IMG/VR virus record: IMGVR_UViG_3300025138_000016
Source: a virus
DNA: 64,000 nt
Reading direction: 5' to 3' (one strand)
In this document: positions 1 to 64,000 of the stretch, in pieces
Position numbering within the stretch: position 1 is the stretch's first letter
Layout: the number at the start of each line of letters is the position of its first letter
The notes under the pieces: model-generated
Database searches by the model: none
The model's input: only the letters and a program-made list of their open reading frames with translations
What the model was told of the DNA's origin: nothing
Made by a program: the position numbers and the translations under genes

Positions 1-735
1 ACCAAGATTAATACTGCTACCTCTTAATACTAAATCACCATTAACCGTTAAGGTATTAGATACTTCAATATTGTTAGCATATATTGTTGGTACATTAGCA
101 CTTGTACCTATTGTTAATACATCAATAGATGCATTAGCAGAGACAGTTAAGTTATCTAAACTATCTGTTGCTATAGTAGCTGTATAAGTTGAACCATCAG
201 CTCTTGTAAATAAAAGAGTATTGTTTGATGATGTAAATACAGAAGTTGTGGTAGACGTATTTGTTATCGATGCTGCTACTTGGACATCGTAGGTGGTGCT
301 GTCATCTCTGGTAAACGTAATAGTTTGGTTAGCAAACGCAAACGTAGCATTTGAGGTAGAGGTATTTGAAGAGCCGCCAGCATCAACATAAGCTTTGATA
401 GCTTCAGCTGAAACCAAGGTAGTTGAGTTAGCACCAGTTAACGTATTAGTTGATACAACACCGACATAAGCAACATTAACAACGCCTGAATCGGCTAATG
501 TCATACTGCTAGTCTTTATTGCATCAATATGCGTATTGGTATCAACAACAATTGCTTGGTTAGCTGTTAATGTTCCTGGAAAACGAGCTCCGGCAACAGC
601 TACGGATGTGCCATTTGTAAACCCACCAATGTATAAAATTCCACCATTGGCTGTAAATGCAGGTTCACCATATACTATGTTCGCGAACGAAGCAGTATTC
701 GTGGACCTTTTTATTCTTATTACAGTATTAGCCAT
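1..735 (-). CDS. Tail fibre-like structural protein, N-terminal part (runs off the window)
   Basis: Own translation from ATG at 735 (TAATG overlap with upstream stop): MANTVIRIKRSTNTASFANIVYGEPAF..., open to position 1; Thr/Ser/Asn/Ala-rich; IRIKRS...GEPA start is typical of phage fibre proteins. Confidence 0.75.
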   Translation of the reverse strand, partial: MANTVIRIKRSTNTASFANIVYGEPAFTANGGILYIGGFTNGTSVAVAGARFPGTLTANQAIVVDTNTHIDAIKTSSMTLADSGVVNVAYVGVVSTNTLTGANSTTLVSAEAIKAYVDAGGSSNTSTSNATFAFANQTITFTRDDSTTYDVQVAASITNTSTTTSVFTSSNNTLLFTRADGSTYTATIATDSLDNLTVSANASIDVLTIGTSANVPTIYANNIEVSNTLTVNGDLVLRGSSINLG

Positions 736-965
736 TATGCTACATCACCACCATCGATTATTAGTATAGTATCTAAAACACTTTTAGCAGAGAATACATT
801 AGAGCCACTATCATAAGTAAGTACTTCACCATCCTTCACAGAGTTAAAGTCAATAGTTAGACCTGTAACATCATTTACTGCTTGGGGTGAGGACTTTAAG
901 ACTTTTGTGACAATAGGTGTCGCAGAAGTTATGATTGTCGCTTTAAGATTACCTGACGAGACCAT
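735..965 (-). CDS. Small virion structural protein
   Basis: 76 aa, coupled on both sides; DGEVLTYDS and C-terminal IDGG motifs common in T4-like fibre-associated proteins. Confidence 0.6.
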   Translation of the reverse strand: MVSSGNLKATIITSATPIVTKVLKSSPQAVNDVTGLTIDFNSVKDGEVLTYDSGSNVFSAKSVLDTILIIDGGDVA

Positions 966-1300
966 TAATAACTGATCTCCGGTGTTACGGTTAAAGTACC
1001 TTGCAGTACTCTAGTAACCTCATTAGAGGCATTAGATACTTCGACATCATAGTTCCATCTTCCTGGTGCTATGTTGCCTGTGATTGTATTATTTGCGGAT
1101 AGAGTTAGAACTCCTCCTGTTGGATCTGATGTGGTATCACACGACATAGTATGATAAACATTAGATGACCAATGTTTTCTTATCTTACTATTACCTGAAT
1201 AACCAGTCAGATTAAAAGCTGTTCCATCGGAACCTGTAACAATTAGTGAAACACTAAAGTCAGAGCCTTTATCCATTACTAGATTTGCTTTAGTTGCCAT
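965..1300 (-). CDS. Small virion structural protein (baseplate/fibre adaptor-like)
   Basis: NLVMDKGSDF...GRWNYDVE...RVLQGTLTVTP pattern; GAGG RBS; late promoter upstream. Confidence 0.65.
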   Translation of the reverse strand: MATKANLVMDKGSDFSVSLIVTGSDGTAFNLTGYSGNSKIRKHWSSNVYHTMSCDTTSDPTGGVLTLSANNTITGNIAPGRWNYDVEVSNASNEVTRVLQGTLTVTPEISY

Positions 1301-1325
1301 TCTCTACCTCTTTATAATATAGAGA

Positions 1326-1332
1326 TATTTAG
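1326..1332 (-). promoter_or_regulatory. T4-type late promoter (CTAAATA)
   Basis: Intergenic TATAAATA-like box before a structural gene; the same (A/C)TAAATA box is at 3488, 7382, 27055, 32020(+), 32076, 40547, 48631, 58424, 59350(+). Confidence 0.6.
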
Positions 1333-1344
1333 GCTTTCTCGAAA

Positions 1345-2163
1345 TTAGTTGTCTTCTAATTCATCGATTAAGTCTTCCCATATGTCCTGATGGTTAACTA
1401 TTGTTGATAATGTAAACCTATTTGTACGAGCATGCGCAGCATGCCAGGAAGAATCTTCTGGATTATCCGACCATTTTACTATCGGATTATCCATACCTAT
1501 TTTCTCTCTATGTATTTTTTCTGGTGCTGTTGATATAAATTGTCCTGCTCTACAGCTCCAACCCTTTGCGTCAGGGTATTCTAAAATCTCACCATTATCA
1601 TAAGTAAAGAAGTCCCCTTCACCTATTTTGTTATAATGTAATAATATGTTATAACCTGGTGCATTTCCGTTATGATGCCAAGGTATAAATGTGCCAGGTG
1701 TATAAAAAGCACAAAGCGCCATTGCTCCACCACCTAGAAAGTCAGCTGATATATCATATACAGCTTGTTTAAGTTTTGTACCTAAGAAGAACTTAGGATT
1801 GTTATAGAATGTTTGTCCAGCTAAGAATGTTTCCGCATTAGGAAATCCGCTAGTAACATGTGAGCCATTTTCTTTGCGCATTAAATTCATCTGATACTGA
1901 AGGTATTCCATACCACATGGATCCATCTGTCCATCTTTAATATCATCTCTTGTATGACTTGGTAGTATATCAAAGTGAGGAGATACTTTATACGCTTCTT
2001 TACCTTCTTTCCTTCTCTGCTCAGGGTTACGATGATCAAAAGACAACTTATGTTCTCTATCTAAAAACTCTTTATCATCGAATACTTGATCAACAAGTCC
2101 AGATATATTATCTAATAGTTTAAGAAATTCTGGATTCTTAATCTTTACGTCACGCATTTTCAT
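1345..2163 (-). CDS. Putative 2OG-Fe(II) oxygenase/cupin-fold protein
   Basis: YTPGTFIPWHHN ... WHAAH ... RFTLS resembles a Hx(D/N)...H...R facial triad. Confidence 0.5.
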   Translation of the reverse strand: MKMRDVKIKNPEFLKLLDNISGLVDQVFDDKEFLDREHKLSFDHRNPEQRRKEGKEAYKVSPHFDILPSHTRDDIKDGQMDPCGMEYLQYQMNLMRKENGSHVTSGFPNAETFLAGQTFYNNPKFFLGTKLKQAVYDISADFLGGGAMALCAFYTPGTFIPWHHNGNAPGYNILLHYNKIGEGDFFTYDNGEILEYPDAKGWSCRAGQFISTAPEKIHREKIGMDNPIVKWSDNPEDSSWHAAHARTNRFTLSTIVNHQDIWEDLIDELEDN

Positions 2164-2169
2164 TATAAA

Positions 2170-3039
2170 TTATCCTTGCTCATGAGGAGCTCGTGCTTGT
2201 TCCTTTTCTTCTTGGGTTAACGTCTCCCATTCATCTTCAGCATCCTTATAATCTTCTGGTAAAGCTTTATGCATTAATTGACGATCTAATGGATGATGTT
2301 TTATTACTGGTGTACAGCCTGCCTCTTCTTCAGCATTTAGGTACATATTCCAATTCCATTTAGCCTGACCGAACTCAACAGCTGATACTTTTATACCTGG
2401 TGCGTCGAATTTCATTATATACCATAATGTAAATTGGTCCCAGCTTTTATTACCTATCCAATATTCAGGATGCTCGTCCCACCATTTTACTGAACAGTTT
2501 ATTTCTTTATATCGAGGCCACCAATTGTTAATAACATTATTAGCTGCTTCAGTATCATTCCATAAAAAGAATCCACCATGCCATATAAAGTTTCTTTCAG
2601 GGTCATCATCTCGTATACCAGCATTACCGTCTTCGGCATATATGGCTGTTGATGCTCCAACTCTTGTTGTTATCTTACAGAAAGCCATATCATGCTCATC
2701 ATCAAGTAGCTTCCATACATCCTGTATTTCAGGATCAACAATTTCCATATCAGCATCAAGATAGCATGTCTTTTTAAATGGTGAGAATGGTAGACCCCAT
2801 AGCTTTGTTCTTGTACTATGTGGCATACCTTGATCTTCAGTAATAATATCTACTACTTGATCGTACTCTCTAAACTCATCTGCCCATGTATTATGTGTTA
2901 CAATTAATACTTTACAGTCAGGATAGTACTCATCTAATGAGTCTAATAGAATAAGTGCGTTATTTTTATACCAGGGATGTAGCGTCGCTACTATAACAAA
3001 ACCTTTATCGTATGTCTTATTGACTGACATCGTAATCAC
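2170..3039 (-). CDS. GT-A fold glycosyltransferase
   Basis: SPFKKTCYLDAD (DxD), HGGFFLW and WDQFTLW motifs. Confidence 0.7.
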   Translation of the reverse strand: MITMSVNKTYDKGFVIVATLHPWYKNNALILLDSLDEYYPDCKVLIVTHNTWADEFREYDQVVDIITEDQGMPHSTRTKLWGLPFSPFKKTCYLDADMEIVDPEIQDVWKLLDDEHDMAFCKITTRVGASTAIYAEDGNAGIRDDDPERNFIWHGGFFLWNDTEAANNVINNWWPRYKEINCSVKWWDEHPEYWIGNKSWDQFTLWYIMKFDAPGIKVSAVEFGQAKWNWNMYLNAEEEAGCTPVIKHHPLDRQLMHKALPEDYKDAEDEWETLTQEEKEQARAPHEQG

Positions 3040-3433
3040 TCACAACTGCTGATGCATATACGTTTAATGCTTCAAACGTTTCTGCTTTACGAAGTCTTCG
3101 TTTTAGTTTTTTATTAGTAGAGGCTTTTATTTCTGGAAGTTCGTAAAGAGTTAATTTTGCTTGGAACAGTTGTTCTGCAAAAGCTCTCTTTTCGTTTTCC
3201 TGTTGTTCTTGCTCTTGAGTGTCGCGTTGGGTTCTGTACTCATCTATATCAGCTTGAGTTCTTGCATCGATCTCATCTAGAGTAGTTTCGCGTAAAGCAG
3301 CATCCCAATTTTCGGTATCTGCTCTGTCGATTATCATCTCACGACTTCCGGTGTCAGTTATTTCCCGACACCTTAGTCTTGTCTTTGTTTCTGGATCTTC
3401 CCACAAGATTTTTTTAAATCTTTTATCTGCCAT
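3017..3433 (-). CDS. Hypothetical protein, possibly a fibre assembly chaperone
   Basis: 138 aa, charged and helical, directly downstream of the repeat fibre genes. Confidence 0.55.
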   Translation of the reverse strand: MADKRFKKILWEDPETKTRLRCREITDTGSREMIIDRADTENWDAALRETTLDEIDARTQADIDEYRTQRDTQEQEQQENEKRAFAEQLFQAKLTLYELPEIKASTNKKLKRRLRKAETFEALNVYASAVVSDYDVSQ

Positions 3434-3468
3434 AATAATTGTTCCTTCAAAGTCACTTGTATATCAAG

Positions 3469-3498
3469 TATTATATATTACATTGTATATTTATGCAA
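3469..3498 (-). promoter_or_regulatory. Sigma70-type promoter with embedded late box
   Basis: Minus strand TTGCAT-N17-TATAAT; CATAAATA overlaps the -35 element. Confidence 0.5.
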
Positions 3499-6400
3499 CT
3501 CTCAGCCATAGTTTAACTGTGCTTTCTACACTAGTACTAGCCATAATAGTATCACCTGAGAACTGTCCTGTAAACTGATTACTAAATGTACTTGTATACT
3601 GAGGACCTGGAGTCGATCTAGAATAGGTTCCATCTGAATAACTTGGTCCACCAGTAGCTCTAGCATAGCCTATTGCAAAGTTTGGTCCAACTACTAGTCT
3701 AGCATACTGACCATCTGTGTAACCTGGTCCAGGAGTAGTTCTAGCGTAGCCTACTGCATAGTTAGGTCCTGGTCTACTTCTAGTATATTGACCGTCTGAG
3801 TAGCTAGGTCCTGGTGTAGTTCTAGCATAGTTAGTTGTATACTGTGGTCCTGGTGTTACTCTAGTATAGTTACCATCTGAGTAGCTAGGTCCAGGAGTAG
3901 TTCTAGCAAAGTTAACTACGTAGTTAGGTCCTACAATTAATCTTGTATATTGACCATCTGAGTAGTTAGGTCCAGGTGTTGATCTAGCATAACCTACTGC
4001 ATAGTTAGGACCTGGTCTGCTTCTTGTATACTGACCATCAGAGAATGTTACACCTGGTGTTGATCTTGTGTACTGTGCAGTAAATTGTCTTAAGAACGAT
4101 CTACCATAACCAGCAGAGTAAACTCTTACGAAGCCTCTAGCATATGCTCCTGTAAATTGTCTGTTGAATGCTCTTGAATAACCAGCTGAGAATTGTCTAG
4201 CAAATGCTCTTGAATACTGACCATAATAGGCTCTAGCAAACGCTCTACCATATCCTGCTGAATATACTCTAGTAAACTGTCTAGCATATTGACCAGCGTA
4301 TTGCCTAGCAAATGCTCTTCCATATCCTGCTGAGTAGACTCTAGTAAATTGTCTAGCATATGCACCGTTATAAACTCTTCCGAATGATCTTCCATATCCT
4401 GCTGAGTAGACTCTAGTAAATTGTCTAGCATATGCTGCTGAATATACTCTTCCGAACGATCTAGTATAACTAGCTGAATAAACTCTAGTAAATTGTCTAG
4501 CATATGCACCGTTATAAACTCTTCCGAATGATCTATTATAATTAGCTGAGTAAACTCTACCAAACGATCTTCCATAAGCGCCAGCATATACTCTGCCATA
4601 GTTAACAGCATAAGCTGGCCCAGGCCTGCTTCTACCATAGTTTACAGCATAAGCTGGTCCAGGTCTTGATCTAGCATAGTTAACAGTATAGTTAGGTCCT
4701 GGTCTACTTCTTGCGTAGTTGCCGGTATATACTCTACCATAGTTAACTGTATACTGTGCTGAATAAACTCTACCATAGTTTACTGTATAAGATCCGTAAT
4801 AGATTCTTCCAAAGGATCTTCCATAAGATACACCATAATTTGGTCCAGGTCTTGATCTACCGTAGTTACCAGCATATAGTCTACCGTAGTTAACTGCATA
4901 TGAACCTGAATAAGTTCTACCATAGTTACCGTAATAAACTCTACCATAGTTAACAGCATAGTTTGGTCCATTATATTGAATGCCAGGTAAAGGTCCCCTA
5001 GCATATTGAGGTCCAAAGAAGTTAGAGCCATCACCACCATTAATAGGTGAAGGTGATTGCCATGGATAGTTTCTTGAGAAAACTCCACCATAGTTAGTAC
5101 TTGGAAAAGAGTTATTAAACTGTCTTGTATAACTTACACCATAAGCTGGTCCAGGTCTTGCTCTGTTATAAGCCGGCCCGCCTCTTGATCTACCATATGA
5201 TACGCCGTAGTTTGGTCCGCCTCTTGATCTAGCATAGCTACCGTAATAAACTCTACCGTAGTTAACAACATAGTTTGAAGTATAATTTGGTCCAGGTCTT
5301 GATCTACCGTATGCTACACCATAAGCTGGTCCAGGTCTTGACCTACCATAACTTACACCATAAGCTGGTCCTGGTCTACTTCTTCCGTAGTTACCTGCAT
5401 ATACTCTTCCGAAAGCTCTTCCGTATGCTGCTGAATATACTCTACCGTAGTTAGTTGCATATGCACCATAGTATACTCTACCATAGTTAACAGCATAAGC
5501 TGGCCCAGGTCTGCTTCTTGCGTAGTTACCGTCTGAATAACCTGGTCCTGGTCTTGATCTAGCATAAGCTACATCATAGTTAGGACCTGGTCTACTTCTA
5601 GTATAGTTACCATCTGAGTAGTTAGGTCCAGGTGTTGATCTAGAATAGCCTACTGCATAGTTAGGTCCTGGTCTTGATCTGGCATAGTTACCATCACTAT
5701 AGTTAGGTCCTGGTCTGCTTCTTGCGTAGTTAACAGTATAGCTTGGTCCTGGTCTACTTCTAGTATAGTTACCATCTGAGTAGTTAGGTCCAGGTGTTGA
5801 TCTAGCATAGTTAACAGTATAGTTAGGTCCCGGTCTGCTTCTTGTATATTGGCCATCTGAGTAGTTAGGTCCAGGTGTTGATCTAGCATAGTTAACAGTA
5901 TAACTTGGACCTGGTCTAGTTCTTGAATACTGACCGTCTGAATAATTTGGTCCTGGTGTCGCTCTTGCATAACCTACTGTATAGTTAGGTCCTACAATTA
6001 GTCTAGAATAGTTACCATCTGAGTAATTAGGTCCAGGTGTTGATCTAGCGTAGTTAACAGTATAGTTAGGACCAGTAGTAGTTCTTGCATATTGACCATT
6101 AAATACTCTCTGGAATTGTCTTGCATATTGACCAGCATATTGTCTAGCAAACGCTCTAGTATATTGCGCTGAGAATACTCTAGTAAACTGTCTAGCATAT
6201 TGACCGTTAAATTGTCTCTGGAATGATCTTCCGTATCCTGCTGAGAATGATCTAGCGAACTGTCTAGCATATTCACCAGAAAATGATCTAGCAAATGATC
6301 TTCCATACCCTGCTGTAAATGATCTAGCAAACTGCCTAGCATATTGACCAGCAAATTGTCTAGCAAATGCTCTTGAATAGTCTGCTGTAAATGATCTATT

Positions 6401-7324
6401 AAATGCTCTGGCGTATTGACCAGTAAACTGTCTAGTAAATGATCTTGTATAGTCAGCTGTAAATGCTCTAGCAAATTGTCTAGAATACTGTGCTGAATAT
6501 ACTCTGGTAAACTGTCTTGAGAAGTTACCAGTAAATTGTTGTGAGTACTGCTGAGATTGAACATCAGATAAACTATTTTCTATAGCATTTGATACCTGTA
6601 ACCATGTTCCTGTTCCTGGGGCAGCAGTTTGTAGCTTATAAGTACCTACTCCAGTAGCTACTATTCTATTTCTTAATCTTTGTGTGAGAGTTTTAATCTC
6701 AGTATTATTCATCTCATTAACTGATGGTGTTGATGCATGTGCAGTTGCTTTCAAAGGTCTATATTCAGTTGGTGAAGTACCTGATGCAATCTTTCTCCAT
6801 AGTTTATATGTAGTTGCTGCTGATTCACCAGTAGCTACTGTATCAGTAAAGGTGCCTTTATCCTGCCATGTACCACCAGATGGAGGAGATACTCCTAAAA
6901 AGTATTGCCCTGTTGCGTAACTAGATGTATTTGCTATCTTTGCAATTAGGTGAGACATTACTGATGCATTTAAATCAGTGTCGTCTTGCTCTTCTATACC
7001 TTTGGATGCATCCCACTGAAGAGGTCTTACAAGACCGCTCTCTGAATGTGAAGCAATATTTTGATAAAGTGTAGTAGTAACAGAGTTAGTAGCTCCAGTA
7101 GCTGGATGTGTTCCTACTGTTTCTGTTCTTCTCGTATCAACAAAAGTACCCACTGATGTACCTGTTGAAAAGCTTATATCACCTGTGCCTGTGCCTGTAG
7201 CGAAATCAGCCAGTATGATATCTGCCATGTAATCCATTTCGGCACTAGACATGCTCTGTAAGCCAGAGAAATTGGTTGTATTCGGTGTACCCGAACTAGT
7301 TTTAATTCTTAAAGGATTTGCCAA
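3491..7324 (-). CDS. 1277-aa Arg/Tyr/Gly repeat protein, putative virion fibre with mirror-ordered modules
   Basis: TTG start with GGGAGA RBS and late box at 7382; about 260-aa base domain then xRx(F/Y)xxxY and xRSxPGPxY repeats; lies in the tail gene cluster. Confidence 0.85.
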   Translation of the reverse strand: MANPLRIKTSSGTPNTTNFSGLQSMSSAEMDYMADIILADFATGTGTGDISFSTGTSVGTFVDTRRTETVGTHPATGATNSVTTTLYQNIASHSESGLVRPLQWDASKGIEEQDDTDLNASVMSHLIAKIANTSSYATGQYFLGVSPPSGGTWQDKGTFTDTVATGESAATTYKLWRKIASGTSPTEYRPLKATAHASTPSVNEMNNTEIKTLTQRLRNRIVATGVGTYKLQTAAPGTGTWLQVSNAIENSLSDVQSQQYSQQFTGNFSRQFTRVYSAQYSRQFARAFTADYTRSFTRQFTGQYARAFNRSFTADYSRAFARQFAGQYARQFARSFTAGYGRSFARSFSGEYARQFARSFSAGYGRSFQRQFNGQYARQFTRVFSAQYTRAFARQYAGQYARQFQRVFNGQYARTTTGPNYTVNYARSTPGPNYSDGNYSRLIVGPNYTVGYARATPGPNYSDGQYSRTRPGPSYTVNYARSTPGPNYSDGQYTRSRPGPNYTVNYARSTPGPNYSDGNYTRSRPGPSYTVNYARSRPGPNYSDGNYARSRPGPNYAVGYSRSTPGPNYSDGNYTRSRPGPNYDVAYARSRPGPGYSDGNYARSRPGPAYAVNYGRVYYGAYATNYGRVYSAAYGRAFGRVYAGNYGRSRPGPAYGVSYGRSRPGPAYGVAYGRSRPGPNYTSNYVVNYGRVYYGSYARSRGGPNYGVSYGRSRGGPAYNRARPGPAYGVSYTRQFNNSFPSTNYGGVFSRNYPWQSPSPINGGDGSNFFGPQYARGPLPGIQYNGPNYAVNYGRVYYGNYGRTYSGSYAVNYGRLYAGNYGRSRPGPNYGVSYGRSFGRIYYGSYTVNYGRVYSAQYTVNYGRVYTGNYARSRPGPNYTVNYARSRPGPAYAVNYGRSRPGPAYAVNYGRVYAGAYGRSFGRVYSANYNRSFGRVYNGAYARQFTRVYSASYTRSFGRVYSAAYARQFTRVYSAGYGRSFGRVYNGAYARQFTRVYSAGYGRAFARQYAGQYARQFTRVYSAGYGRAFARAYYGQYSRAFARQFSAGYSRAFNRQFTGAYARGFVRVYSAGYGRSFLRQFTAQYTRSTPGVTFSDGQYTRSRPGPNYAVGYARSTPGPNYSDGQYTRLIVGPNYVVNFARTTPGPSYSDGNYTRVTPGPQYTTNYARTTPGPSYSDGQYTRSRPGPNYAVGYARTTPGPGYTDGQYARLVVGPNFAIGYARATGGPSYSDGTYSRSTPGPQYTSTFSNQFTGQFSGDTIMASTSVESTVKLWLRVA
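3560..6550 (-). repeat. Coding tandem repeats of 8-aa (A), 9-aa (B) and 4/5-aa linker modules
   Basis: Many near-identical copies such as TAGTTAGGTCCAGGTGTTGATCTAGCATAG and ACTCTAGTAAATTGTCTAGCATA; boundaries approximate. Confidence 0.9.
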
Positions 7325-7384
7325 GGATCAATTCTCCCGAATGGACAGTATAACTGCAGTGTTATTGAAATTCTATGTGTTTAT

Positions 7385-9820
7385 TTATGCAATTCTTAAC
7401 CACAAGGTCTTAGTATTTTCAGTATAATTTGAAGAAACTGTGAGGCCTGAATACTGTTTATTACGAGAACCAGCAAATTGATTGCTATAAGATGAAGCAA
7501 ACTGTGAGCCAGGTGTTGATCTTGTATATTGTCCAGTAAATTGTCCACGAATAAAGTTACCTGTATACTGAGGACCAGGTCTTGATCTAGCAAAGTTTAC
7601 AGTATACTGTACTGACCTTGCATACGTAACACTATAAGCACCAACAAATTGTCTAGCAAATTGACGCTGATAATCCCCTGAGAAAGATCTAGCATAATCA
7701 GCTGTATATACTCTTGTGTATTGAGTGAGGTATGTTGGTCCATTATAGTTAGGACCTACTGTGCTTCTAGTATATTGAGCTCTTGCATATAGACCAGCAT
7801 ACTGAGGTCCAGCAAATTGTCTACCATAAGCACCATAACTTCTAGAGCCTGCGAATGTTCTAGTATAAAATATTCGCGAATATGCCGGAGCATTTCTTGT
7901 TCTTGCATACTGTGCTGTATAGTTTCTTAAATAACTAACTGAATATGCAGGACCATCATATTGTGGACCAGCTACATCTCGAGTAAAGGTACTTATATAC
8001 TGAGGTCCTGCTCTTGATCTTGCATATTGAGGACCATCATATTGTGGTCCTGGAGTTGATCTAGCATAAGCAGGACCATTAAAAGATAGAGAAGGCACAG
8101 ATCTTGTATACTGTGGACCACCTGTAGCTCTAGAAAAGCTTCTAGAGAAGAATCTTGTATATTGTCCTCTTACAAAGTTTACTGGAATAGGCCCACGGTT
8201 ATATGAGCCTCTAAAATATGCTCTTCCATCACCACCATTTGCTTCGCTTTCTGGAACGTTATAATAGTAAACTGTTCTATAAAAGACTTGAGAAAAATCG
8301 AATCCTGGAGCTGTACCTGAATAAAGACCTGTGAACTGATTACCTGTTGAGTAATTTTGATCATATTGCCCTATGTAAGTTCTACCATACTGGCCAGCAT
8401 AAAATCTTTGATAAGCCGCTCTTGTATAGTTTGCTGAGTATACTCTTGTATATTGTCTTTGATATTGCGCTGAATAATTTCTAGCATATTGAACTGAATA
8501 GTTATTAGTATATCGTCTAAGAAATGTCCTAGTATAATTAACAGTATAGTTTGGTCCGTCTGTTGATCTTGCATACTGACCGTAATAAACTAAAAGATAT
8601 GCGACAGCATATGTAATGCCTCTTGAATATGCGCCTGTGAAAGATACTGCATAGTTATCTCCCCTTGCATACTGTCTTTGAAATTGCGAGGAATATGTAC
8701 GAGCATATTGACCTGCATATTGTCTAGTAAATGCTCTTTGAAATTGAGCACTAGCATATTGAGGTCCAGGAGTAGATCTTGCGTATGAGAGGCCTGCAAC
8801 TACTCTTGTATATTGTGGACCATCATAGTTAGTACCAGCTACTCCTCTAGCAAAGTTAGATATATAACCTCTTGCAAAGCTACGTCCATAGCTACCAGCA
8901 TATACTCTTTGGAATTGATCTGCATATTGTCTAGCAAATTGTCCTCTAGAATATTGATCACTAAATATTCTTTGGAATTGTCTAGCAAAGGTATTAGCAT
9001 ATTGTGCTGTATAGTTACCAGTATATTGAGTATTTTCAATATTAGGATTTCTGTCTGTAGCAGCTCCTCTTGCAACCCATGTACCTACACCAGGAATAGA
9101 AGTTTGAAATTTATATGTGCCGACGCCTGTTGCTACTATTCTATTTCTTAATCTAGCTACTAATGTCTGTATTTCTGTATCAGACATTTCTTGTAAGTTG
9201 GTAGTAGATTGTTTAAGTAGTTTAACTTGAGTAGGACTACTAGTATGAGATGTTTTTCTCCATAGCTTATAAGTAACTTTTTGATCTTCATCATTTGCGT
9301 TGTTAGTAACTTCATCAAAGAATTGATCTTGAGCTACCCAAGTACCACCAATGCTAGGTGCATTAACACTAACGTAATAAGATCCTGCAGCTGCATATGT
9401 TGAATTAGCTTTAGCTATATCATCTAAGCAAAGTTGCATTATAGTAGTGTTTAATTGAGTAGATGTTTGTTGTGCAACATGACCAGGATTAGATGTACCA
9501 CCATGTGTAGCAGGTGTAATCATACTAGCTTCTGATAAAGAAGAAACGTTTTGTTTAAATATATAAGTAGTAGCACCAGCTGATCCTGAATAAGGATGCG
9601 ATAAGAGTTCACCAGTTGCAAAATTATCTACAAATGTACCAACACTAGTACCTGTTGAATTGATATTTAAATCTCCAACATGATCACCAGAGCCTGACTC
9701 TGTAGCGTACTTAGTGTTTATTAATTTAACGGAATAGTCAAGCTCAGCATTTGTTGTGACTTGGACTCCATTATTATAAACCCCATTTGCATGTGTTCGC
9801 AACTTAAGGGGATTGCTCAT
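7385..9820 (-). CDS. 811-aa paralog of the repeat fibre protein
   Basis: Shares RLRNRIVATGVGTYK, YKLWRK, central NGGDG and C-terminal LWLRxA with 3491-7324. Confidence 0.85.
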   Translation of the reverse strand: MSNPLKLRTHANGVYNNGVQVTTNAELDYSVKLINTKYATESGSGDHVGDLNINSTGTSVGTFVDNFATGELLSHPYSGSAGATTYIFKQNVSSLSEASMITPATHGGTSNPGHVAQQTSTQLNTTIMQLCLDDIAKANSTYAAAGSYYVSVNAPSIGGTWVAQDQFFDEVTNNANDEDQKVTYKLWRKTSHTSSPTQVKLLKQSTTNLQEMSDTEIQTLVARLRNRIVATGVGTYKFQTSIPGVGTWVARGAATDRNPNIENTQYTGNYTAQYANTFARQFQRIFSDQYSRGQFARQYADQFQRVYAGSYGRSFARGYISNFARGVAGTNYDGPQYTRVVAGLSYARSTPGPQYASAQFQRAFTRQYAGQYARTYSSQFQRQYARGDNYAVSFTGAYSRGITYAVAYLLVYYGQYARSTDGPNYTVNYTRTFLRRYTNNYSVQYARNYSAQYQRQYTRVYSANYTRAAYQRFYAGQYGRTYIGQYDQNYSTGNQFTGLYSGTAPGFDFSQVFYRTVYYYNVPESEANGGDGRAYFRGSYNRGPIPVNFVRGQYTRFFSRSFSRATGGPQYTRSVPSLSFNGPAYARSTPGPQYDGPQYARSRAGPQYISTFTRDVAGPQYDGPAYSVSYLRNYTAQYARTRNAPAYSRIFYTRTFAGSRSYGAYGRQFAGPQYAGLYARAQYTRSTVGPNYNGPTYLTQYTRVYTADYARSFSGDYQRQFARQFVGAYSVTYARSVQYTVNFARSRPGPQYTGNFIRGQFTGQYTRSTPGSQFASSYSNQFAGSRNKQYSGLTVSSNYTENTKTLWLRIA

Positions 9821-9830
9821 ATTTTATCCC

Positions 9831-12776
9831 CTAGGCCGGCCAGGCCACATCACCATTAGCGTAATATACTCTGAATGCGTTTCCGCCTTCATCTTTAATA
9901 TCACTATGTATTGATAAGTCTCCTACTACGTTAGCTGCTGCTTGTAAGTTTGTTGCGCTTGTTACTTTTAATGTACCTGTTTCTGTTTCACCAGTAACAC
10001 TTACGTTAGCACCAGCAGTAATATTATTATCTACTTGTGCTGTAGAAGATACATTTATAAAGCCAGTAATAGTTGTATTACCAGTACCTAAAGTTTTACC
10101 TACAGATACGTGCTGTGTAGTAGATATATTACCACTAAAAGTACCTGTGTTAGCAGTTAATTTAAATCTCTTAGTTGTATCACCAAGTACCGCACCTGAT
10201 GTATTAGATGCAGGTTTAACACCTGAAGACGTTGATATAATGCCAGTAGTATTAATTGTATTAGCATTCAATACCCATCTATTATTTACATCACCTAATG
10301 AAACTGTATTGCCATTAGGAATAAATCCTACTGTTGAGTTACCAACAGGTGCAAGTACAAATAAATGCTCTGTACCTGAGTTATCACCAATAGTAGTATT
10401 ACCATCTAATGTTGTCTCTGCTGATACAGATAGTGTAGTCATTGTGGCTACATTTAATGATAGCGCGTTATCACTTGCAAGTGATGTTGTACCTTGTACT
10501 GTGAAATTACCAGCAACAGTAACATTATTACTGAATGCTGTATTTGGTGCAACGTCCATACCAGTATCAGTGATGTATAATTCACCGCTTACTAGATTAG
10601 CTGTTGCGCCTGTATGAATTATAGGTGAGGTTAAAGTACCATGCGCTAATGAGCCTGTTATAGACGTATCGCCGCCAACATTTAATTTCTGACCTATTTG
10701 TACTGACTTAGCTATACCAACACCACCTGAAGTAGTTATTGATCCAGTTGTAGTACTAGTACTATTAGCAGTGTTATCTACATCTATTTTACCATCAACA
10801 CCTAAGTGACTTGATACGTTAGCTGTTCCAGTAATCTCTACATCGCCAGTAATTGTAGCACCAGATGCTGAGACTGTTAAACCGTCTGCTACTGTTAATG
10901 AATCACCTAATACGACGTTACCTGATACATTAGCAAGACCAGTTATATCTGCTCCACCATTAAGATCAGATAATCCTGAAACCTCTAGTCCGCTTGATAG
11001 AGTAGCTTTACCTGTAACACCAAGAGTACTACCAACAGTAGCTGATGTTCCTATACCAGCTCCGCCGACTGTAGTTAAACTAGCGGCTGCGATAGCACCG
11101 TCTGCAGCTATAGCCCCTGAATCAGATATTACAGCATTTACTGTACTATTACCAATAGTTATTTTTGAATGTGTTATTGCGACATTACCAGCTGTAATAT
11201 TATCTTGAGCTGTTATTGCGCCTTGTACGTTTAATGTACTATTTAAATCTGTTGCACCATTAGCCTGTAAAGTACCTGTTACATTTGCACTTGCTGCTTT
11301 TACATTACCAGCAAATACTGCAGCATTAGCTGTAGTTGTTCCGTCTATTGAAACTGTATTACTTAATGTAGTTGATCCAAGCACTGATAGAGTACCATCA
11401 GTATCAACGGCTGTTTTTGTTATGGCTGTATTAACAGTTGAATTACCAACTGTTATTTTTGAAGTTGAGAGGTTAACATTAGCGCCAACATTCATTTGCG
11501 TTGTTGCGTTTGCTATACCTGTTGTTATTAGACCTGATTTAGCTCTTAATAATCCACCAACGTTAGCTGCACCTGATAATAAAGTAGTTGTACCTACTGA
11601 TAGATTATCAGTTATAGTAACTGTATCACCAGCTGTTACATTACCTGTTAGTGTTGTTAAACCTGATGCATTTATATCAGCTGCTTTTAATCCCCATCTA
11701 GCATCATTTAATCCTAATGTCTGTGTATTAGCTTCTGGATTAATATTTGAAGATACTTCAGCTATAAAGTTAACTGAATCTGAGTTAGCATTACCTAAAT
11801 CAACATCTGCATTAAGAGTTGTTTTGCCTGCAATAGTAAGAGTACTACTACCACCTATTGCTCCTGTCACATCGGCTTTACCGCCTATTGACGTATTCCC
11901 TGTAACTGCTAGAGTATTTGATACACTCACAGTATTACTATTAAGGTTCCATCTAGCGTCTGTTAGACCAAGGGACAATGCGTTAGAAACGGGGTTTAAG
12001 CTTGAATCAGACTCTGAATTAAACGTTACTGTATCACTATTAGCTGAACCAAGTACTACGTTTGCATTAAACTGTGACTCATCTGAATCAACAGTTACTA
12101 AGTTACCAGCCAATGTTACAGAGGTTGATGTACCATCTCCATTTATATCAATAGCAGATAAAGTTGAATTAGACTTAAGCGTTATATCGTTAGCAGTAAG
12201 AGTAGTATTATCATAATCAGCTGTTAATGTTGTACCATCCATATCAACTGTTGTAGAGTTAATATCTAATGTTGTACCAGTAACATGAACTGCTGTTGAA
12301 TTTATTGAAGTATTAGTTGATGATGAATTAATATGTACATTAGAACTAACTTGTAGCAAAGTACCATTAGCAAATACGTTTGCTGTTTCTAGATCAACGA
12401 ATGATCCTTTAATGGTAACAGAATTAACAGTAGCATTAGAGCTAACATTAACAGTACCGTTTGATAGATTACTGTTTGATGTAACGTAGAGAGTGTTTGA
12501 TACTTGTACATTACCACCTCTTACATCATTAAATACAGCAATTGTATTAGATTGTAATATACCGCCTGTGCTATTAACCCAAGCTTCAGTATCTTGATTG
12601 TAAACGTTTGATGTTATTACAACGTTACCAGATGTAGAACCACCAACAGTATTTTGCTGAGCAGTAACAACTGTCTCAGATAAATCAAATAGTATCTGAT
12701 TGGTTTTGTCTACCCAAGCACCAAAGGTGTCTGTTTGCGTTGCAATATTAGCGGATTTATATTTTCTTTCAGCCAT
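9831..12776 (-). CDS. Long tail fibre-like protein
   Basis: TDTFGAWVDKTNQI N-terminus; long Ser/Thr/Asn/Gly/Val beta-rich repeats; repeated LGxxDARW motifs. Confidence 0.75.
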   Translation of the reverse strand: MAERKYKSANIATQTDTFGAWVDKTNQILFDLSETVVTAQQNTVGGSTSGNVVITSNVYNQDTEAWVNSTGGILQSNTIAVFNDVRGGNVQVSNTLYVTSNSNLSNGTVNVSSNATVNSVTIKGSFVDLETANVFANGTLLQVSSNVHINSSSTNTSINSTAVHVTGTTLDINSTTVDMDGTTLTADYDNTTLTANDITLKSNSTLSAIDINGDGTSTSVTLAGNLVTVDSDESQFNANVVLGSANSDTVTFNSESDSSLNPVSNALSLGLTDARWNLNSNTVSVSNTLAVTGNTSIGGKADVTGAIGGSSTLTIAGKTTLNADVDLGNANSDSVNFIAEVSSNINPEANTQTLGLNDARWGLKAADINASGLTTLTGNVTAGDTVTITDNLSVGTTTLLSGAANVGGLLRAKSGLITTGIANATTQMNVGANVNLSTSKITVGNSTVNTAITKTAVDTDGTLSVLGSTTLSNTVSIDGTTTANAAVFAGNVKAASANVTGTLQANGATDLNSTLNVQGAITAQDNITAGNVAITHSKITIGNSTVNAVISDSGAIAADGAIAAASLTTVGGAGIGTSATVGSTLGVTGKATLSSGLEVSGLSDLNGGADITGLANVSGNVVLGDSLTVADGLTVSASGATITGDVEITGTANVSSHLGVDGKIDVDNTANSTSTTTGSITTSGGVGIAKSVQIGQKLNVGGDTSITGSLAHGTLTSPIIHTGATANLVSGELYITDTGMDVAPNTAFSNNVTVAGNFTVQGTTSLASDNALSLNVATMTTLSVSAETTLDGNTTIGDNSGTEHLFVLAPVGNSTVGFIPNGNTVSLGDVNNRWVLNANTINTTGIISTSSGVKPASNTSGAVLGDTTKRFKLTANTGTFSGNISTTQHVSVGKTLGTGNTTITGFINVSSTAQVDNNITAGANVSVTGETETGTLKVTSATNLQAAANVVGDLSIHSDIKDEGGNAFRVYYANGDVAWPA

Positions 12777-13024
12777 TACCTTGTCCTAGAAGCTAGCTGA
12801 ACAAGCACATCTTGTATATCGTGTAACGTTTTCGTCTGTGCTTTTACTTGCGATTTCATCTCTGCGATTTCATTCTCAAGTATATCAACTTTTTGCATTT
12901 TTATTTGTTGTTTTCTTTTTCGTGCCTTGTGTGCATCTAATGCAGTCTTATTAGTATTTATGATAGCCCCTGAGGTCGTCTCTTTAAATAAGAATGGAAC
13001 ATTAGTTTTAATTATATCTGCCAT
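12776..13024 (-). CDS. Small coiled-coil hypothetical protein
   Basis: SGAIINTN motif plus heptad-like C-terminus; position typical downstream of DUF4815 genes in T4-like phages. Confidence 0.65.
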   Translation of the reverse strand: MADIIKTNVPFLFKETTSGAIINTNKTALDAHKARKRKQQIKMQKVDILENEIAEMKSQVKAQTKTLHDIQDVLVQLASRTR

Positions 13025-13025
13025 A

Positions 13026-15068
13026 TTATGCGCTCAATGCAATAGCTCTTATATCAGCTATTTTTGGTACCTTATATTGTTTGTCTGATCTGAAGAGTAC
13101 TTTAACTTGGAATAGTCCAAAGTTTTCATACTCTCTTCCAGTTGAATCAAAGTATCTTAACTTAAATGATCCGTCTGATTGTGGGTATAGGAAAGCAGCT
13201 TGCTTTTCGTCAGCGTTTACTTTATAATGTAATGTACTAGTAAATGCTTTATCTGCTGCAGATGTAAATACGACCGCAGTAGTATTAGATGATTCTACTC
13301 TTCCAAGTACATAGTTATCAGGTATACCATCAGTAATGATCATTAGATCACCAGCTGCATAGTTAGTGTTATTAGCACCTGAGCCTGATATAGTAGTACT
13401 ACCAACTGAGCATGTAGCAACACCAGATTGTCTATTTGTATTTTCAATAGTAGGTATTGCTGGTACAGTATATTTAAATTCTTTAAAGTCATTAGCTGCA
13501 TCTGAAGCACTAAATAGTTCAGTCTGACCTTCAGCTAAGTTAAGTTTAGTCCACTGTCTATCAATCATCTTATCATCATCACCTGGTGATGTGAACATAG
13601 CATATACATCAAGACTAGTACCTGCTGGTCTATATCCTGTTACATATGTATTAAGATCTTCAGCTTCCATACCGGATGCTAATGTAACTGTTTTAGATAC
13701 ATACTTACTTGTTGTTAAACCTTGACCATATATTCTTTCGTTTGTATCTATGTTATTAATTGATGTAGCATACGCTTCAATCATTGACATACCTTCTTTG
13801 GTATCTAATGTTGGTGAAACGTTATCATTTGTTGTCTTTAATTTAGTAGTTACTACTAGAGACTTATTACCTGAATTATCTCTTACTTCATTTGATTTAC
13901 TAAATACTGCTGAGTTAAATGAAGTGTTTCTATTAGTAACACCATATATTAATGGTCTAGTTTCATTAGTAGCAGGTGTAGTTGAATCAATTGTTTTTAT
14001 TGTTGAAAATAAAGTAGTGCCTGTTGTTTCTGTTTTATATAAATGAGGCTGGTAATGATTAACAATTGAATTATCAATTGAAGCAATATCAAATGATGCT
14101 GCTGATTCAGTACATTTAATAGTATCACCGTTAGCAAATAAATTACTTCCTGATGCTGATGACTCTTTAATTGTGACTTTATTACCTACAACTGTATCAT
14201 ATTTACCAATAATACCAGTTGGAGTTTTAGCTGCGTTAGCTGATGCAATACCTATTCTTGCTCCACCGACTATTGTCATCGATGTATCTGATGCTATACT
14301 TTTAACAGTAACAACATCACTAATATCATTATTAGAAGATGATCTAATTACAATACTATCTCCTGATGAGAATGATGAAGTAAACGTTGTAGATACTCCA
14401 GTCACTGAACTGCTACCTTTCGTACATGTAACAGTACCAGCTGCAAAAGCTGATGGCACTTTATATACTTCTTCTGCTAATTGAATAGTACCTGAAAGAT
14501 TCTCAATAGTAAGGAATTCTAAGTCTTCATTTACCTGAACGATTTCACCTTGCACTGTAGGTTTGAATGTTGCTTTATTTAATCTAAACTTAAGATCAGA
14601 ATCAACTATAGGACTCCAAGCACTTGATGCTGATATAAACAATGTACCATCACCCCAGCTTGAGGATATAGGAGCTCCTGTGACGATGTCATCTTCTCCA
14701 GTTTTAAGATACCATAATTTAATATCTGGTGAACCACCATCTGGACTTACTGATAAAGCATACTGCTTACCTGACTTAAGAAAAGCAGGTATATCAAAGA
14801 TACATCTTGTTGGTATAAGACCATTATTTGATATCTTAATATTCTTTGCTAGTAAGTGAGTAGTAGCTAAGACTGTTCTAGTTGGTGTACCGTTTAAACA
14901 TTCTCTTATCTGTACTGTTATACCTGATGTTGTATCTTTAGCTTGAAAGAACAAATCACATGAGGTCAAATATAATCCATCTGCATCAGCACAATGCTCA
15001 GGCAATATCCTAAACGTCTGTGCGATCGGATTATCGCTTAATCTACTTTCTTTATACCATTGACTCAT
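13026..15068 (-). CDS. Virion structural protein, C-terminal half of a DUF4815/VrlC-like protein
   Basis: NPIAQTF, LTSCDLFF, SKYVSKTVTL and terminal PKIADIRAIAL motifs. Confidence 0.7.
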   Translation of the reverse strand: MSQWYKESRLSDNPIAQTFRILPEHCADADGLYLTSCDLFFQAKDTTSGITVQIRECLNGTPTRTVLATTHLLAKNIKISNNGLIPTRCIFDIPAFLKSGKQYALSVSPDGGSPDIKLWYLKTGEDDIVTGAPISSSWGDGTLFISASSAWSPIVDSDLKFRLNKATFKPTVQGEIVQVNEDLEFLTIENLSGTIQLAEEVYKVPSAFAAGTVTCTKGSSSVTGVSTTFTSSFSSGDSIVIRSSSNNDISDVVTVKSIASDTSMTIVGGARIGIASANAAKTPTGIIGKYDTVVGNKVTIKESSASGSNLFANGDTIKCTESAASFDIASIDNSIVNHYQPHLYKTETTGTTLFSTIKTIDSTTPATNETRPLIYGVTNRNTSFNSAVFSKSNEVRDNSGNKSLVVTTKLKTTNDNVSPTLDTKEGMSMIEAYATSINNIDTNERIYGQGLTTSKYVSKTVTLASGMEAEDLNTYVTGYRPAGTSLDVYAMFTSPGDDDKMIDRQWTKLNLAEGQTELFSASDAANDFKEFKYTVPAIPTIENTNRQSGVATCSVGSTTISGSGANNTNYAAGDLMIITDGIPDNYVLGRVESSNTTAVVFTSAADKAFTSTLHYKVNADEKQAAFLYPQSDGSFKLRYFDSTGREYENFGLFQVKVLFRSDKQYKVPKIADIRAIALSA

Positions 15069-15073
15069 ATTTG

Positions 15074-18000
15074 TTACCTTGTCTCATACATAGAGTATAT
15101 TTCATCTATGTTTATTATTCCACCGCTTGAGCCTGTTATAGCTGTATTTGCTTTAGAACCTGTTCCTGTTGTAGAAGTTACATACGTATTATTAACGATT
15201 GTTACACCTGTATTAACTGAATATGGATTAAATTGTACGGTACTTGTATCTTGAGTATTACCAACTGTATCCATTGCAATGGAATTACCATAGTACTCAT
15301 CATCCCACCACCAGTTCCAAGCATATGTATTAGTTACTGTTACATCAGTATCAATATCAATAGTCTCTTCTGTATAGGTATTAGATCCAATAGTCTCAAA
15401 CTCAAATGTAGGTTGTCTTGTTGTTAATGAGACGCCTTCTTTATTAACTGAATAGTTATAAGCACTATATGTTGCAGTAGCTGTTGAAGTAGCTGAATCC
15501 ATTCCAGCAATTGTAGTTGCATCAGCTAATACTAATTGTCTATCACCAACATTAAATATACCTGCTGTTAATCTAAACTGAGCACTTAATACACCATAAC
15601 TATCTGATAATACTGGGTCACCATAGTCACCAAGTTTATGTACATGCTTAGCACTATTTAATAATGTTGTTGAACCATCAGTTAATGTTGCTAATGTACC
15701 TGGACGGAAATTAGCTGCTTGAGATGTATTATCAAAGAATAAATAATGTCTTGTATTAGGTCTTAACCCAGTAACAAGTATTTTAATTAACTTAGCTCTC
15801 ATAAATGGTGAGAATGTTACATCAGTAATAAAGTCACCAACTGCGGTTGTATTATCTTCATAACCCATAGCTAGTTGCTGAGTAGTTTTAAGATAAGTAT
15901 CTGTTGTAGTAGTTGTAGTTGTTGTTACAGCTGTTTCAGTAGTATGCCCATAAGGCCAGCCCCAACCACCCCAGTAGTTATTATGACCGTAATGACCACC
16001 ATAACCATAATAGCCTTCATGACCGACGTGATCGTATCCACCCCATCCATCCCATCCCCAGTAACCGTAGTTCTTAAAGTTGGTGTCAGTAGTTGTATTA
16101 ACGTCTACTGTATTAGCTGATGAAGTACCAATATGATCAATACTAGTTTTAGTCATTGGTAAGATATCATTAATATTATCTAATAGATCTTTAACGCCTG
16201 TAGATGTATCAATAAAGATATCTTTAGTTGGTGTTGTTGTCTCGTCATACCCTGCATCATAATTAGGTGTTAATTTAACTTTACCAACATACTTGTAAAA
16301 TACTGATGTGCATGGTCTAAAGTTAGAACATACATCTTGATTAATAAATGATGATTCAGTAGCATTTAATATCATTAAACCATCTAGGTCAGTCATATTA
16401 GTTGAGCTTTGTAACTTAAGATCAATCATTTCTTTTTTAAACTTAGGATGATATTCAGTTGATGTCTCATCAATAGCGATATTAAATTCTCTATTTCTTG
16501 TATCAGCTGAATTGAAATCAGTAGCTGGATCAACAAAGATACCATTCTTAAATCTATCATTACCATTCTCGTCTGTAATGGCCATGTTTTGTGTCTTTTG
16601 CTCTAATTGAGATAGTGTAGTATAATACTCAAGATTTTTTAATCTCTTATCCATCTTAGATATATCTTTCATTGTATATCGTTTAGTATTAGATGGCTGT
16701 ATTACAACTGACTCATTAGTTCTCAATTTAGCTCTCGCTTCCTTAGAAGTAAGAGATGGGAATGGTGGAACAATTATTGTACCAAGTACTAATGCCCCTG
16801 GTGGGTCTTGAGGTGGTACAGGAGATGAAGCAGGTGCACCACGTTTAGTTACTATGTAACCTTTCTCTGTGATAGCAAGCTTATCTATTCTTCCCATGTA
16901 ATATTGTATATCAGTTTCAAACTGTTTATCAGGTGCAGCTAAGAAATGATCAATACTACCAAATGTTTCAGTAACACTTGGATTGACTGTCGCAGCTCCA
17001 ATAGAGACTGCATATGCACCTGTATTAGCTACTTGTGGTCTTGAATCAAGTGTATCTCTTAAATCTGCTTTAAAGCCTGAGTCTGAAACATAAACTGGAA
17101 TATCTTCTGGATCTAATAATGATACACCATCACTCTTATAGTAACTTGATGCAGTATAGAATCCTGCTCCAGATGCTGGATCAGCAGCTTGGAACACCTT
17201 ACATTTAACTAAGATTTTATTTGAACCAGTTAATGACTGAGATGACTTTTTAGTTAACTGAGATAAGCCGTAGAAGTTATCTCTACTATTTTTCTCTAAT
17301 ACAAATCCTATTTTAGATTCTGAATTAGACTCTGAATATGTTGAACCAATAAAGATTCCTGTAATAGAATCAACATCAGGCATTCCTAATGACCAAGGCC
17401 CTGCTGTAGTTCCAGCGTTATTAGAACAATCTATCTTAACATAGACTTCTTTTAATGTCTTCTTAAGAGGAGTAACATTAGTTTTCTTCTCATTAAATGT
17501 AACATTAAATGCTTTAGAAGTAGTAATACCACTTGCTAATGCAGCTGTTAAGTCAACAGTAGCAGTTGTACCTGAAACAGTAATTGATGCTTTATCAGTA
17601 TCAATAGCTACGTTATTAGCTATACCGCCTGCTGTTGTAGTAGGTCTAATAATAAATTCTTTCTTTTGTACATTTGTTAATGCACCTGAGTAAGGAAACA
17701 CTCCTGATAGAGTAGTTATTGTAACTGTATTACTTGATGTAGTTACTTGTCTCTCACTTCTGTATGTGTAGTCAGAACCTGATGTAGCTTTAATCGCTCT
17801 TGCAGGTAATGGCCATAAATTTGTATTGATTTGCGGCTCGTGTAATATAGCTCTGCTATTAATTAATACAGCATCAGCTGTACCAGCAGCATTAATATGT
17901 AATGCTTTAATGTTTCTTATTGCTTTACCAGCATTCATTTTAACATCAAATACATATACTTTATATTGCGCTTTAGCAGTTCCTTGAACACCGCTATGAT

Positions 18001-19288
18001 ATGCAAATGCTTTTACTTTTGCTGTACCAATCTCAGTACCAGGTGATACTGTTAAGTTATCATTATCAGTAACTGAAGTACCTACCGTATCTCTTAATGA
18101 TACAGTTGAGACTGTATTAGAACTAAATCCACCAACTAGTTGATCAACAATAAAGTAACTACCCATGTTTTGAGTTACTACTTGATCTTCTGAGCTAGCA
18201 AATGCTACTGCTTTCTGAACTGGTAATCTTGTTGTATTAAATTGTTCTGATCTAAATCCATTTACATAATGTAGTCCGGGGCCAACCAACACATTAAAAT
18301 GAGTAGTATTAGCTGAAATAGGCTCAGCTGACAAAGCATTTTTACGTATCGTGTAGTCGCCTGATTCATCTTTAGTCCTTAATGCCATCTCGTCTGAGAT
18401 AGTATTGAATTGTGTTGATAGCTTCTTAGCAATAGGTAGACCTTGTTGGAAGTCCATAATAGCCATAAAGTTACTATTTGATCTACCATCTTGTGTAGGA
18501 ATAGCAACTAAGAATGGATTTAACTTAAGTCTATCTGCTCCAGGAGCATTTTCATTATTATAACCTGAAGCATTATCTAGTAAAGACGTATCAGCATCTG
18601 AAGTAACAATTGTTTCTGCTACATCATAACCTACGGAGACATTGTCGGGTAAGTCCGTATACTTTGATGCTATTACTAGTCCTTCACTGACACTAACAAA
18701 ATGTCCTTTACTATAAATTATACCTTCTGAACAATGTACAGCATAACCTTGACCAACACAAGTAGCAGGTGTAGCAACCTGAGAACCAGCAACTGTTACA
18801 GTTGTTATTAATGTTGTTAATGCTGCATCAGAATATATCTCAATATTTTCTGTTGTTGTAAATGTTTTGGCGTCTGAAACACCAGTAGTTATATAGTCAA
18901 TATATAACGTAGTTAAATTAGGATTCTGTGAAACAAGTCCGTCTGCATATTGTTGAATTATAGCAACAACGTTAGAAGTAGCACCTTTACCGTAATAGTT
19001 AAGGTAAGTAGATGGAGCTACAGGCTGACCATCAGTTTGTAAATCAGCAATCTTTACGTAATCGTAATCAGCATCAAGCTTAATCTGACACCCTTCAATA
19101 ATAGTACCTTCTTTATAGATATTATTACCAAAGCGTGATACTTGAGCTTGGAGAATTGTCTGTAATTGAGTTAATTCTCTTGCTTGAAGAGCAACAGCTG
19201 GTTTAAAAAGAACTCTATGGAACTTTTTATCCGCGCTGTAGTCGTCGTAGTAAGGACTAACGTTAAAATCGGTGTTTAATGTACTCAT
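15074..19288 (-). CDS. DUF4815/VrlC-like virion structural protein, N-terminal half
   Basis: FNVSPYYDDY...RVLFKP...QARELTQLQTILQ; APGADRLK; LEYYTTLSQLE; DRFKNGIFVD. Confidence 0.8.
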   Translation of the reverse strand: MSTLNTDFNVSPYYDDYSADKKFHRVLFKPAVALQARELTQLQTILQAQVSRFGNNIYKEGTIIEGCQIKLDADYDYVKIADLQTDGQPVAPSTYLNYYGKGATSNVVAIIQQYADGLVSQNPNLTTLYIDYITTGVSDAKTFTTTENIEIYSDAALTTLITTVTVAGSQVATPATCVGQGYAVHCSEGIIYSKGHFVSVSEGLVIASKYTDLPDNVSVGYDVAETIVTSDADTSLLDNASGYNNENAPGADRLKLNPFLVAIPTQDGRSNSNFMAIMDFQQGLPIAKKLSTQFNTISDEMALRTKDESGDYTIRKNALSAEPISANTTHFNVLVGPGLHYVNGFRSEQFNTTRLPVQKAVAFASSEDQVVTQNMGSYFIVDQLVGGFSSNTVSTVSLRDTVGTSVTDNDNLTVSPGTEIGTAKVKAFAYHSGVQGTAKAQYKVYVFDVKMNAGKAIRNIKALHINAAGTADAVLINSRAILHEPQINTNLWPLPARAIKATSGSDYTYRSERQVTTSSNTVTITTLSGVFPYSGALTNVQKKEFIIRPTTTAGGIANNVAIDTDKASITVSGTTATVDLTAALASGITTSKAFNVTFNEKKTNVTPLKKTLKEVYVKIDCSNNAGTTAGPWSLGMPDVDSITGIFIGSTYSESNSESKIGFVLEKNSRDNFYGLSQLTKKSSQSLTGSNKILVKCKVFQAADPASGAGFYTASSYYKSDGVSLLDPEDIPVYVSDSGFKADLRDTLDSRPQVANTGAYAVSIGAATVNPSVTETFGSIDHFLAAPDKQFETDIQYYMGRIDKLAITEKGYIVTKRGAPASSPVPPQDPPGALVLGTIIVPPFPSLTSKEARAKLRTNESVVIQPSNTKRYTMKDISKMDKRLKNLEYYTTLSQLEQKTQNMAITDENGNDRFKNGIFVDPATDFNSADTRNREFNIAIDETSTEYHPKFKKEMIDLKLQSSTNMTDLDGLMILNATESSFINQDVCSNFRPCTSVFYKYVGKVKLTPNYDAGYDETTTPTKDIFIDTSTGVKDLLDNINDILPMTKTSIDHIGTSSANTVDVNTTTDTNFKNYGYWGWDGWGGYDHVGHEGYYGYGGHYGHNNYWGGWGWPYGHTTETAVTTTTTTTTDTYLKTTQQLAMGYEDNTTAVGDFITDVTFSPFMRAKLIKILVTGLRPNTRHYLFFDNTSQAANFRPGTLATLTDGSTTLLNSAKHVHKLGDYGDPVLSDSYGVLSAQFRLTAGIFNVGDRQLVLADATTIAGMDSATSTATATYSAYNYSVNKEGVSLTTRQPTFEFETIGSNTYTEETIDIDTDVTVTNTYAWNWWWDDEYYGNSIAMDTVGNTQDTSTVQFNPYSVNTGVTIVNNTYVTSTTGTGSKANTAITGSSGGIINIDEIYSMYETR

Positions 19289-19296
19289 CTATATTC

Positions 19297-21546
19297 CTAA
19301 AAATCTATTATCAGTTTAAATGTTTCTGTCTGATTATTGTCTCTGTTCACAGGCACGAAATTCTCTTTGTATATTACTGAGCCTGATCCAGCTTTAACTT
19401 CTGGCAATGTAACTGAATTTAATTTAAACTGCGCAGTACTATTGACTCCGTTTAAATATTTATCGCCCCCGGAGACATCTGACATCAAGAAAGTGTTCCT
19501 TACATTAGTTAATTCTACAACACCATCACCATTGGATGGATGCGCTAATACAAAGCCGGATGCTAGTGACTCACCCTGAGTTACTTTCTCATCTTCTACT
19601 AGTCCAGTTCCGCCTATACCTGCATATGCAACTTCGGTATTATACTTAAATGTCTGTCTGAAAACTGATGTTGGTTGTGTTACTGAGGTTATGACTGAAT
19701 TACCACCAGCATTACCTGCTATAGTTTCATTCGCGAAAAATCCTCTTATATTTTTACAAGCAATACCTGAAGCATTAGCTGATATAACAACAGCTGTTGC
19801 GCCTGATGTAGCTCCTAGTATTGATTCACCTGGTGAGAATGTTGTATCAGAAGATGAAAGTACTAATGTACCGTTTGCGAAAAGTGGATCTCTTAATAGT
19901 CCTACTTCTCTGAAATCGTTATTAGCGACTAGCTTGCCGCTTTCTGTATTAGCAATAGATATTGATATACCTATTTGACTTGAGAATAATTCTGTTAATG
20001 TATTTGAACCATGTCCGTTCTCTGGAGAGATAATAGCTCTTGCTGTGGCTGTATTTGATACGTAGCTATTAGATGATGCATTAGTAACAAATCCTGTATT
20101 ACCTACTATGTTAATATCAGCATATGTATAACCACTTCCAGTACTAATCATTTCAACATTAGCTACAACGTTAGCGTTTAATACATCGTTAATCTTAGCT
20201 CTTGCTTGTGCTCCAGTCCCATCACCAGTAATAATAACCTGAGGTCCTATACTATATCTTGAATCTGTTGCTAAGTTAGTAGAGAAGCTATTAGTTAATA
20301 ATACTCTCTTTTCGTTAGCTGTAACAATATACTCATCAATTATACCTAATTGTCCTGCTCCTGTACCTGACTCAATATAGAAAGATGATCCTTTATAGAA
20401 GTCAACATTAGAAGATAGAGTATCACCTGTTTGTATAACTGAAGCAACATTACTCTTTGTTGATGAAGTAATACCAGTAATCTCATCAGTAATACCAATA
20501 TCACCTTTAATAGACGATACGGTTAAATGAGAACTGTTACTATCAATAATTATTCCGTTAGCAGTACCAACAGTAGCTTGAAGTATAGCACTTGAACCAG
20601 AGCTTGTTGTTATTATAACATTAGATGTGCCAGTATATGTTTTACCTTTTGTTATTAAATTAACGCCTGTTATTGTTCCGTTAGCATTAACAGATGCAAT
20701 ATTAGCTGTAGCAGTTAATGTAGATGGTCCATCGAACGCTAATGTATCAGTAGCTAGATAACCAGTACCACCATTAAGTATTCTTAACTGTTTAATAAAC
20801 GTTGTTTTAACTTCTTCTTTTATAAATCCGCTTGTTGAACCAATATTAAGAACAGATGAAGTAGTACCTGAAATAGATACTAACTTAGGATCACCAGCAA
20901 CGTTAAATTCGTTAATGAATCCAGCTGCATAAGCAGAGTAATCTCTACCACCTTCTGTTACTTTAATAACTTGAATTGTACCATCAATAGCATCGGCTTT
21001 AACATTAGATGATAGAACAACAGGCATAGTATTTGTTGTAGCAAATTTATCCATAGTAGCTACTGGGATAGTATACATATACTTCCACTGATATCCATCA
21101 GATGCTGTTATATAAATCTCGTCATTAGAAGATGTTTCAGTTAGAGATGGAGCTTGAACAGAGTTAGCACCGTAGTTATTATCTAAACATTTAAATACAT
21201 TAAATCCTGATGTCTCATTAACAACAACTGTAAAATCGGTATCCATTAAGTGGTCAGTAGTATCATCATACATATTATATAATGTATTATTAGACCAGTT
21301 ATTTCTTTTAACCATATGTAAAGCGTCATTATTAGTAACTTGCTTACCACCAATCATATTCTGATATGATTTATAATGAATTTCACTTTCACTATCTTGG
21401 AATGCAGGTGGTGTATTATCATCTGGGAATGGAATATGATTACCATAGAAAAGATACAGTAATGTATTAGCTGATTCAGTAAGAGATTCTTTAAACTGCT
21501 CTGCGCTTAAGACTCTGAAATTATGGGTTACATTTTTATGTGACAT
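19297..21546 (-). CDS. gp8: Baseplate wedge subunit
   Basis: VFKCLDNN, DGYQWKYMY, NDFREVGLLRDP; gene order 25-6-7-8. Confidence 0.8.
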   Translation of the reverse strand: MSHKNVTHNFRVLSAEQFKESLTESANTLLYLFYGNHIPFPDDNTPPAFQDSESEIHYKSYQNMIGGKQVTNNDALHMVKRNNWSNNTLYNMYDDTTDHLMDTDFTVVVNETSGFNVFKCLDNNYGANSVQAPSLTETSSNDEIYITASDGYQWKYMYTIPVATMDKFATTNTMPVVLSSNVKADAIDGTIQVIKVTEGGRDYSAYAAGFINEFNVAGDPKLVSISGTTSSVLNIGSTSGFIKEEVKTTFIKQLRILNGGTGYLATDTLAFDGPSTLTATANIASVNANGTITGVNLITKGKTYTGTSNVIITTSSGSSAILQATVGTANGIIIDSNSSHLTVSSIKGDIGITDEITGITSSTKSNVASVIQTGDTLSSNVDFYKGSSFYIESGTGAGQLGIIDEYIVTANEKRVLLTNSFSTNLATDSRYSIGPQVIITGDGTGAQARAKINDVLNANVVANVEMISTGSGYTYADINIVGNTGFVTNASSNSYVSNTATARAIISPENGHGSNTLTELFSSQIGISISIANTESGKLVANNDFREVGLLRDPLFANGTLVLSSSDTTFSPGESILGATSGATAVVISANASGIACKNIRGFFANETIAGNAGGNSVITSVTQPTSVFRQTFKYNTEVAYAGIGGTGLVEDEKVTQGESLASGFVLAHPSNGDGVVELTNVRNTFLMSDVSGGDKYLNGVNSTAQFKLNSVTLPEVKAGSGSVIYKENFVPVNRDNNQTETFKLIIDF

Positions 21547-21548
21547 TA

Positions 21549-24500
21549 TTAACTGCTCGTTGTTATTATTGCATCAGCTGCGGTTGTGCTTTTGTTTGAA
21601 TGGGTTGTTCGTACCACCTCACCAAACAGCTTGGTACCGGCAAGATGTAAAATTTCTTTTAATTGCTCTTCATATTTAGCTAATGCGATTCCAGTTCTAG
21701 ATACATAAGAATACTCTTGGTAGTAATCACTATCTTGTATCTTATTTACATCACTAACAAATGATTGTCTATCTCTCCAGCGCCCTTCACCCTTACCTTG
21801 GTTTAGAATATTAGCTTTACCAGTTACAATGAATGCTGTATTAGCAGCTGTTAAATTAACTATATCGTCTTGCTCATAACCAAAGCCTGAATCAATAATT
21901 TCTAGCGTTGTTGCTACACCATTAGCGGTTATAACATCAGCTTGTACATTAGCATTTAAACCAATTGGTAATGTATCTTCATCTTGATAAGCCCATTGCA
22001 CGTTAGCTGTAGCTCCTGATGATAGACCTGTTAATGCTGTACCAGGTACAAATGCTTGACCAAAACTTAATCTTCTTATTTTTATTTGCTCAACGCCATT
22101 ATTAATCTGTCTATTTTTAAATGTACCAGTAGCAATAGCTGCTGTTGTTGTCTGTGATACACCAGTTGATAGAGGTGTAACGTTTGCTGTAGTAGATTGA
22201 GTCTGTATTATATGGCCATCATTGAATGTACCATTTACATTACTTATTTTTATAAACGTTGAATTAGATGTTTCAATGACGCCAGTAGCGCCTGTTGTTA
22301 ACTGAATAACACCTTCACCAACTGCTAATGCATCATTGTTAGCATTTAATGTAATACCATTAGATGAACTATTACTATGATTAACTAAGAAACCAGGTAA
22401 TGATATAGTCTGTTGTAATCTCTCGTCTGTTTTAAATAACCCGTTTCTATTATCAATAACACAAATAAGATCTCTTCTATTAAAACCAGCAACATATGGA
22501 TTATGGGCTAGTGCTATAGGATCTAAGTTATATCCTCCACCTGGGTTTATACCTTTAAATGATCCAATAGTACCAATTTGGAAATTAGCAAATGTAAGAG
22601 CGTTATATAATATAGTTGTAAGATCAGCTGATCCTGATTTTGGGAACCCGTAACCAAAGTCCATATTAACAGCTAACTTAGCAAGTGTACCTGTTGATGT
22701 ATTAATGGTTATTGTGGCGTTTGAGTTATACTCGGTACCTGGTTCCACAACAGCAATAGCATTTATACCACCTGTTGTATTTGTTTGTAGCGTACCAGTA
22801 GCACCTGTATTAGGTGTACCGCCTGTTATGGTGACTGTATCAGAGTTCTGATAACTAGATCCACCTAAAATACTTGAGCCTGTTATATTAGCAAAAGCAT
22901 TAGCCTGTTCGTTTGTTATTGTTCTTGAATTAGTAAATGTACCATTAGATAGATTTCTAACTATCATCATTGTACTATTAATAGATTCAATAGTTCCTAC
23001 TGCTCCTATGGAATTACCAGATGCTCTCATTCTGGGCGCTAAGCCTACACCTGAACCTGAGGAGGTTATAGTAACCGCTGGTACGGCTTCATACTGTATA
23101 CCCTTATTGGATAATTCGATGGCTTGGACTTTACCAGTACCATCTGTCACCACGTTACCTACTGCACTCGTTGACGGACCACCTCCTGTAAATGTCACCG
23201 TATCTGAGTTACTATAACCTGAACCGGTTGCTGTAACAACAACAGCATTTACAACTAAGTTAGCCTCGAAAACATAATCACCTGCGCTGAAACCACCGTT
23301 TGCAGCAAAAGGGCTACCCGCATTAGCAAGATTTCCATATGTTATTCCTGTATTGATTGTCACACTATCTACAAAGCCAATACCAGCATTTGATCCTTGA
23401 ATATGAACGTTCGAGAACGGTCTTGGATCTAACGCTGTATTATTAGCACCTATAATATCAGTAAATAAAGAAAGAGATTCTTGCTCAGCTAGGTTACCAA
23501 CTTCATAGTCAGCAGATTGACCGCTTCCTACATTAGCAACATTAGCATAAGTATTACTTAATCTCCCTCTTACAAATGCACCGTCTCCCTTATAGAAGAA
23601 TTTATTATTAGCATTTAAGCCTATAACAAGTGTATTTGATTCTGTTCTATTTTGTGAGCCAATAAACTCACCAACTGAAGTAGCATTAGCTACAGTATCT
23701 ATTTGAACATTAGTAGCTGTATTACTTACATACAGATAATCTGCAGATGTAAACGAGCCGTCATGTACCATAATAGTAATTAAATTACCTGAGTCATTAA
23801 CCATATAGCCATTAGCTACTTGAGACCCAGAAGTATTAGCACCAATAATTACTGAATTATTAGCAAAGGTTTTAAAATCTGTATTACCACTAGCCCATGA
23901 TACGTTAGCAAGATCTTGCTCAACATCTTCAAATAAGAAGAAGTCTGTTATATCAGTATTAGAGTTAACAACTGTATCTATAACTAATGTAGCATTAGAT
24001 GATAACGTTCTAGTATATGTATTTGAAACTGTATAACCATATCCACCATTAGATAGTAGGAAATTAACTCTACCTGTAGCATCTAACGTTTTAGTTATTT
24101 TAGCTTTACCCTTACCACCTTTACCAGCTGATGATTCAACTTGAAATATATCACCAACATTAAAATTACGTCCACCATTATCTATAGTAATATTTGTTAA
24201 CGAGCCAACCATTTTAGGAGCATCTTCGATAAGACCGTTATCAGTAATGTATTCATCTGTTTCAAACTTACCATTAACATTAGATAAGTAAGCTACTGTT
24301 ATTCTTTTACCATTAACAGTTTTAACAACAACAGACTCACAAAAACCAGTTGCTCCTGATGAGGACCCTGTTATCTGTTTAGTAATATATGCTCTTGTTC
24401 TTTCTGATGGTGAGAGTTCTAAATAGACAGGCTTAAAGAATGTACTCTGACTTGGTGTTAATATTCTTGTACTAGGTAAAAATATCTCTACCTCTTCACC

Positions 24501-24836
24501 AAAGAGCATCTTTATTAATAGCTCATATGACCTTGATGTACCTTTTGATTGATAAAGGTCACTAACGTGCTTAATTAAAAATCTCTCATCTGCTATACTC
24601 TTTTCTTGAGTACCTTGGAGGAAAGTATTTTTAAAGTGTACAATAAATTCTTGTACTGTAGTATCAATATCTCTTCTTGATTTGAGGCTACGTGTTAATT
24701 TTGTTGTTTTATTATCTTGCTCTAGATATTCAAAATAAGCCATAACGAGAGCTACGACCTCAGAATTTTGCTCTCTAAAGTATTCGGGGAACTGATCCTC
24801 GATAACGTTAGAAATATATTCAGGCGTAAGATTCAT
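21549..24836 (-). CDS. gp7: Baseplate wedge initiator
   Basis: QFPEYF, LYQSKGT, IQDSDYYQEYSY, HLAGTKLFG. Confidence 0.8.
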   Translation of the reverse strand: MNLTPEYISNVIEDQFPEYFREQNSEVVALVMAYFEYLEQDNKTTKLTRSLKSRRDIDTTVQEFIVHFKNTFLQGTQEKSIADERFLIKHVSDLYQSKGTSRSYELLIKMLFGEEVEIFLPSTRILTPSQSTFFKPVYLELSPSERTRAYITKQITGSSSGATGFCESVVVKTVNGKRITVAYLSNVNGKFETDEYITDNGLIEDAPKMVGSLTNITIDNGGRNFNVGDIFQVESSAGKGGKGKAKITKTLDATGRVNFLLSNGGYGYTVSNTYTRTLSSNATLVIDTVVNSNTDITDFFLFEDVEQDLANVSWASGNTDFKTFANNSVIIGANTSGSQVANGYMVNDSGNLITIMVHDGSFTSADYLYVSNTATNVQIDTVANATSVGEFIGSQNRTESNTLVIGLNANNKFFYKGDGAFVRGRLSNTYANVANVGSGQSADYEVGNLAEQESLSLFTDIIGANNTALDPRPFSNVHIQGSNAGIGFVDSVTINTGITYGNLANAGSPFAANGGFSAGDYVFEANLVVNAVVVTATGSGYSNSDTVTFTGGGPSTSAVGNVVTDGTGKVQAIELSNKGIQYEAVPAVTITSSGSGVGLAPRMRASGNSIGAVGTIESINSTMMIVRNLSNGTFTNSRTITNEQANAFANITGSSILGGSSYQNSDTVTITGGTPNTGATGTLQTNTTGGINAIAVVEPGTEYNSNATITINTSTGTLAKLAVNMDFGYGFPKSGSADLTTILYNALTFANFQIGTIGSFKGINPGGGYNLDPIALAHNPYVAGFNRRDLICVIDNRNGLFKTDERLQQTISLPGFLVNHSNSSSNGITLNANNDALAVGEGVIQLTTGATGVIETSNSTFIKISNVNGTFNDGHIIQTQSTTANVTPLSTGVSQTTTAAIATGTFKNRQINNGVEQIKIRRLSFGQAFVPGTALTGLSSGATANVQWAYQDEDTLPIGLNANVQADVITANGVATTLEIIDSGFGYEQDDIVNLTAANTAFIVTGKANILNQGKGEGRWRDRQSFVSDVNKIQDSDYYQEYSYVSRTGIALAKYEEQLKEILHLAGTKLFGEVVRTTHSNKSTTAADAIITTSS

Positions 24837-24839
24837 TTA

Positions 24840-26654
24840 CTATGCTCTCTCAGGAATAGCGGTTATTGATATATCACTAGCATTTAGTTGAAGTATAGCA
24901 CCTTTAGTAGATTTAATATTTCTGCTAACTGTTCTTGCTTTTACCTCTAAATTTGTACCTGTAAATGCTGGTATTAATAGAGATGATATTTCTATCTTAC
25001 CAGTCTTATAATCGACAGTACCAGCTTTAGCTAGAATAATAACTAATTTGTCTGAGCTATCTGTCTTAACAATCTTAAGATTACCAAGTCCATCATCTAC
25101 TAGAAATGCACTTGTGTCAGTAGCAAATGTAAATGTTGTTGATTCAATAGCTGATTTATATGTTGTCTTAACTGATGTGCTATGTAATATGTCATCAACA
25201 GCAAGCTCATTATTAAAGTCAATAACATATGACTTTTTAATTGTAGCAGGAGGTGAGAGCTTTCTCTTCACTCTAACTTCAAACTCAGTTGATGATATTG
25301 AAGTATCACAAGCATCTACTGCTCCTAATGCTTTTGAGTTTCTATATGTTACACCAAATCCATTTATGTTTGTATTAGCAAAAGATATTAAAGCATTAGT
25401 TGCTTTTGTTGCTATTGCACTAGTTGATTGGGTTGTTGTAGTTATATTATAGTATGATTTACCATTAATTTCAACGTATAAGAATTCTGGTATATTAACA
25501 ACAACATCAATACCTACTGGTGTTTTATCTTTAAAGAAGTCGGTTATTGAGCTTTTTAATGACTCTGGTACGCCGTCTGCATCAGCTAAATCAACCGCTA
25601 GAATAACTTTACCATAACGAGGTGGAGTTAATTGCTCGCCACCAAATGCCAGCACATTTTTAACTTGAGGGTATTCTCTTTGCAATAGTATTTTATAATC
25701 GTTGGCTGTAACAGCTCTTTCTTGCACCTGGAAGGCACGCGGTGCATTGAATTTGATATCGTTCATCGATTCAATTTCTTGTCCACCGATACTATTTGTG
25801 ACAGTTGATACAGCAACGTTGCTATGACCGTCTATTGATCCACTATTAACAAAAACTTTACCATTATCACCGAGCTTACCTGTGCCCGATCTATATGAAA
25901 TCTCTACTAAATTACCTTGAACTGGTTTTTTACCAAACACTCCATCACCGAATGTGATGTTAAACTTACTTCCTTGTGTTGGTTCTATAAAATATGAATT
26001 GGATGTAGATGATAATCCAAATAGAGTATCAGCTCTTGTCCATACAGAGTTAGAAGTAGAACTACTTGATTCTCTTATTTTAACAACTAGATGTCTTGTA
26101 TCTACTTCTTTATTAGATATAGTTGCTATAAATGAGTTAGCTGAGGTAACAGCAAATACTTCTTCAACAACTTTACCTTCAAATATATCAACATTAGATG
26201 CAACGTACTGTGTATTATTTAATCCATCAACAGAAGGTTTAATAACTAAAGCGTTTTCAGTTGTGAATGTTTTAGATACACCAGCAATAGACGTAGTGAA
26301 AGGAGTATACTTTGGTACAGTAATAAGACTCTGTCTTTCAGTTGGATAAACTTGTAGATTAATAACCGCTTTTGATGAATGAAATGATCTAGGTGTATAA
26401 TTAAGTTCTTTAATATGCGATATAATACTATCTCTTTCTTGAGCTGTATCTAAGAACATTTCATTAGCTACCATATTAAGGTAGAAATTATTTAAATATG
26501 TGTTATAAGCTAATACATCTAAAACAGTACTAATATTAGAACCTGTATAGTCATAATCCTTAATATTGCTCTGTGATTGAAGAAACGTAACTAAATTAGT
26601 TTTAATTCCTTCGAAGTCTAGCTCTGCGATTTGTGTTGCTGAATTTGCGGCCAT
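24840..26654 (-). CDS. gp6: Baseplate wedge subunit
   Basis: ELDFEGIK, LLDVLAYNT-like motif, FGDGVFGKK, QERAVTANDY. Confidence 0.9.
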   Translation of the reverse strand: MAANSATQIAELDFEGIKTNLVTFLQSQSNIKDYDYTGSNISTVLDVLAYNTYLNNFYLNMVANEMFLDTAQERDSIISHIKELNYTPRSFHSSKAVINLQVYPTERQSLITVPKYTPFTTSIAGVSKTFTTENALVIKPSVDGLNNTQYVASNVDIFEGKVVEEVFAVTSANSFIATISNKEVDTRHLVVKIRESSSSTSNSVWTRADTLFGLSSTSNSYFIEPTQGSKFNITFGDGVFGKKPVQGNLVEISYRSGTGKLGDNGKVFVNSGSIDGHSNVAVSTVTNSIGGQEIESMNDIKFNAPRAFQVQERAVTANDYKILLQREYPQVKNVLAFGGEQLTPPRYGKVILAVDLADADGVPESLKSSITDFFKDKTPVGIDVVVNIPEFLYVEINGKSYYNITTTTQSTSAIATKATNALISFANTNINGFGVTYRNSKALGAVDACDTSISSTEFEVRVKRKLSPPATIKKSYVIDFNNELAVDDILHSTSVKTTYKSAIESTTFTFATDTSAFLVDDGLGNLKIVKTDSSDKLVIILAKAGTVDYKTGKIEISSLLIPAFTGTNLEVKARTVSRNIKSTKGAILQLNASDISITAIPERA

Positions 26655-27049
26655 TACCTTACCCTACTTAATATTAAATCCAGTACTACTGGAGTTTCTG
26701 CGTTTATTGCTGAAAATGTAACATAAACATTATATTGATTTCTATCTGAGTCATCTTCTACAACAACATCCATAAGGTTACATCTTGGTTCATAATTTAT
26801 AATTGTTTCGTAAATAAGTTCTCGTAAGTTATAAGCAGTTTGTGGACCTGAATTTTCAAATAATAAGCTTCTTATTGAAGATCCAACATCTGGTCTAAAC
26901 ACTCTCTCATATCTATTTGTATTTAATAGATTTTTAATTGATTGCTCTATCGACGCTTCATTGTTAACGAGCAGGAGATCATCAGTAGCTGGATTGACTG
27001 CTAAGTCAAATCGAAGATCAGAATATACGATATTTTTATTTCTACTCAT
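26654..27049 (-). CDS. gp25: Baseplate wedge subunit / sheath initiator
   Basis: YSDL, SIKNLLNT..ERVFRP..GS, NYEPR. Confidence 0.9.
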   Translation of the reverse strand: MSRNKNIVYSDLRFDLAVNPATDDLLLVNNEASIEQSIKNLLNTNRYERVFRPDVGSSIRSLLFENSGPQTAYNLRELIYETIINYEPRCNLMDVVVEDDSDRNQYNVYVTFSAINAETPVVLDLILSRVR

Positions 27050-27062
27050 AGATTTATTTATC

Positions 27063-27758
27063 TTACTTAAATGTGAACTTAGACTGTGCTTTTATTTGGT
27101 TTACTTTATTAAGCATGTCTGTTGTTATCTTAGTTACATCAGCCTGAATTGCTTCAGTTGCTGCGGTCAACTCTTCAGTTATTTCAGCAGCTGCTTCTTG
27201 TACTTTTGCTGGATCAATAATCTCTTCTGGTTTAGGAAGATCTTTTGCTGCTTCTTCTGGAGCTGTTGAAGGTATACCTTTTTCTATTATACCATCTACT
27301 GCTTCTTCTATATTAGGAACTAATTTACAAAGAGTTTCTTTATCAATCTTACCTGCTTTCAAATCTGCTATTAATTTATCTAGTTCTGCAGCTGGCATAC
27401 TAGGAAATTTATCTTTTAACGAATCTAAATTTAAAAGAGCTTTTGCTTTATCTAATGGATTGTTTGAACTAAGTAGATCTAAGAATCCACCTACTTCAAG
27501 TTGCAAGTTCATCTTCGGTATAGGTAGCTCTGGTAACTCGAGATTAGGTAAATCAGGCATGTCTGGTAATTCAATATTAGGCATCATCTCTTTCATCTTA
27601 GCTGCAGCCTCGCCAATCTTAGCGTCTGCTTGAGCGGCTAGATCATCTAACTTACCCATAATACCATCTGCACCAGCAGTTAGCCCGTCAGTGAATCCGT
27701 TTAATGCATCTTTTGCTTTAGTTAATGCTTCTAAACCTTTACCTGGACCACAACTCAT
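27063..27758 (-). CDS. Hypothetical protein between gp5 and gp25
   Basis: 231 aa, coupled to gp5, (E/D)LP repeats; no PAAR motif. Confidence 0.6.
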   Translation of the reverse strand: MSCGPGKGLEALTKAKDALNGFTDGLTAGADGIMGKLDDLAAQADAKIGEAAAKMKEMMPNIELPDMPDLPNLELPELPIPKMNLQLEVGGFLDLLSSNNPLDKAKALLNLDSLKDKFPSMPAAELDKLIADLKAGKIDKETLCKLVPNIEEAVDGIIEKGIPSTAPEEAAKDLPKPEEIIDPAKVQEAAAEITEELTAATEAIQADVTKITTDMLNKVNQIKAQSKFTFK

Positions 27759-29245
27759 TATGTTTTACTCCCAGATGTATCAGCTGTTGCACCATTTGCT
27801 GTATGATGGTGACCATCAAGATCAATTCCATTAGCAAGGACTTGAACGCTCGCATCAACCGTTCCTGTGACATTTACATTGTTATTGATATTAGTTACAG
27901 ATGCAGTTATACCTTGAGTACTTGTTATTGCCATTGTTTGTGTATTACCTACAGTCATTGATTGATCATCCCCTGCATCAACCTTCTGACTCTTGACTGC
28001 TATTAATTGCATATTAGCGCTTGCTTTCATATTAACGTTATTAGCTGAACCAACATTAAGGTTATCAGCAAAACCTATATCACCTGTCTTAGCACCTATT
28101 AATGTCTCTTTACCAGCAATAATAGTATTTCTATTCTGATTACCTTGTATAGTAATAGGACCATTAATTGTCTCATTGTGCGCAGCACCTACAGATACAG
28201 TTTTGGAGGCAAGAATCGTTCTTATCTCGTGTCCTGATCCATCTTCATTTTCATTACCAACTCTAAATGCAGTATTACCATTTACTTGAGTGACTTGATC
28301 AGTTAATATTTCTGTTAAATGATTACCTTGAATCTTTTCTATCTTATCTTTTCGTACTGTTAAGAAGTAATTACCATCAATCTCTTCATACTTATCACCT
28401 TTTATAAAGAATTTAGCATCACCTTTAACGGTTATATTAAGGTTACCGCCTATCTGAATATTCTTATCTTTTATAACTATTTCGTAGTCAGACCCTACTA
28501 TTTTAGTGGATCTAGTACCGTCTGCCTGTGTCTCTTGAAAGCTTCCTGATGAATGGTATGAATGTATCCTTTGTGCTTTTGGTGAGTCGTCAAACTCTTC
28601 TACGTGTCCTGATTCAGTTTCTCGTACATGGTTAAGAGGGTATCTAGATGGGTATGTATTAGCATCGGTACTCTTTTCATAACCTCTTGGATGTGGTTCA
28701 TCCCATGTTATATTCTCATAGTCTGCAGTACCTTTATCATCTTGTAGTGATATCTTAGGTGCTTTTGCTGTAGCTACTTTCTCTACTCTTGATGCTCTTT
28801 TTGCTTTAAGTGTAGGATGATCTTCTGCTTTTTCTGATCTAGCTAAACGTGTTATATCTGGTTCATTTAAATAATCTTTCTTTGGATATGTTAATGTAGG
28901 ATCATTGAACCCTTTATCCATTGGTTCCTGAGTTGGAAAGCCAGCAATAGTACCAAGTATCAACGGCTTTTGATACTGTCCTTGATCCATAAAGAATCCA
29001 ATAACCCAGGCTCCTTCAACTATACCAGTTACTGGTCCACCAATACCTGTTGTTGTAGCACTATTTGGTGAATTAATAACAGTAGCCCAAGGTAGGTCGG
29101 CTGTAGCAACTTCACCTTTATTATCTGTATGAACACCATGAAATCTAACTTTAATACGTCCTGTTTTCATTGGATCGTTTCTATCTTCAACAACACCAAA
29201 ATGCCATTGAAATTTATTATAATCTAATGCACTATTTTCCGGCAT
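27758..29245 (-). CDS. gp5: Baseplate hub/central spike without lysozyme domain
   Basis: FGVVEDRNDPMKTGRIKVR OB-fold; YPLNHVRETESGH; beta-helix repeats; C-terminal LDGHHH. Confidence 0.9.
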   Translation of the reverse strand: MPENSALDYNKFQWHFGVVEDRNDPMKTGRIKVRFHGVHTDNKGEVATADLPWATVINSPNSATTTGIGGPVTGIVEGAWVIGFFMDQGQYQKPLILGTIAGFPTQEPMDKGFNDPTLTYPKKDYLNEPDITRLARSEKAEDHPTLKAKRASRVEKVATAKAPKISLQDDKGTADYENITWDEPHPRGYEKSTDANTYPSRYPLNHVRETESGHVEEFDDSPKAQRIHSYHSSGSFQETQADGTRSTKIVGSDYEIVIKDKNIQIGGNLNITVKGDAKFFIKGDKYEEIDGNYFLTVRKDKIEKIQGNHLTEILTDQVTQVNGNTAFRVGNENEDGSGHEIRTILASKTVSVGAAHNETINGPITIQGNQNRNTIIAGKETLIGAKTGDIGFADNLNVGSANNVNMKASANMQLIAVKSQKVDAGDDQSMTVGNTQTMAITSTQGITASVTNINNNVNVTGTVDASVQVLANGIDLDGHHHTANGATADTSGSKT

Positions 29246-30536
29246 AATTACTCCTCACTAACGTAGCAATACTTGTATATATTCCACTTACAAATATATG
29301 CTGAACGTCTTTTATTATATAAACACCTGATAGATTCTCATTTAAATCATATGCAGCACCTGGCTCTCTATCTGTTATTACCCTAGATGGAACAGTTATA
29401 TTAATTACTTGACCAGCAGTTAGTTCGCTATTACCTGCTACTGTAATCTGTACCATGTTAGAGTAAAAGAGTGCACTGCTTAATTTCTTCTGATTAATAG
29501 ATTCAGCTAAATTAGGTCTATTAGTTTTAAATCCATCTGTGTATATGTATTCAGTTGATGTAGGCTCTTTATTAAATGTATCTAAATACTTAGCAGGCAT
29601 TATTTGCTTTTTATCAAACCCAATATAATCAGTTGTATTAATTTTCTTCTCATGTACGGTGATATCTTTAAACATATAATCGATTTCATTCACACAACTA
29701 TGAAATGCACCTATGTTAGCATCACTATAAAGATTATTTTTAGTAAATTGTATTAAATTTTCAATCTGATATGACATTTCAATATTATCTGATGTATTAA
29801 CTCTTTGTTGTGCGGGCGCGTAAGTGTATGATAACATTTTTCTATTCACTTTACTCTTAAGAAAGCTTTTGCCGTCTGTTACAAGTGATTCTATATTACG
29901 GAAGTTATATCCATCTTTGTTTTGAAAAAATAAAAATTGACTTGAAGGATGTTTACTTGAATAGGTATACCCTCTCAAATATTCAATTGCTTTAAAAGGA
30001 CACTCATTTGGTATAATGAGATCAACAACACCTTCTGTATCATCTGTTTTTAATTTATAGCTTTCAGGCTCAGATAATTCTACAATTGCGTTATCTAAAG
30101 CATGATTAAATATTTTATCTGCTATGCTAGTTATTGTGTCAGAATATGCTGTGCCAATATTATTATATTCCTGGTCATAGCACAATTCATCAATACCAGC
30201 TATTGTATATTCGTATCGCTCTGTCTGTGGGTCAAAAAATAAACCACCGATATTTGTTATTCTAAATACATGCCTACGCGGTGTTAATTCTTTTACATAT
30301 GCTGGAGATCTCCACTCACAAAACAATACTTCTGTTCCGTCTAATAAACTATATGCATCTGATATACTCTCATGTATGTCAGCTTTAAACTGCATACTAT
30401 TTTGATTAATAGATTCAGTCACTGTAAAAGATGATAATGGACCGCCCATTAAATCAATAGCATTCTTTGTTTCTTGGTTAACAAGAATACATGCAGTTAG
30501 ATTATAATGACCCGGTTTGGGTAAAGGACTATTCAT
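29232..30536 (-). CDS. Baseplate hub protein, gp27-like
   Basis: Position between gp53 and gp5; FLFFQNKDGYNF, VAGNSELTAG, LSGVYIIKDVQHIF. Confidence 0.6.
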   Translation of the reverse strand: MNSPLPKPGHYNLTACILVNQETKNAIDLMGGPLSSFTVTESINQNSMQFKADIHESISDAYSLLDGTEVLFCEWRSPAYVKELTPRRHVFRITNIGGLFFDPQTERYEYTIAGIDELCYDQEYNNIGTAYSDTITSIADKIFNHALDNAIVELSEPESYKLKTDDTEGVVDLIIPNECPFKAIEYLRGYTYSSKHPSSQFLFFQNKDGYNFRNIESLVTDGKSFLKSKVNRKMLSYTYAPAQQRVNTSDNIEMSYQIENLIQFTKNNLYSDANIGAFHSCVNEIDYMFKDITVHEKKINTTDYIGFDKKQIMPAKYLDTFNKEPTSTEYIYTDGFKTNRPNLAESINQKKLSSALFYSNMVQITVAGNSELTAGQVINITVPSRVITDREPGAAYDLNENLSGVYIIKDVQHIFVSGIYTSIATLVRSNYAGK

Positions 30537-31038
30537 TTAAAGAAGCCAATAAGTTCTTTTCAGCTAAACTAGCATATGTCTTATCAAGCAACTTTATTAC
30601 CTTCTTCTTTTCATTATCTTCGTCTTCACGTGCGTATGAATAAATTGGTATCCAGCTTGATTTATCTGGATTAGAACTATAAGTATAAGTGTCAGTAGAA
30701 TAAAAAGTGCCTTCAGCATCTTTGTATCCTTCTAGGTTAGATTGAGCAGCTTCAATAGAGCCATATTTTTTCTTTAGAAATTTCTCGAATGAATACGTAT
30801 CCATATACCAATCATATACTGGATCAGTTATATCATTAGATAGGTACACAAGCCATGTTCTATCAACATTATTATAATAATCATGGGCTATTGTCCAAGG
30901 CTTATCAAATTCTTCTATAGTATAAGGTAAAAACACCATTTGATCACTGTTTATATCAGCCATTTTTACACGAGTTAATATATTTGTAACTGTAAACTCA
31001 TTATAGACTATCTTAGGTAAACTTTCAAAATATTTCAT
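30529..31038 (-). CDS. gp53: Baseplate wedge subunit
   Basis: MKYFESLPKIVY; IAHDYY...WLVYLSNDITDP.YDW LysM-like segment. Confidence 0.85.
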   Translation of the reverse strand: MKYFESLPKIVYNEFTVTNILTRVKMADINSDQMVFLPYTIEEFDKPWTIAHDYYNNVDRTWLVYLSNDITDPVYDWYMDTYSFEKFLKKKYGSIEAAQSNLEGYKDAEGTFYSTDTYTYSSNPDKSSWIPIYSYAREDEDNEKKKVIKLLDKTYASLAEKNLLASLNE

Positions 31039-32021
31039 TATCCTTCTGTTCCCTCATCACTTTCAAGTGCTTTAAAGTCTTCTTTAGTAATAACATCCAA
31101 TTCAGTCATTGTCATTTTTATTTTATATGATACTGGATTACCTGTATTTTGGAAGAAAGCAAGACCGCCTTCGTTATGATCTACTGTAAATGAACTAACT
31201 AAAGCAGGTTTATAAAATATATTTTGATCGTTATCAGGCATTAATAATGCACATGTAACTATTTCAGGATATTCCATTGCTATATTACCATCATCATAGA
31301 CTAATGCAGTTAAAGATGGATGAATAGCAGTTCTTATTTTTCTTATGATATTATTAAGAGATTTAGACTCTTGTGCATTTCTTGGTACAACTCTCCATTC
31401 AAATACATGCGTACGTAAATTAGGTCCTTTAAAAGCAGCTGCTAGCACTGGATTAAATATATTTCCAAGACCCGCTTCAATCGCGCTTATCATATTCTTT
31501 GGAGCTATCGTAGCAAATGCTTTACCTGCTGCTAAACCAGCTGCACCCATTTTTGGTACAAGTTTAGCCAAGCCTTGAATACCAGGTCTTACTCCTTGCC
31601 CGGCATCACCTTCATCAGAATTTCTTGCACCCTCTTCAGCTGTTCCTATAAGTCCTTGAAAATATGTATCCAATATACCTTTACCATCTCCGTCTCTGAC
31701 ATCACCTTCTAATGCAGTTTGCAAAGCTCTAACACCGCCCTGCTGAATAGCACCAATTTCTAAGTCAGCTGAAATATTAAGTGAATAGTCTTGTAGTAAA
31801 CTACTAGGTAATGGAAGAGCAATAGATTTATTTGTTTCTACTTTCTCAAAGTTACCATCACGTCCTGATACAAATTTATATTTAGAAAATTGCATTAAAA
31901 ACTTGTATTGTCCTAGATCAGAAGGAAATTGCGCCTGGTATAATGCCTGTCCAGTTTTGGAATCAGCTATCACCTCTTTTACAGTAGCAAATGCATGTCT
32001 TGTTGATTTAAAGTTTGGCAT
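31038..32021 (-). CDS. gp48: Baseplate tail tube cap
   Basis: IALPLP, NP...FKGPNLRTHVFEW..PRNAQES; adjacent to gp53. Confidence 0.8.
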   Translation of the reverse strand: MPNFKSTRHAFATVKEVIADSKTGQALYQAQFPSDLGQYKFLMQFSKYKFVSGRDGNFEKVETNKSIALPLPSSLLQDYSLNISADLEIGAIQQGGVRALQTALEGDVRDGDGKGILDTYFQGLIGTAEEGARNSDEGDAGQGVRPGIQGLAKLVPKMGAAGLAAGKAFATIAPKNMISAIEAGLGNIFNPVLAAAFKGPNLRTHVFEWRVVPRNAQESKSLNNIIRKIRTAIHPSLTALVYDDGNIAMEYPEIVTCALLMPDNDQNIFYKPALVSSFTVDHNEGGLAFFQNTGNPVSYKIKMTMTELDVITKEDFKALESDEGTEG

Positions 32022-32033
32022 AAATATCTCTAT

Positions 32034-32471
32034 ATGGCTTACAAAGGTTCTTTCAAACCTATTAATTCGTTTAAGTATTTAGGTAACCCTACAAATATTA
32101 TTTATCGAAGTAGATGGGAATTACGGTTAATGAGTTATCTGGATACTCACCCAGCGGTAATCGCGTGGTCGAGTGAAGAGCATGTTATACCCTACAGAAG
32201 TCCTATTGATAGAAGAGTACATAAGTATTACCCAGACTTCTATGTTAAGAGAAATGTGAACGGTAAAATAAAAGAGAGTCTTATTGAAGTAAAACCTAAG
32301 ATACAAACTATACCACCCAAGGTTAAGAAAGGTAATATAACTCGCAAGTATTTACATGAAGTAAAGACGTGGGGTATCAATGAAGCAAAATGGACAGCAG
32401 CAGCAGAATACTGCAAAGATCGGCATTGGGATTTTAAAATCATGACCGAATACGAATTAGGATTAAAATGA
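32034..32471 (+). CDS. gp4: Head completion protein (TnsA-like nuclease fold)
   Basis: YRSRWE, WSSEE..IPY.SPID, YYPDF, IEVKP, NEAKW. Confidence 0.92.
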   Translation: MAYKGSFKPINSFKYLGNPTNIIYRSRWELRLMSYLDTHPAVIAWSSEEHVIPYRSPIDRRVHKYYPDFYVKRNVNGKIKESLIEVKPKIQTIPPKVKKGNITRKYLHEVKTWGINEAKWTAAAEYCKDRHWDFKIMTEYELGLK

Positions 32472-33076
32472 AAAAGCGATTTATATTTTCTAGAATACTT
32501 GGTGATATGCTTGAACAGGATATAAAGCCTGGCTCACCTGCAGCGACAGAGTTTTTTGAAGCAAGAGCTAAGACGATGAAAAAAACAAATCCAGCTGAGT
32601 TAATTGAGAGAGTTAAAAAAAGAAAGCCAACTAAACCTGGTGGTATTGGTGATATGTTTATATTTCAATACGATCCAAAGTATAAAGATCAGCCTAAAAT
32701 ACTACCATATTACGATAGATTCCCCGTTATTATCATGTTTGATACGGGATTATCAGGGTTTATGGGGCTTAACTTCCATTATCTACCATACGCAGATAGG
32801 GCGTTATTTTTAGAGAGATTACGTATATTTAGTGATGGAACTGACTATGATGATCAATATCAACTAACAGACATTGATTGGTCCAATATAAAGCATGCTA
32901 CAGGTAATGTAAAATATTGGCGACCATGTATTAAACGTTACCTAAATAATAATGTAAAGGGAAGACTAATTAAAGTACATCCAGCCGAATGGGATCTTGT
33001 TCTATTGTTACCAATAGAAAGATTTGTTGGAGCAAGACGCCCAAGAGTATTCAAAGAATCTCAGGAAAAATACTAA
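32468..33076 (+). CDS. gp2: DNA end protector protein
   Basis: YDPKYK..LPYYDRFP, GLNFHYLP, CIKRYL. Confidence 0.9.
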   Translation: MKKRFIFSRILGDMLEQDIKPGSPAATEFFEARAKTMKKTNPAELIERVKKRKPTKPGGIGDMFIFQYDPKYKDQPKILPYYDRFPVIIMFDTGLSGFMGLNFHYLPYADRALFLERLRIFSDGTDYDDQYQLTDIDWSNIKHATGNVKYWRPCIKRYLNNNVKGRLIKVHPAEWDLVLLLPIERFVGARRPRVFKESQEKY

Positions 33077-33078
33077 TC

Positions 33079-33834
33079 ATGGCATTTGACATCAATGAAA
33101 TAAAAGCACAGGCAATTGGTACTGACTCACCAGTTGGTGGTTATGTACGTCCTAATTTATGTCTTGTTACAATAACTCCTCCAGCTGGAGCGGGTGAAAA
33201 AGTAAAGAATGCAATACCTGCATTAACATTCTTAGCATCTAATTTTGTTATACCAGGAATGAGTTTTAATACTGTAGATATCAAGAGACAAGGAATGGGT
33301 CTTCTTGAAAGAAGAACAACTGGTATTAATATAAGAACTTTACCAATAACATTTTTCCTTGATCAAAAAGGGTCAGTATTAAAATATCTTACTGGATTAT
33401 CAGAATTACAAACAGAATATAATCCATCTACTTTAACAATACCAGGAGGTGCAGGAAATGCATTTTATGGTGAAGTAGGTTATTTTGATTCTTATGCTTG
33501 CCAGATTCAAATACAAACATTTGCTCCTGAAGGTGATAAGATTATTGATTATATGGTTATTGATGCTACATTAGCTTCATATGATGATGTAGCTTTAGGA
33601 TGGGCTCAGAATAATGAAATAGCAACAGTAGTTGCACAGTTTAATTTTAGATCATTCACATCTAACTTTAGTGAGCCAACAAAAGACAGTCAAATTAGTA
33701 ATAGGTTAAATTTATTTCAATTTATTGCTAAGTATAAGGGAGCTATTGAAGTAATTAAGTCCCTTAAAAAACCAAGTGGAGTCGGTGACGCGCTCAACTT
33801 ATTAAATAATGCAAAAACATTAGGAATGTTTTGA
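33079..33834 (+). CDS. gp54: Baseplate tail tube initiator
   Basis: Start reassigned to ATG 33079 (MAFDINEIK) just after the gp2 stop; tube-like motifs RPN, IPG, LGW; gene order. Confidence 0.65.
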   Translation: MAFDINEIKAQAIGTDSPVGGYVRPNLCLVTITPPAGAGEKVKNAIPALTFLASNFVIPGMSFNTVDIKRQGMGLLERRTTGINIRTLPITFFLDQKGSVLKYLTGLSELQTEYNPSTLTIPGGAGNAFYGEVGYFDSYACQIQIQTFAPEGDKIIDYMVIDATLASYDDVALGWAQNNEIATVVAQFNFRSFTSNFSEPTKDSQISNRLNLFQFIAKYKGAIEVIKSLKKPSGVGDALNLLNNAKTLGMF

Positions 33835-33848
33835 AGAAGGAGTAAATA

Positions 33849-34595
33849 ATGCCATTACCTAAAATTGACGCGCCAGTCTTTGATCTGACGCTCCCTGTAT
33901 CTGGTACTAAAATAAAATATAGACCATTTACAGTTCGCGAAGAGAAAATTCTTCTTATCGCACAACAGCAGAAGGATGTAGCCGCTATATCCCAAAGTAT
34001 CAAGCAAGTAGTACAAAATTGCATATTAAACGATGTAACTATACAACATATACCTACTTTTGAAGTAGAATATCTGTTTATACGATTAAGATCAACATCT
34101 ATTAATAATGTAATAAAGCTAAACATTCAAGATCCTGATTTCGTACCAACTGAAGAGCAATCAGTCTTTTCAGCTGAAGTAGAGATTAATCTTGATGATG
34201 TAACAGTAGATCTTTCAAGAGAAGCTACTGATACAGTTAAATTAAATGATGAATATAATATTAAATTAAAATATCCAACGTATGATGACTTTGATAAAAT
34301 TAATGATGAAGAATTGGAAAAAGAACTAGCAACAGATATAGCATTTGATATGATAGGAAATACTATTGACTCAGTCTACTCTAATGGAGGAGATGAAGTA
34401 TTTGTCTTTAGTGATTATACTAAGACAGAAAAGAGAGAATTTCTTGAATCATTATCAAGTAAAAACTTTGCAGATATCCAAAAGTTTCTTTCAGCAGCAC
34501 CGGCAGTAAGCTATACAATTAGCTATATTAACCATGCTGGTGAAGAGAAATCTCGTGAGCTCCGAGGTCTCATCGATTTTTTTACGTTTGTCTAG
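33849..34595 (+). CDS. gp26: Baseplate hub assembly protein
   Basis: MPLPKI, YRPFTVREEKILL, EYLFIRLRSTS, GLIDFF. Confidence 0.85.
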   Translation: MPLPKIDAPVFDLTLPVSGTKIKYRPFTVREEKILLIAQQQKDVAAISQSIKQVVQNCILNDVTIQHIPTFEVEYLFIRLRSTSINNVIKLNIQDPDFVPTEEQSVFSAEVEINLDDVTVDLSREATDTVKLNDEYNIKLKYPTYDDFDKINDEELEKELATDIAFDMIGNTIDSVYSNGGDEVFVFSDYTKTEKREFLESLSSKNFADIQKFLSAAPAVSYTISYINHAGEEKSRELRGLIDFFTFV

Positions 34596-34765
34596 CCCAT
34601 ACGGATCTTGGTAATTATTACCAAACTAATTTTAACCTGGTGCAGCATCATAAATACTCGATAACAGAAGTGGAAAATATGTATCCATTCGAAAGAGACA
34701 TTTTTTTAGAGATGCTCGTCGACTGGATCAAAGCACAAGAAGAAATTCGAAATGGGAGAAATTAA
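34577..34765 (+). CDS. gp51: gp51-like reading frame with no start codon of its own; probably reached by -1 frameshift from gp26
   Basis: Not in ORF track. -1 frame reads FFYVCLAHTDLGNYYQTNFNLVQHHKYSITEVENMYPFERDIFLEMLVDWIKAQEEIRNGRN*; slippery T TTT TTT at 34577-34583. Confidence 0.75.
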   Translation, partial: FFYVCLAHTDLGNYYQTNFNLVQHHKYSITEVENMYPFERDIFLEMLVDWIKAQEEIRNGRN

Positions 34766-34766
34766 G

Positions 34767-35144
34767 ATGGCTGAAGAAGGAAAAGATACTAGCAGAAACG
34801 AAGTTGAGTTAGACTTAGAAAAATATATGGCATTGATCGAAAAGCTCGATGACCAAGAAGATAAGATTAAAGAAATGAAAGAAGAGGCATTAGCTGCTCG
34901 TAAACAGCTCGCGCCACCTAAAAGAACATTTGGTATGTTGTTTTTAGATGATAATGATGTGAATGAAAAAGCTATCATTGGATTCTGTTCTTTCTTTTTA
35001 ATGGTTGTATTCGGAATGGCTGATTTAGTTACAGCATTCTGGGATATGGACTTAAAAATCTCTGATACAATTTATACATCATTCGTTGTTGTGACGCTTG
35101 GTGCATTTGGTATATCAGAAGCTGGAAAAGCATTCGGGAAATAA
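34767..35144 (+). CDS. Two-TM membrane protein with N-terminal coiled coil
   Basis: Start moved to ATG 34767 (GGGAGA RBS); hydrophobic segments IIGFCSFFLMVVFGMA and IYTSFVVVTLGAFGI. Confidence 0.7.
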   Translation: MAEEGKDTSRNEVELDLEKYMALIEKLDDQEDKIKEMKEEALAARKQLAPPKRTFGMLFLDDNDVNEKAIIGFCSFFLMVVFGMADLVTAFWDMDLKISDTIYTSFVVVTLGAFGISEAGKAFGK

Positions 35145-35148
35145 TTAA

Positions 35149-37410
35149 ATGGCAGACGATACAGGAAGCGGCATACAAAGAAATAAACCCTTACCGAAAG
35201 GTATGGGTGATGGAAAATCTAATGCACAGGTTTTCGGTATCCTCGGTCAACAAGTAAAGCGCATAGGTGATTTACAAAGAGCAATAGTAAGTGGTAACCA
35301 AGCACTTATTGAACAGCTTAAAACCCAACATTCAGAAATAAAAAATTGCGATAGTGATCAATTACAAGTCTTATTTGATATTGATACAGCTATTCGTAAA
35401 ATTGGTCTTCAATTAGGTCCGATTGCAGCTGCTGCAATCGAAAAGGCAGAAGATATGAATCGAGGCTCATCAATAGTTGGACCAGGTCCAGGATCTATTG
35501 ATATAGGAGCTAATAAACTTGGTAAAGATGCTGATGGTGCAGGTAAAAAGGTAAATAGTTTAGCTTTAAGTGCAAATAATTTAAAGCAAAGACTTGTTGG
35601 TGGCGGTGGCGGTGCACTAGTCGGTTCAGCAGCTGGTGGATTAGCTGGCGGCGGTGTAATGGGAGCATTAACTACTGTTGGTATAGGTCTCGGTGTAGTT
35701 GGTATAGGTACTGGTCTCTTGACTGGTGCTTTATATCTAGGAGCTAAAGCAGTAGATAAATTTGGCGAAGGATTAATTAAAACAGCAGAAGGGTTAGATG
35801 ATCTTAACGATCTTGACCTGATACCATCCAGATTTGATAGAATAGGTGAAGCTATTCAAAATTTAATACCTGATAGTGGTTTAAAAGGTGTTATATCAGC
35901 TAGAATATTATCAGGCGCAGCCTTCAGCGATATGGCTAAAGGGCTTAATGATTTAAATAAAATTGATACTACTAATTTCGAAACTAATTTTGGTCGAATT
36001 GGTGGTGCTATTAATGAACTAACTAATAACGTTGGATTTGGTGGCGCAATTCAGCTTAGAATACTTGACGGTACAGCGTTTAATGATTTAGCAGCTGGAC
36101 TAGAAGCATTAGATGGTGCTGAGTTTGATACAGCTAGATTAGAAAAAGCAGGCGCAGGTATACGTGCATTAACAACAGGAGCTTCCAGTTTATTTGGTAA
36201 TCTCGGTGCTACTATTATAACAAGATTAGGTAGAGCGTCATTAGGTAGTGTAGCAGACGGACTTACGGCTTTAAGTAATGTTAATACAGATGACGACTTT
36301 GATCAGAGGATGGCTAAAGTTGGTCAGGGTATAAATCTTCTTGTTACAGATTCAACATCATTTAAAGGTGTTATAACAACTGGTCAGCTTACTACAATTG
36401 GTGAATCCTTACCATTAATAGCAGATGGTATTACAGATCTACAAGGACTTGGAGATGCAACTCAAGTAGCAGCTACTCTAACGCAGGTTGGTACAGGACT
36501 TAAGAGTTTCTTAGATAGTACTGGTAATATAACAGATGTTATGATGACTAAGCTATTAAATGATGAGACATTTGCGCAAATAGCTAAAGGTATTAATCAC
36601 TTAACGGCACTTAAGGTTGATGGTGATGGTGACTCTACAAAGGTAAGAGACTCATTAACTGCTCTTGGTACCGGGCTTGGTAACTTTCTTGATGGTACAG
36701 ATAACTTATCAGGCACATTCGGTGCTAAAATACTATCAGGTGATACACTAACAACACTAGCAACTGGTTTAAGTGAAATTAACAAATTAGATCTAGACAT
36801 AAGTAAATTTGAAAACATAGGTACGGCTGTTGATACACTAATCTCAGGATTGAGCGGAGAGATGGCAGCTGATAAAGGTGATGGAGCTTTAGCATTCTTA
36901 CAAGAACAACTTACTCGTGTTAGTGGTGTATTCAGAAATACATCAACACGAATTGTTTCTGGTCCTATAGCCGATATCGCTGAAGCAATGAAGCAGCTTG
37001 ATGCTGTTGATGCATTAGATCAAGAAATCTTAGCTAAGAATGCTGATACTATCATTAAAATTGTGCAAAACATACATGATGATATTATTACTGATGATTT
37101 TGACAATTTCGGCAACTTTATTGGTGAATTAAAAGAATTAGAGAAAATTGATATAAGAAGACTTAATCAGCTCGGTGAAACGCTAACTAAGTTTAATTTT
37201 ATTAATACACCACCAAAAGATATGAGTGCACAACCTAATACACAAGGTAAAACTCTATCTAATGATGCAGTAGCTCAAATCGTGAGCGCAGTTCAAATGG
37301 ATAACAGCAGTAGAACAGCTGTAGACAATTCTGTCACTACATCCACAACTAAAAACATATCTAGAGTAACAGTTAATCCTGTACCACATCGAATTATACT
37401 TTCTAAGTAA
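35149..37410 (+). CDS. Probable tail tape measure protein (gp29-like)
   Basis: 753 aa, Ala/Gly-rich helical repeats, Gly-rich hydrophobic stretch, downstream of gp26/gp51. Confidence 0.6.
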   Translation: MADDTGSGIQRNKPLPKGMGDGKSNAQVFGILGQQVKRIGDLQRAIVSGNQALIEQLKTQHSEIKNCDSDQLQVLFDIDTAIRKIGLQLGPIAAAAIEKAEDMNRGSSIVGPGPGSIDIGANKLGKDADGAGKKVNSLALSANNLKQRLVGGGGGALVGSAAGGLAGGGVMGALTTVGIGLGVVGIGTGLLTGALYLGAKAVDKFGEGLIKTAEGLDDLNDLDLIPSRFDRIGEAIQNLIPDSGLKGVISARILSGAAFSDMAKGLNDLNKIDTTNFETNFGRIGGAINELTNNVGFGGAIQLRILDGTAFNDLAAGLEALDGAEFDTARLEKAGAGIRALTTGASSLFGNLGATIITRLGRASLGSVADGLTALSNVNTDDDFDQRMAKVGQGINLLVTDSTSFKGVITTGQLTTIGESLPLIADGITDLQGLGDATQVAATLTQVGTGLKSFLDSTGNITDVMMTKLLNDETFAQIAKGINHLTALKVDGDGDSTKVRDSLTALGTGLGNFLDGTDNLSGTFGAKILSGDTLTTLATGLSEINKLDLDISKFENIGTAVDTLISGLSGEMAADKGDGALAFLQEQLTRVSGVFRNTSTRIVSGPIADIAEAMKQLDAVDALDQEILAKNADTIIKIVQNIHDDIITDDFDNFGNFIGELKELEKIDIRRLNQLGETLTKFNFINTPPKDMSAQPNTQGKTLSNDAVAQIVSAVQMDNSSRTAVDNSVTTSTTKNISRVTVNPVPHRIILSK

Positions 37411-37411
37411 A

Positions 37412-37487
37412 TGGTGCTGGTAGTCGGGTTCGAACTGACGACCTACTGATTACAAATCAGTTGCTCTACCTACTGAGCTATACCAGC
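37412..37487 (-). tRNA. tRNA-Thr(UGU)
   Basis: GCTGGTA/TACCAGC acceptor, ACTGA-TTTGTAA-TCAGT anticodon arm, TTCGAAC T-loop, encoded CCA. Confidence 0.96.
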
Positions 37488-37493
37488 TAAGTT

Positions 37494-37516
37494 AGGGGAG
37501 CACGATCGGCTCCCCT
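37494..37516 (-). other. GC-rich hairpin between gp32 and tRNA-Thr (processing or stability element)
   Basis: AGGGGAGC/GCTCCCCT 8-bp stem, no U-tract. Confidence 0.6.
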
Positions 37517-37528
37517 GAGAGATAGCTA

Positions 37529-38452
37529 TTAAGATTTAGCTAAGTTTTGGAAGAACGACAATGACTCGTCGTCGGTATCCTCAGCAGAAGTGCTTAAAGG
37601 GACTTCAGCAGCTGCTGCTGTTGCTGATGGCATAGTCGGAGCTGATGCTGCTTTAGGAGCAGCGGCAAAAGACTCAGCCGGCGTATTAACAGTCTCAGTT
37701 TCACCAAGAGCTAGTACTCTATAGAGCTTAGCTTTTAGTTCATCATAGGACTTATACGTATCAGGACTAACAAATTCGTTAAGAGGGTACTCTGATTTCC
37801 AGACCGCCTCTAACTTATCATCATCATCCATCAACGCCGCTGACTCGTCAAACTCTGACTTGTCATAGTTCCTGTAACCTTCTACATTACGAATTTTCAG
37901 CTTAAAGTTTGCACCTTGCCAAAGATCAAAAGGGTTAACAGGCTTTTCATCTTCAAATTGCGGGTTCATAAGATCATTCAATTTCTCAAAGATCTTTTTA
38001 CCGTATTTGTAGAGAAACACTTTACCTTCGTTATCAGGATTACTTGGATCCTTAACAACAACGATATTAGAGTAGAAAGAAAGCCTTCTTTTTTGCTTTC
38101 TTACTAAATCTTTATTAGACTCTATCCCAGAGTTCCAGAGCATTGAATTATACTCAGAAACCGGATCTTTCTGACCAATAGTAGTAAGAGATTTCTCTAT
38201 ATACCATTGACCTTGAGGTCCTTGGAATCCATGGTCCCATACTCTAACAAAAGGTACATCCTCGTCAGCTGGAGCAGGTAGAAATCTAATAACAGCGTAA
38301 CCGTTACCAGCTTTATCTACAGTAGGCTTCCAGATCCTGTCGTCGGGACCGTTTTGCTTGTTCTGGGTATTTGAATCAAGCTTAGTGAGGGCTTCAGTAA
38401 GCTTATCTAACTCGGCAGCCGAGTTGCTTTTTAATGCGCTAAATGACGTCAT
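37529..38452 (-). CDS. gp32: Single-stranded DNA binding protein
   Basis: DKAGNGYAVIRFLP, YKYGKKIF, GANFKLK, NYDKSEF, acidic tail. Confidence 0.97.
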   Translation of the reverse strand: MTSFSALKSNSAAELDKLTEALTKLDSNTQNKQNGPDDRIWKPTVDKAGNGYAVIRFLPAPADEDVPFVRVWDHGFQGPQGQWYIEKSLTTIGQKDPVSEYNSMLWNSGIESNKDLVRKQKRRLSFYSNIVVVKDPSNPDNEGKVFLYKYGKKIFEKLNDLMNPQFEDEKPVNPFDLWQGANFKLKIRNVEGYRNYDKSEFDESAALMDDDDKLEAVWKSEYPLNEFVSPDTYKSYDELKAKLYRVLALGETETVNTPAESFAAAPKAASAPTMPSATAAAAEVPLSTSAEDTDDESLSFFQNLAKS

Positions 38453-38484
38453 ATTTTCTCCTATATTTGCGTTTTATTTGCGGT

Positions 38485-39075
38485 TTATTCACTTTTATCA
38501 TAATCAAAATATTCTAAAGTAATAGCTTTCATCTTATCCGTATTAATAGATAAGAACGGCTTATACTTCTTTATTATAGTATACTTATCGCTCCAGATCA
38601 AGTCTTTTTCAAGAAACTTATTCCAGGGCGTACTATAATTCACGAGCATATCTAGTATGCACATTGTCTCAATACAAACATCGCCTCTTAAATATAATCT
38701 CAGCAAATGCGGATGACCATATTTTTCGTTACGAAAGTTCGAATCGAAATCATCATTAAGTTTCGTTAAATCATTCTTAAAAGTATAAGTTAACGACTCT
38801 TGTCTCTTTTTCCAATCTCTATAAACTTCTTCAGGACCAGAATCTCTCATGGTACCAACCCAGAAGTCTTTTCCACCGTCTAATAAATTAGCAAGTAAAA
38901 AGTTCTGTACGTCTTTATGCTTAGATAGCTTATAGAAAAAGTATTTATCTTTACGGATCTCAAAGGACGACTCTTTAGCCCTTACTTTACCACCATATGT
39001 AAAGAAGTCATAATTCTTTTGAGTAAAGTGGTTTTTAAGCGCTATGTATTTAGTATAGACTTGATAAGGTGTCAT
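38485..39075 (-). CDS. gp59: Helicase loader
   Basis: Start at 39075 (ATGA overlap); YIALKNHF..YDFFTYGGK, RKDKYFFYKLS. Confidence 0.9.
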   Translation of the reverse strand: MTPYQVYTKYIALKNHFTQKNYDFFTYGGKVRAKESSFEIRKDKYFFYKLSKHKDVQNFLLANLLDGGKDFWVGTMRDSGPEEVYRDWKKRQESLTYTFKNDLTKLNDDFDSNFRNEKYGHPHLLRLYLRGDVCIETMCILDMLVNYSTPWNKFLEKDLIWSDKYTIIKKYKPFLSINTDKMKAITLEYFDYDKSE

Positions 39076-39767
39076 TGTCCAGTTTTTATATTGTCCGCGT
39101 AGTGCATGTTCCATTCTTTATGTTTATCTCCATCAGTAACCCATATTATAAGAGCATATCTTACACCTTCACCAGTAACGGGCTCGACACTATGAAAAGT
39201 ATCTGATGTAAACATACACATATCGCCTTTATCTAGATCGACAGGAGTCTTCTTACCGTCACCTGCATCTATCGTAAAGTCTCCATTATTATATTCTCTT
39301 TTGTTGTTAAGTGCAACTGATATTGATATAACTCTACCTGGTCTGGTATTGCTTAAGAATATTTCTTCAGGGGTTTTATTGGAGTTAAATTTAAAAAAGC
39401 TAAGAGTATCTTGATGCCATTCAAATTTACCTTTAGATTTACCGAGATATCTATTAATTGACCATGACTCATCAAAACACCAAGAATTGACACTGGTAGT
39501 TTCAGACCAGTCATCATGCAGTACTCTTCTTAGTTTTTCTGTGAAATGTTGAGGTACATGGTGAATATCTACTATTAATGCATCGGCAATACGTGATTGA
39601 TCACCGGCTAGGTACCGTGCATCGGCCTCAGGTGTGTTACCACTTAAAGCTTCATCGTATCCACGACTAGTTGTCTTTTGAACTTGCCAATTATTATTGA
39701 CACCAAACATTTCAAAAAGATCATCAACTTCATCTTCAGACCAAAATTGACGGTATACCTTATGCAT
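39072..39767 (-). CDS. 2OG-Fe(II) oxygenase (PKHD type)
   Basis: WHQD ... ISISVALN ... FHSVEPVT..RYALIIW. Confidence 0.85.
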   Translation of the reverse strand: MHKVYRQFWSEDEVDDLFEMFGVNNNWQVQKTTSRGYDEALSGNTPEADARYLAGDQSRIADALIVDIHHVPQHFTEKLRRVLHDDWSETTSVNSWCFDESWSINRYLGKSKGKFEWHQDTLSFFKFNSNKTPEEIFLSNTRPGRVISISVALNNKREYNNGDFTIDAGDGKKTPVDLDKGDMCMFTSDTFHSVEPVTGEGVRYALIIWVTDGDKHKEWNMHYADNIKTGQ

Positions 39768-39769
39768 AA

Positions 39770-40027
39770 TTAAATCGGTAACTTAGCACCTGTAGTTGGT
39801 TTTAATAATCTGGTTTCTTCTGACTCAGCGGCTAGCTTTGCTTTAAGAACATGACTAGTCTTAACGAGACTAGCTACTGTATCTATTTCTACGTTGTTCT
39901 TTTCTGCAAAGTGAACCATTGCATCAAGATAATCAGAGCCCGTCCTTGCGACGAACTCTTCTATCAATAGTGTGAAGTTTTTTGTATTGAGGGTTTCCTC
40001 AACAGCTTTTTTAGCTTTCGCTGACAT
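39770..40027 (-). CDS. gp33: Late transcription coactivator
   Basis: IEEFV...YLDAMVHF.E.NNVEID..ASLV...LKAKL...KLPI; upstream of gp59. Confidence 0.85.
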   Translation of the reverse strand: MSAKAKKAVEETLNTKNFTLLIEEFVARTGSDYLDAMVHFAEKNNVEIDTVASLVKTSHVLKAKLAAESEETRLLKPTTGAKLPI

Positions 40028-40041
40028 AATATACCTTTTAA

Positions 40042-40494
40042 TTAAGAGTCAATCGTTCTAATTCTTTCGATTAGTCTTCCTGCTCTAGGTCCCACTTGTG
40101 TGAACCATTTTGAATCTTTCATTTCAATACCAGCTGTTACCCATTCCTTGGCTTCTAAAGCGGCAAGAGCTTTCTTAAACTTTAAGAGTCTTCCCATACC
40201 AAGATTGAACATCATATTAACTAATACTTCTTGAACTACGAAATGCATGTCATCCCATTTATCAAAAGCTTTTTTACAGTCTTCTAATACAATGTCAAGA
40301 TCTTGAGCAAACAGTTCATCTACTCTTTCTGCATGCACTGCATCCCCTACTTCTAAATCATGCTCAGGATCTGCTTCTAAAACAAGGTGACCAATGCCAC
40401 ATGTCTTATATCCTAAATGATCTAAATAAATTTCGCAGACAACGCCTTCGTCCTGCTTTAATTGTTGTTTTACTCGTTCTATATCAAACGCCAT
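40042..40494 (-). CDS. T4-type lysozyme (GH24) endolysin
   Basis: E-x8-D-x5-T triad in DEGVVCEIYLDHLGYKTCGIGH; NMMFNLG; SKWFTQVGPRA. Confidence 0.9.
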   Translation of the reverse strand: MAFDIERVKQQLKQDEGVVCEIYLDHLGYKTCGIGHLVLEADPEHDLEVGDAVHAERVDELFAQDLDIVLEDCKKAFDKWDDMHFVVQEVLVNMMFNLGMGRLLKFKKALAALEAKEWVTAGIEMKDSKWFTQVGPRAGRLIERIRTIDS

Positions 40495-40537
40495 TCTATG
40501 CTCCTTATAATGTAATAATTAGCTTCCTACATAAGCT

Positions 40538-40566
40538 ATTATAATGTATTTATGTTACGTAATCAA
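40538..40566 (-). promoter_or_regulatory. Sigma70-type promoter with embedded late box upstream of the lysozyme
   Basis: TTGATT-N17-TATAAT with CATAAATA in the spacer. Confidence 0.55.
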
Positions 40567-40573
40567 CCGTTAT

Positions 40574-41200
40574 TTATAAGCAATTGACTGGATATCCATC
40601 GACATGGTAATTAGCACCACCTGGAGGAAATCTACATCTCGATGTTGTATTATAAAGATAATGGTTCCTTAAAACAACTGCAGTGAGGATGAAATTGATC
40701 ATTACTATTTGACCTTCTTCAAAGTTTTGAGCTATTAGTGGAGCTGTAATTCCTTTCTGTAATAAGAACTGTGCTGCGCTAGGATTTTTCGGTAATAATC
40801 GATTACCCTCTTTTATATTTGGATGATGGGTTGTATAGTAATATGAACCACCCATATCCATCGCATTAATAATCCAGTAGTATCTCATTTGAGCTTTAGT
40901 TGGCTCATTATGTATACGTATAAATCGTAACCTTTTCTGTTTTTCCTTTAACGAGAATTCTATCAACTTCTCTGAATGCTCCATCTGGACACTGTTTATA
41001 ACACTCTTCCGATAACAGCACGTCAACCCCATCATAATTTCTCGTTTGGCCTTCCAGTCTCGCTCCGAGATTGACGGCATCTCCAATGACGGAATAGTCA
41101 AATCTAAGTTCTGAACCCATATTTCCGACGATGCATGTACCCGTGGAAATACCAATACCAATGTTAATAGGAGGAAGTTTAAGAGGTTTAAGTTCTTCAT
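40574..41200 (-). CDS. Hypothetical exported/membrane protein; start uncertain, overlaps the cyclase
   Basis: Fills 40574-40907 uniquely; long form has a signal-peptide-like N-terminus; alternative start at 40984. Confidence 0.55.
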   Translation of the reverse strand: MKNLNLLNFLLLTLVLVFPRVHASSEIWVQNLDLTIPSLEMPSISERDWKAKREIMMGLTCCYRKSVINSVQMEHSEKLIEFSLKEKQKRLRFIRIHNEPTKAQMRYYWIINAMDMGGSYYYTTHHPNIKEGNRLLPKNPSAAQFLLQKGITAPLIAQNFEEGQIVMINFILTAVVLRNHYLYNTTSRCRFPPGGANYHVDGYPVNCL

Positions 41201-42725
41201 TTAATGCCTTGGTTGCTTCAACTATTTCAATTGAAGATTTAACTGCTAGTTCTGCGTGGTTATCACAGTCAAGAGGTGCATTCCAGAATGCCATTATACA
41301 GTCGCCCATGTATTTGTCTATTGTACCTTTATTATTTAGAATAATCTTAGTTTGCATATCAAGAAACTTATTAACTAACTCAACTAAACCTTCAGGGTCA
41401 TCATTATTTTTATAGTGCTCGCTGATTGGAGTAAAGCCACATATGTCCATAAACATAAAGGTCATCTCTTTTCTCTCACCACCTAACTTTAATAATGATG
41501 GATCTTTCTGTAGCATTTTAACCATGTCAGGAGAGAGATAAGTACCAAACTGTTTCTGTATTTGTTGTCTTAATTTAAACTGGGTATAGAATTGAGCGAA
41601 AGCTCCATGAGCAAAAACGAGAAGAAAAGTTAATACTGGTATGACTGGATCAACTAAAAGGTACTTTGTATTGAATGTATCAATCGCAAATATAATAGTA
41701 CCGGAGGTTAAAACAAGAAAAGAAGCACCAGAAATAAATATTGGAGCTACTCTTAACAACCCAAGTATGAGTAAGCCAATTAATAACATACCAAGTAATT
41801 CATAAACAATATATTCAGGTGGCCTTTTAATAGTAGTACCATCTATAATTGTTTTAATTAAGTTAGCCTGCACGTCATGAGGGTACATTCCACCTACAGA
41901 TGTAGATATAATGTTAGTTCCTTCGAAAGTAGGCCCTACTATCATGATACTACCTGGAGATATAGTCTCAGCCTGTATCTCCCCAAGGCTGATGCGTTCA
42001 AAGCTGTTCCAGTACGTATTATATACTGTTCCGTCGAAAGTCGTGTTAACAGGGTTAAACTTAGGGACACGTGCCCATAATATACCTGTTTCATCGGTTT
42101 TTAACTGGTATGATATATCTCCTACTGCTACTCTTACTACTTCAAGAGCAAAACTGGGATATATCTTTTTATTAGCAGATACTACGACAGGTAACCGTCT
42201 AGTCACACCATCAACATCAGGTGCTGAGCTTATTGAACCATAACCCATAGATGCATTTGATAGCTCTTCTATCGGTAATAGTATACCAGGATAGTCAAGT
42301 GTATATTCTTGTGCTGGTATTCTTCCTAGAGTCGCTGTACCGACATGCAGCTCTCTTTCAGTTTGTATTTGATTGGTTGGTGCTGTAGATAATATAGACG
42401 GATATTGCATCAACGTCTGAGATAGTATATCATCGGTATTAAATCTATCTTTCTCAGATAGTATTAATGTTAAACCAAGAAGATTACCTTGAGGTATACC
42501 TGAAAGAGCCTCTGCTAAATCTTCTCTTGGCCAAGGCCATTGACCGTATTTTTGTATTGACTTTTCATCTATATCAACTAATATAATTTGATCTGATATT
42601 ACTTGCTCATGTGAACGCTGTAAGTAGTCAAAGAAGTTTAATCTAGTAACTTCAGCTAAAAATGGATCCCATATTTTTATACCAATACATAATATTAATG
42701 TTATGACTGCATGCCATAGCTTCAT
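40908..42725 (-). CDS. CHASE2-domain class III adenylate cyclase
   Basis: LVDIDEKS...GQWPWPR and DVDGVTRR (CHASE2); TM block; FMDICGFT, IDKYMGDCIMAF, DYSVIGDAVNLGARLE. Confidence 0.93.
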   Translation of the reverse strand: MKLWHAVITLILCIGIKIWDPFLAEVTRLNFFDYLQRSHEQVISDQIILVDIDEKSIQKYGQWPWPREDLAEALSGIPQGNLLGLTLILSEKDRFNTDDILSQTLMQYPSILSTAPTNQIQTERELHVGTATLGRIPAQEYTLDYPGILLPIEELSNASMGYGSISSAPDVDGVTRRLPVVVSANKKIYPSFALEVVRVAVGDISYQLKTDETGILWARVPKFNPVNTTFDGTVYNTYWNSFERISLGEIQAETISPGSIMIVGPTFEGTNIISTSVGGMYPHDVQANLIKTIIDGTTIKRPPEYIVYELLGMLLIGLLILGLLRVAPIFISGASFLVLTSGTIIFAIDTFNTKYLLVDPVIPVLTFLLVFAHGAFAQFYTQFKLRQQIQKQFGTYLSPDMVKMLQKDPSLLKLGGERKEMTFMFMDICGFTPISEHYKNNDDPEGLVELVNKFLDMQTKIILNNKGTIDKYMGDCIMAFWNAPLDCDNHAELAVKSSIEIVEATKALNEELKPLKLPPINIGIGISTGTCIVGNMGSELRFDYSVIGDAVNLGARLEGQTRNYDGVDVLLSEECYKQCPDGAFREVDRILVKGKTEKVTIYTYT

Positions 42726-42916
42726 GAGAATTTCTTTTGTATTTTTTTATACACGTAGTATATAGAGAGACCATAAAATGCAAGGACTGTCATTGTAAAA
42801 CCTATGTAGATAAGTTCTATTGGTGTAAGGAAGAGAACTTGCCAAACAAAATCACCTGCAGCTTCGACATCACCTAATTCAAGTTCTGATTCGTCTAAAA
42901 ATTCTTCTTCATTCAT
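42722..42916 (-). CDS. Small single-TM protein
   Basis: 64 aa, acidic N-terminus, hydrophobic core, basic tail; ATGA overlaps on both sides. Confidence 0.65.
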   Translation of the reverse strand: MNEEEFLDESELELGDVEAAGDFVWQVLFLTPIELIYIGFTMTVLAFYGLSIYYVYKKIQKKFS

Positions 42917-43611
42917 TGTTGTGTAACTGAAACACTACACCCACCTGCTGATATACAGTTCTGGGTAAGCGAGTATGTCTGACCAGTCCCACCTTGTTGT
43001 AAAAGATTAAGGGTTGTTGGATTAGATCCTGATAAGCTAATAGTTGCATTATGAGCAGATTGTCTTTGAATTACTGAAACAATATTATCATCATTATTAA
43101 TTGTAAGGTTAAGGGTTTTATTCCCATTACCTCTTTGTTCTACATATACACTATTCCCGTCACTAAAGATTAATTGATTATATGTATGAGCACCAGCTCC
43201 AAAATTTGCTTGATAACCTGATACACTATTATTATCACCATGTATATCTAGTCTAGCATAATGTCCACCGGCTTCCCATCCATCAAAAGTGAATGTAGTA
43301 TCATCAGCATTACTTAACTTACCGCCCTGACCCCACCGAATTGAATTATCAGAACCAGTTATATGCCATAGGTCAATAGTGTTTTGATATGTACCTTCGC
43401 TTGCTTGGAAAAGATGCAGTGATAGATTTGCTCCACTTAAATATGAGCCGCTATCATACATTTTAATTTCGTTGTTATAGCCTATTTGCTCTATATTCAA
43501 AGCAAAGCTATTACCACTAGTTTGTTTAATACCTATTTCATTATCAGCCTTTACGTCATACGAGATGCACATAACAAGCATTATAAAGCCTGCTATTAAT
43601 AATGGTGACAT
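42913..43611 (-). CDS. Curlin-repeat (CsgA/CsgB-like) secreted protein
   Basis: Signal peptide from Met 43611; QxGxxN repeats (EQIGYNN, EQRGNGN, LQQGGTG). Confidence 0.65.
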   Translation of the reverse strand: MSPLLIAGFIMLVMCISYDVKADNEIGIKQTSGNSFALNIEQIGYNNEIKMYDSGSYLSGANLSLHLFQASEGTYQNTIDLWHITGSDNSIRWGQGGKLSNADDTTFTFDGWEAGGHYARLDIHGDNNSVSGYQANFGAGAHTYNQLIFSDGNSVYVEQRGNGNKTLNLTINNDDNIVSVIQRQSAHNATISLSGSNPTTLNLLQQGGTGQTYSLTQNCISAGGCSVSVTQQ

Positions 43612-43624
43612 GTTTTTATTAAAG

Positions 43625-43948
43625 TTATTCAAAATTAACACTTGCTCCGCACCCACAAGATGCTACTTCCTGAGGATTAATTATTCTAACGTTTCTATTT
43701 ATACCATCTTCCACAACATCAACAGTTGATCCTTTTATCTTAGGATAAGATAGTTTATCTATTGCTACTTTAAATGTACCGAAATCTTCTCTATAATCAT
43801 CTTCTGTAATTATATTATCCCATTTAATCTCATATTCGAATCCAGTACATCCAGCTGGTTTAAGACCAATGCGTATAGTTGGTGTTGGCTTTCTAAGCTC
43901 GTCAATATACTTGAGAGCATTATCAGTAAAATCTATATCTGCTTTCAT
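43625..43948 (-). CDS. iscA: A-type Fe-S carrier (IscA/HesB family)
   Basis: GCTGFEY and C-terminal NP...SCGCGASV. Confidence 0.9.
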   Translation of the reverse strand: MKADIDFTDNALKYIDELRKPTPTIRIGLKPAGCTGFEYEIKWDNIITEDDYREDFGTFKVAIDKLSYPKIKGSTVDVVEDGINRNVRIINPQEVASCGCGASVNFE

Positions 43949-44391
43949 TTACCAGGTAATCCTGCTTCTATGTAGTCACCAATCATACTAATATCTTTAT
44001 CGGAAAGCATCGCAGCTTGTCCCCACATTAAAGATGACATTGGTCCAATCGTACCATTGTTTTTATATGTAGTCAATTTATCAGAGATCATACTTGCTGA
44101 TTGTCCTGCTAGCATTGGTCCTATACCACCGCCACCATCTGGACCATGACATGCTGAGCATCCTGCCCATATACCTCTGATGTCGCTAAATGGATCCCCT
44201 GCTGCAATCGCTTTCTTTTTTTGCTCAATCTCTACGACTGTGCCATTAAGTGCTACATACTCTGCATAACACATACCAGTACATGAACTGCTATTAGAGA
44301 ACCCTTTATATTCTATATCAGGATATATAACTGTAGAAAAAAATAATGTAAATACAATACACCCTGTTAACACTAATCCTAATTCTCTCAT
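43945..44391 (-). CDS. Membrane-anchored class I cytochrome c
   Basis: N-terminal TM helix, CSACHG heme motif, GPMLAGQ, distal Met in MSSLMWGQA. Confidence 0.88.
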   Translation of the reverse strand: MRELGLVLTGCIVFTLFFSTVIYPDIEYKGFSNSSSCTGMCYAEYVALNGTVVEIEQKKKAIAAGDPFSDIRGIWAGCSACHGPDGGGGIGPMLAGQSASMISDKLTTYKNNGTIGPMSSLMWGQAAMLSDKDISMIGDYIEAGLPGK

Positions 44392-44855
44392 TTTTCTGGT
44401 GGCCTGTTATGACCAATCATAGACTTTGCTGTATCTAGTATTGGATGGTTATAATCTTTATCGTTCTTTGTTTCGTAATCTACCATAGCTTGTCTAATAG
44501 CATCTTCTGCTAATACACTACAATGTAGTTTAATTGGAGGTAGCTGTAAGACATCTGCAATGTCTTTATCTTTAATTAACTTTGCTTCTTCAATAGTTAA
44601 TCCCATCATCATATCAACAAACAAAGATGAAGATGCAATTGCTGATCCGCAGCCGTATGTCTTAAATTTAACATCAATTATCTTTTCGTTGTCATCAAGT
44701 AGTAATTGTAGTTGCATTACATCACCGCAAGCAGGAGCTCCTGCAAGACCGGTTGCTACTTTTGGATCTTTTCTGTCTAGTGAACCAACTGAATGTTTTT
44801 TAGGGTCAGCTAGAACTGCCTCGAATCGTTTTACTACTTCGTCTGAATATGCCAT
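44388..44855 (-). CDS. iscU: Fe-S cluster scaffold
   Basis: GAPACGDVM, FKTYGCGSAIASSS, LPPIKLHCSVLAEDAI. Confidence 0.95.
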   Translation of the reverse strand: MAYSDEVVKRFEAVLADPKKHSVGSLDRKDPKVATGLAGAPACGDVMQLQLLLDDNEKIIDVKFKTYGCGSAIASSSLFVDMMMGLTIEEAKLIKDKDIADVLQLPPIKLHCSVLAEDAIRQAMVDYETKNDKDYNHPILDTAKSMIGHNRPPEK

Positions 44856-45992
44856 TTATCTTTGCCTGATTATTATTTCTATACCACTACCACTACCGAA
44901 TTGAATTACGCCTTGATATGAGTCAACTGACGTATCAATGAATCCTGAGTTACCGGCTTGTATCTGTATATTTATCTGTCCATTTACATTTCTAAAGAAT
45001 ACTAAGTCACCGTCTCTCTCAAATATATTATACTGACTATCCTTATTGAGGCCAACTGTTGCTCCTTTTAATACAAAATCACCAGCATTAGTTTCTTGTT
45101 CATCTTTTAATGATACTAATGTTTTATCTAACTCATCAAGTCCCTCTAGTAAATCTTTTAGGAAATCAACATCAAGCATATCAATATCTAATTCTGTAAA
45201 CTCTAACTCACCACTAGCATCTAAAGCGTCTTGTTCTAGTTCATTAAACTCTAAAAAGTCAACGTCTAATATTCCACCATCAGCATCTAAGTCGTCGTTG
45301 ACACTCTCTTCTATTTGCTGCTTTATTTCTTCTGGTGGACTAACAATAAACATATTATCAATCATAGAAGGTGTTACTCCCTGCAACGTAACAGTTGTCT
45401 TAGGCATGGAGTTTAATGTTGATATAGTTGTAGCTTGATAAGCTTCAGTTAATGTTATTGACCCTGCATCATTTGTTATAATAATCTCGCCTGATGAGTC
45501 ACCGTTTTCGTCCGGTAGTAGAATAATTAAACTTCTACCTATCTCATCAACCGAGGTTGTAAAATCTGTACCACGAATACCAATCGTAGCTGTTGGTGTA
45601 CTAATATCTATATTTGCTTTATTAACCATGGCTAGTTTACCAGAAGCAAACCTCGCTGTACCAAGAGCGAATCTCATAGTCATTTTTGATTTGGATGGAT
45701 CGGGATCGTATATTACTTCGTCAATATATACTTTAGTATGTTCAGTTAAAGCAAGTTCTGCCTTATCTAGAAACTCAATCAGCATACGTCCATTAGCTGT
45801 TTGAGCTGTATCATATAAACTAACATTAAAGCCAACATTCGTTGTTAATTGCTCATTGTTACGAACAATGGCTCCAATACCAGTGGACTCTACTATGTCG
45901 CCAATGGAGTCAGCAAAGCTAACCCCACTGATGAATAATAAACTAGCTGTCGCCAGCTGAGTCTTTTTGATTAATTTGAATAATCGCATCAT
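44856..45992 (-). CDS. FecR-domain secreted/periplasmic protein
   Basis: Signal peptide; TPTATIGIRGTDF FecR-family motif; acidic C-terminal region. Confidence 0.85.
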   Translation of the reverse strand: MMRLFKLIKKTQLATASLLFISGVSFADSIGDIVESTGIGAIVRNNEQLTTNVGFNVSLYDTAQTANGRMLIEFLDKAELALTEHTKVYIDEVIYDPDPSKSKMTMRFALGTARFASGKLAMVNKANIDISTPTATIGIRGTDFTTSVDEIGRSLIILLPDENGDSSGEIIITNDAGSITLTEAYQATTISTLNSMPKTTVTLQGVTPSMIDNMFIVSPPEEIKQQIEESVNDDLDADGGILDVDFLEFNELEQDALDASGELEFTELDIDMLDVDFLKDLLEGLDELDKTLVSLKDEQETNAGDFVLKGATVGLNKDSQYNIFERDGDLVFFRNVNGQINIQIQAGNSGFIDTSVDSYQGVIQFGSGSGIEIIIRQR

Positions 45993-46674
45993 TTGAAGTC
46001 ACATCAAGAACTAGGTTTGAAATAGGGTTAGCGCAAGGTGAGCCGCCAACACAAGTACCTGTTGTTTGTATTATATCTACGTTTGCATCATTACCGTCAA
46101 GGCTAAAGACGATCTTTGAATAAGCGCCGTCTTTCTGCAATGTGTTAATATCATTATCAATACCATCAATATCAACTGTGAAAGTTAAATCTGCTGCTTC
46201 CCAGTCAATATCGAACGCATTTCCGCTACCTAAAACTGTAACGTCTGCGTTCAACCTTTCTGCGGAAAAAGCGTAACCTTGATCGAGATCAAAAGTGTTA
46301 CTGTTTCCTGTCACTGTGAAATCCATATCACTGTATGTGCTAGATCCAATATACCCAATATTCCAATCGATGCTATTACTGTTACCAGTAATTATCATAT
46401 CGTATGTTGAGTTAGTCGCTACAACAGGTCCAAAAAGCTTGTTCTGGTCTCCTATCATATCAATATTAAATCCTAATGATGCACCTGTTATAGTCATATT
46501 ACTACCACCAGAACTAAAGTCATTTAGTCCGATTTTGTTACCAAAACCTAATTGGTCAATGTATAGTATTAGAGTATCACCAGTTTGCGTGATCATGATT
46601 TCATTATCATCTGCGGTTGAAGCGGAAGCGAATGCTGTCGACATTATTAAAAATAAACTAATTAGTTTTTTCAT
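45943..46674 (-). CDS. Curlin-repeat (CsgA/CsgB-like) secreted protein
   Basis: MKKLISLFLIM signal peptide; repeats TQTGDT, DQLGFGN, IGDQN, TGNSN. Confidence 0.65.
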   Translation of the reverse strand: MKKLISLFLIMSTAFASASTADDNEIMITQTGDTLILYIDQLGFGNKIGLNDFSSGGSNMTITGASLGFNIDMIGDQNKLFGPVVATNSTYDMIITGNSNSIDWNIGYIGSSTYSDMDFTVTGNSNTFDLDQGYAFSAERLNADVTVLGSGNAFDIDWEAADLTFTVDIDGIDNDINTLQKDGAYSKIVFSLDGNDANVDIIQTTGTCVGGSPCANPISNLVLDVTSNDAIIQINQKDSAGDS

Positions 46675-47608
46675 TTCCGTTTTCCTGTATAGGATGTAAT
46701 TCATTTTTACCGTTCACTTGGTGAGGGTGTCTATGACCATCCTTTATTATCCAAAAGCCTCTATCGTGCCCTTGGTATATTAATTCCAGTACCGCTGCCT
46801 CTATGGCAGTACGTACCGCGTATGTCACTGATTCATTATTACCCACTCCGTCCTCTAATTCTACTAATTGTGTACCTTGTTCTACAAATTTAAAGACGTC
46901 ACCGCCTGCACCGTAGCTTAAAATAGACTTCTTAGTCTGGACATTCAATAGTACCTCACCAGTTAGAACTGAAACAGCTCTCATACTTACTGTAACGATA
47001 TCTTGACGATACCGTCTACTGAAACCAATGCCTAGTGTTCGTGCGCCGCGACCACCTGTTTTTACATTAGTATCATAACCTATAATTCCACCCTCGATAA
47101 TTATACCAGCGAATAAGAGTGGATTTAATTCTTTATATGTTTCTGCTTCATTTGCCTTTGCAAAGTCTTGCCTACCTGAACGAACAATCTGTCTTTCTCT
47201 AACTAGATTATCTATACCATTTCGTTCAACAACTCTAAACCAAGATCCGTCACCAGCTGTTTTAAGAGCATCAATAACCATCTCTGTACTACCTTGTGTT
47301 ACTGCTGTACTAAATGAAGCTAAGTTATCAACTGACTTTCTTTGACCAGTTAGATCTTTAAATGCGTATACTGCAACAACTGGCTTTTCATCTGCAGGTG
47401 GTAGTTTTAATAACTCTATAAAAGATGGTAGCTTGACTACAATAGGATCTTCAACACAGATGTATTTTCTTGACATGGCTTTATTGATACCATTTACTAC
47501 ATCTTTACTAAACCCTTCTTTATACTCACAATCTTTCGCGTCTTCTGACCACTGAGGTATAGAAGCACATCCGGAGAGCAGAACGATTGCTAAAATAGCT
47601 ATCCTCAT
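46658..47608 (-). CDS. csgG: Curli secretion channel lipoprotein
   Basis: Lipobox LSGC; VAVYAFKDLTGQRK, FSTAVTQG, WFRVVER.G..NLVRERQI, EGGIIGYD. Confidence 0.93.
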   Translation of the reverse strand: MRIAILAIVLLSGCASIPQWSEDAKDCEYKEGFSKDVVNGINKAMSRKYICVEDPIVVKLPSFIELLKLPPADEKPVVAVYAFKDLTGQRKSVDNLASFSTAVTQGSTEMVIDALKTAGDGSWFRVVERNGIDNLVRERQIVRSGRQDFAKANEAETYKELNPLLFAGIIIEGGIIGYDTNVKTGGRGARTLGIGFSRRYRQDIVTVSMRAVSVLTGEVLLNVQTKKSILSYGAGGDVFKFVEQGTQLVELEDGVGNNESVTYAVRTAIEAAVLELIYQGHDRGFWIIKDGHRHPHQVNGKNELHPIQENGNEKTN

Positions 47609-48087
47609 CCGCCGTCGCTATCCTGCCCGAAGTTTCCAGTGCCTACAGGTATTTCTATTATTGTTTCATTACCGTCTGAGTCAATGATGGTCATTCTAAT
47701 TACTTCTGTACCATTCTCTAGTGTTATTACTTCATATGTAACAACGTTACCTTCAAGAGTAAATGATCCATATCTGACTGAGCCGTCATTACTAAACATA
47801 CTCTCAACTAATTGCTTAGCCATTTGAGCATATATTCTTGATTCTAAGTTACGGATAAATTTAGCCATAACAGTATTGTTCTCTTCTCTCTCAGCAGCTT
47901 TTCTGGCTGATTCTAAAGCTTCTTCGATAGCTTTCTTTCTTGAGAACTCTTGATTTTCTATTGTTAAGAAATGGGCACCTGTCCCTACTCCACTGAATGA
48001 AGGGTTCTTAAACTTATGTACTATATCAGCCTGACTTACGTTTACTAGTACCGTTAGGCTTATCATCATTAAGCATCTTTTCAGCAT
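47605..48087 (-). CDS. csgF: Curli assembly protein
   Basis: Signal peptide then HKFKNPSFSG; adjacent to csgG; start may be 48069. Confidence 0.85.
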   Translation of the reverse strand: MLKRCLMMISLTVLVNVSQADIVHKFKNPSFSGVGTGAHFLTIENQEFSRKKAIEEALESARKAAEREENNTVMAKFIRNLESRIYAQMAKQLVESMFSNDGSVRYGSFTLEGNVVTYEVITLENGTEVIRMTIIDSDGNETIIEIPVGTGNFGQDSDGG

Positions 48088-48310
48088 TCTTATACCTCAT
48101 AACTACTTCGATCTTAGACTTTAATCTTATCATGTCTTGATCGAGCATTCTTGTTTTATCAATAACTCTAATTAGCGCAATGTGCATCTCACCTATCTTA
48201 GGGTCTAGCTCATCATTAATAAAATTCCATACGTAGTATATGAAATATGCCATGCCCATCGACATGATCACCGGGAAACCATACTCTGCTATTATCTGAC
48301 TTATTTCCAC
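48026..48310 (-). CDS. Small membrane protein
   Basis: IAEYGFPV + TM + coiled coil; resembles neighbour 48310-48606. Confidence 0.7.
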   Translation of the reverse strand: MEISQIIAEYGFPVIMSMGMAYFIYYVWNFINDELDPKIGEMHIALIRVIDKTRMLDQDMIRLKSKIEVVMRYKNAEKMLNDDKPNGTSKRKSG

Positions 48311-48606
48311 TAATCCCTTCTTGCGTCTACTTTACCGTCTTCTACAAAATTCTCGGCTCGTGATACTCGTTCTAAGTCAGGCGGTATATCAAGAGCAGCG
48401 GATACTATAAGATCTATTTTCATTAACTCATTACTCATTGTTGTTGAGCGAGTTTCTAGCATCTTACAGAAATTAGTTAATGTATCTATATCATCAACTA
48501 GTCCGCTTAATATTTGCTTAAGGATTATGAATATAAAAAGGCCAGCAGCCATTGCTCCAGCGATGGGAACACCGACTTCTGAAATTAGTGTTAAGAAATC
48601 ATCCAT
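48310..48606 (-). CDS. Small membrane protein, first gene of the curli-like operon
   Basis: ISEVGVPI + TM + coiled coil; late box at 48631. Confidence 0.7.
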   Translation of the reverse strand: MDDFLTLISEVGVPIAGAMAAGLFIFIILKQILSGLVDDIDTLTNFCKMLETRSTTMSNELMKIDLIVSAALDIPPDLERVSRAENFVEDGKVDARRD

Positions 48607-48655
48607 AAAATACCATAAGCTTAGTCATGGTATTTATCGTAATGGTGATGGGGAT

Positions 48656-50128
48656 CTAGTAAAAAACTTTAACGTCGTACTTCTCTTCGAAGCGCCACGC
48701 ATCCTCTACTGTATTGACCATTGGTTCACCTCTAATATTAAGAGATGTATTCAATAGAACGGGACAGCCAGTTTCTCTATACCATATCTCTAGAATTTGT
48801 CTAAAGATAGATTGCTCATACTTGGCTATTGTTTGAACTCTGCATGTACCATCTTGATGAACGATAGCTGGTAATGTCTTTTGTGTTATCTTAGTACCAT
48901 TAACAACGTGTTGCATATATGGTGTTTTAATATCAGGATGGAAATACTTAGCAGCATGCTCTTCTAGAACAGCTGGAGCGAATGGTCTAAACTTCTGTCT
49001 CTTTTTAATCTCATTAACCTTGTCTTTCATATCTGGTCCTCTCGGATCAGCGATTAAAGATCTATTACCAAGAGCTCTAGGACCAAATTCTGCTCTTCCA
49101 AATGCTACTCCACATACTTTATGTTCAAGTAAATGTGCAACAATCTGCTCAGCTAGTTGTAGACTTGTTCTTGTTAATGATTGCTCAGTCCTATGACCAA
49201 GGAAAGCATTTGTCCATACAACTTTCTTACCATAAGCTAATGCAGCTGCTCCTAATGAGGCTCCTGCATCGCCTGGGTTAGGCATTATCCATAAGTTACC
49301 TTTACATTGTTGATGTAGTTTAGTATTAGCAACACAGTTAAGGGCTACACCACCTCCATAAACAACATTATCAGATATCTCTAATGCTCTATCAAATATA
49401 TCTTTTAATTTCTCTTCTAATATTAACTGAGCATTAAAAGCAATATCAACGTCTCTATATTCATTTAACATATGCTTTAATGATACGTCAATAGGTATAC
49501 CTTTATGTAAGTTATAGTTAAAAAGATCTTCTAGCTTATCTAATAATAATGGCTCTACTTTACCAAAAGCAGCCATACCCATGAATATGTATTCTTCGTC
49601 AAGAGGTTTTAATCCAACGAAATGAGTTAATGCAGTATACCAAAGTCCAATACTATTAGGGTATCTTTCATTATATACTTTCTTATAAACAGCTCTGCCG
49701 CTCTTGTCATAGCTGCATTTCCATATTGTTGTACAATCCCATTCACCAATACTATCTACTACAACAGCAGCTGCTTCTTGATATGGTGATGTTTGAAATG
49801 TACCAGCAGCATGTGACTTGTGATGATGAAACTTAACGTCTGGTTTCCATGCTAATTGTCTTTTACTTGCAACAGTCTTATATTGACCTGAGTATAATTG
49901 CCTTGACTTCTTAAGAGCTGGTTTCTCAAAGAAAGCTTTCTTTTTAATATTAGGAAACCTCTCTTCTATATACGTTTTGAACTCAGGTGAAATATGCTTC
50001 TCATGTTTATTACCAGAGTGTCTCTCTGAATGAGATGCGAATACTATACTACCAGTATTGCCATTAATTATAGTCGCTGCAGCATCGTGAAAGCCTTCTG
50101 ACCAACCTAGGATTAAATTATCACTCAT
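48656..50128 (-). CDS. Carbamoyltransferase (NodU/CmcH family)
   Basis: Start at 50128 (MSDNLILGWSEGFHDAAA); HHKSHAA, GGVALNC, EFGPRALGNRS, RPFAP, LLNTSLN. Confidence 0.93.
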   Translation of the reverse strand: MSDNLILGWSEGFHDAAATIINGNTGSIVFASHSERHSGNKHEKHISPEFKTYIEERFPNIKKKAFFEKPALKKSRQLYSGQYKTVASKRQLAWKPDVKFHHHKSHAAGTFQTSPYQEAAAVVVDSIGEWDCTTIWKCSYDKSGRAVYKKVYNERYPNSIGLWYTALTHFVGLKPLDEEYIFMGMAAFGKVEPLLLDKLEDLFNYNLHKGIPIDVSLKHMLNEYRDVDIAFNAQLILEEKLKDIFDRALEISDNVVYGGGVALNCVANTKLHQQCKGNLWIMPNPGDAGASLGAAALAYGKKVVWTNAFLGHRTEQSLTRTSLQLAEQIVAHLLEHKVCGVAFGRAEFGPRALGNRSLIADPRGPDMKDKVNEIKKRQKFRPFAPAVLEEHAAKYFHPDIKTPYMQHVVNGTKITQKTLPAIVHQDGTCRVQTIAKYEQSIFRQILEIWYRETGCPVLLNTSLNIRGEPMVNTVEDAWRFEEKYDVKVFY

Positions 50129-50933
50129 TATTAAAAATTTCCTCAAACAAATATTCAGCGTATTTTTTATGCGCTTCTGGGCCTGGGTGATCGCCAGGCA
50201 TCTTATCATATTTATACGACTCAGTAAACTCATTAAATGACAGATACTGAGGTCGCTCGTGTGCAGAAGCGTCTTTTGGATTAGGTTCCGTAAATCCTAT
50301 CTTCTGTTTATCATTGAAACCATTTCGCATATCTTTATACATTCTATTAATACGTTTTAACCTATCACCGTAATTCATTAACCTCTTCTGAGAAAATGTT
50401 TTTGCTATTGTAAAGTTAACTGCTTGATGAAATACACCACCATAAGCAGTTATACCAGCTAGTACACAAGTGTTATATACATCTTTCATAAAAAAGGTTG
50501 TATCAAGTATAGCTCCTTCATTAGAATATACTTCATTATAATGAGTAATCATCTCATGCTTTTTTAACCTGAAAGGATGCGCATCAAGACGTGCTGGTGA
50601 GAATTGTGTAAAAGGATTGTCTGTTCTAAATTCACCTTCACCGGACGCGACAGCTTCCGGATCATCTAAGTCATACTGTAAGTGATAATCTAAACTTAAT
50701 ACCTCTACTCTCTCAAAAGCTGACCATAATACTAAACAATGAGTAAAGTCATTTTCTTGAAGAAGCTTTTCTTTAGTAGCTCTCCAGATTGCTTTATTAC
50801 TATTACCGGGTCTGGCTGTATTAACAACTTCACAGTCAAGCAGCTTACCAAGATGAGTTGACCATCTATCTCTTGCCGGGTCTTCTAATTCATCGCCATA
50901 AGTAAACGAGCATCCACTAACCAGTAATTTCAT
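50121..50933 (-). CDS. SGNH-like hypothetical protein
   Basis: GCSFTYG, PGNSN, C-terminal DHPGPEAH. Confidence 0.7.
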   Translation of the reverse strand: MKLLVSGCSFTYGDELEDPARDRWSTHLGKLLDCEVVNTARPGNSNKAIWRATKEKLLQENDFTHCLVLWSAFERVEVLSLDYHLQYDLDDPEAVASGEGEFRTDNPFTQFSPARLDAHPFRLKKHEMITHYNEVYSNEGAILDTTFFMKDVYNTCVLAGITAYGGVFHQAVNFTIAKTFSQKRLMNYGDRLKRINRMYKDMRNGFNDKQKIGFTEPNPKDASAHERPQYLSFNEFTESYKYDKMPGDHPGPEAHKKYAEYLFEEIFNNE

Positions 50934-51669
50934 GTTTATCCATAAAGTCTTTAAACCATTGAGCCATAAATTCGTGTGCTTCTATACCAGGATGTCCTAG
51001 CGACCATTCTGAGAATGGTAGATAATTCTCTACAACGAGACTATTAAATGATATAACATTATTAACACCAAAGTTAAAGTCATCTAATGATGCTTTTAAT
51101 CTTTCAATCTTTAATCTTGTCTTAACAATATTAGGCTCTTCTTTATCTTTCAGAATTGATAGAGTATGTCTTGTTTGTCTTTCAATATTAGATTTATAAC
51201 AATGAGATATATATGGTATATTTTTCGCTTTACATATTTGTTGTATAGCATTCATATAGGATAAAGTATCTAAGCATGCTTTTGTATCTGTATGTAAGAA
51301 CGAGTAGTATGATTCAAGAGCTTCTCTATGAAAGTATGAGTCAATATTCTGAACTGCTTGAGGTGTTATTTGATGAAGGTCAAATATTTCTGCAAACCAA
51401 TCACTCTCTTTAGGCATGAAACCTTCTATTCTGCCTGGATCAGACCACATAATAATAACTAGGTCAGGATTATTATCAGAAAGATAATCAATTGTATCTC
51501 TAAATATTCTCGCGTTACTAGAACCAGGAAGTGCTTCGTTAAGAACTTGTGTACCAGTTAAGTTACTTAATTTAGTTGGCCAAGAGTTTCTCTTACATGC
51601 TGCAGGCTCGTCGCCGTGAGGTGCGCATCCAATACCAAATGTATAAGAACATCCGTTCACATAAATCAT
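50917..51669 (-). CDS. SGNH-like hypothetical protein (paralog)
   Basis: NGCSYTFG, PGSSN, GHPGIEAH. Confidence 0.7.
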   Translation of the reverse strand: MIYVNGCSYTFGIGCAPHGDEPAACKRNSWPTKLSNLTGTQVLNEALPGSSNARIFRDTIDYLSDNNPDLVIIMWSDPGRIEGFMPKESDWFAEIFDLHQITPQAVQNIDSYFHREALESYYSFLHTDTKACLDTLSYMNAIQQICKAKNIPYISHCYKSNIERQTRHTLSILKDKEEPNIVKTRLKIERLKASLDDFNFGVNNVISFNSLVVENYLPFSEWSLGHPGIEAHEFMAQWFKDFMDKHEITG

Positions 51670-51671
51670 AA

Positions 51672-51815
51672 TTAATCCTCGTATATAAAAGGGTCGTTCT
51701 TTTTCATTCTCCAGATTTTATATCTGGCATACATATGTTTAAACCAAGCCGCTAAACCACGTTTACGATTTAGTCTATTAGCTTTTAATTGTTCTATTGC
51801 GTCTTGCTCGTCCAT
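51672..51815 (-). CDS. 47-aa basic protein ending KKNDPFIYED
   Basis: Own translation; fills the gap exactly with a TAATG overlap; DPFIY-type small ORFs often accompany phage carbamoyltransferases. Confidence 0.65.
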   Translation of the reverse strand: MDEQDAIEQLKANRLNRKRGLAAWFKHMYARYKIWRMKKNDPFIYED

Positions 51816-52474
51816 TATATTAACCTACTATGATTATCACCATAATGCCGAACTAAGGAAGTCTTTTCTATATCATCAGGACTAACTCTTCTACGATCTT
51901 CTGATTTAGGAAAACCTTCTGGGTCTTGAAACGCTACTGAGAACCTTCCATAACCCTGGTGTACTTTTGTTGGAGCAACTCCACTATGACTTACATCACC
52001 TGGAAAGATTGCTATACGTCCTGGTTTAGGTGCTGCAACTGCAATAACATCATCATCGTCATCAGCGAATGCAGTAAACCCACCCCAGTTTTTATTCCAG
52101 ACTTTATTAGGATATACCATAAACGTCTGTGCACTTGGAGTACCAGGTGCGTCTTTATGAAACATTGGTGAGTCACCAAACTTAAAGTTATTAATAAGAC
52201 AGCGACTGAATAAAGGAACTTCAATACCTCTTTCACCGAGTCTGTCTCTCATGATATTTTGCATATCATCTAACATCTTATGATACCCAACCCACTGCTC
52301 CCATTTAAGAGATCTACAAAGCGTAGCAGTTGATGCACCATAATCCATTTCATCGTATCCTAATCCCCACATGGTATAACTTCCAAACCATCCGTCCATT
52401 ATTTCGATTTCTTTTTCAGTGTATAGGTCGTCTACTAGGGTTAGTACGTCATGTATCTTTTTTATCTTCATCAT
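51815..52474 (-). CDS. 2OG-Fe(II) oxygenase
   Basis: FHKD, W...WGG, PGRIAIFPG...HSG...RFSVAF. Confidence 0.85.
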   Translation of the reverse strand: MMKIKKIHDVLTLVDDLYTEKEIEIMDGWFGSYTMWGLGYDEMDYGASTATLCRSLKWEQWVGYHKMLDDMQNIMRDRLGERGIEVPLFSRCLINNFKFGDSPMFHKDAPGTPSAQTFMVYPNKVWNKNWGGFTAFADDDDDVIAVAAPKPGRIAIFPGDVSHSGVAPTKVHQGYGRFSVAFQDPEGFPKSEDRRRVSPDDIEKTSLVRHYGDNHSRLI

Positions 52475-52601
52475 TTATTCCTTGAAAGATATGTCTCTCT
52501 AAGCGAGTCATTCTTGCTTCTAATTCTCTATATCCATCAAAACATTCTATAGGTATAGGTGGGTGTTGATCTTTTTTTAATTCTTCAATCTCTAATCTCA
52601 T
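52449..52601 (-). CDS. Small hypothetical protein
   Basis: Likely start Met 52601 (MRLEIEELKKDQHPP); the longer track ORF overlaps the next gene. Confidence 0.45.
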   Translation of the reverse strand: MRLEIEELKKDQHPPIPIECFDGYRELEARMTRLERHIFQGINDEDKKDT

Positions 52602-52806
52602 CTGAGTAATCAGACGGGTACTTTTCATCTCTTGGGATTTGCTTCGTACGATCTGTCTGTACTTTGTGTCCGTAGGGTGTTTCACTGCCAAACAGCTCCT
52701 TATGTACTGACCTGCCATGCACCTGACGGCGTCTGCTCTGCCTGAGCTTTGCTGCTTTAGATCTGCTTCGTGATTTTGGCATTTGAGGTCTTCTTATATT
52801 ACTCAT
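52585..52806 (-). CDS. Small basic hypothetical protein
   Basis: Arg/Lys-rich; ATGA overlap with the upstream gene. Confidence 0.55.
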   Translation of the reverse strand: MSNIRRPQMPKSRSRSKAAKLRQSRRRQVHGRSVHKELFGSETPYGHKVQTDRTKQIPRDEKYPSDYSDEIRD

Positions 52807-53561
52807 GAGTATTTATAATTCCCGGCTCTAATGATAGGTGCTTCCAATGCACTAATTCTATCTATTAAGTCAGTATTATAGTGTTGTTTATAATCCTTAC
52901 CATGACCTTTAGAATTCATTCTAGGTATCATAGTTAAAGCTAATCCAAAGTTCTGATAAATGAAATCTATTATACCATTATGATCGTTTATATCTAGCAT
53001 AAAGACAGTACCATTGCACTCTATACTCTTAGACATTGTCCAGAAAGCTTTAAATGCTCCAAAATTAATACCATTAATATTAAATGGTTTATTCGTACCA
53101 GTATAATATACTGGATTGCTTTGTTGTTCAACTGTAGTAATATAACTTTCAAATGTATCTAAATGTTCATCAACCATTTTTTTAATAACATCCATCTCAT
53201 TACCATGAGGTAGAACAAACTGACTATCAGGATATTTTTTATCATACTCTTCAGCTGTACCAGTGAAGTTTATTTTTTGTATTAACTTCTCTTTCTGATA
53301 TAGATAATTACTGTAATGTCTCTCCCATGGATTCCTAGTTGTTGTCCATAAGAAGTCTGATTCAGGCTGAAGTAAGCTTATCCGATTAGTAAAGCTTTCA
53401 TGCTGGTATATTTCTGTAGCTGATGCATGCCAATTACTACCGGCAATAGCTAATATATTTTTACAGTTAATGTCCATTATGGACCGCATAGTTTGACTGC
53501 CAGTTTTAATACCAGCTACGTACCATGCTCTATTACCTGTTTTAGTTTTTAGGGAATACAT
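52803..53561 (-). CDS. Sulfotransferase-family protein
   Basis: KTGSQTM (5'-PSB-like) and RNPWERHYSNY (3'-PB-like). Confidence 0.7.
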   Translation of the reverse strand: MYSLKTKTGNRAWYVAGIKTGSQTMRSIMDINCKNILAIAGSNWHASATEIYQHESFTNRISLLQPESDFLWTTTRNPWERHYSNYLYQKEKLIQKINFTGTAEEYDKKYPDSQFVLPHGNEMDVIKKMVDEHLDTFESYITTVEQQSNPVYYTGTNKPFNINGINFGAFKAFWTMSKSIECNGTVFMLDINDHNGIIDFIYQNFGLALTMIPRMNSKGHGKDYKQHYNTDLIDRISALEAPIIRAGNYKYS

Positions 53562-53749
53562 TACTCATAGTCATGTGATAACTGAACAAGTACCTTCCCG
53601 TCTTCTGTTTCCTTACCGTCAGCTAAAAGTAAATCATATAGACTATTAGCACCTATATGTATACCTGCTTCTCTGCCTGTTATATAACCGTGTAAGAAAG
53701 ATATGCCTATTAAAAATACATAAGCAATATTAAGTATCGTGTCGTCCAT
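53561..53749 (-). CDS. Small membrane protein
   Basis: N-terminal TM helix; coupled to neighbours. Confidence 0.55.
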   Translation of the reverse strand: MDDTILNIAYVFLIGISFLHGYITGREAGIHIGANSLYDLLLADGKETEDGKVLVQLSHDYE

Positions 53750-54230
53750 GTTCTAGTCCTATTGAGAACCCAGCTCGAGCAGCTTGAGGTTGAGGTGTAT
53801 GATTAACTGATCTAGGTATATACATTATATCACCTGGAGCAATTTGATAAGTTATATTATTAATAGAGAAAGATGTATTACCAATACCACCAACATAAAA
53901 TACATCTGCTGTATCCATATGCTCGCCTAAAGTTTTACAACCTTCAAATAATGAGACATAAAGATGAGTAGTAACATCACCAGTCCTAGGTGGAAATACT
54001 TTTACAATCTCTTGTTCCAATACCTTTACCCATTCGTATATTGTATAATCTATTTCTTCGATTATATAAGCACCAGGATCTAACCATATTGTTTTATCAT
54101 TAATACACTTATGGATATCTTCCCAATAACAATGCGCTATATTACTAACAGCATTAGCTATCTTGAGTGGCTTCTTCTCTTCAAAAGCCGTTGCGAGCTC
54201 TTCGCTCTTAAGCCAACTAAACGAGCTCAT
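53730..54230 (-). CDS. JmjC/cupin-like oxygenase
   Basis: EHMDTADVFY ... PGDIMYIPRSVNH. Confidence 0.7.
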   Translation of the reverse strand: MSSFSWLKSEELATAFEEKKPLKIANAVSNIAHCYWEDIHKCINDKTIWLDPGAYIIEEIDYTIYEWVKVLEQEIVKVFPPRTGDVTTHLYVSLFEGCKTLGEHMDTADVFYVGGIGNTSFSINNITYQIAPGDIMYIPRSVNHTPQPQAARAGFSIGLEHGRHDT

Positions 54231-54522
54231 TTAACCACCAATGCTTAATCATAGTAGGTTTCTTTTTACCTTGCATAATAATGACATGATGATCATCGGT
54301 TGCACTAGTACCATAATCGCTAAAGCGATCTAATTGAACGAGAGCTAGGTCAATAGTATTAACTACCTTTCTCTCTAAGATTTTATTTATAGCGTTCTCT
54401 TTAACAATACAACTAACAACTTCGTAGTGTGCTAGGTCAGCTCTTTCTTCTGGTGAGTTAAATAGCTCTTCACTATTAACACCCCATTTACTTTCATTAT
54501 AGTTCGCTTCAATATTAAACAT
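54217..54522 (-). CDS. Hypothetical protein
   Basis: 101 aa, GGAG RBS, in operon. Confidence 0.6.
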   Translation of the reverse strand: MFNIEANYNESKWGVNSEELFNSPEERADLAHYEVVSCIVKENAINKILERKVVNTIDLALVQLDRFSDYGTSATDDHHVIIMQGKKKPTMIKHWWLNELV

Positions 54523-55210
54523 TATATTCTTCTCCGATTTGTTTAGAATACCGTATTTTATCCTCTTCGCTCATTAATGGCAAGCTGCCTCTAGAAATCA
54601 TTTTGTCTAATGTCTCAGGCCATAAGTCACCATCCTGTCTCCAATAATTATAGAATGAGCCAAGCTCAGAATCTAGATCAGCATAATGGAAGTAATGTTG
54701 TATATGAAATTTGTTTAATGAGTTGTTGCCGCGATGATGTCGTGCCTTGCATCCATAGTAAAATAAAACATCACCAACGTGTAGTAAGCAATTGTTTATA
54801 GTTCCAGATGAATCTTCTACATTGATAGCCCATGGAGTGTTATCGTAAGCAATAGGTAATGTAACTGACACCTCACAAGGAACTCTATCTTGATGCGCGA
54901 ACATACCAGTTGTTTCTTCAGTATAAATTCTGCCCATGTTATAAGTAGGAACAGTTCTCATTCCCATATTCTCTTGTAACCAGTTTGTAAGGAATGCTTC
55001 TGCCTTTTTAAATGCAGGAGTCTCTTCCATATGCTTACCTCTAAACTCAATCGCTTTACCAAGCATAGGTGGTGACTTACCTAAGATGCCTCTACCCTTA
55101 TTATATTGTTCCATGTAAGCATTATACATACCATCGATAAGTTCTTTCGGCATTATATCACATGCAGTGTACATCCACTCGTTTTGGTATTGTTTATATA
55201 TCTGCGACAT
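54515..55210 (-). CDS. 2OG-Fe(II) oxygenase-like protein
   Basis: HQDRVPCEVSVTL ... GDVLFYYGC..HHR. Confidence 0.75.
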   Translation of the reverse strand: MSQIYKQYQNEWMYTACDIMPKELIDGMYNAYMEQYNKGRGILGKSPPMLGKAIEFRGKHMEETPAFKKAEAFLTNWLQENMGMRTVPTYNMGRIYTEETTGMFAHQDRVPCEVSVTLPIAYDNTPWAINVEDSSGTINNCLLHVGDVLFYYGCKARHHRGNNSLNKFHIQHYFHYADLDSELGSFYNYWRQDGDLWPETLDKMISRGSLPLMSEEDKIRYSKQIGEEYNV

Positions 55211-55605
55211 TAAGCTTCGTTATCCATATCCCAACGTACTAGGTTTTTTCTCTTTAATCTATTAACAAAGATTTTGTATTTACTTTTCTCTTCGTTCCAT
55301 TCGGCTAACCATTTGTGACCATCTCTCTCTGCATCAATAAATACAGCATTAGTTATCATCATCGGTATTAGGATAGCAGCATGTACGATAATGCTTGTAA
55401 CGATATCATAACCTAACCATCCTATATAATATATAGCAATGAGTCCAAACGTTACACTCCAGATAGTAAATAGTACTAACATAAAGTAAGCTTGTAGAGA
55501 AGGGTCTCTAACATACTTTAATGGATTGTATTTAACATCCATAATAAGACGCCACGCGTCAACTAAAAACATTATTGATCTTCTAAAGAGGTTTGGCTTC
55601 TGCAT
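55210..55605 (-). CDS. Two-TM hypothetical protein
   Basis: MDVKYNPLKY.RDPSLQ motif plus two hydrophobic helices. Confidence 0.7.
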   Translation of the reverse strand: MQKPNLFRRSIMFLVDAWRLIMDVKYNPLKYVRDPSLQAYFMLVLFTIWSVTFGLIAIYYIGWLGYDIVTSIIVHAAILIPMMITNAVFIDAERDGHKWLAEWNEEKSKYKIFVNRLKRKNLVRWDMDNEA

Positions 55606-55606
55606 A

Positions 55607-55936
55607 TTATTTACCTATAAATTTTAAATCAGATTTAGGTACAACTTGATATGCACCTTTATTATAAGCAGGAGCGATAGCATAGTTCTTACTCTCTTCT
55701 ATCTTCCAGCTGTTATCTACTTTAGCACAACCATTACTAACACTATTAAAAGTACCAGCTTTAATCATCTCTTCCATAAGAGACTTATATTGCTTTTCTT
55801 GCTTAGCGACAACACGCTTATATTGAGAAGTAGACTTAAAGTCTAATTTTTTCTTTTTAGGAGTAAGCGAAACAGTTTTACGCTTCTTACCATTCATTGA
55901 ATAACGAATCGAGCCTGAGTAGTTTAACATTCCCAT
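55607..55936 (-). CDS. Basic hypothetical protein
   Basis: C-terminal APAYNKGAYQVV motif seen in T4-like phages. Confidence 0.7.
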   Translation of the reverse strand: MGMLNYSGSIRYSMNGKKRKTVSLTPKKKKLDFKSTSQYKRVVAKQEKQYKSLMEEMIKAGTFNSVSNGCAKVDNSWKIEESKNYAIAPAYNKGAYQVVPKSDLKFIGK

Positions 55937-56205
55937 TATGTATGCCTATTGTAAGAGTTAATTAAATCTTCACCAGTAAGTGCTTCACCGAATCTAACAA
56001 CTTGGCCGTCATCTAAAGTTCTTTCAACAACACCATTATTATATTCAACATCAGTTACACATCTACCGTTAGAGGTATCTTGAGGTCTATCATCGTACCA
56101 CATTGAATTTAATCCATGAGCATGAATCTGCCTAACACCTTTCGCCCACTCTTCAGCAGCAATCTTAAGACGTTGCCTTTCTACTACATCATCATATTGA
56201 CTCAT
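55936..56205 (-). CDS. Hypothetical protein
   Basis: GAGG RBS; upstream TTGATA-N17-TATAAT promoter. Confidence 0.65.
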   Translation of the reverse strand: MSQYDDVVERQRLKIAAEEWAKGVRQIHAHGLNSMWYDDRPQDTSNGRCVTDVEYNNGVVERTLDDGQVVRFGEALTGEDLINSYNRHT

Positions 56206-56244
56206 ATTATTTCCTCTGTATATTCTATTATATACTCTTTCCTA

Positions 56245-57027
56245 CTAAATATCAACTGTTGCAGGATATGGCTTAGCATGTTTAAGCCTTTCTTCTTCTG
56301 ATGTCCATTTAAATGTTCTCTGATTATATCGTCCAGCATTCTCATGTAGGGTGGATAGATCCCAGAACTCATTATATATTGTTTTACTTAATATTCTATC
56401 TGGATCAGGTACAGCTTGATTGCATAATTTTTTAAGTTTGCCGTAAGGCAATCCAACCTCTTCAAAAGTTCCTGATAAAGTACAGTCCATTCCATACGTA
56501 AATGCAAAGACCATATCATAACCATATGACTTCCTCCAAGCATCAGCGCTAATTATAAATGAATTGATAGCAAAGTTACCAGCACTGCCAGTAAGCTCTT
56601 TTGTATAGTCATGATAATCAGTTCTACCACCAAAAGGAAACTGGAAGCATAACTTAGCCTCCCTTAGGTTATTGAAGTATTCCACAAACGTTGATACAGA
56701 TGTACTAGTTGCTGTATAGAATGCAGCAGAGCGTGGCTCTGAAAGGTCTAACACTATGTCTAGATCTAATAACGCGTTCCATGTATTGGTTGTCTTACGC
56801 ATTAGAATATTTCTTGCTACTTCATTACCCCAACCAAGATCTTCTGTAATACGATGACCTTTCCAGTAGTCAGGAAGCATATCTCTTGTTAAAGGATGAT
56901 TAGGTGAACCGTCATCTATTATAGAGAAGTCAAAACCATCTTTATATGGTTCGTAGAACCTAACGACATCCTGAAGTAGCTCAGGATTATCATAATAGGT
57001 ATAGTTAATTCTTATTTTTTCACTCAC
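56245..57027 (-). CDS. Glycosyltransferase family 2-like protein
   Basis: IIDDGS, ARNI, LLDLD, GYD...YG.D motifs. Confidence 0.7.
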   Translation of the reverse strand: MSEKIRINYTYYDNPELLQDVVRFYEPYKDGFDFSIIDDGSPNHPLTRDMLPDYWKGHRITEDLGWGNEVARNILMRKTTNTWNALLDLDIVLDLSEPRSAAFYTATSTSVSTFVEYFNNLREAKLCFQFPFGGRTDYHDYTKELTGSAGNFAINSFIISADAWRKSYGYDMVFAFTYGMDCTLSGTFEEVGLPYGKLKKLCNQAVPDPDRILSKTIYNEFWDLSTLHENAGRYNQRTFKWTSEEERLKHAKPYPATVDI

Positions 57028-57550
57028 GTGCTAGGTCATCCCACTTATTATCTTCGATATAAAATATTTGTATTGATCTTCTCACCTTATCAGTAACATA
57101 AACAGGTGCTGTGCAATGAAGTAAAGGTGTTTTATAGAATACTGCATCACCATAACTAGGGACAGTAGTAATAATACCAGTGTCATTGTAAGCCATACCC
57201 CAACCACCCCAGTCAATATCCCATTCATAGTTTAAAAATATAGTTAAACCACCATAATAATGCTTGTCTGCATGAGGAGGTATGAATCCACCAGCAGATA
57301 TCTCATGTAAACCTATTTTGGCTGAGTAATTATCAGGAATCTCTAGTAATTTACGTATGGGATCGAATCTTTTGTCGTTATGACCGTATGGATATGAGTA
57401 TTGATGCAGTTGACCGACAGCTGATTCAGGAAAATTGAAGTCTTTTTCGTAGTTATTGAATAAATCGTTGTGATCTAGGTCATCAGGTACACAATTCTTC
57501 AGCTTTATTACTTGTCCATCTAACATGGTGTCAATAATTTCTGGTTTCAT
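57020..57550 (-). CDS. 2OG-Fe(II) oxygenase (prolyl hydroxylase-like)
   Basis: PPHAD, IFLNYEWDIDWGG, LHC...RRSIQIF. Confidence 0.8.
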   Translation of the reverse strand: MKPEIIDTMLDGQVIKLKNCVPDDLDHNDLFNNYEKDFNFPESAVGQLHQYSYPYGHNDKRFDPIRKLLEIPDNYSAKIGLHEISAGGFIPPHADKHYYGGLTIFLNYEWDIDWGGWGMAYNDTGIITTVPSYGDAVFYKTPLLHCTAPVYVTDKVRRSIQIFYIEDNKWDDLARE

Positions 57551-57570
57551 ATGTATTACTCTCTTTAGTT

Positions 57571-57646
57571 TGGTGCGCCCACCAGGACTTGAACCTGGAA
57601 CCTACAGCTTAGAAGGCTGTTGCTCTATCCATTGAGCTACAGGCGC
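57571..57646 (-). tRNA. tRNA-Arg(UCU)
   Basis: ACAGC-CTTCTAA-GCTGT anticodon arm, CCAGG-TTCAAGT-CCTGG T-arm, encoded CCA. Confidence 0.95.
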
Positions 57647-57653
57647 TTTCAAA

Positions 57654-57974
57654 CTACTGCTTTTGCTTCTTTGTACGTACCTTTCCTTTATAATATACTG
57701 GAATAGCCCACCAAGGCAAGTTTCTTTTGTCAGCTTTAGACATATCGTAGTGATATTCTATGCCATCTTTAACCCAAGCAACGTGATAACCCCACCATGC
57801 ATTACTTTTATACCATTTAGCCCTACCACCATCAGTAATAAGCTTCTCTAGTACAAAGAAGTAACAATTATTGCGGGTATTATCTATTAGCCTGTAAGGC
57901 CATGACCAAAAGAGAACGACCATAAAGGCAAACGTGTTTAATCTAAGAAAATATTTATTATTCTTCACGCGCAT
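57654..57974 (-). CDS. Hypothetical protein
   Basis: 106 aa, Trp/Tyr-rich, overlaps the upstream ORF. Confidence 0.55.
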   Translation of the reverse strand: MRVKNNKYFLRLNTFAFMVVLFWSWPYRLIDNTRNNCYFFVLEKLITDGGRAKWYKSNAWWGYHVAWVKDGIEYHYDMSKADKRNLPWWAIPVYYKGKVRTKKQKQ

Positions 57975-58125
57975 CGTATACTTCTTCCATGATGCCTAGT
58001 ACTTCGGCGACAGCAAAACCAGCCGCCAGTATAAAGACGGACGAAGTCTGCATTGCTACGAAGCAAGATAAAATTCTTAAGATTGATTTAATGAGTGAGA
58101 TGTTGAAATGATTGAGATGATTCAT
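57958..58125 (-). CDS. 55-aa membrane protein
   Basis: Own translation: MNHLNHFNISLIKSILRILSCF...AEVLGIMEEV. Confidence 0.6.
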   Translation of the reverse strand: MNHLNHFNISLIKSILRILSCFVAMQTSSVFILAAGFAVAEVLGIMEEVYDAREE

Positions 58126-58228
58126 AATGTATCCAGTTTGTTAATAATAAGCTTAGTACTGGCCGGGGTCCCAATAGACATTAATATGTATCTATTATAT
58201 GTCTGCAAGACTCCCAGCTAGTTCACCA

Positions 58229-58393
58229 TTACGCGAACGTAAGAAATAATAAAAGTATAATAACTAATCCAAATATAAGTCCTTTAAAGAACGATAACCA
58301 CATCATGTGATAATCATCCAGTCGAAGAGCCTTTTGAAAAGCAAATATTCTTTGCTCGTGCCATTCGAAGAACTTTCTAATAGATCGGTCCAT
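58229..58393 (-). CDS. 54-aa membrane protein
   Basis: Own translation: MDRSIRKFFEWHE...GLIFGLVIILLLFLTFA; GGGAGG RBS. Confidence 0.65.
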   Translation of the reverse strand: MDRSIRKFFEWHEQRIFAFQKALRLDDYHMMWLSFFKGLIFGLVIILLLFLTFA

Positions 58394-58432
58394 ATAACCT
58401 CCCTTACTTAAAAGCTGTAGATGTATTTAGGC

Positions 58433-58459
58433 AAAAAAAAGGAGCCCGAAGGCCCCTTT
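58433..58459 (-). terminator. Intrinsic terminator
   Basis: GGGGCC-TTCG-GGCTCC followed by T8. Confidence 0.85.
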
Positions 58460-58476
58460 GAATAAGACCACTTAAA

Positions 58477-58743
58477 CTAAGCAGCAACTCCAGAAGCTAA
58501 AGCTCTGTAACCGGCAGCTACAACTGCTCTCGTTGGTGTACCAGCTCTGTAGAACGTCTTTGTACGTCCTTGCGAGTCGGTCTTCTTATTAGCGTAGACC
58601 GCTACACCTGAGTTCAATCTAATTTCGCTAATGCGAGCCTTGATTGACGCTGGCGTTGAGTTATAAAAGCTTGCCATTTGTGCGGCAGTCCTTTCATTCT
58701 TTTCAACAACTAAAGTGTTGAATACTTTATCAAATAGTGACAT
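58477..58743 (-). CDS. Small HTH-like DNA-binding protein
   Basis: TAAQMASFY...IKARISEIR...YRAGTPTRAVVAAG; GGAG RBS; terminator follows. Confidence 0.65.
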   Translation of the reverse strand: MSLFDKVFNTLVVEKNERTAAQMASFYNSTPASIKARISEIRLNSGVAVYANKKTDSQGRTKTFYRAGTPTRAVVAAGYRALASGVAA

Positions 58744-58796
58744 ATGTCTTCTCCATAATGATTAATAAAATTATACATCTTTCAACGTATACCTAA

Positions 58797-58997
58797 TTAT
58801 AAGGGCTTTTCGGCCTCAGTGCAACTATTATTTACCTTCTTTAAGAACAACGTATCGTCATCCTTATAAGTCAGCTCAAACATATCACCTGGTTTAAAGC
58901 CTTGCGTATCATCTCGTAAGAACAATCTATTAAGACCATCCTCATACCAATGAAACCCTTCCTTTGATATATCGACCTTGTAGTCCATATAACGCAT
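58797..58997 (-). CDS. Hypothetical protein
   Basis: AGGAG RBS; TTGCAT-N17-TATAAT promoter at about 59030-59058. Confidence 0.6.
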   Translation of the reverse strand: MRYMDYKVDISKEGFHWYEDGLNRLFLRDDTQGFKPGDMFELTYKDDDTLFLKKVNNSCTEAEKPL

Positions 58998-59067
58998 TAC
59001 ACATTCTCCTTTTATCAGCGTGTCTATATATTATAGCACGTAGTGCTTTGCGATGCAAGAAAAATTT

Positions 59068-59310
59068 CTAACTAATTTCCTTACTCTTTAGCATCTTGAA
59101 CAATAGTTCAATGAGCGGATCAACGAGAAAGTCCTTATGTATGGCAGGTGCTATGTTTAAGGTCTGCTTATTCACTATACCTGTGTTAAGAAACTCTCCT
59201 ATTGTTATGTTAGTAGGACCATGTAACATACATCTTATGTCAATAGCCTCATCTCTATCATTAACAATACGTTCATTCAGTATCTCTATCTTAGTTTTTG
59301 GTTGTTCCAT
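59068..59310 (-). CDS. Hypothetical protein
   Basis: AAGGAG RBS; upstream TATAAT box. Confidence 0.6.
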   Translation of the reverse strand: MEQPKTKIEILNERIVNDRDEAIDIRCMLHGPTNITIGEFLNTGIVNKQTLNIAPAIHKDFLVDPLIELLFKMLKSKEIS

Positions 59311-59368
59311 AATACTCCTTTTATGTATACCATATTATAGTATACTATGCTAAATAGATCTACTAATA

Positions 59369-59444
59369 GGAGCTGTAGTTCATGTTGGTATTGAACGGCC
59401 TCATAGCAGGCAAGTTGCTGGTTCGAATCCAGCCAGCTCCACCA
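59369..59444 (+). ncRNA. tRNA-like RNA with shortened anticodon arm (CAT-containing loop)
   Basis: Perfect GGAGCTG/CAGCTCC acceptor + ACCA, GTTC/GAAC D-stem, GCTGG-TTCGAAT-CCAGC T-arm; anticodon arm only 14 nt. Confidence 0.75.
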
Positions 59445-59600
59445 CCCCTCAGATACAATGTCTAGAGCGCAGAAAAAAACGCGCCAAAAAAATCCATATC
59501 CCAATTCTCAGAAAACGGTTTAACCTCTTTGAGAGATCGCGTACTAAGTCAATTGTTTGGGTACCTGGAGATATAGAGAAAAGTCTACCCCGAACGAGAC

Positions 59601-59626
59601 AAAAAAAAGGCTCCGTGAGGAGCCTT
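59601..59626 (-). terminator. Intrinsic terminator of the DUF932 gene
   Basis: GGCTCC-TCAC-GGAGCC followed by T8. Confidence 0.85.
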
Positions 59627-59644
59627 CTTAGTAGGTTTCCCTTC

Positions 59645-60586
59645 CTACGCCGCAACCTCCAATGCGGTCTCTAAAGCCTTAAGCTTCAGATTCTTAGATT
59701 GGCCATACCAGGCTGATTGCAACCTAACATCGTTGTTAGATCCTCTTTCATGATCTGTGAAATAAGTCACAGCGTTGAAAGCATTCCACCAGCTACCTGG
59801 TTTGTAGTTAGCACCTGGAGAAGTCTCTAGCAGGTCATATACACGTTTAGCCGGAGTACTAAGCTCTTGAGCATGTAACGTCTTACTTCTTTCCTTCTTA
59901 CTATAAGTAGGGAACAAGCCATCTAAGTAAGCCAATACCTCAGCCTTCTTATACTTCTTAGCACCTAAGTGCTCAGCCATTTCCTTGTAATCGGATAACT
60001 TAACGTTAGCAATTCCAAGCATCTCTTTCACATTGTCAGCATCAAATGCTTTCTTGTGATTCAACTTAACTGCATTCTTAGATGAAGAGTTAAGAGATAG
60101 CGTAAGTGTATTGTTACATACAACTCTGATAGGCGTAAACCTAACATCAATACTCTGCCCAAACTTATGAGGGTTTGAGAAAAGCAGATACGAATCAACT
60201 TGATCACCGCCAAACAATTCAAATGAATCTTTGACCTTAGCAAGTACCCATACAATCTTTCCGTCTTGAAGACTTCCAGCTGTATGCATTTCCATATCAC
60301 CTTTAAGACAAAAGTCATTAAAGAATTGAAATGCAGTATCGTTCTGGCAAGGCTGCCATTCGTCACCAACTACATCAAGTACACTTTGATCAGAACTTCT
60401 GATCAACGCTTTCTTCTTAGGTACAACAATACCTTCCGAAGTTACAAGAGACTGTTTCTCAACAGCCCAATCAAGACCTGCAGCAATCTGCATGTCATAA
60501 GGAAGTAGATCACTCTCTACTTTAGTACCAAGCCCATGCCAGGGAAGTTGTCCCGCGTAAGCCATCGTTTCTACATTATGTGCCAT
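59645..60586 (-). CDS. DUF932 family protein
   Basis: MAHNVETMAY...PWHGLG, TPIRVVCNNTL, WNAFNAVTYFTDH; GGAGG RBS. Confidence 0.9.
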   Translation of the reverse strand: MAHNVETMAYAGQLPWHGLGTKVESDLLPYDMQIAAGLDWAVEKQSLVTSEGIVVPKKKALIRSSDQSVLDVVGDEWQPCQNDTAFQFFNDFCLKGDMEMHTAGSLQDGKIVWVLAKVKDSFELFGGDQVDSYLLFSNPHKFGQSIDVRFTPIRVVCNNTLTLSLNSSSKNAVKLNHKKAFDADNVKEMLGIANVKLSDYKEMAEHLGAKKYKKAEVLAYLDGLFPTYSKKERSKTLHAQELSTPAKRVYDLLETSPGANYKPGSWWNAFNAVTYFTDHERGSNNDVRLQSAWYGQSKNLKLKALETALEVAA

Positions 60587-60697
60587 AATTAAATCCTCCT
60601 ATATTTGTGATTATTAAAGCCCGTTTATTATATGAACTTGAGCGAGAATATCTAGTTTTATCTAGTAACAAGACTGAAATAAAAAAAAAGAAATTTC

Positions 60698-60826
60698 TAG
60701 CCATATGTCTAATTAGCATATAAAATCGCTCACTTCCAATAACTGGATTTTATACTAGATCGGGTCTCAAGTCAACTGAGAGTTTTAAAAGGTTTCGATT
60801 TTATATTCAGACCCGTACCAAGTCAA
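60698..60826. promoter_or_regulatory. Three sigma70-type promoters of the ATA-TAAAAT class, one + facing two -
   Basis: +60698-60726 TAGCCA-N17-TAAAAT; -60747-60775 and -60798-60826 TTGACT-N17-TAAAAT. Confidence 0.7.
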
Positions 60827-60841
60827 GCTCTTTTTCGAAAC

Positions 60842-60864
60842 AAAAAAACCCGGCCGAAGCCGGG
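60842..60864 (-). terminator. Intrinsic terminator
   Basis: CCCGGC-TTCG-GCCGGG followed by T7. Confidence 0.88.
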
Positions 60865-60884
60865 CAAAGGTTTAGGGGGTCCTT

Positions 60885-61082
60885 TTAAACGACGAATAAC
60901 CAGAGTAGCAAGAAGCTCAATGCTGCTCCAATCACCATAGTAATACAGAAGGTTAAGAACTCATGTCGCGATATCCATCTGTTTATATACCTGTTATTAT
61001 CTGCACCAATGATTGATGATACCTTTCTATCAAACCATGCATCAATTGCTGCAGCGTTCTTCATCTGTTGTTTAGTTGGCAT
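60885..61082 (-). CDS. Small protein with C-terminal TM helix
   Basis: Start moved to Met 61082 (GGAGG RBS). Confidence 0.6.
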   Translation of the reverse strand: MPTKQQMKNAAAIDAWFDRKVSSIIGADNNRYINRWISRHEFLTFCITMVIGAALSFLLLWLFVV

Positions 61083-61263
61083 GTGAGCCCTCCTTTGTCC
61101 AAGCTGTGAATATATCCATGGCAACATTTCGATTAACGCCAAAGGTATCTTGTACCTCTCTTGGCGCTCCAAACATGTTGATGGATCCTTCTTCTCTCAA
61201 ATCATCCAGGAATGTAAACACCTGTGACTTAAGTTCATTATCGATACCTTCTATATAAGACAT
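61072..61263 (-). CDS. Conserved small phage protein
   Basis: Start moved to 61263 (AAGGAGG RBS); FLDDLREEGSINMFGA motif. Confidence 0.7.
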   Translation of the reverse strand: MSYIEGIDNELKSQVFTFLDDLREEGSINMFGAPREVQDTFGVNRNVAMDIFTAWTKEGSHAN

Positions 61264-61264
61264 A

Positions 61265-61450
61265 TTATGCCCTCCTTGATGAGTACTTGGATAACCAGGC
61301 CCCATAATAAATGTTGAAAAGATCCCAAGATGCTTGATCAGTCAATTTGACATCTCTCCACAGCTCGCGCTCTTTTCGGTTTAAATAAGACCACTGCTGG
61401 TAGTTTTCAGTATGTGATCGCTCTTCGTTATAAATGAATTGCTTATGCAT
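61265..61450 (-). CDS. Small hypothetical protein
   Basis: Start moved to 61450 (GGAGG RBS); TTGTAA-N17-TACAAT promoter upstream. Confidence 0.65.
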   Translation of the reverse strand: MHKQFIYNEERSHTENYQQWSYLNRKERELWRDVKLTDQASWDLFNIYYGAWLSKYSSRRA

Positions 61451-61503
61451 TTCTAATCCTCCAATTGTTAATACCCCTATATTGTAACTTCTTTTTTCAC
61501 AAA

Positions 61504-61626
61504 TTACAACAGGAAGGGGACAAGAGAGATGATTACTGTTAACCACCAAACCAATAGAACCAGAATATTAATAGCCTTAATCAATCCCCAGATTGGTGCG
61601 AAGAATTGCTTAAGTGCGTTTACCAA
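61504..61626 (-). CDS. 40-aa hydrophobic peptide
   Basis: TTG start, AAGGGG RBS; MVNALKQFFAPIWGLIKAINILVLLVWWLTVIISLVPFLL. Confidence 0.5.
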   Translation of the reverse strand: MVNALKQFFAPIWGLIKAINILVLLVWWLTVIISLVPFLL

Positions 61627-61764
61627 GTTGAAATCCCCTTTTAACTAAATTTTCTACTCTCATTAATAGTAAGATAAAACATACTATATATCCATATAGT
61701 ACTTCAAAATAAACTATAATAAAGTAGTTGAACTAATTCAAAAAAGAGCCATAATGTGTGTCTG

Positions 61765-61896
61765 ATGAAAAAGTTACTTAATATAATCTGGTTGACAATG
61801 AAATGGACTCTCATAGCCTTTGGTGGTTTTGTGATCTTGATCTTTGCATGTATGTTGTTTGGCGACCAGAGTACTAAGCAGCATTTTAGTCAGTGA
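61765..61896 (+). CDS. 43-aa hydrophobic peptide, near-leaderless
   Basis: MKKLLNIIWLTMKWTLIAFGGFVILIFACMLFGDQSTKQHFSQ; TTGAAC-N16-CATAAT just upstream; terminator downstream. Confidence 0.5.
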   Translation: MKKLLNIIWLTMKWTLIAFGGFVILIFACMLFGDQSTKQHFSQ

Positions 61897-61935
61897 TCCT
61901 TGATAGGCCCCCCCTATCAGGTTTCTACTCCTCCT

Positions 61936-61963
61936 GCCACCCCTTCGGGGGTGGCTTTTTTTT
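61936..61963 (+). terminator. Intrinsic terminator
   Basis: GCCACCCC-TTCG-GGGGTGGC followed by T8. Confidence 0.9.
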
Positions 61964-61977
61964 GTGGGAAATAAAGC

Positions 61978-62066
61978 TTGCATTTGTTCGAAGCTGCATA
62001 TAAAATCGCGCGCTTTCAAAATTAATGAAATAAACAGTTGCCTTAGGTCACATTAGCGCCGACAAT
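61978..62066 (+). promoter_or_regulatory. Tandem sigma70-type promoters upstream of the large ncRNA
   Basis: TTGCAT-N17-TAAAAT (61978-62006) and TTGCCT-N17-GACAAT (62038-62066), each with an A-rich upstream tract. Confidence 0.7.
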
Positions 62067-62072
62067 AGTGTT

Positions 62073-62692
62073 AACTTAGCAGGGGCTATATGGACGAAGC
62101 GCTCTAAACAATCTAAGTATCGTGATCGGACTGAAATGTTTGTAAGGGGTACAATAGATCAAGGGAAGGGCTTAAAGGTGATACCACTTCTGGAACGTCG
62201 TAGACAGAACTTGACTTAATCAATCAAGCCTTAAAGTCGCAGACTCTCCATCCAGCTAAGCGGGGTTCCTTGAGGGACTAGATTGGAATACTGAACCGTG
62301 TCAGACCGACTTAATGGATATGGACACCGCGGTAGAGTCAAGCGAAGGCGATCTTAATGATACACCTTATGCAGCCGAGTCATAAAAAGTCAGACTTGTT
62401 GGCCATACAATCTAAGACCAAGCAGTAGGGATCCCGGCCCCACCTTTTTCAGAGAACCTGGCAAGTTTAGCGACCGGCCCAGGAAAGCTCGAAACTGGAC
62501 TGCAACCATTAGCGATGGAAGCGTGAGCAGAGCTCCTATGTAGATGCGAACTCACACCGAAAGGTAGTAGTAGGTGATATGAGAACTATAGATAACTCAA
62601 GTAACCCTACCTTCGCACGGACCAGGATCCAGTATCGCTCTAGCGAGTGATAGAAATGCCCCTAAGGTTAAAAGCGTTAGGGGCACTTTTTT
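62073..62692 (+). ncRNA. Candidate large structured non-coding RNA, about 620 nt
   Basis: Bounded by promoter and terminator, no ORF of 60 aa or more, GC-richer than flanks, many hairpins and long-range complementarities. Confidence 0.7.
62657..62692 (+). terminator. Intrinsic terminator closing the ncRNA
   Basis: TGCCCCTAA/TTAGGGGCA 9-bp stem followed by CTTTTTT. Confidence 0.8.
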
Positions 62693-62706
62693 GTTTGAAA
62701 TAAAGC

Positions 62707-62735
62707 TTGACTTTTTTCGGGGTTGAATATAAAAT
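62707..62735 (+). promoter_or_regulatory. ATA-TAAAAT class promoter with no downstream + strand gene
   Basis: TTGACT-N17-TAAAAT, followed by a GC hairpin at 62748-62777. Confidence 0.65.
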
Positions 62736-62788
62736 TGGCTGCTTGAAACTCGGCGAGCAGATCTGCCCGCGCGAGTTAAGAATAAGTC

Positions 62789-62866
62789 TTATTCAGCTTT
62801 TGTGATGAGAGCAGCAATCACTACAATTGCTACTAACATTCCTAGCGTCACTAGAACGCTATCCAC
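62789..62866 (-). CDS. 25-aa single-TM peptide
   Basis: GTG start overlapping the upstream stop; MDSVLVTLGMLVAIVVIAALITKAE. Confidence 0.5.
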   Translation of the reverse strand: MDSVLVTLGMLVAIVVIAALITKAE

Positions 62867-63059
62867 GATTGAGCTCGTCGATCCTTGCTGGAATGACGCG
62901 ATGAACATTGCACTCGTTGCAGCATCTCGTATCTGCAATCGGAAGAGCATTATGCCCTCCTTCCCAAACCACCTCGCCGGTTGTTGGCGATCTTAGCGGC
63001 TCGATGTAACCGGAACAAAGTCCGCATCGTCTTGAATTAATGTCTGTTACGTTTGTCAT
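62859..63059 (-). CDS. Small Cys-rich (zinc-finger-like) protein
   Basis: CGLC ... GHNALP ... RCCNECN..VIPARI; AAGGAG RBS. Confidence 0.7.
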   Translation of the reverse strand: MTNVTDINSRRCGLCSGYIEPLRSPTTGEVVWEGGHNALPIADTRCCNECNVHRVIPARIDELNRG

Positions 63060-63142
63060 TTTCTACTCCTTAATTTATTAAATGATAAACTAATTATAGC
63101 TACTCAGGCGAGAAGTTCTACTGAAATGAAAAATTAAAAAGC

Positions 63143-63234
63143 TTGCCTTGGAAGGGGTCAGTATATAAAATCGAGCGCTTTGTACGGCGCTCTTCAAAGG
63201 CTGCGATTTTATATTCTTCTTCAAACAAAGGCAA
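63143..63234. promoter_or_regulatory. Face-to-face pair of ATA-TAAAAT class promoters at the strand switch
   Basis: +63143-63171 and -63206-63234, both TTGCCT-N17-TAAAAT; GAGCGC/GCGCTC hairpin between them. Confidence 0.7.
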
Positions 63235-63311
63235 GTAATTTAATTTAAAAATAAAGTTGATTAGTTAGTGCTCTGAATCCATAATTAAGGTTCATTAATA
63301 AGAGGAGTAGA

Positions 63312-63569
63312 ATGATGCAGCAATTAAGCTTAAGATTTGATAAAGAAGAGATCATGGAAGGCAACATTAGTAGGGCTAGGCATGGTGGGTGTTATGATAG
63401 AGGGTCAGCTGATTCCTATTATGGTAGAGCCAAGTCACCACATTACTTTGTAGGTGCCACTCTCAAGTCAGAAAGAGTTTGTATAGATCAGATGAATCAG
63501 TTTCAGATTCAAGAGTACAATCATGGTTATAATGATAATGAAAAGCAAGGTAACAAAAAAGAATGGTGA
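63312..63569 (+). CDS. Conserved small phage protein
   Basis: RHGGCYDRGSADSYYGR motif; GAGGAG RBS; TTGATT-N17-CATAAT promoter. Confidence 0.75.
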   Translation: MMQQLSLRFDKEEIMEGNISRARHGGCYDRGSADSYYGRAKSPHYFVGATLKSERVCIDQMNQFQIQEYNHGYNDNEKQGNKKEW

Positions 63570-63640
63570 GCCAACTAGAGTTTCTAGCCTTCATGCTTCT
63601 TCTGATATATGGAGTTGTGTTGTTGGCTAGAGACAAGTAA
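63563..63640 (+). CDS. 25-aa single-TM peptide
   Basis: MVSQLEFLAFMLLLIYGVVLLARDK; overlaps the upstream stop. Confidence 0.5.
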   Translation: MVSQLEFLAFMLLLIYGVVLLARDK

Positions 63641-63661
63641 GACTTGGAACCTACTTTTAGG

Positions 63662-63686
63662 AAGGCTCACTAGAGCCTTTCTTTTT
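63662..63686 (+). terminator. Intrinsic terminator
   Basis: AAGGCTC-ACTA-GAGCCTT followed by TCTTTTT. Confidence 0.75.
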
Positions 63687-63808
63687 GTTTAAAATGAGTA
63701 GTTGATTTTTATCTCATTTGCATATAAAATTGCAAACCCTTAAAGTTTTTATAGTTATTTTAGTGAGTTGAGATTATAATAAGGTAAGTAATTATAAAGG
63801 AGTAGATT

Positions 63809-64000
63809 ATGAAATTGTTTGATAAAAAAGGATTTGTTGATTTTTGTGAGGAGAGAGAAGAGTTAGGTTTTGATGGTATTAATCCTTATGATGTGATTGA
63901 TGAAAGTGGTTGTTATTGTTTGCATTTTGGTAGTAGGGGTGATGTAGATTTTGAAAAGGTTAATTTGGTTGATGAGATTATGGAATGGAGTAAGTTGGAG
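63809..64000 (+). CDS. Acidic hypothetical protein (partial)
   Basis: AAGGAG RBS; MKLFDKKGFVDFCEEREELG... open to the window end. Confidence 0.65.
   Translation, partial: MKLFDKKGFVDFCEEREELGFDGINPYDVIDESGCYCLHFGSRGDVDFEKVNLVDEIMEWSKLE

What the first reader, a model, noticed from the sequence alone, without database searches (positions are those of the whole stretch)
3491..7324. A protein stem-loop: about 1000 aa of repeats ordered as a module-level reverse complement
Counted by hand from the translation. Two modules occur: A = xRx(F/Y)xxxY (8 aa) and B = xRSxPGPxY (9 aa). The order from the N-terminus is A12 B15 A3 B3 A1 B3 - tip - A3 B1 A3 B3 A15 B12, so folding at the tip puts every A opposite a B (37 pairs). 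Irregularities mirror as well: the double linker TSNY-VVNY faces GVSY-GRSF, and the missing linker in GRSRGGPAY-NRARPGPAY faces the missing linker in GRVYYGNY-GRTYSGSY. In the 15-unit block, acidic SDG(N/Q)Y linkers mostly face ARQF and TVNY faces GR(S/A)F. Inference: a very long antiparallel beta-hairpin fibre with a base-pairing-like code, whose two arms must expand in step. I do not recognise this architecture from known phage fibres.
Basis: partly seen in the sequence, partly recalled or inferred. Interest (0 to 1): 0.93.

Follow-up and report, generated by a model that had tools for sequence, protein, structure and literature searches.

The report
Self-pairing fold-back phage fibre protein
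A 1277-residue tail protein of a marine T4-like phage has two 470-residue repeat arms that match each other unit for unit in reverse order under a strict amino-acid pairing rule, which relatives keep through matched insertions and swaps, so the chain almost certainly runs out and folds back into a very long paired ribbon of a design I could not find described.

Summary
Observation confirmed and extended. The ORF (3491-7324, minus strand, 1277 aa) parses as A12 B15 A3 B3 A1 B3 / tip / A3 B1 A3 B3 A15 B12. At tetrapeptide level the arms form a gap-free antiparallel ladder of 111 rungs with no exception: PGPxY faces an Arg step 37/37, xDGxY faces an Arg step 13/13, and Arg never faces Arg. None of 200,000 shuffles matched this. 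Seven complete orthologues (945-1505 aa) have different block patterns yet keep the gap-free rule (727 rungs in all, one exception), and 20 short relatives change both arms together in 4-residue steps. The array is inserted in the third hairpin of a three-repeat base domain (weakly MABP beta-prism-like). AlphaFold returns the C-terminal strand to that domain but does not fold the arms. Best reading: an out-and-back beta-ribbon virion fibre, about 125-150 nm, with a variable tip. Oligomeric state, residue-level register and function are not shown. One near-identical contig lacks 27 residues in one arm only (assembly collapse likely, not proven). No Pfam, PDB or paper match; the closest known structure is the 15-nm T4 gp37 needle. 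This scan has already noted the same architecture on many other phage genomes.

The parts
3491..7324 (-). Hairpin-fibre gene, 1277 aa, TTG start
   Evidence: orthologues at the same gene position
6557..7324 (-). Base domain (residues 1-256): three internal repeats, each strand-helix-strands-hairpin; weakly MABP beta-prism-like
   Evidence: HHalign repeat pairs prob. 98.6-99.6; AF2 pLDDT 92 on short relative P0049; VIA Z 7.2/7.1/6.2/5.1 to MABP domains; 389 relatives at 50% clustering
5129..6544 (-). Outgoing arm (residues 261-732), 111 steps: A12 (269-412), B15 (413-610), A3, B3, A1, B3
4958..5128 (-). Tip (residues 733-789), Gly/Pro/aromatic-rich, NGGDG at 5027-5041; differs in length and sequence among orthologues
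3560..4957 (-). Return arm (residues 790-1255), 111 steps: A3, B1, A3, B3, A15 (910-1085), B12 (1086-1243)
3491..3559 (-). C-terminal strand (LWxRxA motif) that returns to complete the base domain
   Evidence: present in 142 complete family members; predicted as a strand at pLDDT 83-92 in the query's own model
7385..9820 (-). Paralogue, 811 aa: same base domain and C-terminal strand, less regular mirror arms
   Evidence: fold-back score 44 vs shuffled 14+/-9, about 205/212 residues paired
9831..12776 (-). Upstream tail-fibre-like protein, 981 aa; candidate attachment partner (inferred, not tested)
   Evidence: phrog_25747 tail fibre, E 1e-5; same position in close loci
3017..3433 (-). Conserved 138-aa protein directly downstream; candidate assembly chaperone (inferred)
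   Evidence: follows the fibre gene in all 11 loci aligned; no family hit
2170..3039 (-). GT-A-like glycosyltransferase with an invariant DAD motif; co-conserved with the fibre gene
   Evidence: alignment; glycogenin E 0.03; Pfam GT2 in 6/10 members, best E 0.002; weak
1345..2163 (-). Cupin/2OG-oxygenase-like protein (invariant WHxNxN...H.A...R.T); co-conserved
   Evidence: alignment; phrog_81 2OG-Fe(II) oxygenase in 1/8 members, E 0.007; weak

Best explanation
The protein is a long, thin appendage of the baseplate/fibre module of a marine T4-like phage. A compact three-repeat base domain anchors both chain ends. In repeats 1 and 2 the last two strands are joined by a short hairpin; in repeat 3 that hairpin is extended into a two-stranded antiparallel beta-ribbon. 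The ribbon runs out 111 four-residue steps, turns at a variable Gly/Pro/aromatic tip and returns. Register is fixed by a step code. Each rung carries at most one Arg, which faces a small residue (Gly/Ala), a Val step, or a one-residue bulge (PGPxY, xDGxY). Aromatics recur every step and probably stack with the Arg into a cation-pi ladder. Because the code is heterotypic and the block lengths are irregular, only one register is free of clashes over the whole length, so the arms must lengthen together and swaps must be compensated. At 444 paired positions the ribbon would be about 125-150 nm. It most likely carries the tip far from the virion to make first contact with a host surface in dilute seawater. 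SHOWN: the code, the matched indels, the compensatory swaps, the three-repeat domain and the gene context. PREDICTED: strand pairing at the base. INFERRED: a beta-ribbon along the full length, intramolecular pairing in a monomer whose pseudo-threefold base caps a trimeric fibre, the length, and the host-contact function.
For: Exception-free 111-rung ladder, 0/200,000 shuffles. Over eight complete proteins (727 rungs): PGP-step:Arg-step 241/241, xRSx-step:linker 241/241, acidic bulge:Arg-step 61/62, Arg-bearing bulge TRGQF/ERGQY:non-Arg step 16/16 (a swap of Arg to the other strand), Arg:Arg 0. An N-arm fits its own C-arm at 0.99-1.00 but those of other orthologues at 0.44-0.98. A pair matrix learnt without the query folds it back over 474/469 residues, score 214 vs 64+/-18. 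Twenty short relatives with N-arms of 11-139 aa have C-arm = N-arm + 13 exactly in 12 and within 1 in 15. Variants of facing modules co-vary at protein level (Spearman 0.31-0.61, 10/10 tests p<0.04) but hardly at synonymous sites (1/10). The distant 3347-aa protein of phage C48C1 follows the same logic with other letters over about 250 rungs, one Arg:Arg. AF2 of P0049 (pLDDT 92) gives strands 235-252 and 286-311 on either side of the insert; the query's own model gives strands 248-270 and 1247-1275. The gene lies among baseplate and fibre genes. Tips are unrelated among orthologues.
Against: AF2 does not fold the arms (pLDDT 26-44) and builds a low-confidence local solenoid at residues ~305-395 instead. 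The residue-level register is uncertain by two: two registers tie in conditional mutual information, and the two models' strand ends disagree by two. L021, a near-identical contig, has 13 rather than 15 B modules against an unchanged A15 block. L008, which is identical to L021 over its first 1493 nt, retains the full block after a scaffold gap, so an assembly collapse is likely but not proven. No virion proteomics or microscopy exists for these phages in what I could search.
Confidence: 0.68

Rival explanations
1. The same code is read in an oligomer. Three chains each run out and back and bundle into a six-stranded needle as in T4 gp37, or the outgoing arm of one chain pairs with the return arm of a neighbour. 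The aromatic/Arg face would then be a buried core rather than an exposed ladder.
For: Most phage fibres are trimers, and the gp37 tip is a six-stranded antiparallel needle (PMC9659904). A bare two-stranded ribbon of this length has no precedent that I know. Sequence complementarity cannot tell intra- from intermolecular pairing.
Against: The base domain already has internal threefold repetition and is predicted with high confidence as a single chain. About one Arg per rung would be hard to bury in a narrow barrel (inference). The arms contain no His for metal sites.
Confidence: 0.22
2. The hairpin is real but is not a receptor-reaching fibre. It is a length ruler or tether in tail assembly, or a polycationic filament that binds DNA or membrane during ejection.
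For: The arms carry net charge +105. [quoted passage not shown] Insert length varies freely from 11 to 3081 aa.
Against: Insert charge ranges from -10.6 to +10.3 per 100 residues across the family (31 acidic, 19 neutral, 34 basic), so there is no shared polyanion-binding role. Tips are variable. The C48C1 protein carries globular domains bulged out of the return arm, as adhesins do. Two paralogues of different length sit side by side, unlike a single ruler.
Confidence: 0.08
3. The mirror order is a by-product of DNA events (inverted duplication, repeat slippage or mis-assembly), and the protein is a locally folded solenoid or disordered.
For: AF2 gives low confidence along the repeats and a local solenoid patch. 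Short-read assemblies break in the repeats.
Against: There is no DNA inverted repeat, and A and B codons are not reverse complements. The rule holds gap-free in orthologues with unrelated block orders and in another alphabet. The correlation is at protein, not synonymous, level. Mis-assembly would break the symmetry, not create it.
Confidence: 0.02

Closest known systems
Needle domain of the phage T4 long-tail-fibre tip, gp37 (six-stranded antiparallel needle, PMC9659904; about 150 x 25 A, PMC3004832)
   Same: A phage fibre whose chain runs out and back as antiparallel strands with a receptor-binding head at the turn; T4-like tail module.
   Different: The needle is about a tenth of the length inferred here. 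It is a homotrimer at the C-terminus of a long fibre and is held by His-iron sites (own knowledge); here the arms have no His. It has no repeat code and no known matched expansion. No sequence or fold match was found.
MABP beta-prism domains: Plu-MACPF 2qp2, Mp2Ba1 8b6v, MVB12B 3tow, perforin-2/MPEG1 P2 6sb1
   Same: Best structural matches of the base domain (Z 7.2, rmsd 3.6, 114 aligned; Z 7.1; 6.2; 5.1). [quoted passage not shown]
   Different: Z is under 8, identity about 10%, and less than half of the domain aligns. Each repeat here adds a helix. The hairpin is up to 100 times longer and repetitive. There is no MACPF domain, and no phage MABP paper was found.
Bacterial chemoreceptor signalling hairpins and other antiparallel coiled-coil stalks with symmetric indels (own knowledge; my paper search returned nothing)
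   Same: Out-and-back arms that gain and lose length in matched steps.
   Different: Those are alpha-helical heptad structures without a unit-by-unit heterotypic code.
Bovine ultralong CDR-H3 stalk-and-knob (own knowledge, not tested)
   Same: A two-stranded, Tyr-rich beta-ribbon inserted in a compact domain and carrying a variable knob.
   Different: The stalk is about a dozen residues per strand, unrelated in sequence and without block code.

Membership tests
T4 gp37-type needle fibre | Chain runs out and back in antiparallel strands with a head at the turn | tested here: met
   Ladder and matched indels; base strands predicted; full length inferred
T4 gp37-type needle fibre | Homotrimer forming a six-stranded needle | not testable with these tools
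T4 gp37-type needle fibre | His-x-His iron sites along the needle (own knowledge) | tested here: not met
   No His in 938 arm residues
T4 gp37-type needle fibre | Needle is the C-terminal part of a long collar-bearing fibre | tested here: not met
   The array is an insertion inside an N-terminal three-repeat domain that the C-terminal strand completes
T4 gp37-type needle fibre | Sequence or fold similarity to gp37/gp12 | tested here: inconclusive
   No hit in PDB sequences, Pfam, PHROGs, Foldseek or VIA; the arms themselves were not modelled with confidence
MABP beta-prism domain | Three internal repeats with pseudo-threefold arrangement | tested here: met
   HHalign between repeats E 4e-16, 6e-16, 1e-24
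MABP beta-prism domain | Structural superposition at family level | tested here: inconclusive
   Top five VIA hits are MABP-bearing chains but Z <= 7.2; Z 3.3-4.3 with the truncated query model; Foldseek no hit
MABP beta-prism domain | Binds acidic lipid membranes | not testable with these tools
   Needs a liposome assay
T4-like (Kyanoviridae-type) tail module protein | Encoded among baseplate wedge, hub and fibre genes | tested here: met
   DUF4815, gp8-like, gp5 hub, tail tube cap and fibre hits; only cultured relative is phage C48C1, Kyanoviridae
T4-like (Kyanoviridae-type) tail module protein | Present in virions | not testable with these tools
   No proteomics available

The most novel reading that the evidence does not exclude
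A widespread family of phage fibres in which one polypeptide forms a single-chain antiparallel beta-ribbon from under 10 nm to several hundred nm long. Its register is written in a short-alphabet, heterotypic peptide pairing code that evolves like an RNA stem, with matched indels, compensatory swaps, wobble pairs and looped-out domains. It sits on a pseudo-threefold base and may be modified by a dedicated glycosyltransferase and oxygenase.
Probability: 0.5. Interest if true: 0.93.

Novelty: categorically new. Interest (0 to 1): 0.87.

Why it matters
It would be a natural protein in which long-range beta-strand register can be read from sequence by a simple rule, over hundreds of residues and without gaps. 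That makes an old open question, what fixes strand register in beta-sheets, directly testable by swapping one letter and rescuing it with the partner swap. It also offers a modular, length-programmable nanofibre. For phage biology it points to an undescribed class of host-capture appendage in common marine T4-like phages. The family has hundreds of members, which gene callers and databases often miss or leave unnamed.

Tried and rejected
Pfam, PHROGs, NCBIfam and PDB sequence searches gave nothing for the protein beyond one PHROG at E 4e-4 with no passing stretch. Foldseek against PDB and BFVD gave no match at E<=0.001. The AF2 model of residues 78-1277 is uninformative along the arms; its solenoid patch and the SufB/UreD/LRR matches to it were rejected as low-confidence artefacts. 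A DNA inverted repeat as cause of the mirror was rejected. A shared DNA duplication history of facing modules was not detected at synonymous sites, though power is low. My first tip/anchor regex was too loose and was replaced; the C48C1 tip match is spurious and was left out of the 20. The joints reported by read laying are cross-matches to the paralogue, not length variants; contigs break in the repeats and no piece spans the gene. Six RNA runs hold parts of the gene, but contigs do not show transcription. Five paper searches on fibres, MABP in phage and palindromic repeat proteins found no description; the library lacks most subscription papers, so this is not proof of novelty. Same-strand shadow ORFs (4126-4638, 4780-5091, 5650-5970, 5998-6564) are taken as by-products of the repeat codons. 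No whole genome was held, and the host was not determined.
Full report
Observation. The ORF at 3491-7324 on the minus strand encodes 1277 residues from a TTG start. The true unit is smaller: a step of four residues, nearly always ending in Tyr or Phe. A B module is two steps (xRSx plus the five-residue PGPxY), and the acidic linker xDGxY is a five-residue step. Residues 261-732 and 790-1255 divide into such steps with nothing left over.

The code. Laid antiparallel from the base with no gap, the arms form 111 rungs. PGPxY faces an Arg step 37 of 37 times, xRSx faces a Gly/Ala/Ser linker 37 of 37 times, and xDGxY faces an Arg step 13 of 13 times. The Val linkers face an Arg step or another linker, a wobble pair. 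102 rungs carry exactly one position-2 Arg, nine carry none, and none carries two. No module shuffle of 200,000 was exception-free. The native order is the best of all circular shifts and block permutations, and a parallel register fails. The centre of the ladder falls at about residue 761, beside NGGDG. No DNA inverted repeat explains this.

Relatives test the code. The N-terminal 250 residues find 389 cluster representatives and one cultured phage, C48C1 (Kyanoviridae). Of the proteins fetched, 142 are complete: same domain, same C-terminal LWxRxA-type strand, and between them an insert of 11 to 3081 residues. In 20 short members with a recognisable tip motif the outgoing arm ranges from 11 to 139 residues, mostly in steps of four. 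The return arm is longer by exactly 13 in 12 of them, by 12-14 in 15, and by 9-17 in 19.

Orthologues at the same gene position came from marine metagenomes. Eight complete proteins of 945-1505 residues, the query included and two of them close strains, have different block patterns (for example 12/15/3/3/1/3, 15/20/3/1/1/1/1/1, 5/20/3/1/1/1/1/1, 1/4/2/3/2/4/4/4). All give gap-free ladders as far as they parse. Of 727 rungs, PGP:Arg is 241/241, xRSx:linker 241/241, acidic bulge:Arg 61/62, and Arg:Arg 0. These orthologues add a letter, an Arg-bearing bulge (TRGQF or ERGQY), which faces a non-Arg step 16 of 16 times: the Arg has changed strands, as in a G-C to C-G swap. An arm fits its own partner at 0.99-1.00 and foreign partners at 0.44-0.98. 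A residue-pair matrix learnt without the query folds it back over 474/469 residues (214 vs 64+/-18) and folds the neighbouring paralogue more weakly (44 vs 14+/-9). Spelling variants of facing modules co-vary in all ten tests at protein level but in only one at synonymous sites, so the match is kept by selection on the protein. The 3347-residue C48C1 protein uses other letters but the same logic over about 250 rungs, with globular segments looped out of the return arm.

One exception. L021 is a near-identical contig with 81 nt missing from the B15 block and no matching loss in A15. L008 is identical to it over the first 1493 nt, has a scaffold gap at this block and keeps the full block after the gap. 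Short-read contigs break throughout these repeats. An assembly collapse is therefore the likelier cause, but a real unmatched intermediate is not excluded, and such intermediates must exist at least briefly.

Anatomy of the base. The domain consists of three homologous repeats (HHalign E 4e-16 to 1e-24). In repeats 1 and 2 a short hairpin leads back to a TxxLWxK-type strand. In repeat 3 the whole array stands in that place and the protein's last strand completes the repeat. AlphaFold2 of a short relative (P0049, pLDDT 92) gives long strands 235-252 and 286-311 on either side of the insert, with an isolated bridge at 255/283. That register puts Arg opposite Gly/Ala and aromatic opposite aromatic. 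The query's own model (residues 78-1277) likewise returns the C-terminal strand to the domain at pLDDT 83-92 but leaves the arms unfolded. The residue-level register is uncertain by two; the rung-level register is not. The domain's best structural matches are all MABP beta-prisms, at middling Z (7.2 at most). [quoted passage not shown] I treat this as a resemblance, not membership.

Context. The gene lies in a T4-like baseplate and fibre module, behind a 981-residue fibre-like gene and an 811-residue paralogue. Three genes follow it in nearly every locus examined, including C48C1 and a short-hairpin locus: a small helical protein, a GT-A-like protein and a cupin/2OG-oxygenase-like protein. The enzyme assignments are weak, and a role in modifying the fibre is only a guess from co-conservation. 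The sequence occurs in marine metagenomes of 14 studies. The host is unknown.

Mechanism. The best reading is an out-and-back beta-ribbon anchored at both ends by the base domain, zipped by an Arg/aromatic ladder with regular one-residue bulges. Irregular block lengths leave one clash-free register. With 444 paired positions at about 3.3 A (textbook value), the ribbon would be about 147 nm, less if supercoiled. The variable tip, the charge range across the family (-10.6 to +10.3 per 100 residues) and the looped-out domains of C48C1 fit a host-contact fibre better than a DNA-binding filament or ruler. I put about 0.92 on the long antiparallel pairing, about 0.85 on a virion fibre, and roughly even-to-favourable odds on a monomer. 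The trimeric needle is the main rival and could not be tested.

Comparison and novelty. The nearest known structure is the T4 gp37 needle (PMC9659904; 150 x 25 A, PMC3004832). It works alike in running out and back, but this protein fails membership on iron sites and on position within the chain, and is about ten times longer. I found no database family or paper describing a gap-free self-complementary repeat code, within the limits of the library searched. Earlier notes of this scan report the same architecture on this stretch and on many other phage genomes. I read them after forming my own view, and I count them as leads, not support.

Noticed in passing
window 7385-9820 (-): 811-aa paralogue with the same base domain, an NGGDG turn and less regular mirror arms; the tandem pair is conserved in close relatives.
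   Followed up: partly
window 1345-3433 (-): Triad of a small helical protein, a GT-A-like DxD protein and a cupin/2OG-oxygenase-like protein follows the fibre gene in nearly all loci, even distant ones; it may chaperone or modify the fibre.
   Followed up: partly
L001:14983-25026 (phage C48C1, WJE88074.1): 3347-aa member in a cultured phage: one long hairpin with globular segments looped out of the return arm near residues 1812-2128, 2405-2581, 2642-2819, 2884-3061 and 3134-3252; a stretch of about 70 aa in the first segment is duplicated.
   Followed up: partly
L021:6001-9621: Near-identical strain or assembly lacking one 81-nt unit in the outgoing arm only; the one unmatched case seen.
   Followed up: partly
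L040:3010-5994, L039:1438-4413, L043:214-5964, L035:1453-5991: In more distant loci the gene upstream of the family member is another 950-1900-aa tetrapeptide-repeat protein that starts directly with repeats and lacks the LWxRxA end; possibly a second, differently anchored hairpin family.
   Followed up: no
L043:6001-11097, L042, L045, L035: Members of 1700 to more than 2200 aa use a Lys/Trp/Asp alphabet (YTKIW, SKDY) instead of Arg/Pro-Gly-Pro; their pairing rule was not worked out.
   Followed up: no
window 40908-42725 (-) and 48656-50233 (-): Adenylate/guanylate cyclase-like gene closest to Pelagibacter phage HTVC008M (44%) and Methylophilales phage Melnitz (36%), and a NolO-like carbamoyltransferase; weak hints at the phage's relatives, not at its host.
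   Followed up: partly
window 3491-7324; L008, L017: Gene callers often miss this gene (TTG/GTG start, gaps) or call shadow ORFs in other frames instead, so the long members are under-represented in protein databases.
   Followed up: partly
window 4565-5593 (run X15): An RNA-library contig spans the tip region with 53 differences, that is, a divergent strain; its sequence could not be examined.
   Followed up: no

Follow-up and report, generated by a model that had tools for sequence, protein, structure and literature searches.

In trimeric phage shafts that run one way, the N-terminus lies at the virion, the C-terminus is distal and the repeats are arranged in one direction. Long and thin beta structures that have no conventional hydrophobic core and depend on cross-strand side-chain contacts are also found in the G5-E repeats of staphylococcal SasG/Aap and in OspA, and these rods are strings of small domains that have three-stranded sheets and are each closed locally. 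A chain that goes out and comes back has been described for the needle of T4 gp37. In the summary of Bartual et al. 2010 given by PMC9659904, the gp37 chain follows a thin beta shaft outward as far as a distal tip, then returns antiparallel, and the needle is trimeric, six-stranded and short. Here, we analyse P1 (P0001), a protein from a marine T4-like phage. It is likely to act as a structural fibre protein and to be built around one very long intramolecular hairpin. A literature search returned no description of such a fold-back self-paired fibre.

Gene layout and genomic context of P1

The window, a stretch of 64,000 nucleotides (IMG/VR record IMGVR_UViG_3300025138_000016), belongs to an uncultured marine T4-like phage and carries the whole P1 gene at 7385..9820 on the minus strand, as an uninterrupted ORF of 811 aa; from its translation and its homologs, P1 would be the short one of two fold-back fibre paralogs. 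All P1 features given below lie on the same strand. The protein consists of four parts, in the order base domain, N arm, NGGDG tip and C arm. The base domain (residues 1-265; 9026..9820) contains three repeats, each with a helix, a short strand and a beta-hairpin, and the translation shows the motifs of these repeats, namely GTSVGTFVD/ATTYIFKQ, GGTWVAQDQ/VTYKLWRK and VGTWVARGA/KTLWLRIA. NGGDG (residues 528-532; 8225..8239), a motif common to P1 and its long paralog P2, is the symmetry centre. It separates the N arm (residues 266-527; 8240..9025), delimited from the parser output, from the C arm (residues 533-799; 7424..8224), delimited by the parser and a label-blind alignment (see below). The protein ends with the strand TLWLRIA, within the C-terminal segment TENTKTLWLRIA (residues 800-811; 7388..7423) recognized from AF2, structural alignments and a family motif.

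Both arms are devoid of K, H, C, M and W and rich in Y, F, R, T, S, Q and V, the N arm being composed of 23% Y+F and 10% R. The net charge of the arms is roughly +45 (27 R versus 9 D/E; 32 R/K versus 5 D). Aromatic residues recur with a period of 4 (autocorrelation of 0.49 at lag 4 and of -0.22 at lag 3), and this period, together with the beta-prone composition, suggests that the arms are beta strands.

P1 belongs to a baseplate and tail-fibre gene block: baseplate wedge genes, gp6-like and others, and tail-fibre-like proteins are encoded upstream of it, a tail-fibre-assembly-like ORF is present at 965-1300 of the window, and the gene order is kept in a relative. Judging from this gene context, P1 may be a component of the virion. 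An independent marine metagenome contig contains the whole gene with 3 substitutions and 0 indels, and the gene is nearly unchanged in seawater metagenomes of several studies. Contigs from two marine metatranscriptome studies span parts of the gene at 95-100% identity, but we do not claim its transcription because DNA carry-over is possible in contigs from RNA libraries. Among cultured or recorded phages, only Phage C48C1 was found by tblastn, and the matches to Synechococcus phage S-RIM2 were confined to the repeats (E about 1e-4).

Mirror complementarity of the two arms

The arms were parsed with a Viterbi tokeniser using three token types: A, an 8-mer of the form xRx[FY]x[^R]x[YF]; B, a 9-mer with xR, no aromatic residue, G/P and [YF]; and a linker of 4-5 residues with Y/F at its end. 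From the outside inward, the modules of the N arm read A A A A B B B A A, an irregular stretch, and B A A A A A; from the inside outward, those of the C arm read B B B B B A B, an irregular stretch, and B A A A B B, an order that is the mirror complement of the N arm. For the hairpin alignment, A and B were given one symbol, so that the alignment cannot favour complementarity. It yielded the core pairs 283:766, 304:744, 324:722, 338:710, 347:702 and 365:684 in the outer part of the arms and 417:631, 434:613, 446:600, 458:586, 471:572 and 479:563 in the inner part, and all 12 consist of an A (xRx[YF]xxxY) facing a B (xRxxPGPxY). With the alignment fixed, label shuffles gave p = 0.0006 over all cores and p = 0.002 within arms, and complementarity fell to 7/11 when the register was shifted by one module in either direction and to 6/10 when it was shifted by two. 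The mirror score of the parsed protein is thus better than that of shuffled labels, as the preliminary description of this gene had anticipated, and the A:B pairs listed there, read by eye from both ends, were reproduced exactly.

The linkers follow the same symmetry. From the tip outward, the pattern A A l A l A l A l l B on one arm corresponds to B B l B l B l B l l A on the other, in agreement with the matching linker counts noted earlier, and five of the six DG/NG 5-mers face xRx(x)[FY] linkers, which bears out the proposed opposition of DGPxY and xRx(F/Y). LLVYYGQY (409) and ARTRNAPAY (639), previously given as an A:B pair, do face each other, but LLVY lies outside the strict A definition. 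The stretch that could not be paired cleanly by eye is real: residues 381-416 (8573..8680) on the N side stand opposite residues 648-683 (7772..7879) on the C side. In the pair tables of P1, P0008, P0010 and P0018, the N-side stretch is kept in orthologs, with G387 and Y390 invariant, and R667 and Y674 are invariant on the C side. Four of the 29 strict cores have no canonical partner: A296 and A316 are opposite degenerate stretches of 9-10 residues, and A373 and B541 are unpaired in the alignment. B541 (NRGPIPVNF) is the single strict core that the parser found in a non-modular tip region (residues 487-562; 8135..8362), where orthologs have the motif A[NQ]GxD followed by RGP[ILV].

A gap-tolerant alignment of the bare A/B strings was only marginal, with p of about 0.10 with the tip fixed and about 0.04 with the tip free; this test is low in power and was replaced by the label-blind skeleton alignment. 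Direct-repeat and mirror-identity models of P1 did not score above shuffles. Moreover, no DNA tandem repeats were found in P1, and the mirror complement is therefore not the residue of a recent block duplication. The arms are also equal in length, at 272 and 274 residues from the NGGDG motif; for this comparison, arm lengths were taken from motifs that are independent of the pairing.

Conservation of the pairing rule and of the base in relatives

A word search retrieved 54 homologs of P1, down to E 6.5e-9, and a profile of the base domain (two sequences) retrieved 397 clusters at E <= 1e-3. In 28 P1-type relatives, which between them have about two dozen different orders of modules, complementarity is seen in 260 of the 271 label-blind core pairs, versus 68% after a shift of the register by one; the 11 same-type pairs are either parse slips or real exceptions. 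Two-sided flips were also found. The inner stem has A in the N arm and B in the C arm in P1 and the reverse in P0008, and P0010 and P0018 differ at one pair, which is A:B in the former and B:A in the latter. Taken with the failure of the repeat models in P1, these data support the earlier suggestion of a covariation-like rule rather than a chance duplication. Mutual information between A and B positions (250 unique pairs) revealed couplings, among them A3-B3, A1-B8 and A6-B4, which do not fix the register because they are confounded by shared descent.

The long paralog P2 (P0002; 1277 aa; 3491..7324, minus strand) has the order 12A 15B 3A 3B 1A 3B opposite 12B 15A 3B 3A 1B 3A, and 37 of its 37 pairs are complementary. 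An ortholog of P2 reads 15A 20B 3A ... 3B 20A 15B, versus 12/15 in the P2 of the window, a further compensatory change. P2 contains DNA tandem arrays of 72/81 nt. Of the two paralogs, P1 puts the A:B rule to the harder test, because its modules are old, individually diverged and free of DNA repeats that could mimic the pattern.

The arms measure 241 and 237 residues in P0008 and 513 and 506 in P2. In 23 distant members with a [YF][YF]GG turn, their lengths are correlated with r = 0.986 over a range of 30-158 residues; this turn motif was used instead of [YFW][YF][GSA]G, which is too loose and matches ordinary modules. Across the family, arms span from near zero to thousands of residues. A C-terminal LW[LIV]R motif is located at the protein end in 117 complete members of 273-1335 aa, and the complete members of 273-296 aa consist of the base and the C-terminal strand with almost no arms. 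Some members, such as P0175 and the protein of Phage C48C1, have several hundred non-repeat residues at the midpoint. A LamG-like identity of the P0175 insert was considered and had no Pfam support. By their sequences, P1, P2 and their relatives appear to form one phage family with a three-repeat base, a hairpin and a C-terminal LW[LIV]R strand.

In AF2 models, pLDDT is about 90 in the P1 base and 95-98 in that of the homolog P0111. The C-terminus of P1 is docked on the base with a mean pLDDT of 78 at residues 791-800 and of 95 at residues 801-810; in P0111, values are 80-98 for the last ~20 residues and 96-98 for the strand. The models thus predict with high confidence that the C-terminal strand goes back to the base, where it would be the last strand of the third repeat. 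The four best VIA structural matches of the base were 2qp2 (Z 6.9), 8b6v (6.8), 3tow (5.8) and 6sb1 (5.3), all of one fold, and the next unrelated match had Z 3.2; all lie below the recommended Z of about 8. The alignments to these beta-prisms extend to the last residue and include the C-terminal strand. The modelled base therefore resembles an MABP-type beta-prism at Z 5-7, which is below the safe level for a fold match. Foldseek searches gave no match at E <= 0.001, either in the PDB with the P1 and P0111 models or in BFVD. For the P1 sequence, no match was found in Pfam at E <= 0.01, in PHROGs or in the PDB at E <= 1; P2 had only a marginal match, within its repeats, to an unnamed PHROG, and ESM Atlas matches were limited to unnamed viral clusters with scores <= 0.87. 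The arms are modelled with low confidence (pLDDT <50 for P1 residues 267-789 and 41-56 in the short P0111), and the strand-on-strand geometry is therefore without support from a confident model. AF2 placed P1 arm strands at mirrored positions (i + j about 1053-1065) with a pLDDT of about 30, an observation that we discounted as evidence.

A probable fold-back fibre and the alternatives

In the model that we consider likely, the ~265 N-terminal residues would fold into a compact base with three helix-plus-beta-hairpin repeats, and the hairpin of the third repeat would be extended by about 270 residues per arm. The chain would leave the base, run out to the NGGDG tip, turn, return antiparallel and insert TLWLRIA into the base. 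Along the shaft, each 8-residue Arg/aromatic A module would face a 9-residue Arg/Pro-Gly-Pro B module and each linker would face a linker, so that the module order of one arm would dictate that of the other. The extra residue of B could form a Pro/Gly bulge that packs against the A aromatics, the ends of the modules could make Arg-Tyr contacts, and the A:B rule may set the register during folding. Fully extended, the product would be a fibre about 85-90 nm long.

The same mirror order could arise in other ways. If the arms were successive segments of a one-way trimeric shaft, it would be a by-product of duplication without structural pairing. Such shafts are usual for nearly all known phage fibres, and P2 does have recent tandem duplications; P1, on the other hand, reaches 12/12 complementary pairs without DNA repeats, a direct-repeat model does no better than shuffles, the two-sided flips and the matched insertions and deletions in relatives are left unexplained, and the C-terminal strand belongs to the N-terminal base. 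We regard the one-way reading as close to refuted and give it hardly any weight. An arrangement in trans, with antiparallel chains in which the N arm pairs with the C arm of another chain, the C-terminal strand completes the base of the neighbour and a base sits at each end of the rod, is harder to distinguish, since the mirror complement and the equal arm lengths would be expected of an antiparallel homodimer too, and sequence statistics alone do not separate the two. It is nevertheless improbable: the minimal members with almost no arms must close their base in cis, the exact midpoint carries a conserved turn, which is NGGDG in proteins of the P1/P2 type and [YF][YF]GG in the distant members, the long midpoint insertions of P0175 and Phage C48C1 fit a distal tip domain, and in the AF2 monomer the C-terminal strand is docked in cis at high confidence.

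How many hairpins make up a shaft is less certain. Three of them could assemble into a six-stranded needle like the tip of T4 gp37, in which case the A:B rule would partly reflect contacts between subunits. There is no known precedent for a two-stranded ribbon of about 90 nm, which speaks for this homotrimer, but the base, with its three repeats, appears to be pseudo-threefold by itself and has a single extended hairpin out of three, as would suit a monomer; in addition, the arms have no His for metal sites of the gp37 type, and their charge would oppose close bundling unless counter-ions were bound. We hold the homotrimer with less than even confidence. A bolder reading, also held with less than even confidence, is a shaft made of a single chain zipped as a two-stranded beta ribbon of about 90 nm (about 170 nm for P2) without partner chains, in which the two-letter module code would set the register and, because B is one residue longer than A, possibly a local bend.

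If true, the fold-back model would provide a simple and readable rule for the self-pairing of a protein chain along hundreds of residues, with evolution keeping the arms in step, a natural model of register control in very long beta structures and possibly a building kit for designed fibres of set length. It would also mean that marine T4-like phages, which are abundant, have a large family of probable fibres that is so far unannotated and is represented by the 397 clusters. Should the single ribbon be correct as well, it would constitute a new class of fibrous protein fold, a protein counterpart of the RNA stem in which positions separated by hundreds of residues would change in concert during evolution.

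Among known designs, the T4 gp37 needle comes closest, although P1 is not a member of the gp37 family. Both have an out-and-back antiparallel chain path, on which the strands of the two passes have to match and which in P1 is indicated by the mirror complement, the equal arms and the C-terminus at the base, and P1 is likewise predicted to be a phage fibre encoded in a T4-like tail module. The gp37 needle reportedly has roughly 50 residues per pass and HxH motifs that hold iron ions, whereas P1 has about 270 residues per pass, a two-letter module alphabet, 0 His in either arm and a base completed by the returning chain, and it shares no similarity with gp37 in sequence or profile searches (PDB at E <= 1, Pfam and PHROG). 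The best structural matches of its base, the MABP and MACPF C-terminal beta-prisms (2qp2, 8b6v, 3tow, 6sb1; the MABP domain is described in PMC2881412), are all of the three-sheet pseudo-threefold fold. In contrast to them, the P1 base has one helix per repeat and no match to a sequence family. We know of no beta-prism with one hairpin lengthened by hundreds of residues. P1 differs from SasG/Aap and OspA in that two arms distant from each other in the sequence would pair from end to end. It differs from collagen-like fibres, with Gly at every third residue, by a period of 4 set by aromatics, and from one-way shafts (triple beta-spiral, triple beta-helix and coiled coil) by a C-terminal strand located in the base and by mirror-complementary arms. 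By analogy only, P1 is like an RNA stem-loop, with a two-letter reverse-complement order, a central loop and two-sided compensatory changes; unlike in RNA, its letters are peptides of 8 and 9 residues, which probably recognize each other by strand pairing and by a Pro/Gly bulge set against aromatics.

Two fibre-like paralogs in T4-like phage DNA

The short paralog P1 (P0001) is a single open reading frame of 811 aa on the minus strand (7385-9820), followed immediately downstream, also on the minus strand, by its 1277-aa paralog P2 (P0002, 3491-7324). Both proteins share a plan that consists of an N-terminal domain of ∼265 residues (43% identity between them), a long repeat region in which every fourth residue is aromatic, NGGDG at the centre, another repeat region and a C-terminal end (TLWLRIA in P1, KLWLRVA in P2). 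Genes upstream of P1 match tail-fibre-like families as well as T4-type baseplate wedge families, the latter through a gp6-like protein (24840-26654) whose identity is 36% with Caulobacter phage Cr30 and 34% with the group of Sinorhizobium phage phiM12. At 965-1300, a 111-aa ORF matches phrog_1084 (E 2e-23) and also phrog_3304, 'L-shaped tail fiber protein assembly' (E 3.5e-13), so that the fibre paralogs are flanked on both sides by tail-fibre-related genes. These baseplate wedge, tail-fibre-like and tail-fibre-assembly matches indicate that the window is part of a T4-like phage of ∼155-160 kb, known from marine metagenomes only.

Three ORFs directly downstream of the fibre genes (138, 289 and 272 aa; 1345-3433) are kept in a relative that shares the gene order, and neither Pfam nor PHROG families matched them at the thresholds applied. 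An 82-aa ORF (12776-13024), flanked by two large fibre-like genes, matches phrog_473 ('virion structural protein', E 1e-9) and has weak Pfam matches of coiled-coil type. The P1 gene is nearly unchanged in seawater metagenomes of several studies, one independent contig covering it entirely with three substitutions and no indels. Marine metatranscriptome contigs from two studies match parts of 7385-9820 at 95-100% identity and may represent DNA carry-over.

Mirror complementarity of the arms

A preliminary description of P1 had proposed that its modules, read inward from both ends, obey the A:B pairing rule of its paralog in a different order, and had named a mirror test against shuffles and collection of the family as checks. 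Here A is an 8-residue Arg/aromatic module and B a 9-residue Arg/Pro-Gly-Pro module. The repeat region was parsed by a dynamic-programming tokeniser that distinguishes A (xRx[FY]x[^R]x[YF], 8-mer), B (xR, no aromatic after, a G or P, with [YF] as the ninth residue) and linkers, the latter 4-5 residues long with a final Y or F. Against circularity, a single symbol stood for both A and B when the arms were aligned in hairpin fashion, only the skeleton of cores (A or B), linkers and other residues being visible to the alignment, and module types were read afterwards. All 12 core-to-core pairs of P1 were A:B, a result reached in 0.06% of trials when labels were shuffled over all cores on the fixed alignment and in 0.2% when the shuffle was confined to single arms. 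With the C-arm partner shifted by one or two modules, 7/11 and 6/10 pairs, respectively, were still A:B, and direct-repeat and mirror-identity models of P1 performed no better than shuffles. A cruder test, in which the bare A/B strings were aligned with gaps allowed, was marginal (p 0.04-0.10).

The 12 pairs, including five beside the tip, are those of the preliminary description, and the matching linkers that it reported were also recovered: tip outward, the N-arm skeleton (A A l A l A l A l l B, where l is a linker) is mirrored by that of the C arm (B B l B l B l B l l A). DGPxY had been said to face xRx(F/Y), and 5/6 DG/NG 5-mers indeed lie opposite an xRx(x)[FY] linker. Among the 29 strict cores, four have no canonical partner; A296 and A316 stand opposite degenerate stretches of 9-10 residues, and A373 and B541 are unpaired in the alignment. 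The stretch that had not been paired cleanly is truly irregular (residues 381-416 and 648-683; window 8573-8680 facing 7772-7879). This stretch includes GSRSY and is conserved in orthologs whose module order differs elsewhere; it might serve as a hinge, as a kink or for binding.

A base-domain search gave 54 proteins, 31 of which, P1 and P2 counted, hold enough A and B modules for the pairing test; without P2 and two fragmentary or chimeric proteins, 28 P1-type proteins remain. In register, these contain 260 complementary and 11 same-type pairs, in keeping with the proposed rule, and 68% are complementary when the register is slid by one. Together with P2, the set comprises 25 distinct module orders. 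Module changes among relatives are two-sided: P1 and its relative P0008 have a common outer stem, and their inner stems consist of five N-arm A:C-arm B pairs in P1 and four N-arm B:C-arm A pairs in P0008. One pair is A:B in the homolog P0010 and B:A in P0018. The P2 ortholog of the relative whose gene order agrees with that of the window (L002:12414-16913, 1499 aa) reads 15A 20B 3A (B A x5) 3B 20A 15B; since it has 15/20 modules where P2 in the window has 12/15, both arms were expanded equally, with the same number of modules added to each. Arm lengths, taken from motifs independent of pairing, remain equal, at 272/274 residues (N/C) in P1, 241/237 in P0008 and 513/506 in P2, and across 23 distant members that carry one [YF][YF]GG turn they correlate (r = 0.986, 30-158 residues).

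P2 contains tandem arrays of 72 and 81 nt (75-84% identity). DNA tandem repeats in P1 are limited to two trivial 12-24-nt matches and its modules have diverged one by one, and complementarity is thus maintained module by module. The earlier argument that a different order under the same rule speaks against chance duplication is borne out by this lack of arrays, by the module divergence and by the two-sided changes in relatives.

Base domain and proposed ribbon

In the AlphaFold2 model of P1 (28-sequence alignment), the base (residues 1-265) has a pLDDT of ∼90, the last ∼20 residues are docked on it (block means 78 and 95) and the arms stay below 50; for a 389-aa homolog (56 aligned sequences), the base reaches 95-98, the C-terminal end 80-98 and the arms 41-56. 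The P1 chain is thereby predicted to come back to its start. The secondary structure of the base comprises three repeats, each with a helix, a short strand and a beta-hairpin, and the same threefold repetition can be read in sequence motifs (GTSVGTFVD...ATTYIFKQ, GGTWVAQDQ...VTYKLWRK and VGTWVARGA...[arms]...KTLWLRIA), which points to the fibre arms being a stretched third hairpin. A base profile search yielded 397 clusters, with complete family members from 273 aa (base, short loop and C-terminal strand, without arms) to 1335 aa. The best structural matches of the base are four beta-prisms of the MABP/MACPF C-terminal type (Z 6.9, 6.8, 5.8 and 5.3, all below the safe level), followed by an unrelated match at Z 3.2; this likeness is suggestive.

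Tyr and Phe together make up 19-23% of the P1 arms (window 7424-9025) and Arg 10-12%; Thr, Ser, Gln, Ala and Gly are abundant, Lys and Glu almost absent, and His, Cys, Met and Trp missing altogether by composition count. The aromatics have a period of four residues (autocorrelation 0.49 at lag 4), and ∼58 Arg and 1 Lys vs 14 Asp/Glu make the arms strongly cationic (net near +45). Distant members with xGxY repeats are devoid of this strong positive charge. If A is a beta strand, its Arg2, [YF]4 and Tyr8 would lie on one face; the ends of B agree with those of A ([AT]R...[QN]Y), Pro-Gly-Pro replacing the inner aromatic with one residue more. We propose a two-stranded, antiparallel ribbon for the arms: the Pro/Gly bulge of B would pack on the A aromatics, Arg-Tyr contacts would close each module and DG(P)xY linkers would lie opposite xRxF linkers. 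The pairing rule would fix the register between arms hundreds of residues apart in sequence, and at ∼3.3 Å per residue the predicted length is 85-90 nm for P1 and ∼170 nm for P2. The confident part of the AlphaFold2 model ends at the base, and the ribbon geometry is outside it.

Divergent members and known fibre shafts

Phage C48C1 (OQ984149) is the sole phage-collection record with a family member, a 3347-aa protein annotated as hypothetical (L001:8983-19026). Its base is that of the family, its C-terminus reads TLYVRVA, and several inserts of 100-400 aa are free of repeats. The modules belong to another alphabet (xRxRxSxY vs xRxFxGNY), and the outermost three per arm are again mirror-complementary. 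In P0175, a metagenomic homolog of 1335 aa, several hundred non-repeat residues occupy the hairpin midpoint; this insert matches no Pfam family and appears to be placed as a distal tip domain would be.

P1 matches no Pfam family, no PHROG and no PDB sequence, an Atlas search gave no named cluster, and a literature search found no paper describing such a fibre. Its shaft might constitute a new class of fibrous fold, a possibility that we put forward tentatively. P1 does not belong with the T4 gp37 needle by sequence or profile similarity, and it lacks the His motifs of the needle. Together with the net charge of the arms near +45 and a pseudo-threefold, monomer-like base from which a single hairpin is extended, this lack speaks against a shaft of three bundled hairpins rather than one ribbon, though the trimer keeps an appreciable probability. 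Such a bundle would have a precedent in the gp37 needle, the only out-and-back phage shaft solved, where six strands come from three chains (PMC9659904). In its probable out-and-back topology P1 resembles that needle, and its design is regarded here as a variant of this type of fibre shaft.

Follow-up and report, generated by a model that had tools for sequence, protein, structure and literature searches.

Evidence for a large three-domain structured RNA of an uncatalogued family in marine T4-like myoviruses

The DNA considered here, called the window, is a stretch of 64,000 nucleotides from the virus record IMGVR_UViG_3300025138_000016. Within a block of very short genes on this phage-like contig lies a stretch of 620 nt, 62073-62692 on the plus strand, which is very probably a gene in its own right, encoding a large, structured non-coding RNA of three domains from an uncatalogued family. 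A first, sequence-only reading of the window had proposed that a structured RNA of about 620 nt is encoded here by a stand-alone gene, with tandem promoters, a terminator and no open reading frame. The proposal has held up: homologs were found, their covariation is strong, and no reading frame is conserved among them. The RNA is 565–720 nt long in relatives. The GC content of the stretch is 0.44–0.50 vs 0.27–0.37 in the flanks, which agrees with the higher GC that had been noticed at the outset. The gene and its signals are as follows:

62073-62692, plus strand: whole RNA gene; nhmmer and covariance-model matches span its full length in relatives
62038-62066, plus strand: sigma-70-type promoter of the RNA gene (-35 at 62038-62043, 17-nt spacer, -10 at 62061-62066)
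61978-62006, plus strand: upstream promoter-like site, read from the sequence and below the scan threshold, with an extended A-rich upstream block
62660-62692, plus strand: terminal hairpin and U-run, a putative intrinsic terminator (helix 23; 4 compensatory pairs; 9-nt loop conserved)

Both members of the proposed promoter tandem could be located, the promoter-like site sitting about 60 nt upstream of the promoter. The latter matches only 8 of 12 hexamer positions in the window and is therefore omitted by a simple promoter scan; relatives match 10 of 12 at the same place, and its position is kept in L001, L002 and L258 with better hexamers than those of the window. The block of sequence identity with relatives starts 2 nt ahead of 62073, and transcription would start near this position. 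At the other end, the predicted terminator is present as a hairpin followed by a U-run. The stem of this hairpin has been completely exchanged between lineages, and its loop is conserved. In the window lineage the hairpin would act as the terminator. In the L149 subgroup the U-run is missing, and a terminator further on would end the RNA. The stretch has what is generally expected of an RNA gene, a promoter and a terminator of its own at positions conserved in relatives.

Several observations concern the DNA beyond the RNA. A strong promoter (62707-62735, plus strand, 10/12) stands directly 3' of the RNA's terminator and is kept in L001, L002 and L109. There is no ORF behind it in the region 62707-62810 on the plus strand, and its product would be a short hairpin-rich RNA or an antisense RNA to a minus-strand gene of 66 aa at 62859-63059. 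This gene encodes a Cys-rich, zinc-ribbon-like protein (CxxC ... CCxxC) that belongs to no Pfam family; its protein cluster occurs on 21 contigs, one of them of 155 kb. Between 60600 and 63800 of the window, 17 sigma-70-like promoters were found by scan vs 8.8 expected, several of which face each other or have no gene. In the L149/L115/L201/L113 subgroup, a stretch of about 600 nt 3' of the RNA contains almost no called genes. Its features are a promoter that is conserved, a hairpin rich in GC and, on the opposite strand, a small membrane-like ORF; its positions are:

L201 4877-5455, L113 10933-11514, L149 2726-3302, L115 2440-3017: near-gene-free downstream stretch

No catalogued family accounts for the RNA. 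At curated thresholds, Rfam 15 finds two tRNAs only in the whole window. A search of 61900-62800 at E up to 10 returned just short chance matches to terminator-like hairpins, and five relatives searched whole at E up to 1 gave no family match to the RNA. The sequence-only reading had seen a likeness to the classes ROOL and GOLLD in size and phage/tRNA context and had assigned no family; the models of these classes (RF03087 and RF01998) matched neither the window (E<=10) nor the five relatives (E<=1). Models of group I and II introns, RNase P RNA, 6S RNA and riboswitches gave no match. A resemblance to RNase P or a group I intron had been suspected by eye and is supported by no Rfam model. ARAGORN calls no tmRNA anywhere in the window; it reports two tRNAs and an odd tRNA-like gene. 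The odd call is a tRNA-like gene at 59369-59444 (plus strand), for which ARAGORN gives the anticodon as undetermined and which is absent from the list of Rfam tRNA model matches at the curated threshold. In the literature, no paper describing this RNA was found. A large survey of virus structured RNAs dealt with elements averaging 67 nt and required at least three regions in IMG/VR (PMC10690425).

The phages that carry the RNA belong to the HTVC008M/Melnitz group of marine T4-like myoviruses. Among the proteins encoded in the window are matches to T4-type baseplate hub families and to auxiliary metabolic genes. A 605-aa cyclase-like protein shows 44% identity to Pelagibacter phage HTVC008M and 36% to Methylophilales phage Melnitz, and a neighbouring DUF932 protein shows 56% identity to Melnitz. 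A DNA search of cultured phage genomes returned nothing similar to the RNA, and its neighbourhood gave tRNA matches only. By means of the DUF932 gene, 80 virus loci were recovered, and the RNA is present in 2 of them. In these two, the DUF932 protein is 96–97% identical and the RNA 72–78% identical, so the RNA sequence evolves fast. Eight further loci came from a metagenome scan with a 17-nt word taken from the best-conserved hairpin. Many more contigs, mostly identical copies of a few types, were reached through two small proteins encoded nearby, and a degenerate loop pattern run against the virus collection added L258, a long form that diverges strongly, and L263, a short form. An 18-nt 5' motif gave only chance matches within coding regions of the virus and genome collections, and two gapped patterns found no contigs in the virus collection beyond the two known.

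In total, 17 distinct long-form sequences and 2 short-form contigs were gathered from about 30 contigs, whose record names indicate Tara and other marine samples. About five lineages can be distinguished among the members, whose mosaic make-up is plain to see; L109, for example, combines a 5' half of the window kind with a 3' half of the L001/L002 kind. In L213, a 5027-nt Tara scaffold, a clean 28-nt deletion takes out an invariant hairpin of the central domain, and this copy is either a natural defective one or an assembly artefact. Two covariance models were built, R1 for the central domain and R2 for the 3' domain. R2, applied to 98 sources, found nothing in 78 other DUF932 loci or two Melnitz stretches, nor in loci carrying more distant relatives of a neighbouring gene. 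R1 found nothing in 34 other DUF932 loci, the whole Melnitz genome and four longer related virus contigs. As judged from these searches, only a sub-lineage of these phages carries the RNA family. Homologs together with no Rfam match had been named beforehand as the sign of a new family, and this is the combination that was obtained.

The reality of the family is indicated by conserved covariation; the fold energy by itself is unremarkable (z = -1.85 on the plus strand and -1.31 on the minus strand). RNAalifold, applied to 10 of the 17 long-form sequences, gives a consensus fold of 138 pairs, 56 of them with compensatory changes. Paired cells amount to 95.7%, compared with 35–44% when the 3' partners are slid by 1–3 columns, although these cell counts are inflated because the sequences represent about five lineages that exchange modules by recombination. 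The 56 compensatory pairs compare with 9–12 in the slid controls, and the covariation score of 0.386 with at most 0.08; 0 of 500 shuffles reach the observed values. Module exchange can also create apparent covariation with more than one partner. The fold has a direction. G-U pairs make up 162 cells, and the fold of the opposite strand is 85.0% paired vs 95.7% on the plus strand, a strand bias that agrees with the direction of the promoter and terminator. L258, divergent as it is, scores 35 bits with model R1. Once it is added, the central domain has 98.2% of its cells paired and compensatory changes in 30 of 50 pairs, in an alignment of L258 that was fitted to R1 and so favours the structure somewhat. 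The fold comprises three domains with the following parts:

62073-62260, plus strand: 5' domain, the most variable in sequence; helices 2-8
62096-99:62187-90, 62101-04:62168-71, 62113-20:62149-57 and 62208-14:62224-32, plus strand: 5'-domain helices
62090-94:62247-51, plus strand: closing helix of the 5' domain, 100% paired, 2 compensatory pairs
62075-80:62255-60, plus strand: possible second closing helix of the 5' domain, invariant
62082-86:62437-41, plus strand: candidate helix joining the 5' G-run to the central 3' strand (helix 1), which never varies
62261-62441, plus strand: central domain, the most conserved; helices 9-15 and 1
62261-70:62427-36 and 62274-85:62408-19, plus strand: central long-range helices, with 6 and 5 compensatory pairs, respectively
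62295-99:62329-33, 62342-53:62359-72 (invariant 5-nt loop) and 62376-81:62393-98, plus strand: central junction hairpins
62264-69:62274-79, plus strand: alternative local hairpin, 6 pairs, 100% paired, 3 compensatory
62447-62685, plus strand: 3' domain, covered by model R2 and present in the short forms; helices 16-23
62447-54:62487-94, 62456-60:62479-83, 62570-74:62606-10, 62580-83:62596-99 and 62633-40:62645-52, plus strand: 3'-domain helices
62495-502:62623-32, plus strand: 3'-domain long-range helix; the domain ends with the terminal hairpin
62519-62569, plus strand: lineage-specific insert of about 50 nt with two hairpins, one of them GAAA-capped

The local stems that had been picked out by eye fared unequally against this alignment. 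CTTGA/TCAAG, CCTGG/CCAGG and TATCGCTC/GAGTGATA are supported by covariation, and GTTCC/GGGAC finds support as the alternative local hairpin. The stem ACC-GAAA-GGT is present, with its place in the lineage-specific insert, and is common to L115. TTCTG/CAGAA and GACTCT/AGAGTC are not kept in the alignment of relatives. A pseudoknot had been suggested from two crossing long-range pairings, 62342-48:62610-16 and 62429-37:62622-30. It falls because both are broken in relatives and their strands pair elsewhere with compensation, in helices 14, 9 and 18. In the L149/L115/L201/L113 subgroup, the 5' G-run is unable to pair with the terminator arm as had been proposed. The insert at 62519-62569 is common to the window, L115, L231, L236 and L258, and one pair of its stem is compensated between the window and L115. 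At the same site, some other relatives have a shorter, UUCG-capped hairpin and the rest have none.

The helices 62082-86:62437-41 and 62075-80:62255-60 are neither supported nor refuted by covariation, since both are invariant; together, as modelled, they would make a pseudoknot. A tRNA- or tmRNA-like reading attaches to this closing region. On this view, the RNA would be processed and charged at an acceptor-like stem made by the 5' G-run and the strand it pairs with, behind which stands A-C-C. In its favour, the closing helices share the topology of the acceptor plus T stems of a tRNA, A-C-C comes after the 3' strand in most members, and Melnitz-type phages encode two-piece tmRNAs (PMC9004378). 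However, ARAGORN finds the Melnitz tmRNA with its tag peptide and nothing in the window's RNA, Rfam tmRNA models do not match, and the A-C-C is not kept in L258. The RNA has neither a T arm nor a tag reading frame, and its third pair is G-C and not G-U, so there is no pair of the G3-U70 type. An identity as tmRNA was rejected on these grounds, and the reading as a whole can hardly be correct.

The alternative local hairpin at 62264-62279 competes with both central long-range helices. Strand 62264-69 has two covarying partners, the local 62274-79 and the long-range 62427-36, and the one column of the local hairpin that is unpaired in the long-range model still changes in step. Strand 62247-51 likewise has two covarying partners, 62090-94 and 62191-94. 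The comparison of sequences suggests that the alternative hairpin could be a two-state element or a folding intermediate; module exchange among a few lineages can also yield such alternative-partner patterns.

It can be asked whether the stretch makes a product of this kind at all, or whether it is instead an element conserved as DNA, a long leader without translation, or a stretch that a short ORF accounts for. The longest ORF touching 62073-62692 has 47 codons, and no ORF of at least 25 codons is common to all lineages among the relatives. This bears out the earlier statement that the region has no ORF, as none in the stretch exceeds 47 aa and none is conserved across relatives. Gene callers of many independent assemblies called nothing in the RNA stretch. 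A frame of 23–60 aa does begin in an invariant hairpin, at about 62356, in all members, which speaks for a short ORF. Its length and C-terminus, however, differ in every lineage, and its amino acid replacements coincide with compensatory stem changes. Against a DNA element stands the preference of G-U pairs for one strand. The stretch is also not the leader of a downstream gene, since a terminator follows at its end and then the new promoter at 62707-62735. All these explanations without an RNA product are highly improbable, and the stretch is best read as a gene for a structured RNA.

The 3' domain also exists alone, as an RNA gene of about 280 nt in two contigs:

L249 ~2027-2306 and L263 ~10207-10488, minus strand: short form, 3' domain only, with a promoter of its own that a small hairpin precedes

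The short form consists of a promoter, the first dozen nucleotides of the family and then the 3' domain directly; the 5' and central domains are absent. In its helix 16, three changes of the 3' strand relative to the nearest long form restore an 8-pair helix with a new 5' strand. Because of these compensating changes, the short form is considered to be maintained by selection and the 3' domain to be an autonomous unit. This result is of importance for the possibility that the RNA is a ribozyme, the conserved central domain being a catalytic core whose substrate is the RNA itself or another one. Both stems and junctions of this domain contain long invariant runs, and peripheral stems vary freely. 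An invariant core with a freely varying periphery is a pattern typical of catalytic cores, and the size and multi-junction fold of the RNA would fit. Nevertheless, no Rfam ribozyme, intron or RNase P model matches, flanking exons or a processing site are not evident, and the short form is maintained even though it lacks the central domain altogether. A ribozyme is considered improbable.

An accessory module extends the RNA by 70–100 nt in the L149, L115, L201, L113 and L258 lineages and in the short forms, all of which lack a U-run after the terminal hairpin. In the long forms, its hairpin is found at these positions:

L149 3303-3373, L115 3018-3121, L201 5456-5527, L113 11515-11586 and L258 ~19-93, minus strand: accessory hairpin

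The loop of the accessory hairpin contains an exact 9-nt anti-Shine-Dalgarno sequence (the 3' end of 16S rRNA) and an anti-start-codon, and a terminator follows. Such a loop could belong to a regulator of translation, part of the RNA pairing with the ribosome-binding sites of messages. Yet the window's RNA and its close relatives are without this hairpin, and no message matching the loop was found in the recovered loci or the window. On the complementary strand, the sequence amounts to a perfect ribosome-binding site plus start codon, whose peptide, compared between L149 and L201, lacks conservation. Moreover, the ornate 600-nt fold far exceeds the needs of an antisense regulator. A role in translation of this type is decidedly improbable for the RNA.

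Two motifs are repeated within the RNA. A CUUAA-type 5-nt motif occurs in four loops or junctions, two of them invariant and the other two kept in 8/10 sequences. A UAGCG-type motif occurs in three hairpin loops and is kept in nearly all sequences; it corresponds to the TAGCGA loops reported earlier at 62468, 62510 and 62641, which are indeed present. A 10-mer that had been noted as repeated does occur twice in the window and is not repeated in relatives. A search of the RNA for pairs of identical words that vary in concert gave none. Repeated loops of this kind form the basis of the main rival account of function, in which the RNA is a protein-binding scaffold or decoy that titrates or organises a host or phage RNA-binding protein. 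CsrB acts in this manner on CsrA, and OLE likewise works with its partners. A partner might be sought in the Cys-rich, zinc-ribbon-like gene (64–69 aa), which stands tail-to-tail with the RNA in the window lineage and L196. In the L149 subgroup, however, this candidate is not adjacent, it has no Pfam family, and the repeated motifs could equally be RNA-RNA contacts. A scaffold or decoy appears rather unlikely, although it is less so than a ribozyme or a regulator of translation.

Self-association of the RNA is tentatively regarded as the most likely of the modes of action considered, though still less likely than not, mainly because of a single loop:

62586-62591, plus strand: 6-nt palindrome at the centre of a 12-nt hairpin loop, a candidate kissing site between two copies

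This is the sole 6-mer of the alignment that is palindromic in every member. It reads CUAUAG in most members and CGUACG in L115, L201, L113, L231 and L258; thus, four bases have changed and self-complementarity has been kept. Within a single chain, neighbouring bases are unable to pair with each other, and of two candidate intramolecular partners none changes along with the loop. For OLE and GOLLD, Kretsch et al. (2025, PMC12286853) used the same criterion, a palindrome switch, in support of kissing loops between molecules. Probably the switch happened only once in evolution, or a module was swapped. A rough estimate puts its chance occurrence at about one in 10–20 such alignments (5–10%), which leaves it no more than suggestive. 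As for the repeated loops, their 4-nt palindromes consist of A and U throughout, and their pairing would be weak. The idea of self-assembly, put forward earlier from the repeated loops, has gained one supporting point in this loop and stays a hypothesis.

Taken together, the observations can be arranged into the following scheme. The gene would be transcribed by the host RNA polymerase with sigma-70 early in infection, and its product would work as a folded RNA particle, in contrast to a message or cis-regulator. At least two copies would be joined via the palindromic loop 62586-62591, further contacts possibly coming from the repeated loops that bear a 4-nt palindrome. The resulting assembly would resemble the RNA-only assemblies of OLE, ROOL and GOLLD. 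With the alternative hairpin of the central domain, folding or assembly may pass through two states. The whole explanation, that is, an RNA gene of a new family whose product is a particle self-associating via the palindromic loop and has a two-state central domain, is given a probability of roughly 0.4. It makes a simple prediction: with two candidate versions of the dimerisation loop, CUAUAG and CGUACG RNAs should not co-assemble. Natural experiments are also at hand in the short form (the 3' domain alone), the very divergent long form and the covarying alternative helices. The source phages are related to those infecting the most abundant bacteria of the ocean surface.

Few large, intricate RNAs of bacteria and phages are known, namely ribosomal RNAs, group II introns, RNase P, OLE, GOLLD, ROOL and raiA. 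The earlier large RNAs each repaid study, and the present one is a well-supported addition. ROOL, for which we know of no function or protein partner, is of similar size to the present RNA. Both are carried by phages, have tRNA genes nearby (the nearest lie 2.6–5 kb from the present RNA) and contain many multistem junctions. The average length of ROOL is 581 nt (PMC5737381), and it forms RNA-only cages via kissing loops (PMC12286853), a mechanism that is tentatively favoured for the present RNA. The two differ in that they share no sequence or covariance-model similarity, and the hosts of ROOL are prophages of Firmicutes and rumen bacteria, whereas the present RNA belongs to marine T4-like myoviruses.

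GOLLD is likewise a large, ornate phage RNA that is also found in marine metagenomes. As in the present RNA, its 3' part is conserved and its 5' part varies more, and its intermolecular bridges are marked by palindrome-switching loops (PMC12286853). In contrast, its length exceeds 800 nt, it usually adjoins tRNA genes, its fold is unrelated and its model gives no match. OLE is ornate and about 600 nt long, and it forms a homodimer via a palindromic kissing loop that covaries between palindromes (PMC12286853). It differs in being chromosomal in extremophilic Firmicutes and in working with OLE-associated proteins at the membrane, and there is no model match here. The two-piece tmRNA of Melnitz-type phages and pelagimyophages is a structured RNA, too, and its gene stands downstream of an early promoter in phages of this group (PMC9004378; L221 15985-16437). 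It occupies another place in the genome, and the present RNA shows neither its T arm, nor its tag frame, nor any sequence similarity.

The kind of RNA is thus already known, as an ornate phage RNA of unassigned function in the manner of ROOL and GOLLD, and the family itself is new. A bolder proposition, which is speculative and must be called doubtful, is that it represents a third, unrelated class of self-assembling phage RNA. Such a class would be modular, with a 3' domain that dimerises by a palindromic kissing loop and can act alone and a two-state central switch that controls folding or assembly early in the infection of abundant ocean bacteria. Next to ROOL and GOLLD, the present RNA would extend the question of whether RNA-only assembly is a general habit of large phage RNAs.
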